Part shown: positions 1 through 45,815 of the stretch, piece after piece | Numbering within the stretch: position 1 is the first letter of the stretch | Layout: every line of letters starts with the position of its first letter | Origin: Octopus bimaculoides | Lineage: Eukaryota | NCBI RefSeq assembly: GCF_001194135.2 | Contig: NC_068990.1 | Span: forward strand, 11,649,601-11,695,415 | DNA length: 45,815 nucleotides | Direction: 5' to 3' | The notes under the pieces: generated by a model | The model's database searches: none | Told to the model about the DNA's origin: nothing | What the model saw: only the letters and a program-made list of their open reading frames with translations | Program-made: the position numbers and the translations under genes

Positions 1-17
1 TATATACAGGCCCAGGA

Positions 18-366
18 GTTAGGGCAGCGGACTCGCGGTCGTAGGATCGCGGTTTCGATTCCTAGACCGGGTGTTGTGAGTGTTTATTGAGCGAAAACAT
101 TTAAAGCTCCACGTGGCCCCGGCAGGGGGTGATTGCGAACCCTGCTGTAATTCTTTCACCACAACTTTCTCTCACTCTTTCTTCCTGTTTCTCTTGTACC
201 TGTTTTCCAAAGGGCCAGTCTTGTTACACTGTGTTACGCTGAATATCTCCGAGAACTACGTTAAGGGTACACGTGTCTGTGGAGTGCTCAGCCACTTCCA
301 CGTTAATTTCACGAGTAGGCTGTTCCGTTGATCGGATCAACTGGAACCCTCATCCTCGCAACCGAT
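18..366 (+). mobile_element. tRNA-derived SINE, head D, tail type 1 (5' truncated)
   Basis: B-box-like GGTTTCGATTCC at 51-62; head aligns with copies at 3517 and 9552; body diverges after about 110. Confidence 0.75.
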
Positions 367-554
367 ATTGTATTAATTCATTTATTTTATGCCTTTTCTT
401 CCTTATACGATAGATCAGAACGATAGTGACAAGGTGTGCGGGATAAATTTGACGACTCTACTAATTTAATAATTCTGACAATCATTTCTAACATGGTGCT
501 AGGTTATGAATGTGAAGGGTGTAATCAATATTCAATAATATTCAAAAAGATGAA

Positions 555-781
555 AGTCTTTCCCAAGCCATAAGTTCATAAAGCCAGTTTCACAATGTCT
601 GCCCCACCCTGGACAGAACGCTAGTCCCTCACAGGATTTCTCATTTTTGCTATCTCAGTGAACTGGAGCAGCGTGTAATGAAATGTTTTGGACACGAATG
701 CAATGCATTAGCCTATCCAGAAATCGAAATCACACCTTGCAATCATGGGTGTAACACCCTAGCCACTAAGCCACGTGCTTC
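555..781 (-). mobile_element. SINE head D, tail type 2 (diverged)
   Basis: Reverse complement matches 3517-3783 (GCACGTGGCTTAGTGGCTAGGGTG...GATTTCGATTTC...GCTCCAGTTCACTGAG). Confidence 0.75.
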
Positions 782-989
782 TGCAGTCAATAATCTTGTC
801 TCCAATAAATGACTGGGACTTTGTTGTATAGACTCCGGAAGAATAAAGGGTAACGTTGACCTTAGTAACATATGAACATAGACTGTGAAAGCTGTAACAG
901 AACACAGAACACGACAAATCATTTTGTCCTGTTATAACAAATAGTAATACTTCTACAGATAATGAGATGGTGATGGTGGTGGTGGTGGT

Positions 990-1960
990 NNNNNNNNNNN
1001 NNNNNNNNNNNNNNNNNNNNNNNNNNNNNNNNNNNNNNNNNNNNNNNNNNNNNNNNNNNNNNNNNNNNNNNNNNNNNNNNNNNNNNNNNNNNNNNNNNNN
1101 NNNNNNNNNNNNNNNNNNNNNNNNNNNNNNNNNNNNNNNNNNNNNNNNNNNNNNNNNNNNNNNNNNNNNNNNNNNNNNNNNNNNNNNNNNNNNNNNNNNN
1201 NNNNNNNNNNNNNNNNNNNNNNNNNNNNNNNNNNNNNNNNNNNNNNNNNNNNNNNNNNNNNNNNNNNNNNNNNNNNNNNNNNNNNNNNNNNNNNNNNNNN
1301 NNNNNNNNNNNNNNNNNNNNNNNNNNNNNNNNNNNNNNNNNNNNNNNNNNNNNNNNNNNNNNNNNNNNNNNNNNNNNNNNNNNNNNNNNNNNNNNNNNNN
1401 NNNNNNNNNNNNNNNNNNNNNNNNNNNNNNNNNNNNNNNNNNNNNNNNNNNNNNNNNNNNNNNNNNNNNNNNNNNNNNNNNNNNNNNNNNNNNNNNNNNN
1501 NNNNNNNNNNNNNNNNNNNNNNNNNNNNNNNNNNNNNNNNNNNNNNNNNNNNNNNNNNNNNNNNNNNNNNNNNNNNNNNNNNNNNNNNNNNNNNNNNNNN
1601 NNNNNNNNNNNNNNNNNNNNNNNNNNNNNNNNNNNNNNNNNNNNNNNNNNNNNNNNNNNNNNNNNNNNNNNNNNNNNNNNNNNNNNNNNNNNNNNNNNNN
1701 NNNNNNNNNNNNNNNNNNNNNNNNNNNNNNNNNNNNNNNNNNNNNNNNNNNNNNNNNNNNNNNNNNNNNNNNNNNNNNNNNNNNNNNNNNNNNNNNNNNN
1801 NNNNNNNNNNNNNNNNNNNNNNNNNNNNNNNNNNNNNNNNNNNNNNNNNNNNNNNNNNNNNNNNNNNNNNNNNNNNNNNNNNNNNNNNNNNNNNNNNNNN
1901 NNNNNNNNNNNNNNNNNNNNNNNNNNNNNNNNNNNNNNNNNNNNNNNNNNNNNNNNNNNN
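990..1960. other. Assembly gap
   Basis: N run between (GGT)n and (TA)n; source of the long X-containing ORFs. Other gaps: 19083-19578, 24955-25280, 27023-27068, 40237-40246. Confidence 1.
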
Positions 1961-2005
<45 letters not shown>

Positions 2006-2408
2006 ATGTATGTATGTATGTATGTATGTATATAAAAGAATGCAAGCCAACAAAAAATAACTCGATACATATCTTAGTAAAAAAAAAACACACCTAAAGT
2101 ATATTTGTATATTTGATAAAATGAACAGACAGATAAGTAGATGAGAAGACATGTAAGGAAAGAAAAGAAGCAGATAAGTAAAATAAAATCCTAGTAAGTT
2201 CCTTATAAATCGATATCTTTTCAAATCAAAGCTTTTTTACCTTTTCTTTTACTCAAATTGTTATTTCAGCTACATAATATTGACACTCGTATATACAAAT
2301 ATCTCTTGATATATACTTATATATTTATATGTAGCTGTGTATATGTGGTATTTATAAGGGATATATATATATATATTCATATATTCATGCATTCATACAT
2401 AAATACAT

Positions 2409-2417
2409 GTTTGTTTG

Positions 2418-2480
<63 letters not shown>

Positions 2481-2494
2481 AGATATATATGTGT

Positions 2495-2556
<62 letters not shown>

Positions 2557-2670
2557 TGATTGATTGATTGATTGATTGATTGACTGATTGATTGATTGAT
2601 AAAATGATAGATTGATAGACAGATGGACAGAAGGCGTAATAAACAGACAGACAAATAGATAGATATATAG
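2409..2670. repeat. Compound microsatellite (TA)n(GATA)n(GATT)n(GACA)n
   Basis: Directly visible. Confidence 0.95.
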
Positions 2671-3516
2671 ATAAATATGAACACATGTATATATGTAAAT
2701 TATTATATTTAAAGAATATTTTCAATTGTATGAAAATATGGATTTCTAATTTCTTTGTTAAATCAACACGTTTCTGGATAAGAATATAATTGATTCCATC
2801 AAACCAGAACGTATCTGGTGCTGATATTATCAAAATATAAAATCATACAGAACAGAAAGGGATATAATTAGGTATAGCAAGATAAATTACTATGAAACCC
2901 TTCTTTTTCTTCATACACACATTCATATTATATAACATGTATACCTTCATACATACATGAAAGCTGCTCCTTGATTTCAAGTAATGCCATTACTTTGTTG
3001 CTCCCTTATTGGTGATGCATTTTAGTCCTGCACAGATGTGATAATGATGGGCACCTCTTGTTGAAGGTGTTCAGAGTAATATCCACCCATGTTGATATAT
3101 GACTTCATTCCAGCACATAATTATTCATTGCGTGTTTTGCCTTTCTCAGCTAACCATAGTGAGCACCATATAAATGAAACATTGAAAATCAGGCAATGTC
3201 TGTGCTTGAAACTTCTTAAAGTGTTGAAAACCTTGCTCATGATAAATTCCATTAGCTAATCAATGTATGCGTTTGCTGAAGAGAAATGGTCAACAGGATT
3301 AGATGCAAACGATGTCACAAGTGTAATACCAGAGATTTCCTTCTATTTGAAAGGATATCTAAACAAAGCCTGGGGGTCTCTCACTACCAAATCTGTGACA
3401 ACCATTGACTGTAATGAGTTCATCCACTCTTTGGCAGGTTTTGTTTTTGTCTTGCAGGATTTCCAACGAAAACCACCTTCTTTTCGATAGGTTGAATTGT
3501 ACTATATGTTAACAAT

Positions 3517-3783
3517 GTGGAGGCGTGTGGCTTAGTGGTTAGGGTGTCAGCATCATGATCGTAAGATTGTGGTTTCGATTCCTGGACCGGGTGACGTGTT
3601 GTATTCTTGAGCAAAACACTTCATTTCACGTTGCTCCAGTCCACTAAGCTGGCAAAAATGAGTAACGCTGCGATGGACTGGCGTCCCGTCCAGCTGCGGA
3701 ACACATACGCCATTGAAACCGGGAAACTGGGCCCATGAGCCTGGATAGGCTTTAAAAGGGCGCATAAATAAATAAAATAAAAA
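3517..3783 (+). mobile_element. Full-length tRNA-derived SINE, head D, tail type 2, with TSD
   Basis: A box TGGCTTAGTGG, B box GGTTTCGATTCC, A-rich (TAAA)n tail, TSD ATATGTTAAC at 3504-3513 and 3784-3793. Confidence 0.9.
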
Positions 3784-4217
3784 ATATGTTAACTGTAGGA
3801 CTAAGAGATATCTACTTATGTGTATACAAGCAAGCTTAATAACTTAGATTTGCTCCAGACTGGTTGATACTAGAACTGGATATTTGATATATCTATGTTA
3901 TTTAGAATTCAAACTTTGTAAAGCATCCTCTTAGTGTTTCACCTTATTGAGAGCAAGGAAATATGTACAGCAATCGATATAATCAACAAAATCAATGTGT
4001 GATGCTCTTGCATTGCCTCACTCACACTTATCATTGAGTGAGAGAAGATATTCCAGCATTACCTTACTCAAATATATTATATATCAGGTGAGACATTCCA
4101 AAATTGCTTCAGTCAGATATATATTGAGTGAGGTGAGACTGGTTGTGAAATGCTGATGGGGAACAAACACAGACACGAAGATACACACACATAGATATAC
4201 ATACATGCATATACATA

Positions 4218-4775
4218 CATCATCATCATCATCATCGTTTAACGTCCGATTTCCATGCTAGCATGGGTTGGACGATTTGACTGAGGACTGGTGAACCAGA
4301 TGGCTACATCACGCTCCAATCTGATTTAGCAGAGTTTCTACAGCTGGATTCTCTTCTTAACGCCAACTACTCCAAGAGTGTAGTGGGTGCTTTTACGTGC
4401 CACCTGCACGAGGGTCAGTCAGACGATACTGGCAACGGCCACGCTCAAAATGGTGTATTTTACGTGTCACCTGCACAAATGAGCCAGTCCAGCGGCACTG
4501 GCAACGATCTCGCTCGAATGTCTTACACGTGCCACCAGCACAAGTGCCAGGAATTCGACGCTGGGCACAGGTGCCATCACAATTTCGCTTTCGTTTAGCA
4601 CCCCCCCACCCCCAACAAATATATATATTTATATACATGACGGGCTATTTTCATTTTCCGTCTACCAGATCCACTCGCAAGGTTTCGGCCGGCCCGACAC
4701 TACAGTAAAAGACACTTGCCCAAGGTGCCATGCAATGGGACTGAATCCGAAACATGAGGTTCAGAAGCAAGCCTC
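4218..4775 (-). mobile_element. SINE with head B and tail C ending in (GAT)n; internal ~66-bp tandem repeat
   Basis: 4638-4775 matches head B (CORE-like CACCTTGGGCAAGTGTC); 4218-4550 is a different tail ending CATGGAAATCGGACGTTAAACGATGATG; related copy at 41443-41715. Confidence 0.75.
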
Positions 4776-4776
4776 A

Positions 4777-4833
<57 letters not shown>

Positions 4834-5356
4834 CGTGTTCATAGTAGAAACGTGATTACTATACATGTATTGATATTTGCTGTGGTAGTAAGATAGTCTG
4901 TATGTGTTCGTGTGTTTATAGCCAAAATATAATATACCAATTATTCACAGTTGTGTAACTAGATATCCTTCCAATATGCCATTAATTCAAATCAGTGTCT
5001 CATCATTTCCCGATGTGTGAATATTTTCAACATCTGGAGTTAATAGACCATGGTTGGTATTGGATATTATTTCATCATTAATCTATTACTCTCATTGGTT
5101 CGTAGCCCCAAGTCAGTTCAAGTGTAACAGACATATGGTCAGATTGGAGAGTGTAAAGAGCATTCCATAGCAAATCTAGGCTAGACATTACCCAATGTGG
5201 TCTTCTCTGCTTTAAATGCGGTAGGGTGAATTTCACGGAATATATAACTGCTGCTTGTGTAAAATCTACTTGTCATCGTCGTCGTCGTCCTCCTCCTCCT
5301 CCTCCTCATCATCATCATCACTTCATAGCCTTTAATTATTATTTTTATTATTATTT

Positions 5357-5478
5357 GACTTTGCTTTTCATCCTTTTGGAGTCGATAAATTAAGTATCTG
5401 TTGGGTACTGGGTTTGATGTTATCGACTTAACCCCTGCCCCAAAATTTCAGGCCACGAACTTATAGTAGAAAGGATCA

Positions 5479-5480
<2 letters not shown>
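5357..5480 (+). mobile_element. SINE family A, 3' half
   Basis: GACTTTGCTTTTCATCCTTTTGGAGTCGATAAATTAAGTA...ATAGTAGAAAGGATC matches the other A copies. Confidence 0.85.
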
Positions 5481-5597
<117 letters not shown>

Positions 5598-6151
5598 GAG
5601 TGAGAGAGCAGTGCATGCCATCAAAATGACACTGGGGTAAAATATACGAAGCCCATCATACCCATCATAACTACCCGTCTGATAAGGGTACTCCAAGCAT
5701 ATGCATCACATCCGCATGTGCATGACATGGTGAGCTCATATCAAGATAAACAGCGCATAACCTTGCAGGTGGGGCCCAGTTAGAATTTTCTTCAGGTTGA
5801 GTGGCCCATCCCGCTTAAATGGTCCTTAGATAAGGGCTGTTTAAAGATGTTGATCGAAACACCCATGTTTCCGGAGGTGAATTATTCAAACTCCAAAGAA
5901 TTCTTCTCAGCACATGGCTATGATGCTCTCCCACTACTTCTGCTCATGATCAGAGATGCACATATCGTCAGCCACCAAGGGACATGCTCAACTGGTTAAG
6001 GTCAAACAACTGACAAGCAAATCTGTGGTATTGAGCAGAATACTTGCAGTAGCCCATCTTTTATACCAAGACAAAACAATGTACATGATAACACTTCCAA
6101 TCAGTTGAGATCAGAAGCCATGAGAGCCACTGCCTGGTATTGCATCAGGGC

Positions 6152-6152
<1 letters not shown>
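5598..6152. mobile_element. Putative non-autonomous element embedded in (TTA)n
   Basis: 555 bp of complex, GC-richer sequence with pure (TTA)n on both sides; no long ORF, TIR or clear A/B box; single copy in this window. Confidence 0.5.
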
Positions 6153-6217
<65 letters not shown>

Positions 6218-6875
6218 CGTTCAACTAATAAAATATCTTACAATCGAATCGCGCTCTTCGTCTTGACTGTTTACCTTTGTGAATAGTTACGTCAATCCTT
6301 TTTAAAGTATTATTATTGTTATTATTATTATTATCATTTCGCTGTTGTTGTCATTGTTGTTATTGTTTTTGTTGTTGTTGTTTTTGTTGTTGTCAGAAAC
6401 ATTCATCTTGAAGAAATCCCTCATCAACTTTCTCATGTTCCACTTGGGAAATAGGGAGAGGATTGAGAGGATAGCTGTTACTTTCCCAACTAATTTGTCA
6501 AGAGGTGCGTGATGATGGCAAAAACGGTTTTGGTGAATGGAATGGAAATATTCTTATCATGCACCTGTAGATTAGTGGACAATAATTAATCAAGAACCTG
6601 TACTTTTGGTGGCGAGGGCGCCCCTAGGTGTATGGTGGTTCCTTGATTGGCTCTAGTTAGATGTTTTCTTCTATCAGACAGACTTCATGTGTTCACGTAT
6701 TTTGCATACCCTGCATACGTTCTAGCTTATCATCCCCTCTTCTCTCGTCTTTCCCCTCATCTTTTTATGCAACCCCCTCTTCCTACAAATTAGATGGTGT
6801 TCATGTAATGTCTCCACTATCTGACGCCTTTGTGGTAAATAAAATAAAATTATCATTTTCGTTACCTTCGCCATC

Positions 6876-6903
6876 ATAATCATCGTCATCGTCGTTGTCG
6901 TTG

Positions 6904-6938
<35 letters not shown>

Positions 6939-6981
6939 GTCATTGCCATCTTCAACAGCATCATCATCATCATCATCATCA

Positions 6982-7020
<39 letters not shown>

Positions 7021-7040
7021 CATCATCATTATTATTATTC
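6876..7040. repeat. Compound (CAT)n/(TAT)n microsatellite
   Basis: Directly visible; abuts the 3' end of the LINE remnant. Confidence 0.95.
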
Positions 7041-8300
7041 CAAAGCTATTACCTGCTAATTTGATTAGAATCAATGTTTCCATTAGGTTTGGTGACAACA
7101 AGTCTCCTCAAATCTTAAGAATCATTCTTAAGATTCTTTGCAGAATACAGAATTGCACTTTCCTGTAGGTTGCCAATGCAAGTCTTACTTTCAGTATCCT
7201 TCAACTTCTGAAGCGGCAGATTGGATGCTGATGCCAAGAACAGAGAATTATTCTTTTCTTAGTCTTCCATAATCTCTGCAACCTTCTGGCTAGGTCCCGA
7301 TATTTTTCAATTCTTATATTTTCTTTTGGTATCATATTATCGTATGACATAGCAAAGTCGGTGATCTTACACTGTGTGTTTATTCTGTACACTATTACCA
7401 AATCTGATCTTCTTGCTTCAAGAGTATGGTCAGTCCTTATGGGGGAAGTCTCAGAAAATCTTGTACTTTTTCTGTATCACAGTTTCCAATTCGTGTTCCT
7501 ACTACTTTTGCGTTATTTCAAAGCCACACACACTCAGTTGACATACCAATGCACCAATGCGCTCTTTTACCTACAAAGTCACGTATGCGCTTATACTCTG
7601 CTAATGCATTCACTCAAAAGATGGTTAACACTTTCGTTTCCTTTGCTGCAGATTCCACATTTTTTTCTGATTTAGTCTATCTTTGCTTTTATCAGATTCA
7701 TCATAATGGCTTGTTCCTGAGTGGTTATAATTAGCACTTCAGTCTCTGGTTTCTAGTTCCCGTTGTCAGCTCTAACCAGCATGTATTACTTTCAACATTC
7801 TTGGTTTCTTGCATGAATTGAACATGTAATTCCATCTCTTTCCAACTACTTGCTCTACTATATTTCCTTCTGTTCTTGAATTCTTCTACTATTTCAGTAA
7901 TATTTTGGACATATCTAATCACTGACAATATTATTTTTTCATTGTGTACAACATAATTTTTAAACCCCGGTATCACAGCACTAACGCTATCTTCTATATT
8001 TTAGTAATCTTCAACCTTTTTCTTTCCATGGTTGTTATAGTCTGTCGGTATTATTTTAGGGTGATGTGCATTGTCAGCAGCTTTTGAGTTCTGTCTATGT
8101 TCTGTAGCTCGATCTTTGTCCATTCAGTAAGAAAGCAGTGTAACTTAATACTAGCATAATCCATGTATTTATCGCATTATTGATGTTCAATCCATTTAAC
8201 TTTGTTTCGAGCACTTTTCTGATTCTTCTATTGTACTCTTGGGAGATTTTCTCTCTAATTTCTCTTTCCATTATCCTTTCGCCTTACCATATCTATGCGT
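7041..8300 (-). mobile_element. Decayed 3' part of an R4/Dong-type RLE non-LTR retrotransposon
   Basis: Frameshifted minus-strand peptides: EYNRRIRKVLETKLNG..NAINTW (RT thumb), KPETEVLIITTQEQAI, zinc knuckle CGICSKGNESVNHLLSEC, RLE-like DMVIV..KITDFA..EKYRDLARRLQRLW, C-terminal NLQESAIL..RILR; 3' end runs into (AAT)n. Confidence 0.85.
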
Positions 8301-9027
8301 ATATATACTCCAACATTATTCCTCAATGATTGTCATCGTAGTCGTCATCACCATCATCATCATTATTGATTGCTGACATATTCGAGCATGTTTTCAGATT
8401 ATTCTTCAAAGAAATGGATTTTGTCAGAGACGAATTGTATAGGATATTTTTGCTTTTTCAATTTATACTCAAACAGACAGTTTCAAAGGAATTTGACAAT
8501 CTGGTAATACAGAACCCAGACGAAAAATAGTGTGATTGAAATATTTTCTTCTTGTCTACAGATATGTACAAAATGGATAAAAGAAATAGCAGAAATACCT
8601 CTCTCATAGAAAAAAGTAGGAAATGAAGACAACTATATATAACAAGTATATTGTACAACAAGACACATATTTTTTCTGTAAAGTTTCATGATAATCATAA
8701 TATATATCCTATAATAGTTTCCAGATAAATCTTGCAGACGTTCTGGGAAGCATCACCAGTAACGTTTCTGGGATTTTAGAGTGTTTCGGGTCTATAAAAT
8801 CTCATTTGCAGACTCGGGAAAAACGAACCTCCACCAAATAATCTGCCTATACATCTGTGCACACTTTTCAATGCTGTGTATGCCATGAGGTCTACAAATC
8901 TAACGGAGGCCTCAAACAAACATTTTAGGATCCACAAAGATCAGAACTTAATACTTATGTATTATCTATATTACATCCGACGTTTTTATAAATCATTTTG
9001 CCACACCTCTACTCTTCGTAAGTCCTA

Positions 9028-9424
9028 TTCTCTTTCTCTGTTTCTCTTTTACTTGTTTCAGTCATTTGACTGCGGCCATGCTGGAGCACCACCTTTAGTC
9101 GACAAATCGACCCCAGGACTTTTTCTTTGGAAGCCTAGTACTTACACTATCGATCTCTTTTGCCGAACCGCCAAGTTACGGGGACGTAAACACACCACCA
9201 TCGGTTGTCAAGCGATGTTGGGAGGGACAAACACAGACACACAAACATATACATATATACATATATACGACGAGCTTCTTTCAGTTTCCGTCTATCAAGT
9301 CCACTCACAAAGCTTTGGTCGGCCCGAGGCTATAATAGAAGACACTTGCCCAAGGTGCCACGCAGTGGGAATGAACCCGGAATCATGTGGTTGGTAAGCA
9401 AGCTATTTACCACACAGCCACTCG
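9028..9424 (-). mobile_element. SINE family B, full length (head, CORE-like part, internal microsatellite, tail B)
   Basis: Reverse complement of 42805-43243 along its whole length. Confidence 0.92.
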
Positions 9425-9489
9425 TATCATTTTTATTCTACGTAAGTAAAAAGTCCTTGGTGGCAATAATAAAAGGAAAGAAAATCATT

Positions 9490-9551
<62 letters not shown>

Positions 9552-9790
9552 GTGGAGGTGCGTGTAGCTAAATGGTTAGGCTTTTGCAATTATGATCGTA
9601 AATTTGGACAGAGTGATGTGCTGTATTCTTGAGCAAAACACTTCACTTTACGTTGCTCCAGTCTGTTCCTCTAGTAAATGGGAATAATCCTGTGACTGCC
9701 CCGTGTTCCGTTCAGAGGGAAATATAACACGGCCACAGTAACAGGGAGACCAACCTTATGAGCCTGAAGACTCTGAAAGAACCTTTGATA
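9552..9790 (+). mobile_element. SINE head D, tail type 2 (diverged), between (CTA)n tracts
   Basis: Shares TTCTTGAGCAAAACACTTCA..TT.ACGTTGCTCCAGTC with the 3517 copy. Confidence 0.75.
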
Positions 9791-9795
9791 CTTTT

Positions 9796-9839
<44 letters not shown>

Positions 9840-10358
9840 GTCTCGTGTCTGCATTAATCGTACACAACTTCGATTCGTAACTTTGGCCCTGATTTATTTT
9901 TTCAAACTTTTCCGATGGAATTCTAAGAATTTAAGTTTGTTAATAACATTTGGTAACAATCTAAGAAAAACAAAAGCAAAAGAAAAAGAGACGGATTTTA
10001 ATTAGGAAAGACAGTTATTTTCCACCGTCGTCTATTGTTCTCCGGCAATCTCCTCGTATAAAAATATCAGTAATTGTATTGGCATTTAAAGAAAGAAGGC
10101 CAGTAGGAGAAACAGCCATAACGGACATGGTCGACGTTGATCCGAGGATGTCGCTTCTTAAAAAATTTACTAATCAAAATGAAAATGTGATTCGAATGAA
10201 AATTTTTCAGAGAAATTTTGCTACAGCGTCATCCTTATCAACAACAATGCTGGCATAACAATGACACGATCAACTACAACCAAATTTTACTAACAGCAAC
10301 ATGCCAGGTTCCTGGTACGTTCAAATTTCAGATCTTTAAAGCTTGTAACTATTTTATC

Positions 10359-10710
10359 ATTAGTTCCGCCTTAACAAAGGCAGAGGTATTGTTTTCAGTC
10401 GTGTATGTTTGTCCACGGACAAGATATCTCAAGAGCCACTAGATGGATTCGGATGAAACTTTCAGGGATGTTTGGCCTTGTGACTGGCACGAACTGATTA
10501 GATTTTGGTACCGGTACGGACAAGGATTCTGCATCATTTTTCCGTTTATTTTTTGCTTAATTTTTGAGAGCAGTCAGGTTCATTTTTAGTACCGTGAGAG
10601 CAGTCGAGTTTATTTCAGATATTCTCATTTTAAAAATCATCTCCGGCTAATCGTTGAGAGGACATTGGTGTTGCCTTGGTGGATTTTTGCGCTTTCTGAG
10701 TGCTCTTGTT
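10359..10710 (+). mobile_element. Non-autonomous Helentron-like (HINE/DINE-1-type) element
   Basis: 5' palindrome CCGCCTT-AAC-AAAGGCAG, degenerate subterminal inverted match GCCTTGGTGGA near the 3' end, 3' stem-loop GCGCT..TGAGTGC, ends in TTGTT. Architecture match only. Confidence 0.55.
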
Positions 10711-11001
10711 AATAATTTCTTGAGAAGGCGATGGTTTGGCAGAATCGTCAGCACGCCTGACAAAATGCTTAGCTGCATTTCGTCCGTCTTTATGTTCTGA
10801 GTTCAAATTCTACCGAGGTCGACTTTATCTTTCATCCTTTCGGAGTCGATAAAATAAGTTGCAGTTGAACACTGGGGTCGATGTAATCGATTATCCCCCT
10901 CCCCCTACAATTTCAGGCCTTGTGTCTATAGTAGAACTGATCATTAACTTCTTGAGAAGGCAGTGAGCTGGCAGAATCGTTAGCACGCCGGGCGAAATAC
11001 T

Positions 11002-11582
11002 GGATCTTTTTTAAAACGGGGGGCCACATTTTTCATTAACGAAACACTTTGAAACTTGGAACACTGGTAGAATGTGTCATATAAAACATCTTTTTCTCTT
11101 AGTCTTCTTTAAAAAAAAAGAAATCCATAAGTTATTCCATGTTAAAGTTGTCGTATTTCTGTAATTTCAACCAATCACTGACGTCCATTCAGCCGATATA
11201 CATTAAGTGCCGACTACATAAACAAACGATTCTGAAACAATTAACCCTAACCCTAACCCTAACCGTAGGGTTAGGGTTAGGGTTAGGGTTAAAGCAAATT
11301 TAAAATGAAAAAAGCAAATAAAACGAAGGTATGGAGATTAAATACGCTTTACATCGCTTAATCAGCCAAAGGAGTAAATATAAACAACTGAATACTTGTC
11401 AGTGATTGGTTGAAATAATCGAAATGAGACAATTTTTTACATGAAATAAATTCGAATACAAAAATATTTTTCTGTTCTATAACACAAAATAGATAAGTAT
11501 ACGAAGTTTGAAAGTCTTTCGGTACCAAAAACACTACGTAAAACATTAATGAAAAATGTGGCCCCCGTTTTAAAAAAGATCC
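11002..11582. mobile_element. Fold-back MITE with 37-38 bp TIRs and central telomeric-repeat hairpin
   Basis: TIR GGATCTTTTTTAAAACGGGGG(G)CCACATTTTTCATTAA at 11002-11039 and 11546-11582; perfect 19-bp internal inverted pair 11164-11182/11398-11416. Confidence 0.9.
11241..11292. repeat. Inverted telomeric-type repeats TTAA(CCCTAA)3CC-GTAG-GG(TTAGGG)3TTAA
   Basis: Perfect 24-bp stem with 4-nt loop. Confidence 0.95.
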
Positions 11583-13773
11583 CGCCGGACAAAATGCTTA
11601 GCAGTAATTCCTCCGTCTTTATGTTCAAATTCCACCGCGGTCGACTTTATCTTTTATCCTTTCAGGGTCGCTAAAATAAATTCCAGTTGAACACGGGTCG
11701 ATGTAATCGACTTAACCCTCCCTGAAATTATCAATTTCTTGAGAAGGCAGTGAGTTAGCAGAATAGTTAGCATGCCAGTCAATATACTTACCGACTTTTC
11801 GTCTGTCCTCGTGTTCTGAGTTCAAATTCCGCTGAGGTCGACTTTGCCTTTCATCCTTTCATGGTCAATAAAATAAGTACCAGTTGAACTCTGGGTCGGC
11901 GTAATCTACGTACCCCCACTCCTGAACTGTCTGGCCTTGTGCCAAATTTTGGAACTATAATTAATTTCTTGAGAAAGCTGAGAGCTGGCAGAATCGTTAG
12001 CACGCTTGGCAAAATGATTAGCAGCATTTCGTCCGTCTTTATGTTCTGAGTTCAAATTCCACCGAGGTCGACTTTACCGTTCATCGTTTCAGGATAGATA
12101 CAATATGTACCAGTTAAGAGCTGGGGTCGATATGATCAGCTTACCCACTCTCCAATAATAGTAGGCTTTGTATCTATAACAGAAAAGATTATTACTTTCT
12201 TGAGAAGCTAAGCATGATTTTTGTCATCAGCATGTAAACCCACATTAGTGTTGAAAATTTGAAGAAAAGATGTGATGCGAGGATGGATTTTAAAAAGATC
12301 CCCATGTGCCAGCAGTAACCAGAAAAACATAGCGCGTGGAAAGGAGAGGGATAAAAACAATAGAATCATTAATATTTCACATGAATCAACGAGGGATACG
12401 TATATTATTTCCTAACCTACTGAATAAAACAGTCAAACATCGTTACAAATCCACCCAACCGTGCAAAATAGCAGCAGTAGTAGTAGTGAGTGTCCATATT
12501 TGATAATGTCGTCATAGTTATGTGACTAACACATAGGTTGGCCGTAGCTAGGACTCCTTTCATCAAACATCAGGTCGACCAGAACTGATCTGGACCAAAC
12601 AAGAAAGAACATACTGAATAACGTAGTTTTAGTTATATGTCTGGGAAAATAAAAGGCTCTATAGTCTTTGCTAGAATGCTTTTTATCGTAGCATCAACGT
12701 TGTGATTTGGAATAAACCAAGCTTACGTTAGTTAAAATATGCTTGTGACATATTTGTAAAACTTGTAAAAAATTCACTGCAGTTTCCCCGAAGAAAGATA
12801 TGTTATTTTATGGTTAAAGATGTAAAAACACCATATCTGCAGGGTGATTTCCTCTAGCGGATTTCCAGATACGGGTTTCTGGTTATTTAGCTTCCTCAAT
12901 AGGAAATGCCGAAGAGCGACAGTCATGGACACAAGGTGCACATAGGCTATACCACATGGAAATGAAACATTGGTTGATATGTTCGTTGGTGCAATATGTT
13001 TGGAGAAATTACCAAATAGCCATAGCTGGAACACTTTTGATTATATGTTTCATTAATCAGATCTCATTTGTGCTAAACAAAGCGACTCAACACTAACGAT
13101 ACCACGAAAGCAGAACAAAAAAAGAGCTAAAAACAACGATGCAATCTCTCAAAGACGATGCAATTCGTAAGTTCAGGAATACAGAGATACACCCGACATG
13201 ACAACAAAATTTCAGTTGAAACTACTTAAAATATAAAAATATTAAACTCGATTATTTTTAGAATAAGTTCCATGCATTTGTGAGACAGGTTTTATGCAGT
13301 TTGAGATCGTTTTCATGCAATTTTTTTTTATATTGAGAAATGGGAAATATTCTAAAATTGGCCATGCTGCAGATGAGCTATGATGATAGTGATATCGGTG
13401 GTGAAGCTGACGAAAGCAATGATCCTGAAAGTGATGATGACATTGTGGAAACTATAAATAACCACGACAGCTTTAGAATCATGAATATAGCATCAACTTT
13501 TTATAAGGTTGCGTTCAGCTCTATCATTTATGCAATGATTACCCTAGCCTACACGCTGTGTGCGTGTGTGTGTGTTGCGAGTGTGAGGAAGATAATATGA
13601 ATGACGTTGAGAGGGAACCGAGGGTGTGTACATGAAGTGAATGGTACATAAATAATTTTCCTAATCACAAAAAAATAGTCATACATACGTACACAACCGT
13701 GCAGATACATATATATATATACTCACATACATATACACACATCTACGTGTGTGTGTATGTGTGTGTGTGTGTC

Positions 13774-14077
13774 GGGCTGGCAATCGTGAGGTTGTGAGTT
13801 CGATTCCCGGACCGAGCTCTGTGTTGTGTTCTTGAACAAGACACGTTGCTCTTGTTCACTCAGCTGTAAAAATGAGTTGTGATATCACAGGTGCCAACCA
13901 GAATCGGCATTTTCCTTTTCCCTTGGGACAACATCGATGGAGTGGAGAGGGGAGACTAGTAAGCATGGGCAACTGCTGGTCTTCCACAAACAACCTTGCA
14001 CGGACTTATGCCTCGAAAAGGAACATTCTAGATGCATTTCCATGGTCGTTCATGACCGAAGGGGATCTTTATCCTTA

Positions 14078-14083
<6 letters not shown>
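13774..14083 (+). mobile_element. SINE head D (truncated), tail type 3
   Basis: GAGTTCGATTCCCGGACCG B box and TGTTGTGTTCTTGAACAAGACAC shared with D copies; distinct tail ending GACCGAAGGGGATCTTTATCC then (AC)n. Confidence 0.75.
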
Positions 14084-14140
<57 letters not shown>

Positions 14141-14218
14141 GCCATACATATACACATACTATGGCACAACTGAAACGGAGCAACTACCGCTTCCGTTTAT
14201 CACATTCTTCAAAAGTTT

Positions 14219-14366
14219 CTGTGGTAAGTAGCTTGCTTACCAACCACACGGTTACGGGTTCAGTTCCACTGCGTGGTACCTTGCGTAAGTGTATTTTACT
14301 ATAATCGCGGGTCGACCAAAGCCTTGTGAGTGGATTTGATAGACGGAAACTGAAAGAAGCCCGTCG

Positions 14367-14367
<1 letters not shown>
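14219..14367 (+). mobile_element. SINE B head and CORE-like part only
   Basis: Matches the 42805 copy; ends in (TA)n. Confidence 0.9.
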
Positions 14368-14411
<44 letters not shown>

Positions 14412-14779
14412 AATGCCAAAACGAATTTCTGTGTGTCAGTGTGTCACTTTGACCACCTCTCTCATTATTCAGTTACACTTCTACTCCTCTTGCTGGAGTG
14501 ATAGTAATAGTATGAGCTGTAGTTATGATAGAGATGGAAGCGATGATGATGATTGTAGTAGTGGTGGTGGTGGTGGTGGTGGTAGCTGAGGCGGTCAAGT
14601 ATCCTGGTGATAGTAAGGAATGTGAAAGACAGTGGTGATGGTGGTGGAGGGGAAGGCGGCGAAGTCAAAGATGTTGACGGTGGTGGTGTCAGAAGTCTGA
14701 ATGGTGCGTGTATGGTAGTTGTGGTGGCGATGGTGGTGGTACTGGTGATGGTTGAAAACAATCAACAGAAAGAGAGAGA

Positions 14780-14812
<33 letters not shown>

Positions 14813-15092
14813 CAAGAGGTTAGACAGAAGAAAAAAATTGTATTGACCCCCGAATGGGACAAAAATGTTTACCATGAAGCTTTGCAATAAGTTCCAAGTC
14901 GACATATATCATTGTCTTGATGAAAATTGTTCATTGCTTGAAAAACATTGGTCAAATTTAATAAAATTTAATATGTACTCTATACACGAAGTGTTATTGA
15001 TGAAGAGTCCTTCACAGGAGCTACATTAAAAGCTGCCCTATCGAGCAGCTTTTAAGCTAGTATATATTTATATGTGTGTGTGTGTGTGTGTG

Positions 15093-15246
15093 TGTGTTTA
15101 CGTGCTCGTGACCTAGCGGTTCGGCCTAACAGACCGATAGAATAAGTACTAGGCTTGCAAAGAATAAGTCCTCGGGGCAATTTGTTTGACTAAAAATAGT
15201 GCTCCATCATGGCCGCAGTCAAATGACTGAAACAGATAAAAGAATA
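15093..15246 (+). mobile_element. SINE B tail only
   Basis: GATAGAATAAGTACTAGGCTT...CAGTCAAATGACTGAAAC preceded by (GT)n. Confidence 0.88.
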
Positions 15247-15947
15247 ATTATTTTATGCCCAAAAATATACAAACGAGATTCTGATTTGTTAGTATATATA
15301 CTTTACATTATTGCATGACTTTGGAAGTCTCCTTTGGACTCGTTTATTTTATTCGATCTACTTCCCAGTATTTTTAACAGTATTCTGCGATGCGTTGGTG
15401 GTCATCTGCATCTGGGGAATCAAAAGAAGCTTTGGCGCCATTAACCTCCTCTCCAATGCTGGCTAATCCCATGATGTTTCATATTATTTTAAGTCACAAG
15501 TCACAGTCCCAGGTGTATATAAAATCTCATACATTATTGCATTTACTGAAGCGTGAAATTAATGATTGTTGAATACAATGATATATGTTATAGTGTATGA
15601 AATATTTCGCATTTATACACACGAGAAATGAACGTACATTAACGCAACTCGTTTGCTGATAACCAAAAGTGAAGGATGTACAACGACTTTTGACTCCAAC
15701 CAAATTATTATTACATATCCTTGACACACTTATGGTATCTCTTATGGCATTTTCAAATATGTAATTGCTTTATGAAATTCTGATACAACACAAACATTTC
15801 ATAAGATGCTTGCATAGAATTTACGTTAAGTCTTAAATTTCTGGGTATTTTATATTGCAAAGGCATGTTTAAGTTATTCGCTTGTTTTATTATAAGGCTG
15901 TTATATTCTAGTTTTTTAGCCCAACAAATCAACCCAAAGATAATTTT

Positions 15948-16258
15948 TTTAAAGCCTGGTACTAATTCTATCGGTGTCTTTTGCCGAACCGCTAAGTTAC
16001 AGGGGCGTAAACACACACCAACACCGGCTGTGAAGCGGTAGTGGGGAACTAACACAGACAAAAAGACACATATAGATATATACATATATATACGCCGAGT
16101 TTCTTTCAGTTTCCGTCTACCACATCTACTCACAAGGCTTTAGTCCGCCTGAGGCTAGAATAGAAGGCACTTGCCCAAGGTGCCATGCAGTGGGACTGGA
16201 CCCTGAACCATATGGCTGGGAAGCAAGCTTCTTACCCCACAGTCAAGCACGCACCTAT
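15948..16258 (-). mobile_element. SINE family B, 3' truncated
   Basis: Reverse complement match to head, microsatellite and first half of tail B. Confidence 0.88.
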
Positions 16259-17298
16259 TTTAATTTTTTTTTTTCTCTAAAAAAAAAACATGCCAAGCAG
16301 AAAGAAAAGAGACTACCTGGAGTGAAAGGAAATGAACGATGTTGCAAATCAAGAAAAAGTCACAAAAATATTGATTGTATGATTTGCTTTCCATTTTGAC
16401 ATATACTTGAGGTCTGCTCAACTGAAACGGAAATCTGCTTCATCCTTGGAGAGGGATCTTAGGAACACTTGCTGGTTTCTATTTTCAGCCCGGAAACTGA
16501 CCACAGTTGTCTGAGTACTGCATATCCACAAGCCGTGCGAAGGGCACCTCAGAAACATATGACTACTTACACTATCACCCACAATATGAAGACGACGCAG
16601 TAAAACCAAGCGATCTTATGCACACATACACAAAATAAATACCCGCTTTGTGAAACACCTTTAACATTGTACACGCTCCTCTTGTGTTAGACCCTTGTCA
16701 TTCTAGTCAAAAACGCAATTTTAACAATTTTTTCAGAGAAAGAAGGACGTCATTTCATTATAACTTGAAACAAATTAATCATTGTTGTGAAATAAATTAG
16801 TTATGATTGATTTACTATTATCATTCCTTTTGTTCCCCATGCACAAATACGTGTGTATTCACCATTATTTATTTTATTCGATTTTAGAAAAAAATGAAGC
16901 ATGTCTTTGATAATTCCGGAGTATATTGATCTTCTTTTCTGCGTGGCTTTTGGCTCACCCTCCATATTGAAGAGTAAATTACTAAATAAGTCAATCAGTT
17001 TCTCCATTTATCTACAGAGAAAGTACTTTAGATCAGAACATATCTGAATTCATTGCTTTTTGAAAACGTTAAAAGAAATTATGTGAAATTGTGTGAAATT
17101 ATGAATCTCAATTCAAACAAGATTCAGAAGGAAGCAATCGAGTTGGCTTGAAGATATGACATTTATACGAAATACAAACAACATAGAGAGAATATAAAAG
17201 ACAAACATTCCATTATGAAGCTCTTTCAGGATGAAGGTATATATGCCGTGCGACTGAAATGCATACTTTATTATATTACTTAGTTACTTTAGATTCTT

Positions 17299-17961
17299 AA
17301 TATCTTCAGCTTTACAAGGAATGGCGAGCTGGCAAAAGCGTTAGCATGCTGGGCAAGCGCTTTCCAGCATTTCGTCTGTCTTTATGTTCTGAGTTCAAAT
17401 TCCGCGAGGGGTCGATTTTGGTTTTCGTACTTTCGATGTAGATAAAATAAGTACCAGTTGCACACTGGAGCCAATTTAATCGACTTATCTCCTCCCTCGA
17501 AATTGTTAGCCTTTTAAGCTATTTCAAACCAATATCTTTAGCCTTACATAGGGCAGCAAGCTGGCCGAAACGTTAGCGAGCCGGGCGAAATGCTTCCCGG
17601 TATTTCGTCTGCCGTTACGTTCTGAGTTCAAATTCCGCCGAGGTAGACTTTGCATTTCATCCTTTCCGGGTCGATAAACTAAGTACCAGTTACGCAATTG
17701 TTTGTCCCCTCCATGTTTAGCCCATTGTGGGCAATAAAGAAATAAGAACCGTTAGCAGGCCGGGCAAATTGCTTTGCGATATTTCATCCGTATTTATCTT
17801 CTGAGTTCAAATTCCATCGAGTTCGGCTTCGCTTTTCATCCTTTTAGGGTCGATAGAATAAGTAACAGTTGAACACTAGGGGGTCGATGCAATCGTCTTG
17901 TCACCAACCCGACATTGCTGGCCTAGTGCCAAAATATGAAACCAATATCTCTAGCTTTACA
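17299..17961 (+). repeat. Second target-repeat/SINE-A array (three SINE bodies, three 18-bp repeats)
   Basis: AATATCTTCAGCTTTACA 17299-17316, AATATCTTTAGCCTTACA 17531-17548, AATATCTCTAGCTTTACA 17944-17961; SINE bodies start near 17317, 17551, 17747. Confidence 0.88.
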
Positions 17962-18068
17962 GCTTTGGTTCGTTTAAAGTGCTAGGACTCATAAGGCCTA
18001 TCCCTAACCTAGTTTTTACGGCTTACAAGTAACTAAGATGACGACCTCCCACTCTGAACAGCTTTCGC

Positions 18069-18160
18069 TGGAGCTTGTTCTAAAGAACACAATGCACCAT
18101 CCTGTCCGGGAATCAAAACCATGATCATACGATCGTTAGTTCAACTACTCAGCGGCGCGC
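18069..18160 (-). mobile_element. SINE head D fragment
   Basis: Reverse complement GATCGTATGATCATGGTTTTGATTCCCGGAC..TTGTGTTCTTTAGAACAAG resembles the D head. Confidence 0.6.
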
Positions 18161-18633
18161 TTTCACTTTTAATGCCACTAGTAAAAGTGTTGGAAGATTT
18201 TCAAAATACAGTTTATAAATGTAGTGCTTTACATCCAGAGCATTTTGACTAAGCAGGTAATGTTAACAAGATAGAACTTTAACCGACACATATTCAGACG
18301 TAACACGCAATCAAATCAAATTCGTAACTAAAGATTATTTAATTCAAAGACACGTACAAAACTATAATGAGCACTAGCAGTATGGTAAATTCAAGTTTCG
18401 AGCAACCATCAGCAACGAATATTCATGATGATGAATGACAATCTTACATTCAGCCTAAACTTTTAACACAGTGTTTTTCTTTTCTAAGCCTATCAACAGC
18501 TTAGGTAATTGTTGAACGATCATTAAGACGCAGTCACATGTGTTCGTCCGGAGTTCTACACCAAGTAAGGACAGATTGCTGAAATTAGCTTTTGCCCTCT
18601 AGGGAAAAGCAGTCAGCTACTAAGGTGATTTAT

Positions 18634-18847
18634 AATCCTTTCTACTAAAGATACAAGGCCTAGGATTTAAGGGATTGTGAATAGACGATTACATTGATCC
18701 GAGTGGTTACCTTCTACATTTTCTATCGACATCGAAAGGATGAAAGGCAAAGTCGATCTCGGCAGAATTTGAACTCAGAACGTAAAGACGGATGAAATAC
18801 CAAACATTTTACCCGATGTGTTAATGACTCCACCAGCTCACCATCTT
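18634..18847 (-). mobile_element. SINE family A with degenerate TSD
   Basis: Full-length match; flanks TAAGGTGATT (18621) and TAAGGTAGATT (18847). Confidence 0.88.
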
Positions 18848-18955
18848 AAGGTAGATTGTAAATTACTGGATTTGCAGGAGTGTAAGACATTCTCGCATAA
18901 GTCGTACCCACTTTGTTACAAGAATATGTTGTGAAAAAAAAAGAAACTTAGTATG

Positions 18956-19033
18956 CAAGTGTTTTCTATTATAGCCTCAGGCCGACTAAACCATGTACGA
19001 GGATTTGGTAGACGGAAACTGAAAGAAGCTCGC

Positions 19034-19034
<1 letters not shown>
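18956..19034 (+). mobile_element. SINE B CORE-like fragment running into (GT)n and a gap
   Basis: GGATTTGGTAGACGGAAACTGAAAGAAGC hallmark. Confidence 0.85.
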
Positions 19035-19082
<48 letters not shown>

Positions 19083-20386
19083 NNNNNNNNNNNNNNNNNN
19101 NNNNNNNNNNNNNNNNNNNNNNNNNNNNNNNNNNNNNNNNNNNNNNNNNNNNNNNNNNNNNNNNNNNNNNNNNNNNNNNNNNNNNNNNNNNNNNNNNNNN
19201 NNNNNNNNNNNNNNNNNNNNNNNNNNNNNNNNNNNNNNNNNNNNNNNNNNNNNNNNNNNNNNNNNNNNNNNNNNNNNNNNNNNNNNNNNNNNNNNNNNNN
19301 NNNNNNNNNNNNNNNNNNNNNNNNNNNNNNNNNNNNNNNNNNNNNNNNNNNNNNNNNNNNNNNNNNNNNNNNNNNNNNNNNNNNNNNNNNNNNNNNNNNN
19401 NNNNNNNNNNNNNNNNNNNNNNNNNNNNNNNNNNNNNNNNNNNNNNNNNNNNNNNNNNNNNNNNNNNNNNNNNNNNNNNNNNNNNNNNNNNNNNNNNNNN
19501 NNNNNNNNNNNNNNNNNNNNNNNNNNNNNNNNNNNNNNNNNNNNNNNNNNNNNNNNNNNNNNNNNNNNNNNNNNNNNNTTTTTTTTTTTTTTTTTTTTCC
19601 TTTTTAACAAAATTATATCCGCTGTATCGGAAATCTACAAAAGTTCCATAGTTCCATAGCTCCTGTCTCGGTTACTCGGTTACGAGCTTGGAACCCTAGT
19701 AATCCGTTACACCCACTTACCCAGCATACCTATCCGTTTAGATCACCTGTGAACTAAACTCCAATACACACACACACACACACACAGTCGCTAATTTTAC
19801 CGATCCTGGGGAGGGCGCGTATTTTTGCCTTTATCCTTTTTGAGAATTGAAGTAAGCGTGGGGTGAGGAAGAATGACTGAAAAACACTGCTCTAAAGCAA
19901 ACCAACATCTCATGCTGTTAAATCCTTTTACGCAACTTCAGTTTCCATAGGCTGACCATTACGTACGAATGCTGGGTCATCGCAGCCACTTTACCTCAAG
20001 GTTAGTAAAAGTTAAACAAAAACGCGGAGGGCAAAGGAAATCGCTTAAAAGCGAACTTAAATGGAATTTGAACAAGGATAGCATTAACGTGTATAACTGA
20101 GAACTTGGATGACTACATATGTACATTCATATATATGTACACACACACATATATATGTACACACACACAAAAGAAAATTTACTTTAAGACACATAAATGT
20201 GTACGTATATGTGTTCATGTCTGTCTTTTAGTGTATGGTGGAATTCATCTATTTTGAGTTTGCTTCCGAGTGTTTGCATATATGAGTGTGTGTGTGTGTA
20301 GTGTATATACACATATATACATACAACATGCATACATACATACATTATATATATTACATACATACATACATTATATACATTACGTT

Positions 20387-20419
<33 letters not shown>

Positions 20420-21219
20420 TGTATGTATGTAGGTAGGTAGGTTTATGAGTGTGTTATTGGTGGAAAGAACATGATACAAAATTTACATTGTGATCGATAC
20501 ATTGAAGGCACTTTGATGATTTTTTTTAGGTGTACTGGTGCCAGGATTTTGTTGAAAGGCAATTCATTTAGAATTTCACTCTCTTTATCCTATAGGGAAA
20601 GATAATATTAATGATGGCCATGTTTTAGACTGTTATACGTCTCTTTTATACTTGATTGCATTTCCGTCTGAACTTGGCTTCGTAGAATATTCTAAAGAGA
20701 GGTCACTTGCAGCTGTTGTTTATCTATAGGCTGTTTAAATAAAAAGTCATTCTCTTAAATGGCGACAAGCGAAAAAGAAAAAAAAAATAGATGCAACCGA
20801 AAAAAAAAATGTATAAACTACTATGTATGTGCGTGTGAGTGTTTGTGAGTGTAGTCTATTTTCATTTTTATTCGACTTTATATATCACCTCCATTTCTAT
20901 TCCTAACTAAAATATCTACTAATACCACTCACCTCCCAGCATCACCTCCTTACCATCCTACCATCGAAACATAAATTATTCTTTCAACGACTACCTTATT
21001 TTTGGCTTCATTTTATGATCACAAAATAAACTAGACCGGTGAGTAAATCCTTAAATATCTTCCAAAATTCTAGTTTTTCTAAACCAAAGTATATTTTAGT
21101 GCCTACCTACTGCACCCATCCCCAGTTTGATAAACTGCAATCTTCTTCCTTACTTGTTTGTTTCTCAGTTCAACATTCTCTTTCTCCTTTCCATTTATTT
21201 TATTTATTTCGATCAAATC

Positions 21220-21430
21220 AAAGCGGTGGATTAGCAGAATTGTAAGCCTAACAAAATAACTTGTAATATTTATTCTGGCTCTTAAGGTTCAGTGTTAAGA
21301 ATCTCACCGGGGTCAGCTTTTGTTTATTATTCTTCAGAAGTCGATAAGATAAAGTACAAGTCAAGTGCCATTTGTCCAATTAACCAACATCTCGCTCCCC
21401 ACAAATTTGTGACTTTGTACCTCTGTTACA
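21220..21430 (+). mobile_element. Old, diverged SINE family A copy
   Basis: AAGCGGTGGATTAGCAGAATTGTAAGC head and GTCGATAAGATAAAGTAC body. Confidence 0.6.
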
Positions 21431-22142
21431 ACAATTATTTACACTTCTATCCCTTCTACTTCTCCATATTTTTATTAGCCCTACACCCTTCCTAACTATA
21501 TATCTGCCCTATCTATCTAACTACTCTTGTTGGCTTACTCATCTGATTAACTTACAAGTTTGCGATCACCTCTCTGTCATTTATCCAGTTTCGTTATCTC
21601 GTACACTCTACAAACGCCATGCAGGCAATATTTCCAGCAGCTTTGGTCCACCCAAATAGCAAAGAAACAATACAAAGCATGAAATGCCTTGGATCAAATA
21701 AGACAAACTCTGGTGTCATGTAAAAGCTCACAACTTCTTTCACTTGAAGAGAATGCCACCCAACTTAACACAACTTGGCTTGGCTCTTTAGCACACATTT
21801 AACAGGGTTCACTCTGTGGCAATTATTCGGACAAGTCTCTTAGTTGAAGATGATATAGCCTCAAGATACGCCGCTTTCCTTTATGAAACACTACTAAATA
21901 CAAATGGCAAATGGGAGCTGGTGTGTATTTTATTTAAACGCTTTCAGGCTGAACGAAGTACTGCAGCCTGATCGCGTTTAAACCAATGTTTCCTAAACTA
22001 TTTTATCCCGGCCCAACTATAACTTTCCTCCGGGAAAATGTATGCTCCACGGGTGTTTGGAAATAAAACATCTTTAAAATATTTTATCATTAAATACTTT
22101 CCTTAAAGAAATATCCACTCTAGGGAATTAGAGTAGAGCTAT

Positions 22143-22359
22143 ATTCTTTTCTACTCTAGGTACAAGGTCCGAAATTTTGAGGGAGTGGGACAAGTCGATT
22201 AAATCGATCCCAGTACGCAACTGATATTTAATTTATCGACCCCAAAAGGATGAAAGGCAAATTCGACCTCGGCGGAATTTGAACTCAGAATATAAAGACA
22301 GACGAAATACCGCTAAGTATTTCGCTCGGCTGCTAACGTTTCTGCCAGCTCGCCACCTT
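22143..22359 (-). mobile_element. SINE family A with 18-bp TSD
   Basis: Flanks TTAGAGTAGAGCTATATT and TTAGAATAGTGCTGTATT (15/18 identical). Confidence 0.92.
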
Positions 22360-22413
22360 AGAATAGTGCTGTATTGCAGCAAACAGTCTTCACACAGTGT
22401 CCTTGGTTGGATG

Positions 22414-22647
22414 TTTCTCATTTCTTTACTGCCCAAAAGGGGCTAAACATAGAGGAGACAAACAAGGACAGACAAACGGATTAAGTCGATTATATCGATC
22501 CCGATGCGTGACTGATACTTATTTAATCGACCCCGAAAGGACGAAAGACAAAATCAACCTCGGCGGAATTTGAACTCAGGACGTAGCGCCGAGCGAAATA
22601 CAGCTAAGCGTTTCGTCCAGCGTGGAAACGATTCTGCCAGCTCACCG
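22414..22647 (-). mobile_element. SINE family A, tail subtype 3 (ends GGGCAGTAAAGAAAT)
   Basis: Same tail as copies at 25524, 26593 and 17551. Confidence 0.92.
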
Positions 22648-22712
22648 TAGTAGTAGTAGCAGTAGTAGTAGTAGTAGTAGTCATCGTCGTCGTCGTCGTC
22701 GTTTCAAATTTT

Positions 22713-22915
22713 AAGGCGGTGAGCTGGCAGAAACGTTAGCACGCTGGCCGAAATGGTTCGCGGTATTTCGTCTGTCTTTACGTTCTGAGTTCAAATTCCG
22801 CCGGGGTCGACTTTGCTTTTCATCCCTTCGGGGTCGGTAAATTAAATACCAGTTGTTTACTGTGGTCGGTCTAATCGACTGACACCCTACCAAAAAAATT
22901 TTCGGGCCTTGTAGA
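22713..22915 (+). mobile_element. SINE family A
   Basis: AAGGCGGTGAGCTGGCAGAAACG...GAGTTCAAATTCCGCCGG. Confidence 0.92.
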
Positions 22916-22918
22916 ATA

Positions 22919-23250
22919 GTTTGAAATTTTGCCACAAGGACAGCCATTTTTGGGAAGAGAACTAATCTATTACATCGATCCAGTGTTTCACTGGCACTTA
23001 ATTTATCGACCCCGAAAGGATGAAAAGCAAAGTCAACCTCGGCGGAATTTGAACTCAGAATGTGAAGACAGACGAAATACCGCTAAGCATTCCGCCCGGC
23101 GTGCTAACGATTCTGCCAGCTCGCCGACTTAACATAATAATAATGATAATAATCCTTTCCAATTTTTGGCACTAGGCCAGCAATTTTGATGCTAGGGGAA
23201 AAATCATTATATCGACCCGGTGCTCAAATAGTATTTATTTTATCGAACCC
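22919..23250 (-). mobile_element. SINE family A (22919-23130) plus a further tail fragment (23152-23250)
   Basis: Reverse-complement matches; tail-to-tail with the 22713 copy. Confidence 0.88.
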
Positions 23251-23834
23251 AATAATATGCTACGCAAAGTAGATTAATACTATAAAATATATAATACGAG
23301 CATAACCGCCTTACAGAAAGTCGGTTTACAGAATTTACAGGATTCTGCACTCATGAAAATTTTAGTACATCGCCACTAATTTTGAGATGTGTGTGTATGC
23401 GTTTGTGTGTACCTGCGTGTGTAAACGTGTATGCGTCTGTGCATTCGTGTGTACGTTTGTGTGCATGCGCATGTCTGTGTTTATGTGTGAATGTCAGTCG
23501 GTTATAATCCCTAATGCACTTGTAAAAACGCCTTAGCTAGTGACAAAATTTTGCTAGAAAATGTCAGATTCGTTATTATATTGATAACAAGTCACGGGGA
23601 CATTCGAAAAAATTTTAGAATAAATCCTGACTAATGCCAAACTTTTTTCTAGAAAGTGTCAAATTCGTTATTTTAGTGATTCAAAAGTCATTTGGATGAT
23701 CTGAAAACGATTTTCGTGTGTTTCAGAAATTTATTTTTGGATACGTCTTACACAAATTTTCTCAAAGCCAAGTCCGTTTTGAATAATTTCTTTGACGCAA
23801 GCATAACAAATTTGTATTACTTGTCACTTCGTCA

Positions 23835-24042
23835 AGGCGTAGAACTGGCAGAACCATCGGCATGTCGAACAAAATGCTTAGCGGCATTTCTTCCTATTCT
23901 TTACGTCATGAATTCAAATTCTGCCGAGAACTACTTCGCTTTCATCCTTTCGAATAGGTGCCAATCAAAGTTTGGGGTTCAATGTGACAGACTCTTCTTC
24001 TCCCTCATAAAATTTCTGGCGTTGTGCCAAAATTTTAAATAA
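23835..24042 (+). mobile_element. Diverged SINE family A with 19-bp TSD
   Basis: ATTACTTGTCACTTCGTCA 23816-23834 and ATTACTTCTCACTCCATCA 24043-24061 (16/19). Confidence 0.85.
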
Positions 24043-24763
24043 ATTACTTCTCACTCCATCAGTGGTCATCTATCTGTTCAACAGATATACGCACTCACAC
24101 ACAGCTCGAATCCCTATGGTACAGTGGTCACGTGGCTAGAAGATGGTAGAGGTTCACTCCCTTGCTTGTAATATAAATCGGGGGTAGATCGTATCGAACA
24201 ACCAGCTGGAGTAGGCGTCCTCCTGAGGTTAAAATGGTAGTAACGCCAGTTCTTACGGAACAACCATATCTAAGTGGCGATAAACATCACACACACACAC
24301 ACACACACAAACACATGTATGTATATATATTTATATTCCAATAGGCAGATAGATAGATAAATGTGTATGTATGTATGTATGTATGTATGTATCATGTACT
24401 AGATGGGTAATCTAGGTCGATAGTTATATCAATTATTATATATTAAGCGTAAATTTAATGCATGCATTTCATCGCATAATTCAGTAAAGGGTCAACATAT
24501 TGTTATTGGACAGGCAGTTTTCTCGTACATTGCAACTTCCATCTATAATCTAATTGACAACGACATTAGATTTATTTGCCGTGAGTAATAGTTACACGAA
24601 GACAGAGTAATTGCTGCCTTCTTTTAATTCGGTATCATTATAGTGTGAACAGAGTGCGTGTGCCTCTATCGAGTGATCAGGCAATGTTCAGACATATATT
24701 TTATTTCATAACGATGCAAAAAAAAAAAAAAAATTTTTTAAAGAGAAAAAACTTAGTAATAAT

Positions 24764-24872
24764 TATTTCCAATTTAGGTACAAGGCTAGTGATTTTGAGG
24801 GAGGAGAATAATGGATACCAGCAGCCAAAGACCTTCAATACGCTATGTTTTATTGATCCTGAAAGGATGAAG
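24764..24872 (-). mobile_element. SINE family A 3' fragment
   Basis: GGTACAAGGC and TTATTGATCCTGAAAGGATGAA match the A tail. Confidence 0.6.
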
Positions 24873-25523
24873 AAATTATACATTATATGTGTGTGTTAGA
24901 GTAAATACAGCTGTATTAATAAAACGGACATATATATATATATATATATATATANNNNNNNNNNNNNNNNNNNNNNNNNNNNNNNNNNNNNNNNNNNNNN
25001 NNNNNNNNNNNNNNNNNNNNNNNNNNNNNNNNNNNNNNNNNNNNNNNNNNNNNNNNNNNNNNNNNNNNNNNNNNNNNNNNNNNNNNNNNNNNNNNNNNNN
25101 NNNNNNNNNNNNNNNNNNNNNNNNNNNNNNNNNNNNNNNNNNNNNNNNNNNNNNNNNNNNNNNNNNNNNNNNNNNNNNNNNNNNNNNNNNNNNNNNNNNN
25201 NNNNNNNNNNNNNNNNNNNNNNNNNNNNNNNNNNNNNNNNNNNNNNNNNNNNNNNNNNNNNNNNNNNNNNNNNNNNNNNNATATATATATATATATATAT
25301 ATAGCTACTATGAGGTGTGCGTGAGCATATAAGAATGTATGTATGGTTTATTATGATTATTATTATTATTATTACTTTTATTATGGAAAACAGTTTGTTT
25401 CGTACAGAAGCCTAGCTCATTCAGACTCGTTCGGTAATCTGAGCCTGAACGACTCGAATCAAAATGCTTTCAACAACGTATGTGTGTGAATGCGTGCATG
25501 CATGCATTCACACACATACATTT

Positions 25524-25745
25524 AAGGCGGTGAGTTGGCAGAAGCGTTAGCACGCCGGGCGAAATGCTTAGCGGTATTTCGTTCTTAGTTCAAATGCTGC
25601 CAAGGTCGACTTTGCCTTTCATCCTTTCAGGGTCGATTAAATAAGTACCAGTTTCGCACTGGGGTCGATATAATCGACTTAATCCGTTTGTCTGTCCTTG
25701 TTTGTCCCCTCTGTGTTTAGCCCCTTGTGGGCAGTAAAGAAATAA
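25524..25745 (+). mobile_element. SINE family A, tail subtype 3
   Basis: Full head, internal deletion before the B box, tail to GCAGTAAAGAAATAA. Confidence 0.92.
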
Positions 25746-26592
25746 CAAACATACATACATACATACATACACACAGTTCGCGCGCACACATACCATCAAT
25801 GCTACACTGTGTTGTGTAAAGTGCTCCTTCAGAGGACAAATGAAATATATACGAAGGTACACAGCTTTGGGTAAAAGAAAATACAGGAGAAATAGTTATT
25901 TATGAATTTATCCAACATGTTCTCTCAGATTCACAAACTTATTGCAGCAGTACTACAGTTTTTCTAAACCCTGTAAAAACGGGACACCACGGCTCAAATT
26001 TCCACACCGTTTCTACTTCAAAGCTTCACGCAGTTCTTCCAACAGAACATGTAGTATTCTGCGTTGATGGTGCGACTCTTTGACAGGTATCTTATGAAGA
26101 GTACTCCGTCTTTGTCCCAGAACGCTAAAGTCTTTCCAGCTGACTTCTGGGTCTGAATGTTTTGGGACGCGCTGAACCACTGTGGCGCCACTCCATTGAC
26201 TGCTGCTTGGTTTGAGGATCATAATAATGAAACCAAGTTTCATCTATAGTGGTTCAGCAAACCACAAAATCGGCCTCTTCTGCTGCAGCCAGGCCAAAAT
26301 CGCCTTTGATGTGGTCGCTCTGCATTCAGGCATTTCAACACCCATTTTCCAGAAAGCTTTCTCATGTCCAGACTATTGTGAATTATGTAGCCAACTCTTT
26401 CGCGGGAAATCCTCAGTCTCATCTACGACCTTTAGTTGAAATCCGGTGGTCCTCGAGAATCGTGATGTGCACAGCGTCGGCTTTGTCCTCTGTAGTTGCG
26501 GAAGTCAGTCGTCCTGACCGTGTTCACCTGCAACATCGAAATGGCCAGTCCGAAATCTTGACACTCAAATTTTCACTGTGGAGCACGAGGAA

Positions 26593-26830
26593 TTTCTTAT
26601 TTCTTTACTGCCCACAAGGGGTTACACACAGACAGGACAAACAAGGACAGGCAAACAGATTAAGTCTATTTTATGGACTCCAGTGCGTAACTGGTACTTA
26701 TTTAATTGACCTCGAAAGGATGAAAGGCAAAGTCGACCTCGGCGGAATTTGAACTCAGAACATAACGGCAGACGAAATACCGCAAAGCATTTCACCCGGC
26801 GTGCTAACGTTTCTGCCAGATCACCGCCTT
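26593..26830 (-). mobile_element. SINE family A (subtype 3) nested in the mariner ORF
   Basis: Full-length match; splits EIH from STVK. Confidence 0.93.
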
Positions 26831-26955
26831 GATGGATTTCTGCCGCTTCTTTACCTTGTAAAAAGAGGAACTTCATGATCGCCAATGCTTCAATTTTACC
26901 AAAATCCACTGCACGAGCTGCCATTATGCGTTAAATCTGCAAAAAAGAGAAAGAT

Positions 26956-27104
26956 ATAGGCGCAGGAGTGGCTGCGTGGTACGTAGCTTGCTTACTAACC
27001 ACGTGGTTTCGGGTTCAGGCCCNNNNNNNNNNNNNNNNNNNNNNNNNNNNNNNNNNNNNNNNNNNNNNGAGTGGATTTGGTAGACGGAAACTGAAAGAAG
27101 CTTG

Positions 27105-27154
<50 letters not shown>

Positions 27155-27337
27155 CCACCATCGCTTGACAACCGATGTTGGTGTGTTTATGTCCCCGTAA
27201 CTTAGTGGTTCACCAAAAGACACCGATAGAATAAGTACTAAGCTTGCAAAGAATAAGTCCTGGGGTCGATTTGTTCGACTAAAGGCGATGCTCCAGCATG
27301 GCTGCAATCAAATGACTGAAACGAATAAAATAATAAA
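26956..27337 (+). mobile_element. SINE family B nested in the mariner 5' UTR
   Basis: Head, gap, CORE-like part, (GT)n, tail B. Confidence 0.92.
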
Positions 27338-28569
27338 AGAGCGTATTATATACCGTAATGAGTTTTTGCATATCTTCTCCTGAATAGGTGTCCTGTCATC
27401 CCTTGTAAAGGTAACAGCTCTACCCTTTCGCGATACCTTTTAAGCCTGGAACTCTTCAGCACCCCGTCGTATATATCGTGGAGCGATGGATCAAAAATGA
27501 CTAAATGGTGATGCAGTCGTATAAATCCTGAGTGAAAGTATGTCGAACACGAAAGTATTTATGCAAGCGAAAACGCTGACCAAATCATTTATACTTTTCT
27601 ACTTTGAAGAAAGGTTGAAAAGAATATTTCTTTCAAATTGCATTGTGTTATCTGTTCTCATTCTGTATCGCCAATAGATTTTACTTTTTATTAAAAGTTG
27701 TATTTCTTATTTTATGGGGATAACATTTCCGACAAGCAAGCTTCTCCGCCACTTACTTAAAGTATCTTATAAGAGGTTTTTCACAAATAAAACCAGATAC
27801 TAATTTCTGATAGAAATGTACGTTTATCAACCGACGAATTTAGCACAAATCACTCAGCATCCAATTTAAAAGAAATATTGTTTTCTGTCATTTTCAGTAG
27901 CAAAAATATCAATTATTTATTTACTCAGTACATTTGCCAACAGACATCATGGCGTATTTTGTTCGTTCAATATTTTTAGTATTGCTCTACTGTTTAGTCG
28001 CGTTTGACCCATTGTATTCCTTAAATATGCCTTCATTTATCTGAGGTCGCTAAAAGAGCGTCATGCGGGACACAAAATTAAGGCTGGCAGTACGCCATGG
28101 ATATCGTGCTTGTAAATAGATTGAACAATATCGGTTGAAGTTGTCAGAGAACTTAATGGATGCGAATGTTTCGTGACAAAGTTTGTGTAAATTGCCTTTT
28201 TCTGTATTTAAGAAATCCAAATCGGCACCGTAATGTGATGCGACAAGTTAATATAGCTCACTTGAGTTATATGACGCGTCAGCATTTCGGATAATATAGC
28301 CGAAGTATGTGTTTGTAATTACCATTAAATAATGGTTCTATTTTTACAATAACCTCATCCAAATTAAAAAGTATGTAGATATACGATGGCAGTCTTCAAG
28401 TTCGATCCTGTGGAACTTATAAAAAATTACTTACCAGGGCTTGCACTCGTCGTGGCACTTTTTCTTTCGTATTTTTATTCTCTGTTAGGGTCTTGCTTTC
28501 TTGGAAGAGAACGATGGATCTTAAATGATTTCTCGGAAAAATTCACCTAACTTTTCAACACATTTCTAG

Positions 28570-29230
28570 ACGCTTAAAATTTTAGATTAAGAATTTTCTT
28601 CATTGCTTTAACTGTTCTACGATCAGCTGTAATTGGAAAATCTGAATCGGTTTGATCAGTACCTTTCTAGGATTTATGAATATCTGTAGCCACGTAGCTC
28701 AGCGCACCTATGGTGACAGGCACATACAAAGATCTATCAAATGGATATAGGACCGGTATGTTTCTTTTTATTTGTTTATCCTTTATCTTTTTACTTGTTT
28801 ATCCTGTAAGTATTTGTTGGAGTTGTTTTTGTTTGACACTTATTTTCAGCACAACCAATTTAATTAAGTCAAAATTACTTATGACAATTAAAAATGTTCT
28901 GCCATCAGCCTATACCTTCGTGTCTTCATCAGCTGTCAATTCAAGCAATGTCATTACGACATGAAATGTTCTGTCACGGCTTTTAATTCTTATCTACAAG
29001 ATGCGTCATTACACTTAGTTCTAAATTGCTCTCTGTCGACTGAAAGGCTTTCCAAGAGCGCATCTTCTTCGGACTCTAAAAATTTGCAAAGGTTCTTCTT
29101 AGTTCTCATGGCTTTACGAAGTGTGTCAATTCCTGTCATTATATTTTGGATAACAAGATTTAGGATGGTTCCCATTACACTAAATATAGATGGTAAACGT
29201 AGAACAAACACTGCTTTATACTTGCAATGA
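28570..29230 (-). mobile_element. Probable 3' part (post-RT and RLE C-terminus) of an R4/Dong-type LINE
   Basis: Peptides KRNIPVLYPFDRSLYVPVTIGALSYV and RTVKAMKKILNLK resemble the R4-type C-terminal pattern LYP..F.PIVIGALGYV and GTVKI.K.FL; many stops. Confidence 0.55.
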
Positions 29231-29279
29231 AACGTCTATGAATATCATATATATATATATCGTATATATGTATGTGCGT

Positions 29280-29495
29280 GTATATGTTTGTGTGTCTGTG
29301 TTTGTCCCTCCAACATCGCTTGACAACCGATGGTGGTGTGTTTACGTCCCCGTAATTTAGCGGTTCGGCAAAAGAGTCACTAATAGAATAAGTACTAGGC
29401 TTACAAAGAATAAGTCCTAGTTTCGATTTGTTCCACTAAAGGCGGTGCTCCAGCATGGCCACAGTCAAATGATTGAAACAAGTAAAAAAGTAAAA
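29280..29495 (+). mobile_element. SINE B tail preceded by microsatellite
   Basis: Matches 43060-43243. Confidence 0.9.
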
Positions 29496-30584
29496 ACAAA
29501 CAAACAAAAAAGAGTCACACTCTTGGTGTTATCAACAGTTTTAACGTGTTTTGTATGTAATCAGAGAGTATTTTCCCGTAGGATTCTTCATATCTGCTTC
29601 ATTGATGATGAAACCACAAGATTTTTATGCTTTTTCTTTCTTCTTTTTTTTTATGATGTGACTTAAAGTACAACATTTGAAATTAGTGTGCGATGAAAAC
29701 AAAATACGTATGGTGGAAAGCGATTCGTACAGTGCTGACCAACATTGGTATTGATAAGTTTTAGAGTAAATGTGTTCAGGTTTCCATCCTGGAAGCCGTA
29801 CAAACGTTGTTACATCAAGTAAAAACTGAAAAGCTCAGCTCAGAGATTTTCTCTATTGGATGAAAACTAGGGGAAAAAAGACGAAAAACACCAAAAAGTG
29901 TGCGGTTTTATCATTAATGCAGCAAATGAGAAGAATGCTGCAGGCACATAGTCTCTGAAAACAAACAAAATACGTTAAAACTGTTCATAACAGTAAGAGT
30001 GTAAATGACCAAAAGTCGCAACAGATATTACTTAGAAAAGCAGATCTTTTTGATAAAAAAGAAGAGATAATGACAAAGCTGATATATCTAAAGCCCACAC
30101 AACTTGCCGAACAATCGCCTAGAACTGTTTTGTTGAGACTAATGACCGAATATCGCTGGGGAAACATTGAGCATCTACCAAATCTGGTACTTCTGAATCT
30201 GAAGATATTTCAAGTGACATATATAACGATGATGATAATATACCCCACGAATATCCACTGGCTTTGTTATCTCCACGGTACAATATTATTCGGAGAAATG
30301 AAAGCATTAGGATTATTTTTTTTCTATTCCTGAAAGAATTAATAAGGACACATTCAAGAAATTAATGACTATTAAATTGCAGTTAATTTGCAATAATTGT
30401 TCATTTTTTAAAATCTTTTATCTTTTAATTTCTCCGTCCGATTTTCTCTTCTTGTTTTCCTCGGATTTTCCCCTCGTTTTACTAGAAATTGGAAGAGCAG
30501 TTTCATTTCTTTTTTACTCGTTCGCTCAGACATATATGCATGTATGTATGCATGTATGTATGTATGTATGTATGAATGTATGTA

Positions 30585-30727
30585 GCCTTGAAGCATCTTT
30601 AATCGAATAAATCGACCGCAGTACTTATTGTTTTTTTTTTTGGGGGGGGGGCTTGATGCTTATTCTATCGGTTCTTTTGCCGAACCGCTAAGTTACGGCG
30701 ACGTAAACACACCAACACCGGTTGTTA
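30585..30727 (-). mobile_element. SINE B tail fragment
   Basis: TTATTCTATCGG..TTTTGCCGAACCGCTAAGTTACGG.GACGTAAACACACC. Confidence 0.8.
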
Positions 30728-32420
30728 AGTAACACAATGCGTCACTCAAACTCTCACTGGACTGATTTTACACCTTTAATTCCATTCCTCCGTCCATCAT
30801 AAATTCTGTTGATGTGGAAGTTACCAATCATTGGTTTGCAGTATCTTTCTAGTTCAGATATCTAAGCTGCAGATTTCTTCAAATGTCCAGTTTAGAATCT
30901 CAATCGTTGCTACAAAAACTGGAACTCTGAATTCATTGTGGGATGTAATCTTATTTATTGAAAGCAGACAGATCTAACTTCCATAAATTCCAAAGTACGC
31001 TGAAGTGTTCTTTTGCTACTCTAACTTTAATCACGGAACCATCTAATCTAATGTTCTCGCCCATCCTGAGATATTTGTAGCATTTATCATTGGATTTGGG
31101 GAAACAGAAAGGCCATTTGTATTCATATTCTTTGCCTGATTGACAATCTTTTCTCTATTGATTACCAAATATGAACATTTTACCTCACTCAAATCTTTTC
31201 CTATGTCCACCAAGAATGTTGTGGCTAATTTTATCTGTCTCTTGGTGTCGGGAATATAACCCGAGTACAACCCAAAATTACCAACAAAAAGCATCTAGGT
31301 GACATTGTTTTTACTTCTTCCATCTGCAAATCCTGTCTTGTAGCTTTTGCATTTCCTTAACATGTTTAGTTGAAAGTGGGTTATACATCTTTAGACGTAT
31401 ACCTGACTTTCCTACTATAAACTTAGAATATAACGGAACGCTGAACTCCAGACTATCAACTTTATTCGGGTGGTAAATATATACATCTTTAGTTCTTGTT
31501 GTTACAGCTTCTGTTGTGTATGAGCATAGTTGTTGGGACGTGGGTATGTAGTTGCAAGCAAGCTGTCGAGTGTAAGTCCGAAAGATGTAGAGAGACAGCT
31601 TAACACGTCCAATGCTCATGGTCGGCCGACCGCAAAAAGAGAAAGATTAAAGCGGGAACGCTTGCTTGTTTAATTCCACGTATGCGTGAGACTACGCATG
31701 CGCACGGCGTTACTACACATGGATGACAGGATGTTTACTCCTCAGACAGAAAACACAACAGATAAGGTATTACCCTTAAATATTCCTGCTAATAGCCTAA
31801 TTCTGTTCGGAACTGTAGAAGTAGCTTCAGTTTTTATCGATATGTCAGTTGACCATGTTATTGTCAGATTCTTAAAGGTAACGAATATAACGGTTGAAAT
31901 TTTGACAAGTGAGAAATAGTCAAATGCTTTCTTATAGTCTAACCAAACAGTCAGCGAGTTTCGGCATGGCTGTTTTACCTCATTAAAACCAGCTTTGTTG
32001 ACGAGGAGCTGTTTAGCACAGCTCCACATTCCATTCTTGCCTCCTGCCTGCTCATCTCTTGTTTTCAGCTATTAGTGCTGTACATTCCACTATCTGCTAG
32101 TCTGGTACATTAAGGTCAGTGTTCGTTGTTCTTTTGAATAGATTAACTAAAGCAAACCTGAGCAGATTAACTAAGCTTTCTGTACCAATAAAAGACTATC
32201 CAATCTACGTTTTGTAGTTTTGCGACGGTCAGTAACGTTTCACTGTTGATATTTTAAGTTTTGGATGTGACATTTGCACATTATTCACTCTGTAGCTCAC
32301 CTAAACACTTTATATCACAGTCTCTAGATCTTTCCTCCAAATGACTCTAGATCATTTGGAGAGAAGTTTTTGCAACCCTGATGGTATGACATTCCATGCT
32401 GTGATATACTTCTAGTGGGC
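30728..32420 (-). mobile_element. Decayed reverse transcriptase of an R4/Dong-type LINE
   Basis: IVFYWYRKL; KQLLVNKA..VWLDYKKAFD (motif A); GIFKGNTLSVVF (motif B); LFVGN (decayed FVDD) followed by TTFLVDIG..KCSYLVI; LNWTFEEICSLDI*TRKIL..GNFH. Confidence 0.87.
31390..31720 (-). other. Foreign insertion inside the RT carrying a KH-like GxxG segment
   Basis: Interrupts RT between motifs B and C; encodes LEFSVPLYSKFIVGKSGIRLK (31389-31451). Confidence 0.55.
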
Positions 32421-33107
32421 TTGGTGCAAACTTACGATTGATGGCGTTATCTTTTCGTAGTTTTTTTTTTTTTTTCCTACAATAGCGGACTTACCGCTTC
32501 GCACTTTGTGTTTAAGGGCAATTTAGCTTATCAACATTTCCGGTAAACCTTAAATAATCTATCATGAAGTTACAGATGGTGATTAGTGAATTTATTATTC
32601 ATTTTGCACTTAATGACAGTTTCTAATTGTCCAATATTTTTTTCTGTGTCTGTCAATACGGGTTTAAAGAGAGGTAATTCATTTTGATTGTTTTCTCAAT
32701 ACTATTGATTTCTGTTATTGCCATCTGCTGGCGAATGGTAACCGCAGCACAGAATAGCAGAACACCCAATGCCCGAAAGCTATTATTCTCGATCTCTGTA
32801 AGGTGTTCCTTAGCTATTTAATCCATTGTGGATAACATCAGATTATATTTTCTATTGATTCGTGCATTTATGTCTGTATATATGTGTGTGTGCGTGAAAA
32901 TAAATACTTTTAGATATTGATTCATAACCTAAGATTTTTTAATAGCACTTTAATTTATGAGTGTCTACTATCTATCCTAATAATTTACTCATGTAATTGC
33001 TTGTTCAGTATGTATGTGTATGGAAGTGTGTGTGTGTGTATTATATATATACATATATATATATACATATACATATACATATATATACATATAAATACAT
33101 GCATACA

Positions 33108-33145
<38 letters not shown>

Positions 33146-33279
33146 TTTAAGTATGTATGGATGGACGGATGGCTCGATGTGTGGTCGGATGCACATACCT
33201 ATGTATGTGTGTATACATATATGCACATACATATAATATATTATTTACACACGCGCACAGACACACACATTTGTTTGGT

Positions 33280-33735
33280 TTAGGTTCTTAATCACGTTCG
33301 TAATCAAATTGTCAGATCTGCTCAGGTCTGCTTTGAGGTGAAATCTTTGTACTGTTGATATAACATTTACATGTTTAATTTAAAAGAAAAAGTGTAGGCT
33401 TGTTGCAGAGTGTAATATTTGGTGCATTTGTCCAAGAGGCTAGAAATGAATGTTTGATTCATACCAGCATTTTAGCTGTCAGTTTTCAATCATGAATTGT
33501 TGATTACAAATGTGTACTGTTTAATATTGTTCACACAAAAATTTTGGCTTTTAGACTTGAACATATATCTGCACAAATGTGACCAATGAGAAAACTTCAA
33601 CGGAACATTGGCTGATAAACTTGTATAGAATTGTAAATTCAGTCCATAATAAGCAAAACTGCAAGATAACGTATAACAATGGTTTTATTTACATTCGCTA
33701 CTGGTCGATAAATCAATGTAACTGTGACAAGCTAG
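33280..33735 (-). mobile_element. Possible highly decayed Penelope-like RT fragment
   Basis: Ordered weak motifs IYRPVA (cf. RPIV), LVTF (cf. LVSFD), YTFSF..LYQQ (cf. F.F...Y.Q); many stops. Confidence 0.3.
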
Positions 33736-34199
33736 ACCAAGCGTATGTGGGCGTGAAGGGGTGAGTGTGTGTGAGTAGGTTGTATGAATGTTTATATGTA
33801 AGTGTATGCGGCTGTATAGTCTGTGTGAGATATATATAATGGTATGTGATTTGTATACGTGTGTGCATGTGTGAGTGTGTGTATGTGTGAGTGTGTGTAT
33901 GTGTGTAGTGTAGTGTTTTATTTATGTGATTTATCGAATAAAAGGAGACTAGATGCGAGAATGTTGTGTATGTGCATGTGGGTCGGACAATGTGTGCCAG
34001 CATTTTGTGTGGGTGTGTGTAGACATGTATGAATTACAACGTGGTTGAAGTGAATGAAGTTATAACGGTGTGTTTTGTATAAAAGTTTATGTATAGAAGT
34101 AGGTAAGTGTGCGTACGTGTCTGTTTCTTCGAGAAGCGAGGTAAGATACAGGATTATACACTATATCTGTTCTGCAGTGTAGTTGGAATGAATGAGCCC

Positions 34200-35560
34200 A
34201 CAACAGTAGGGTGGACGTAGATGGATTGTCGATAAAAGAGAAAATAGGCAGAATGATGCAGGAGACTTGCACAGGAGGATATTAACCATGTGTGAGAAGT
34301 CGATGTTTCGGTGTTTCTAAGGTGAGCTACTCTTAAATGAAAGATAAGCTGTTGTTTACGGTTAAAACCAGAGGTCGTTGATCCAAGGTGTAAAATGACA
34401 TTGCAGATAAAGAGATATAGGTGGCTATGTTTAGAAGGGTTGAAATGACAGGTCAAAGTAATCCACTACAGTGGTCTTCTAAGAGATGCTCTCTTAAACG
34501 GTTTGCCAATCTTATAATATCTGTTGCTCTAGTACATAAGCCACGAAGTCGTCATTTTATGCAGTAACTTATGCGGTTTGTAGTTTAAATGTATTGTTCA
34601 ACGGCGAAGAAGAAGAAATCGTTGTGTTGGGTGATGATGCTTTGAATGAAGAGAGAGGTTATCAATGGGGGATGAGCAACTAAAAAAGGGTCCAGGTAAT
34701 GGAGACAGTGGTCTCTTCGGAAGGAAGGGAAAAAGCATTCACAGAATATGTCGGAAGTAGTAGGAATGATACGCCGGAACAGTTAGTTAGCCGGTTTGGT
34801 GAGGAAATGGAGGCAGTTGGTGGTAAGGTAGATATGAAGCACGAGGATAACAGCAATCAACTTTGCGCGTGCGATGGTATGCGGTGTCAGCGGATGGTTA
34901 GGGATATCCACGTTGTGACGTAATAATCATTTCGCGCGGTTGAGTCTAAACTCGAAGTCTTGATTACAGAAAGGGCGAAAGCATAGGTATTATGAATAAT
35001 GGATTGCAAATTTGGTCAATGTGGTAGAACCGATACAGTTGTGCAAGTTAGTGATTGTATATTAAAGAAACAAATCAAAGATCGGTGTGACCAGTAAAAA
35101 CTGGGATATTGAAGAAACTGAGATAGCAAGGATTGTGAATATGAAATTGTTGTGTCGACGCCCCCAGGTGAAGAAGTAGGATCTACCATGATATATAAAT
35201 AGAGGTAGTCTGACCGTGGAAGGTGTGTTGAGTAGCAGTCGAGTAGCAGTTGTGTAGCGGTTGAGTAGAGATCATCCGAAGGTGCTACATAGCAGTAGTG
35301 TTGAGTCATAATAGTGGCGACGAGGATGAGGTAGCTCACACAGCCACTGGTAGTATTTGAGACATAACAGAAATCTAAGATAGGGTGAAAGGAGTTTATG
35401 AAAAAGAAAAAAGAATTCAGCTTTTTGCAAGTTAGGGTGGTCTCTGTGGCGACCATATAGCTGAAGGGTATGTCTGGTGAACTGGGTGAAAATTTTGAAC
35501 CTGATGGCGCCAATAATTTGGCACAGTCAAGAACCATTCTCATTCCCATAGCCGCCACAG
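34200..35560 (-). mobile_element. Decayed APE-endonuclease LINE (CR1/Jockey-group-like) ORF2 N-terminus
   Basis: SPDI..VATETTL (first APE motif), SGCVSYL, PTSSP, ICFFNI (cf. GDFN), NLQSIIH, downstream TPWIND linker; stops and frameshifts. Confidence 0.55.
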
Positions 35561-38466
35561 TTAACTGCACTGATAAAATTACTGGTGTTGCAGTTTTATA
35601 GTTGCTAACTCTCGACAAATCTTAGGCACACCTATGTGACTTGTACCATCAGATTTTATAGGTTCTGCACCAGTGAGATTTCAGGTTAAATTCCGCATTG
35701 TTACAGATCGATCAAATCCATATGAAAGAAATTAGATAAAATGAAGCTATGTGAAATACATTCGAAAAGACCACTCCTGCTCTTGAATGGTATATTTCAT
35801 TAGTCACCCGCTTCTATACTACCTGGCCCTTAACTGAATTTTGAGGAAGACACTCTGTTGGAAGCATCTAGTCCAGGTTTCAAATCTGAAGATAACTTCC
35901 TCCCATTCTTCATATCTGTCTTTCTTTCTTTCTCCCTCCCACCAGTCCCGAATACCTAATAAAAGTCATGGGTACAGCCTTTCTCTGACTAATCCATTAA
36001 AACCTCAAATGACTCCTCTTTCCTGGTGCACAAGTCATATTTGTAAGACAGTGTTGCTGCTGCGACTACTACTACTACTACTACTACTACTGCTACATTC
36101 TAGAAAGAACCCACTCGAAAGGACCAGTCAATTGAATTACAAAGCTTCAGTAAACAACAAACTTCAAACCACTTGCGCACGCACACAAAAAGAGAAAATT
36201 GTTTCGTTTCGTTGCTTCTTCTGTCGTTGCTTACAATGGCCTTCGTTTCTGTGAATTAGGTGCTTGTATCTCCTCTCCATCTGAGTTTATTTGTTCCAAG
36301 AGCCTATAAGCGCAGTTTTCAGCTGATACATGGATCTGAGGCCAAGATTGTTAAAGAGGCTCCCGTATATATATATATATTTCTGGCCCCTCTCCTACTC
36401 CACCAAAAGATTACTCGTAGCTCTCATGCATCTTGAAAGGGCTTTACCAGGCCTCAAAACCATTGTTGTTCTCCCTTGCCAAATTTCTCTCGAAGGTCGA
36501 TGTGACGAAAATCTAGTTCTGGGATGGGTCCAGTGAATTAGATAAAGGTTTCAGTCTTCAACGTATCCAGTGTATGCTGACTACGCTAAAAAATTTGGCG
36601 TAGCCAGGACCCATTATGGTCCACATAGCCACCCCAATTATCTACTAATTAACTCCCTGAAAAGATTAGCAGCTGACATTGATAAGGTCTTCATCTGGGA
36701 GATAGGAATAACACTGCAGTTTTATTGTTATTAATTCACAACAAACTTTTTTATGGGTCGCACGAGGAGATTCCATACGCTTTGCACCTAGTTCTCATCC
36801 GCAGATATGCTGTTTGCATTCTACCATTGCTATTTACTGGTGTAGTTTAAATGGAGTGATTGATCGTATTTCAGAATTCATTTAATTCGTTTAAAAAATT
36901 TGCATGATTTCAACGGATCAAAAGTGAAGAACAAAATAACAGCAAAAAGCATTGGCTTTCGTCGTTGTCGCCGTCGTAATGTTTGTCGTCGCCACCGTCG
37001 TCGTCTTTTCTTTGTCCACTTTTTTCATGCTTGTCTTAAATCAGACGAAATGCGTTGAGGCAGAATTCCGTCTGACCCAATGCATCGTAAAAAAAAAAAA
37101 AGAAATTAAGGCATCTATGGAATGAATGATGCTGTCAAATCAGGATAATGCGAAAAATATATTAGTTCATGATGCATGCTGAAGCTAACAGTAAGTTATG
37201 TAAAAAGAACTTTTACGATTTCATATTTCAATGATATGGAAGAATTCACATTCACAAAAATACGATAGTCACATTCATCTGTTCGCTAAAATGTCCGCGA
37301 GGAAATTCACGTGAAATACCCATATTTCAAATGACAATATAAAATGATTTATGTTTTGTCATAGTGAATAAACATATCTATGTCATTGTGAGAACGTTCT
37401 TCTCATAACGTAAGTCGATATGAATATCTGCGTGAAAGCATGCTTTGAATAATGTGTGTTTGTCAAAATGAATATGATTATATTATACGAGTTCGAAAAT
37501 CGCATTGTGAGGGATTCTTCTGGAATTCTATTAGAATCGTTCATTTTATAGAAATATGTAGGATCAAGTTAAGCTTTCTGAAACAAACGAACGTACCTAA
37601 AAATAGCAATCCAGCTTCGCTGAAAATATCCAATAAAGCAGTCATGTATTTTGTGTTACGTGTATTTGCTTCTACATTTGCGCAACAAAATCAAGTTATT
37701 TGTAAAATTTAGTATGTCAATTCCATGTCAAATAAAAAAACAAAAAAACGACGAGAAATTTCAGTTAAATTGACAGCAAATTTTGTTTTGTATTTGCTTT
37801 GCAAGATTCATGTGTTGAAAAATATTTTGTTGTATCACAGGAGGATCATTATGCCAATAATAAACACGCACTGATTTCATTTCACTTCTTTATTTCTCAA
37901 CCAGTTTACCATTTAAACAATTTGGATAATCTTTCGGTCATTCAAACAGCTATGTTTCATCCTAGTTAGCTGTCTTACCAATGACATGCTGTCTCTCCTC
38001 CAGCTCTATTTCAAGTCTAGACATATCATTGATGGGGTAACAAATGGTAACGAAGGGAATTCGACAAACGTAACCGACTGATCGATTGACCGAGCGATTA
38101 ACCAAACACGCGATTAGTTAACTGGTTAAATAGCTGACCAATTGACAAAGAAAGAAGTGAATTACAACCAGTATGTGTGTTTGTTATTGGTATAATGACC
38201 CTCCCAAATTACACGAAAAGAGAGAAAATTATGCAGGGAAACTTATCGTTTCTAATAAGATGAAATCGATGCCGAAATAGAATAACGTCAAAGAAAGAAA
38301 ATAAGGGACCCAGGAGAATATCGATGTAATGAAGTGCCCATGATAGAGTGTTGTGCTACGGCAGTACCATATTGGAATTAACTCTTGGTAATATGGACAA
38401 ATTTCAGGGCAAGTTAATGCATACAAGGTGACCTACTTTTCTGATACACCATCAATGAGACCCTAT

Positions 38467-38501
38467 ATGGTCACTAGATCTGCTAGAAATAACAGCCAAA
38501 T
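38467..38501 (+). repeat. Dispersed repeat (family E) shared with 44508-44542; probable degenerate minus copy near 5095-5250
   Basis: ATGGTCACTAGATCTGCTAGAAATAACAGCCAAAT vs ATGGTCAGTTGACTTGCTAGAAATAACAACCAAAT, 30/35 identical. Confidence 0.7.
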
Positions 38502-39023
38502 CTTTAAATTACACAGTAGTCAGCCAGATTTGAACAGTCTCAAGTGTAACCGGCCAAAACTGTAAGGATAATTTGGCAACTTGACTGATGAGAGTAGCCT
38601 ACGGATGACCCGTCCTAGTTGTTTGCTGTCCGTCTTTGTATTGTCTATCTGTCCGGATGCTTTGTTGTCGTCTGTTGCGTCCATGTTCCATTTTTGTGGA
38701 TATATATATGTATATTGATACTCCTTTCAGATACACAGGCACACACATGCACACATACACGTACATACACAAAAACACACCCACACATTCTCTCTCACTG
38801 GGCAATGATGGCAACTTTTTGAAAAGCAAGTTTCTTCCAAACAATGCCCCACCCTTAAATAGCCACCCGGTTTTGCCATTTTTTTAAAAGGCCAAGAATC
38901 AAATTGTCATTGAAAGAACTGACCGGTTGTAAACACAATTTTCTTCTTTCTTCTTTCACCTTTCCTTCTCTTTTCCCATTGACACACCTTTGATCTTCTA
39001 AAGCAATGACGGCCTAGGACTAA

Positions 39024-39047
39024 ACAACAGCTACTACTACTACAACA

Positions 39048-39107
<60 letters not shown>

Positions 39108-39456
39108 ACTACTACTACTGCTACTACTACTACTTCTACTGCTGCTGCTGCTGCTACTACTAACATCACCACTATTATCACTACAAGTACTTCTACCAGC
39201 ACAACCGCCACCACTACTACAGCAACTAACTACTAAATAGTTCCACAGCTACCACCACCACTAAAATCACTACTAAAACTACTACTACCACTACAACCTC
39301 TATTACTTTTACTATCATCGCCACCATTTCTACAATCACTACTACAACTACCATCACCACAACTACCACCATCACTACTACTACAGTTACCACTACCATC
39401 TCTGCTACCACCACTTCCACAACCACCACCATCTACCACTACAACTACTACTGCTG

Positions 39457-39488
<32 letters not shown>

Positions 39489-39697
39489 GCAATCACCATC
39501 ACCACCGCTACCACCACTTTCACAACCACCACCAGCACCATCTACCACTACAACTACTACTGCTACTACTACTACTACCACCACCATCAACACCACCACC
39601 ACCACCACTTCCAATACTACCACACCACCATCCACCACCACCACTACTACTATCACCAGCACTATCACTACTACTACCACCACCACCACCACTACAA
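39024..39697. repeat. Long degenerate trinucleotide tract (ACT/ACC/GCT)
   Basis: Directly visible; internal ~60-bp duplication at about 39412 and 39516. Confidence 0.93.
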
Positions 39698-40161
39698 GAC
39701 AGTATAAAAATTCTGGTAAGTTGACACTGTTGAGTTAGGTGGCTCTTTTAATTCTTTTTTTTTTCTTTAAACTTTGTCAATATGAGCGAAATGGAAATGA
39801 GGTTCGATGATGTTTGCTGTTGTTTTCTCTTCTATCCATTAAGCCTAATTAAACTCAATTAGACTCTGGCCTTATTTACAGTTAATCAAATTGAATTTAT
39901 TATTTCATTTTATACTGATATTTGCTTGCTTTATTTTTTGGCATTTTTCTTCATTTCGTTTTTTTGTTTGTGTATGCGTGTATGTATGTGTGTGTGTGCG
40001 CGTGCGTAAGAGAGTGAGTATGTTAACATTGATACTTAGACATACACAGACACACACATACAAGCTGTAACTACTACTGCTGCTACTACTACTACATCAT
40101 CGCTCCTCATTTCCACACACACACATATACATATGTATGTGTATCAGAGCATTGTTAGTGC

Positions 40162-40233
<72 letters not shown>

Positions 40234-40246
40234 ATANNNNNNNNNN

Positions 40247-40308
<62 letters not shown>

Positions 40309-40550
40309 ATATATAGATGTATGTATGTAAGTATATATATGTGTGTGTGTGTGTATGTATGTGTATGCACCCATACATGCACAAAAACGCACACATACAA
40401 AAATATATACAAAACATAGGCTAACTCACAGACACACATACATGGATAAACATAAGCGCATGCTCAAACATTTGCATGCACACATGCATAAAATCCTGCT
40501 TTTATATCAACTCACACACACACAAGTGTAGGCACTCATATTTACATATA

Positions 40551-40761
40551 TAGGGTGAGCCAGAAGTCATGCACCAAAACATTTGACGTTTTATTTATAT
40601 TAAATTATTATCATTATTATTCATTTTGCTCATCATGTACAGTTACATGTGTAGCCATCATTATTATATTTATTTTATTCAATTTTTAGAAGCACTGAAG
40701 CATGACTTTGACAATTCTGTAGAGTATTGAAGTTACTGGAGCATGAATTTGGCCCGCCCTG
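40551..40761. mobile_element. Tc1/mariner-type MITE, 211 bp, TA-flanked
   Basis: Left TAGGGTGAGCCAGAAGTCATGCACCA vs right reverse complement CAGGGCGGGCCAAATTCATGCTCCA; TA at 40549-40550 and 40762-40763. Confidence 0.75.
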
Positions 40762-41442
40762 TACATAGGTGTCATCTCTTACTTGCCTTCACACTATCAT
40801 CACTTAGCACTTGGCTAACTTTAAAAGAGTCTACACTGTTGAAAGCATTTCAATCAGGTTATGGAAAGGTAATTTCTTCCCTGTAACCTCAGAAGCTCTG
40901 AAAGGGGTCATGAACAGTACTATCTCAAGGCTAGGGCACAATGGTTGCCCTGAGGTGTTGGGGAGCTTCTGGGTCCAGGGGCCCAGTTCTGATCTATATA
41001 TGCATGCTGTGGCTTGTTGTTAATAAGTTAATACTCTAAGACCCTGGACATTGATTTGCCTGGGGACCTGTAATGCTGCTTAAACAGCCCTTGTCGTTAA
41101 CTTCCCTTTTCTGGTTTTGATTATGTGTGTGTGTATGTGGGTGTGTTTATGGAATGAAAATCAACCCTAAGTCATTGGAAATTAATTAGTATCGCTAATT
41201 AGTATGTCTTGCACTAAAATGAGACAAATGGTGGTTTGTAACAAGGAAGAACAGTCCACTGTTGAAGAATTAAATTAGTCATACACACACACACATATAC
41301 ATGTATGCATACATACATGCACACACACATATGCATACATACATGCTTATATGCTAACACACACACACGCAAACATATATGTATATACATTAATGCAGGC
41401 TTGCCTGTGTGTTTAAGTTTCATTTCCAGTTAGTTTCTTCTC

Positions 41443-41715
41443 CATGGCACCATGGACAAGTGACTACTACTATAGCTTCAAACCTTGTGAGTGGATTTGG
41501 TGGATGGAAACTGTACGAAGCCTGTCATATACATGTGTGTGTGTGTGTATGAATTAGTATCACTTTGTTTGGACATCATGTGGTTATTGTAAGTTAGGGA
41601 AGGTGAGGATTGGTGACAGGAAGTGCATATGGCTGTAGAAAATCCACCTCAACAAATTCTGTCTGACTCATGTGAGAATAGGAAAGAGCATTTTAAAAGG
41701 ATAACGATGATGACA
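41443..41715 (+). mobile_element. Old SINE with head B remnant and tail C
   Basis: GTGAGTGGATTTGGTGGATGGAAACTG then GGAAGTGCATATGGCTGTAGAAAAT...ACGATGATGAC. Confidence 0.7.
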
Positions 41716-42039
41716 TATATACATTTATATACACACCTAGAACTCTTGTTTCGGTCTTTTGTTGCAAAACAAAATATGATGGCTTTGATATGCAAGTTTA
41801 TGAGCTATTGTCTATAAGAGAGAAGCAATACAACATATCTATTCAGAGATTTCCACAGATAAGTCTTAATTATCTGCAACTTGAAAAACAATTCATAGCC
41901 TCTCACTGCATACAGTCTGATTTTCACTAACTGTAAGCAATTTGAACTGGTCTTTTCTGTAATAGGTAATACCTCAAAAAAAAGGAAGGCCTATGGCCTA
42001 TCAGTCTGAAAGTTCCCTTTCGTTTATATTTTAAGCAGG

Positions 42040-42086
42040 TCATCCATCATCCATCATCCATCATCCATCATCCATCATCCATCATC
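42040..42086. repeat. Heptanucleotide repeat (TCATCCA)6
   Basis: Directly visible. Confidence 0.95.
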
Positions 42087-42118
42087 AACTTGCCAGGCCT
42101 GTTGTGATTTCATCAAAT

Positions 42119-42255
42119 TACTCATTTCTGCTATCTGAGTAAACTATAGAAGTGTGAAATGAAGAGTCTTCCTCAAGAACACAATTCATTGCCTGGTTCA
42201 GGAATTGAAATCACAACCTTACTGTCTTGTGTACAACACTGTAACCACTAAACCG
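42119..42255 (-). mobile_element. SINE head D fragment
   Basis: Colinear with 640-775. Confidence 0.7.
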
Positions 42256-42612
42256 CTGTATTCCCTGTTGGAATGCAAAACACTTGAAACACAGAGGGAT
42301 TTCAACAGAAGTGACTTCTGTTCAATGAAGCATTTCACACTGTAGCCTTCTGCCTTCAGGTCATCCATACTCGGCCAATGTGTCTCTCCGTGGCCATTCA
42401 TGTGAGACCATCACTGTTGAGAAATGGGTCATATTGGGAAAGGTTTCTCTTATTAACGTTTTCTACTGGTAAGAGGCATCAGAGCTTTCAAAAAATTAAT
42501 TCTAAAATAGGAATGAATGCGTCATGATTAAAATCTCACAAGGGTTTCCACTACCTTTTGGTCAGTTTCCTTACTAACTATTAAAGCTTTCCATCCTTTT
42601 GTATATCAGACC

Positions 42613-42804
42613 AAGCAAGCTGACAATCATTAACATGTTGGACGAAATGCTTTGCTGTATTTCTATCTCTTTACAATCTGAGTTCAAACCTTGTCATGGT
42701 CAACTTTGTCTTTCGTCCCTTTTAGGGTTGATAAAACAAGTATTAGTCAAGCACTGAGGTTTGTGCAATCTCCTTACCCCCTCCCTTCAAAATAGCTAAC
42801 CTTG
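42613..42804 (+). mobile_element. Diverged SINE family A abutting a family B copy
   Basis: CTGAGTTCAAACC..GGTCAACTTTGTCTTTCGTCCC. Confidence 0.75.
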
Positions 42805-43243
42805 TAGGCATAGGAGTGATTGTGAGGTAAGTAGCTTGCTTACCAACCACATGGTTCTGGGTTCAGTCCCACTGCATGGTACCTTGGGCAAGTGTCTTCT
42901 ACTATAGCCTCGGGCCAACCAAAGCCTTGTGAGTGGATTTGGTAGGCGGAAACTGAAAGAAGCCTGTCGCATATATGTGTATATATATATGTGTGTGTGT
43001 GTGTGTGAGTGTGTGTCTGTGTGTGTGTGTGTGTGTCTGTGTGTGTGTGTCTGTGTTTGTCCCCCCATCATCGCTTGACAACCGATGCTGGTGTGTTTAC
43101 GTCCCCATAACTTAGCGGTTCGGCAAAAGAGACCGATAGAATAAGTACTCGGCTTCCAAAGAATAAGTCCTGGGGTCGATTTGCTCGACTAAAAGCGGTG
43201 CTCCAGCATGGCCACAGTGAAATGACTGAAACAAGTAAAAGAG
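42805..43243 (+). mobile_element. SINE family B, full length
   Basis: Head with GGTTCAGTCCC B-box-like motif, CORE-like ACCTTGGGCAAGTGTCTT, internal (TA)/(GT)n, tail ending GTAAAAGAG. Confidence 0.93.
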
Positions 43244-43792
43244 TTTGGGCCAAAATTAGAAAAAAAACTGACAATGTGTAATTTGTGAAATATTTGGTTA
43301 CTGGTTTCTTTTCATCAAGCACTACATAGAGCATGGTTACTTAACCATTTTTGTTCTATTTATTCCCTGTCAAACACCCTCACTTTGTTTTATTCTCTAA
43401 TTGGAGTTTATGTTCTACCATAATAAACCTAAATGAGAAAAAGAAATTTAAAATATTGTTTTCATACATTATTATCATTATAAGTTCAAATGACAATAAC
43501 AACAAAAATACCACATAACCATATCACTTCACTTCTTTATGAACTAATGATGAACGAATAACAGAACAAAAACACTATCTTCTGAATTAGGCTACTCCAT
43601 TAGCAACACAAGTAATTAAGGAGTATACAATACAGATCATTAATTCCAAAGTGGTTAGAAAGAAAATAAAATAAAATGAAAATACTCTTTAAAAACTAGG
43701 CCCACTTCAAAATCGTTTTCTCAACTTGAGATTTTTAAAAATTGTAATTGAAAATATAAAAAATATATATATATATAGCTAGAAATTGAAAA

Positions 43793-44272
43793 TAGGTGCA
43801 TGCATGGCTATGTGGCTAAGATGATTGCTTTGCAACCATGGGTACTCTGGTTCCGTTCTATTGTATGGCACCTTCAGCAAGTACCTTCTACGATAGCCCT
43901 GAGCTGATCAATGCTTTGCAAGTGAATTTGGTGGATGGAAACTGTATAGAAGCCAATCATGTATGTATGTATGTATGTATGTATGTATGTATGTATGTAT
44001 GTTTGTATATTTTGTGTGTCTTTGTAGATGTTTGTCACAACCCTCCCCTCTACACACCACGACAGCCAGTATTGGTTTGTTTATATCCCTGATTATAAAG
44101 TGGTTTGTCAAATGAGACCAATAGAATAAACACTAGACTTGAAAATAAAAGTAAAAAAACATAAATACTGGAGTTGATTTATTTGATTAAAAACCTTCAA
44201 ACCGGTACTCCAGAATGGCCTCAGTCCAGTGACTGAAACAAACAAAAGATAAGCGATAAAAGATGAAAGAAT
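43793..44272 (+). mobile_element. Older SINE family B
   Basis: Same modular order, more diverged, internal (GTAT)n. Confidence 0.8.
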
Positions 44273-44680
44273 AAATTTATTTCAGTTTGGAAAACCCTGA
44301 CTTCAAGACTCCCTTGTTGCTTTGTTCCTAGATTTATATTTCAATCCTAATGTTACCAGGACAACATTATACCTTCTTTCCGTATTTTGGCTTGATGTGA
44401 ATAAGATTTGACTGCTACATCTGGCAAATTGAGTAACCACATATTGGTTTCCTCATCAGTTCACCTAACTGTAAGTAGTATATCTCTCAACAGTAAGAAG
44501 GCACAGCATGGTCAGTTGACTTGCTAGAAATAACAACCAAATTTCCCATAAATCACTCTCATCTGTACTATTTTATACATAAAGGCAAACTGCTTTATCT
44601 AATATAGTCTTTACAAAGACTACATAATACATCTTCATAATTTTAGTTTTTATTATACTATAGTCATTATTCTATAAAGA

Positions 44681-45026
44681 CCCACTGCGTGGCATCTTGG
44701 GCAAGTGTCTTCTGCTATAGCTTCAGGCCGACCAAAGCCTTGTGAGTGGATTTGGTAGACAGAAATTGAAAGAAGCCCGTCGTATATATGTATATATATA
44801 TATATGTATGTGTGTTTGTGTGTCTGTGTTTGTTCCCCCAAACATCGCTTGACACCCGATGCTGGTGTGTTTACGTCCCCATAACTTAGCGGTTCGGCAA
44901 AAGAGACCAATAGAATAAGTACTAGGCTTCCAAAGAATAAGTCCAGGGGTCGATTTGCTTGACTAAAGGCGGTGCTCCAGCATGGCCACAGTCAAAAGAC
45001 TGAAACAAGTAAAAGAGTAAAAGAGT
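44681..45026 (+). mobile_element. SINE family B, 5' truncated
   Basis: Near-identical to 42868-43243; (GTAAAAGA)2 tail. Confidence 0.92.
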
Positions 45027-45815
45027 ACAAGATGGCCATGGCTGGAATGCCATTGATTATAGCTTTTTTCACACAAATTTAATGTAGGTCTAAACACTCT
45101 ACAATAATCAGTTGTGGAAAGTTATTTGTTAATCTGGAATTCCTCTCAAGAGAAATGAAGGCTTCCTATATAAGATTAACCGTTCCATAATTATATTTCT
45201 AAAGCCTAGTCTGCTGTTATGTTCCAATTAATTTTCAATGTAACTGATGTTTGGAAGGGTTTTATACAATATCACTAACTTCATATCTTAGTATATATAT
45301 GTTTGTCTTGACCAAATGAAATCTTATTACATCATTAATATTATAGTGAGAATTTTGATTGAGTCTTTAATTAAAATACATTAACACTGTTGGTCTCTGG
45401 TGGATTGGATTTAATTAACAGAGTTAAGTGCAGTATTCAGGAAGGGGATTTCTTTTTGTTGGCATAACAAGAGATAAGCACACTGGTCATCGATGGATTC
45501 TGAAGATTTAGAGAACGATTGTTATTACCTGAGAGATTCAGATGGCAGCATTGAGAGTGTGTCTTTCCAAAAACATAATTGAGTGTTGTGTGTGTGTGTG
45601 TATACTTATATATATATACATGGCCAATGTACTATATGTGCAAATGTCCACCTTATTCTATATGTAGATAATAACACTAACAAAAGATGATTTATTACTC
45701 TAAGCAATAGCATCCCTATATAATCAATACTTTTGTAGCTTGCAGGGCTGGATTCCATTTTGGAAGAGGCGTGGTTGTGTGGTAGGAAGCTATGTATATA
45801 TATATATATATATAT

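Follow-up and report, generated by a model that had tools for sequence, protein, structure and literature searches.

A tandem SINE array with a target-site-like spacer at each junction in Octopus bimaculoides: probable repeated insertion at one site

How did four SINE units that differ from one another come to stand head-to-tail in octopus DNA with the same short sequence between all of them? The array in question (array A) occupies positions 10711–12207 of the 45,815-nt stretch of Octopus bimaculoides contig NC_068990.1 that we analyzed, hereafter the window. It consists of four units of ≈215 bp bracketed by five spacer copies of ≈17 nt, with exactly one spacer at each junction and one at either end. 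The spacers start at 10711, 10943, 11730, 11960, and 12191 (spacings of 232, 787, 230, and 231) and agree exactly, in position and in sequence, with those listed in a first-pass annotation of the region. The four units reported there are also found, at 10728–10944, 10960–11001 plus 11583–11729, 11747–11961, and 11977–12192 by nhmmer profile, but the second is split by a 581-bp foldback insertion and lacks its last ≈30 nt. As the same annotation had noted, the fifth spacer is not followed by a SINE, the next nhmmer match downstream lying only at 17322, and the upstream flank bears a spacer with no SINE before it. N runs interrupt the window, which is a gapped scaffold, at 990–1960, 19083–19578, 24955–25280, 27023–27068, and 40237–40246, none of them within array A. 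The features are as follows.

10711–10727, + strand: spacer X1, AATAATTTCTTGAGAAG; retains the original upstream flank and, with 10709–10710, gives TTAATAATTTCTTGAG
10728–10942, + strand: SINE unit A1, full length; tail subtype 1 (..CTATAGTAGAACTGATCAT); nhmmer hmm 2–217, 215 bits
10943–10959, + strand: spacer X2, ATTAACTTCTTGAGAAG
10960–11001, + strand: SINE unit A2, 5′ part; hmm 2–43; cut by the foldback insertion
11002–11582, no strand assigned: foldback/MITE-like insertion, 581 bp
11583–11729, + strand: SINE unit A2, 3′ part; hmm 28–185; last ≈30 nt (GGCCTTGTG.. tail) absent
11730–11746, + strand: spacer X3, ATCAATTTCTTGAGAAG
11747–11959, + strand: SINE unit A3, full length; tail subtype 2 (..GGCCTTGTGCCAAATTTTGGAACTATAAT); 199 bits
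11960–11976, + strand: spacer X4, ATTAATTTCTTGAGAAA
11977–12190, + strand: SINE unit A4, full length; tail subtype 1 (..CTATAACAGAAAAGATTAT); 206 bits
12191–12207, + strand: spacer X5, ATTACTTTCTTGAGAAG; then unique flank, no SINE

The core of the spacer is an 11-nt sequence, TTCTTGAGAAG, that is otherwise absent from the window. At up to one mismatch it gives six matches in the whole window against 1.15 expected, a count reached in 0 of 100 shuffles; five of these are the spacers, and the sixth (21330) is a one-mismatch match inside an unrelated SINE copy. The first 4–6 nt of the spacers (ATTAAY/ATCAAT) coincide with the AT-rich end of the SINE tail (GATTAT/AAT), so the SINE/TSD boundary at the 3′ junction is uncertain by a few bases. 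AAG precedes 9 of 12 SINE 5′ ends, but as a top-strand nick motif it was rejected, since the downstream TSD copies keep just an A (NAG versus NAAG); for the same reason, the AG that closes the spacer at its 3′ end is assigned to the SINE and is probably the element's own 5′ end.

The SINE itself has a consensus of ≈217 bp and 22 nhmmer matches on both strands of the 45.8-kb window (counted in 43,966 non-N bases, all comparisons being limited to this one 45-kb window). It is short, non-coding, and present in many dispersed copies, with a tail of the form ..GGCCTTGTG..GAAAAGATTAT. By eye, TAGCACGCCGG and GTTCAAATTCC in the consensus look like A and B boxes ≈50 nt apart; a search for a tRNA head with ARAGORN and Rfam (E ≤ 1) gave no tRNA match. 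The antisense frame of the consensus is open throughout (72 aa), and as a protein query it returned no protein relatives and no candidate SINE loci. Metagenome scans with the conserved SINE core (a 29-mer, then a degenerate 28-mer) gave no match, and an 86-aa ORF nearby, looked up for the same locus in another assembly, is not on record. When both tails were used to seek a partner LINE within the window, they occurred only in SINE copies, with no LINE fragment, and Pfam analysis of the seven ORFs of at least 120 aa that are clear of assembly gaps found no domain, including no RT or endonuclease.

Solitary copies of the SINE at 18632 (−), 22141 (−), and 23836 (+) have locus-specific TSDs of ≈17–19 nt that begin with an AWTA-like sequence overlapping the SINE tail end, as the spacers do. 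The ≈5 solitary TSDs are mutually unrelated except for the AT-rich start and a YA end. The spacers of array A and of a second array described below are 17–19 nt long, the length of these solitary TSDs, which bears out the earlier description of the spacer as TSD-like. A second SINE-like family, with at least seven copies in the window, is solitary in every case, so the arrays do not reflect a general tendency of the region to duplicate.

The element that interrupts unit A2 has ≈38-bp terminal inverted repeats, internal inverted repeats, and a perfect central palindrome, (TAACCC)4/(TAGGGT)4. It is flanked by a duplication of ≈16 nt of SINE sequence (CGCCGGGCGAAATRCT), and its insertion is later than the arrival of unit A2. 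A2 also lacks the SINE 3′ tail, which is needed for retrotransposition, so either a later deletion of ≈30 nt or an origin other than retrotransposition has to be assumed for this unit. Rfam (E ≤ 1) found no meaningful RNA family on the array; the weak miRNA-like matches, which lie on microsatellites and the foldback palindrome, are all far below gathering scores.

Are the units copies of one another? At nine diagnostic tail sites, drawn from subtype consensuses built with copies outside array A, unit A1 carries seven subtype-1 states and one subtype-2 state, A4 seven and none, and A3 two and six. The tails quoted in the first-pass annotation are correct, and A1 and A4 do differ from A3 as it held, but the two tail types are diverged forms of one tail, identical at 20 of 29 consensus positions. 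By a hand calculation that assumes 15% divergence and equal base choice, the chance that a subtype-1 duplicate decays into six specific subtype-2 states is roughly 1e-6. Judged by its tail, A3 cannot be a decayed duplicate of a subtype-1 unit, which implies either two or more independent arrivals or a single gene conversion. The units differ by 15–25% (body distances of 0.15–0.25), compared with 0.11–0.30 between unrelated copies. In the neighbor-joining tree the four units group with 2% bootstrap support and A1, A2, and A4 with 14%, and a unit from the second array (B3) nests among those of array A. Clustering of the units to the exclusion of dispersed copies, looked for within the window, was thus not seen, and both the bootstraps and the mixed tails depart from the unit monophyly and single subtype that plain tandem duplication expects.

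Individual columns of the alignment show some sharing among the units. A1, A2, and A4 have private or rare variants in common at columns 105, 140, and 88; the substitution at column 105 (G>A) is common to all three and occurs in 0 of 15 other copies, and another at column 140 is common to A1 and A2. The array A quartet has more sites common to at least three units than 96–98% of random quartets (top 2–4%). Such sharing would fit local duplication or a common sub-subfamily, and part of the array (A1, A2, and A4) may have grown by unequal exchange. Distances to the consensus (12.5% for A1, 11.3% for A2, 16.4% for A3, and 13.8% for A4) overlap within sampling error and give no age polarity; the ordered insertion history once proposed for the array is unreadable in them. 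The spacers have a mean pairwise identity of 0.88, versus 0.70 for an average SINE-internal 17-nt window, with 7.7% of windows reaching 0.88 and no CpG in the spacer. Better conservation of the spacer is expected if the units also hold source-gene differences.

Array A is not alone in the window. A second array (array B), with its own, different spacer, lies ≈5 kb away at 17299–17961.

17299–17316, + strand: spacer XB1, AATATCTTCAGCTTTACA; with 17297–17298 gives TTAATATCTTCAG
17317–17530, + strand: SINE B1, subtype-2-like tail (..TTTCAAACC)
17531–17548, + strand: spacer XB2, AATATCTTTAGCCTTACA
17549–17741, + strand: SINE B2, subtype 3, tail ..TTTAGCCCATTGTGGGCAATAAAGAAATAA; abuts B3 without a spacer
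17742–17943, + strand: SINE B3, subtype 2; lacks ≈11–14 nt at the 5′ end
17944–17961, + strand: spacer XB3, AATATCTCTAGCTTTACA; then unique flank

The spacer of array B occurs in three copies, against 0.46 matches expected, and the subtypes run in the order 2, 3, 2; B3 agrees with the subtype-2 consensus at 28 of 29 positions, B3 itself being one of the four copies from which that consensus was made. Array A has one TSD copy at each junction and at both outer ends; array B has three, placed around B1 and around B2 plus B3. Because the two elements flanked by spacers both resemble subtype 2, and B2 is without its own spacer, array B would by itself be no proof of independent hits. The spacer-less B2–B3 junction plausibly stems from template switching or from a nested hit with a small target deletion. 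The 5′-most sites of the two arrays share the motif TTAATA-N(0–3)-TCTTSAG, and these are its sole two matches in the window against 0.03 expected, the motif having been defined post hoc from these same two sites. The flanks of both arrays are unique within the window, save for one short, weak match (Bup versus 40613–40730, 75% over 118 nt), and a search of the window with these flanks for a paralogous empty site found none.

Random insertion predicts ≈0.003 exact same-site, same-strand pairs in the window (22 copies in 43,966 non-N bases; hand calculation), so either a strong site preference or local duplication is required. We favor the former, with somewhat better than even confidence, and propose that array A was built by SINEs that entered one good target site repeatedly through target-primed insertion. 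The site's AT-rich start is where the endonuclease of the partner LINE would nick the bottom strand, presumably at ..TTAATA|.., with the top-strand nick probably ≈17 nt downstream, so that 17 nt would be duplicated on insertion. The upstream spacer copy would retain its original left context, and the downstream copy would come to sit behind the AT-rich end of the SINE tail (GATTAT/AAT), which is similar to that context and might serve as microhomology. Both copies would remain usable, and every new insertion would add one unit and one spacer of the same length. On this account the array requires at least two hits, one by a subtype-2 element (A3) and one by the subtype-1 lineage (A1/A4); A1, A2, and A4 would then be either the products of three more independent hits or the result of unequal exchange after a dimer had formed. 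Single-event origins of array A, namely template switching, dimeric read-through transcripts, and rolling-circle eccDNA, were rejected, as none of them would, at the donor locus, separate units of different subfamilies by target sequence.

The first-pass annotation had likewise proposed re-targeting with an unchanged cut geometry. This is the best explanation for one unit at least, given the subfamily of A3 (six of nine sites), the lack of clustering, the TSD length, and the second array. Independence by subfamily is seen for A3 versus the rest only, where gene conversion may also account for it; A1, A2, and A4 share a private substitution.

The main competitor, duplication plus conversion, was the alternative given in the first-pass annotation, and we hold it to be possible but unlikely. 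Here unequal exchange or replication slippage between the two 17-nt TSD copies would have duplicated a single SINE together with its TSD, the array would then have grown by unequal exchange between units, the units would have diverged, and gene conversion would have replaced unit 3 with the sequence of a dispersed subtype-2 copy. Such growth accords with the regular period of array A (230–232 bp), with the variants that A1, A2, and A4 share and the high rank of the quartet, and with the missing 3′ tail of A2, and a conversion tract would naturally stop at the SINE borders and leave the spacers untouched. It needs, however, an extra event, a full or 3′ conversion, for the subtype-2 tail sites of A3, and a start by recombination over 17 nt only. 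The units are as distant as unrelated copies and have no clade support, and spacer divergence is about half that of the units in both arrays (by eye in array B). Nor does duplication predict two arrays in 45 kb, both at motif-sharing sites, while the other SINE-like family forms none.

Far less probable are two accounts in which the array is not what it seems. The window is a gapped scaffold with five N runs, the genome is saturated with this SINE (22 copies in 44 kb), and a short-read assembly might have joined dispersed copies through their common sequence, the true locus holding fewer units; yet neither array contains a gap, each tail-spacer-head junction is unique, units 15–25% apart are hard to collapse or chain, and a spacer core found nowhere else in the window leaves the assembler no source to borrow from. 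We give just as little credence to the idea that the block, or the SINE plus spacer, is the unit of a larger dispersed repeat or satellite, which would make the spacer family rather than target sequence. The spacer's first nucleotides do overlap the SINE tail consensus, and molluscs have SINE-derived satellites (PMC11121367). Against this, neither the other ≈18 SINE copies nor the rest of the window contain TTCTTGAGAAG; array B has a different spacer, the array flanks are unique in the window, and the upstream flank has a spacer with no SINE before it.

If multiple insertion is correct, then the partner LINE machinery markedly prefers certain targets and cuts a given site with reproducible geometry, and different SINE subfamilies use common machinery. 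Two arrays in 45 kb suggest that the pattern is frequent in this SINE-saturated genome, in which case such arrays could be a natural record of target choice and a first step toward SINE-derived satellites. The array-to-satellite route is documented in Drosophila, and our literature searches found no description of it for cephalopods. Stacked-insertion sites also break the homoplasy-free assumption made for SINE insertions as phylogenetic markers. A bolder extension, which we offer as rather improbable speculation, is that an occupied site makes a better target than an empty site of the same kind: the AT-rich SINE tail in front of the regenerated TSD would recreate or improve the primer/RNA microhomology and the nick context, and rich-get-richer growth from TTAATA..TCTTSAG sites would make arrays common in this cephalopod genome, mix subfamilies by order of arrival, and seed SINE-derived satellites.

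How does the array compare with known systems? Site-specific non-LTR retrotransposons, such as R1 and R2 in rDNA, reuse one target with a fixed nick geometry that gives a constant TSD length. Unlike these elements, which have a single defined target, the SINE has different spacers in its two arrays and unrelated solitary TSDs; its specificity would be a loose motif preference. The closest parallel is the "double insertion" tandem array described for R1, P, and hobo elements by McGurk and Barbash (2018; PMC5932611), in which a TSD-making element with a target preference preserves its target while creating a new one and leaves a TSD at every junction. Their examples include a Drosophila R1 array with a 33-nt rDNA TSD at each junction, P-element and hobo dimers with an 8-bp TSD, and bacterial IS dimers; multi-hit sites are closer to the preferred motif, and dimers can then expand by unequal exchange (PMC5932611). 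The octopus array shares the head-to-tail elements and the single TSD copy per junction and at both ends, but it differs in several respects. It is built from a non-autonomous SINE, and no fixed multicopy gene serves as its target; the stack reaches four units from at least two subfamilies, so that different family members share a site, and the arrays are short and old (11–16% from consensus). In Felidae, CanSINEs are reported often to target existing SINE loci, hot spots where they build up in tandem (Walters-Conte et al. 2014; PMC4084570), likewise with several independent insertions per locus; those insertions have different, overlapping TSDs and mostly belong to different lineages, whereas here the TSD and both cuts are the same within one genome. 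With the principle (PMC5932611) and SINE hot-spot arrays (PMC4084570) both published, array A is a clean example of an already described outcome and not the undescribed system for which it had been put forward. Another mollusc SINE found in tandem is Nin-SINE of Patella, the source of PcH-sat (PMC11121367). In mollusc satellites of this kind a truncated SINE fragment is repeated in long, homogeneous arrays, for which no TSD-type spacer has been reported, in contrast to the four heterogeneous units with TSD spacers seen here, and the octopus arrays could be a nascent stage of such SINE-derived satellites.

Array A (10711-12207) has the order X-A1-X-A2-X-A3-X-A4-X, with four SINE-A units, A1 to A4, set among five copies of a 17-nt spacer, X. 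All five spacers lie exactly where the first-pass annotation placed them, and its description of the array is confirmed with the corrections that A2 is interrupted by a 581-bp element and lacks the final ~30 nt of the SINE. Within X, the first 6 nt are variable and the last 11 nt (TTCTTGAGAAG) nearly invariant. Allowing at most one mismatch, this core has 6 matches in the whole window against 1.15 expected, comprising the five spacers and one chance single-mismatch match within an unrelated SINE. A profile search found no SINE-like sequence between the fifth spacer and 17322, and the flanks on both sides are unique within the window.

The element interrupting A2 (11002-11582) is foldback/MITE-like, with terminal inverted repeats of ~38 bp that differ by one mismatch and internal inverted repeats of 49-55 nt (~80%). 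At its centre, telomere-type repeats form a perfect palindrome, with (TAACCC)4 facing (TAGGGT)4. The SINE target on either side, CGCCGGGCGAAATRCT, is duplicated over an unusual length, ~16 nt, with three transitions between the two copies, and no second copy of the element was found within the window.

A profile built from nine SINE-A copies identified 22 copies of ~217 bp across the whole window, on both strands. Locus-specific target-site duplications (TSDs) of ~17-19 nt are visible at three solitary copies and at both arrays, and the element behaves as a SINE. By eye, the head contains A-box-like and B-box-like motifs; because neither ARAGORN nor Rfam recognised a tRNA there, we rate a tRNA origin as plausible only. 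The antisense strand of the consensus has one frame open throughout, of 72 codons (e.g. 22913-23126, minus strand), which is probably fortuitous, since a protein-collection search with it returned no relatives. The copies in the window fall into three 3' subtypes, of which sub1 and sub2 are diverged forms of one tail, identical at 20 of 29 consensus positions.

SINE-A tail subtypes
sub1: tail end ..CTATAGTAGAAAAGATTAT
sub2: tail end ..GTGCCAAAATTTTGAAACYAAT
sub3: ~60-nt 3' region differs; tail end ..GGGCAGTAAAGAAATAA

Array B (17299-17961) has the order XB-B1-XB-B2·B3-XB. Its spacer, XB (AATATCTTYAGCYTTACA), is unlike X and occurs in three copies, plus one unrelated two-mismatch match, against 0.46 expected in the window.

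SINE copies of array B
B1: sub2-like
B2: sub3, joined to B3 without a spacer
B3: sub2, lacking ~11-14 nt at its 5' end

Pairs within array B are 0.28-0.31 apart, each member having closer relatives among the dispersed copies than beside it in the array. The B2-B3 join may have arisen through a template switch during a single insertion, or through a nested hit accompanied by a small deletion of the target. The motif TTAATA-N(0-3)-TCTTSAG stands at the 5'-most sites of both arrays (10709-10724 and 17297-17309) and nowhere else in the window, where 0.03 matches are expected; as it was defined from these same two sites, it is a lead rather than a test. It is possibly the favoured target of the partner LINE, the putative source of the SINE-A insertion machinery.

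The window is AT-rich (37.5% GC), with abundant microsatellites. The five N runs, several of which adjoin microsatellites, mark it as part of a gapped scaffold.

Assembly gaps (N runs)
990-1960
19083-19578
24955-25280
27023-27068
40237-40246

These runs also account for the long multi-frame ORFs at 759-2224 and 18953-19659, which are artefacts. The largest simple-repeat block is an imperfect CTA/CAC-type trinucleotide tract of ~660 bp at 39031-39695, with periods of 3, 15, and 24.

Whether the units of array A are duplicates or separate arrivals can be gauged in part from nine diagnostic tail positions at which the sub1 and sub2 consensuses, derived only from copies outside array A, differ. 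A1 carries seven sub1 states and one sub2 state and A4 seven and none, whereas A3 carries two and six. At an assumed 15% divergence, a hand estimate puts the probability that a sub1 duplicate decays by chance to six specific sub2 states at roughly 1e-6; A3 therefore either arrived independently or was overwritten by gene conversion. Plain tandem duplication, for which the first-pass annotation looked to clustering of the units apart from dispersed copies, finds no such cluster: neighbor-joining bootstrap is 2% for all four units and 14% for A1+A2+A4, and B3 nests among the array A units. Body distances are 0.15-0.25 among these units versus 0.11-0.30 for unrelated dispersed copies.

A weak opposite signal, drawn from only ~22 copies, comes from variants common to A1, A2, and A4, which would reflect a shared sub-subfamily or local duplication; these three units may have been produced by unequal exchange. 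All three carry one substitution that none of 15 other copies has, and a further one is common to A1 and A2. In sites common to at least three units, the array A quartet exceeds 96-98% of random quartets, many such sites being CpG transitions or family polymorphisms. Misassembly of either array is unlikely because the scaffold gaps lie elsewhere, none of them inside the arrays, and each junction is unique in sequence. We hold with moderate confidence that repeated re-targeting of one site best explains array A.

Mean pairwise identity of X is 0.88 over 17 nt and 0.95 over the 11-nt core. SINE-internal 17-nt windows (n = 196) average 0.70; only 7.7% are as conserved as the spacer, and several of those ranked highest coincide with the A- and B-box-like regions. 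Higher spacer identity is the direction expected if spacers differ by post-insertion decay only and units also by source-gene differences, a result that is suggestive only, as the spacer is short and lacks CpG.

Solitary TSDs start with AWTA-like bases that overlap the end of the SINE-A tail (GATTAT/GAATAT/CAAT). Where the upstream copy of the TSD has NA+AG at the 5' junction, the downstream copy has NAG; AG is thus SINE-A's own sequence, and junction ambiguity is 1-3 nt at both ends. In target-primed reverse transcription, a nicked AT-rich target would pair with the SINE RNA at its 3' end, which is AT-rich too. One insertion would yield U-X-SINE-X-D, in which the first X would retain its original left context and the second would sit behind a SINE tail mimicking that context (flank TTAATAAT versus tails GATCATTAAC, CTATAATTAAT, and GATTATTAC). 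Both copies of X would stay usable, and the next hit would regenerate X with its length unchanged. By hand calculation, 22 copies inserted at random in 43,966 called bases would give ~0.003 pairs at exactly the same site and on the same strand. The observed re-use therefore requires that a small share of positions be strongly preferred, as a loose motif of the TTAATA-N(0-3)-TCTTSAG kind would allow.

Elsewhere, five SINE-A copies in both orientations lie within 1.1 kb (22141-23272). Copy 22716(+) sits in reverse within the tail of 22913(-), its TSD GTTTSAAATTTT consisting of that tail, and 22913 begins where the (ATT)n-like tail of copy 23150(-), itself 5'-truncated, ends. Insertions seem to favour SINE tails. 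Microsatellites directly on SINE ends suggest tail-seeded repeat expansion.

Microsatellites beside SINE-A copies
5479-5597: (TTC)n(TTA)n directly after the tail of copy 5355
22648-22700: (GTA)n and (CGT)n between copies 22478 and 22716
23127-23150: ATT-rich run after the tail of copy 23150

A second SINE-like family, of ~155 bp, has at least seven copies.

Copies of the ~155-bp family
9045-9195, minus strand
15092-15247
15913-16024, minus strand
27181-27336
29336-29493
43091-43242
44865-45020

All are solitary, and the tendency to form arrays therefore belongs to the SINE-A family, not to the region. Several directly adjoin a (TG)n/(CA)n microsatellite (15092, 27181, and 43091; also 9195). 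The family's centre, GACCGATAGAATAAGTACTAG, resembles that of SINE-A, GTCGATAAAATAAGTACCAG, and the SINE-A profile weakly matches 27224-27282, within one copy; the two families may have a central domain in common.

By analogy, the route to array A would be the double-insertion route to tandem transposable elements. As that route is already published (PMC5932611), the re-targeting idea of the first-pass annotation stands as the best explanation, but not as an undescribed system. TSD-containing tandem junctions occur in P and hobo elements, an R1 array has a 33-nt TSD at each junction, tandem insertion sites match the element's preferred motif more tightly, and tandem elements expand later by unequal exchange (PMC5932611). 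Walters-Conte et al. found that proliferating CanSINEs in cats often inserted at CanSINE loci already present, which gave tandem arrays, and that TSDs overlap at the hot spots (PMC4084570). Molluscs are known to have satellites derived from SINEs (PMC11121367), and a limited search of open-access text found no report of cephalopod SINE arrays of this kind. Particular to the octopus arrays are the number of stacked units, subfamily mixing around an identical, regenerated spacer, and the presence of two arrays within 45 kb.
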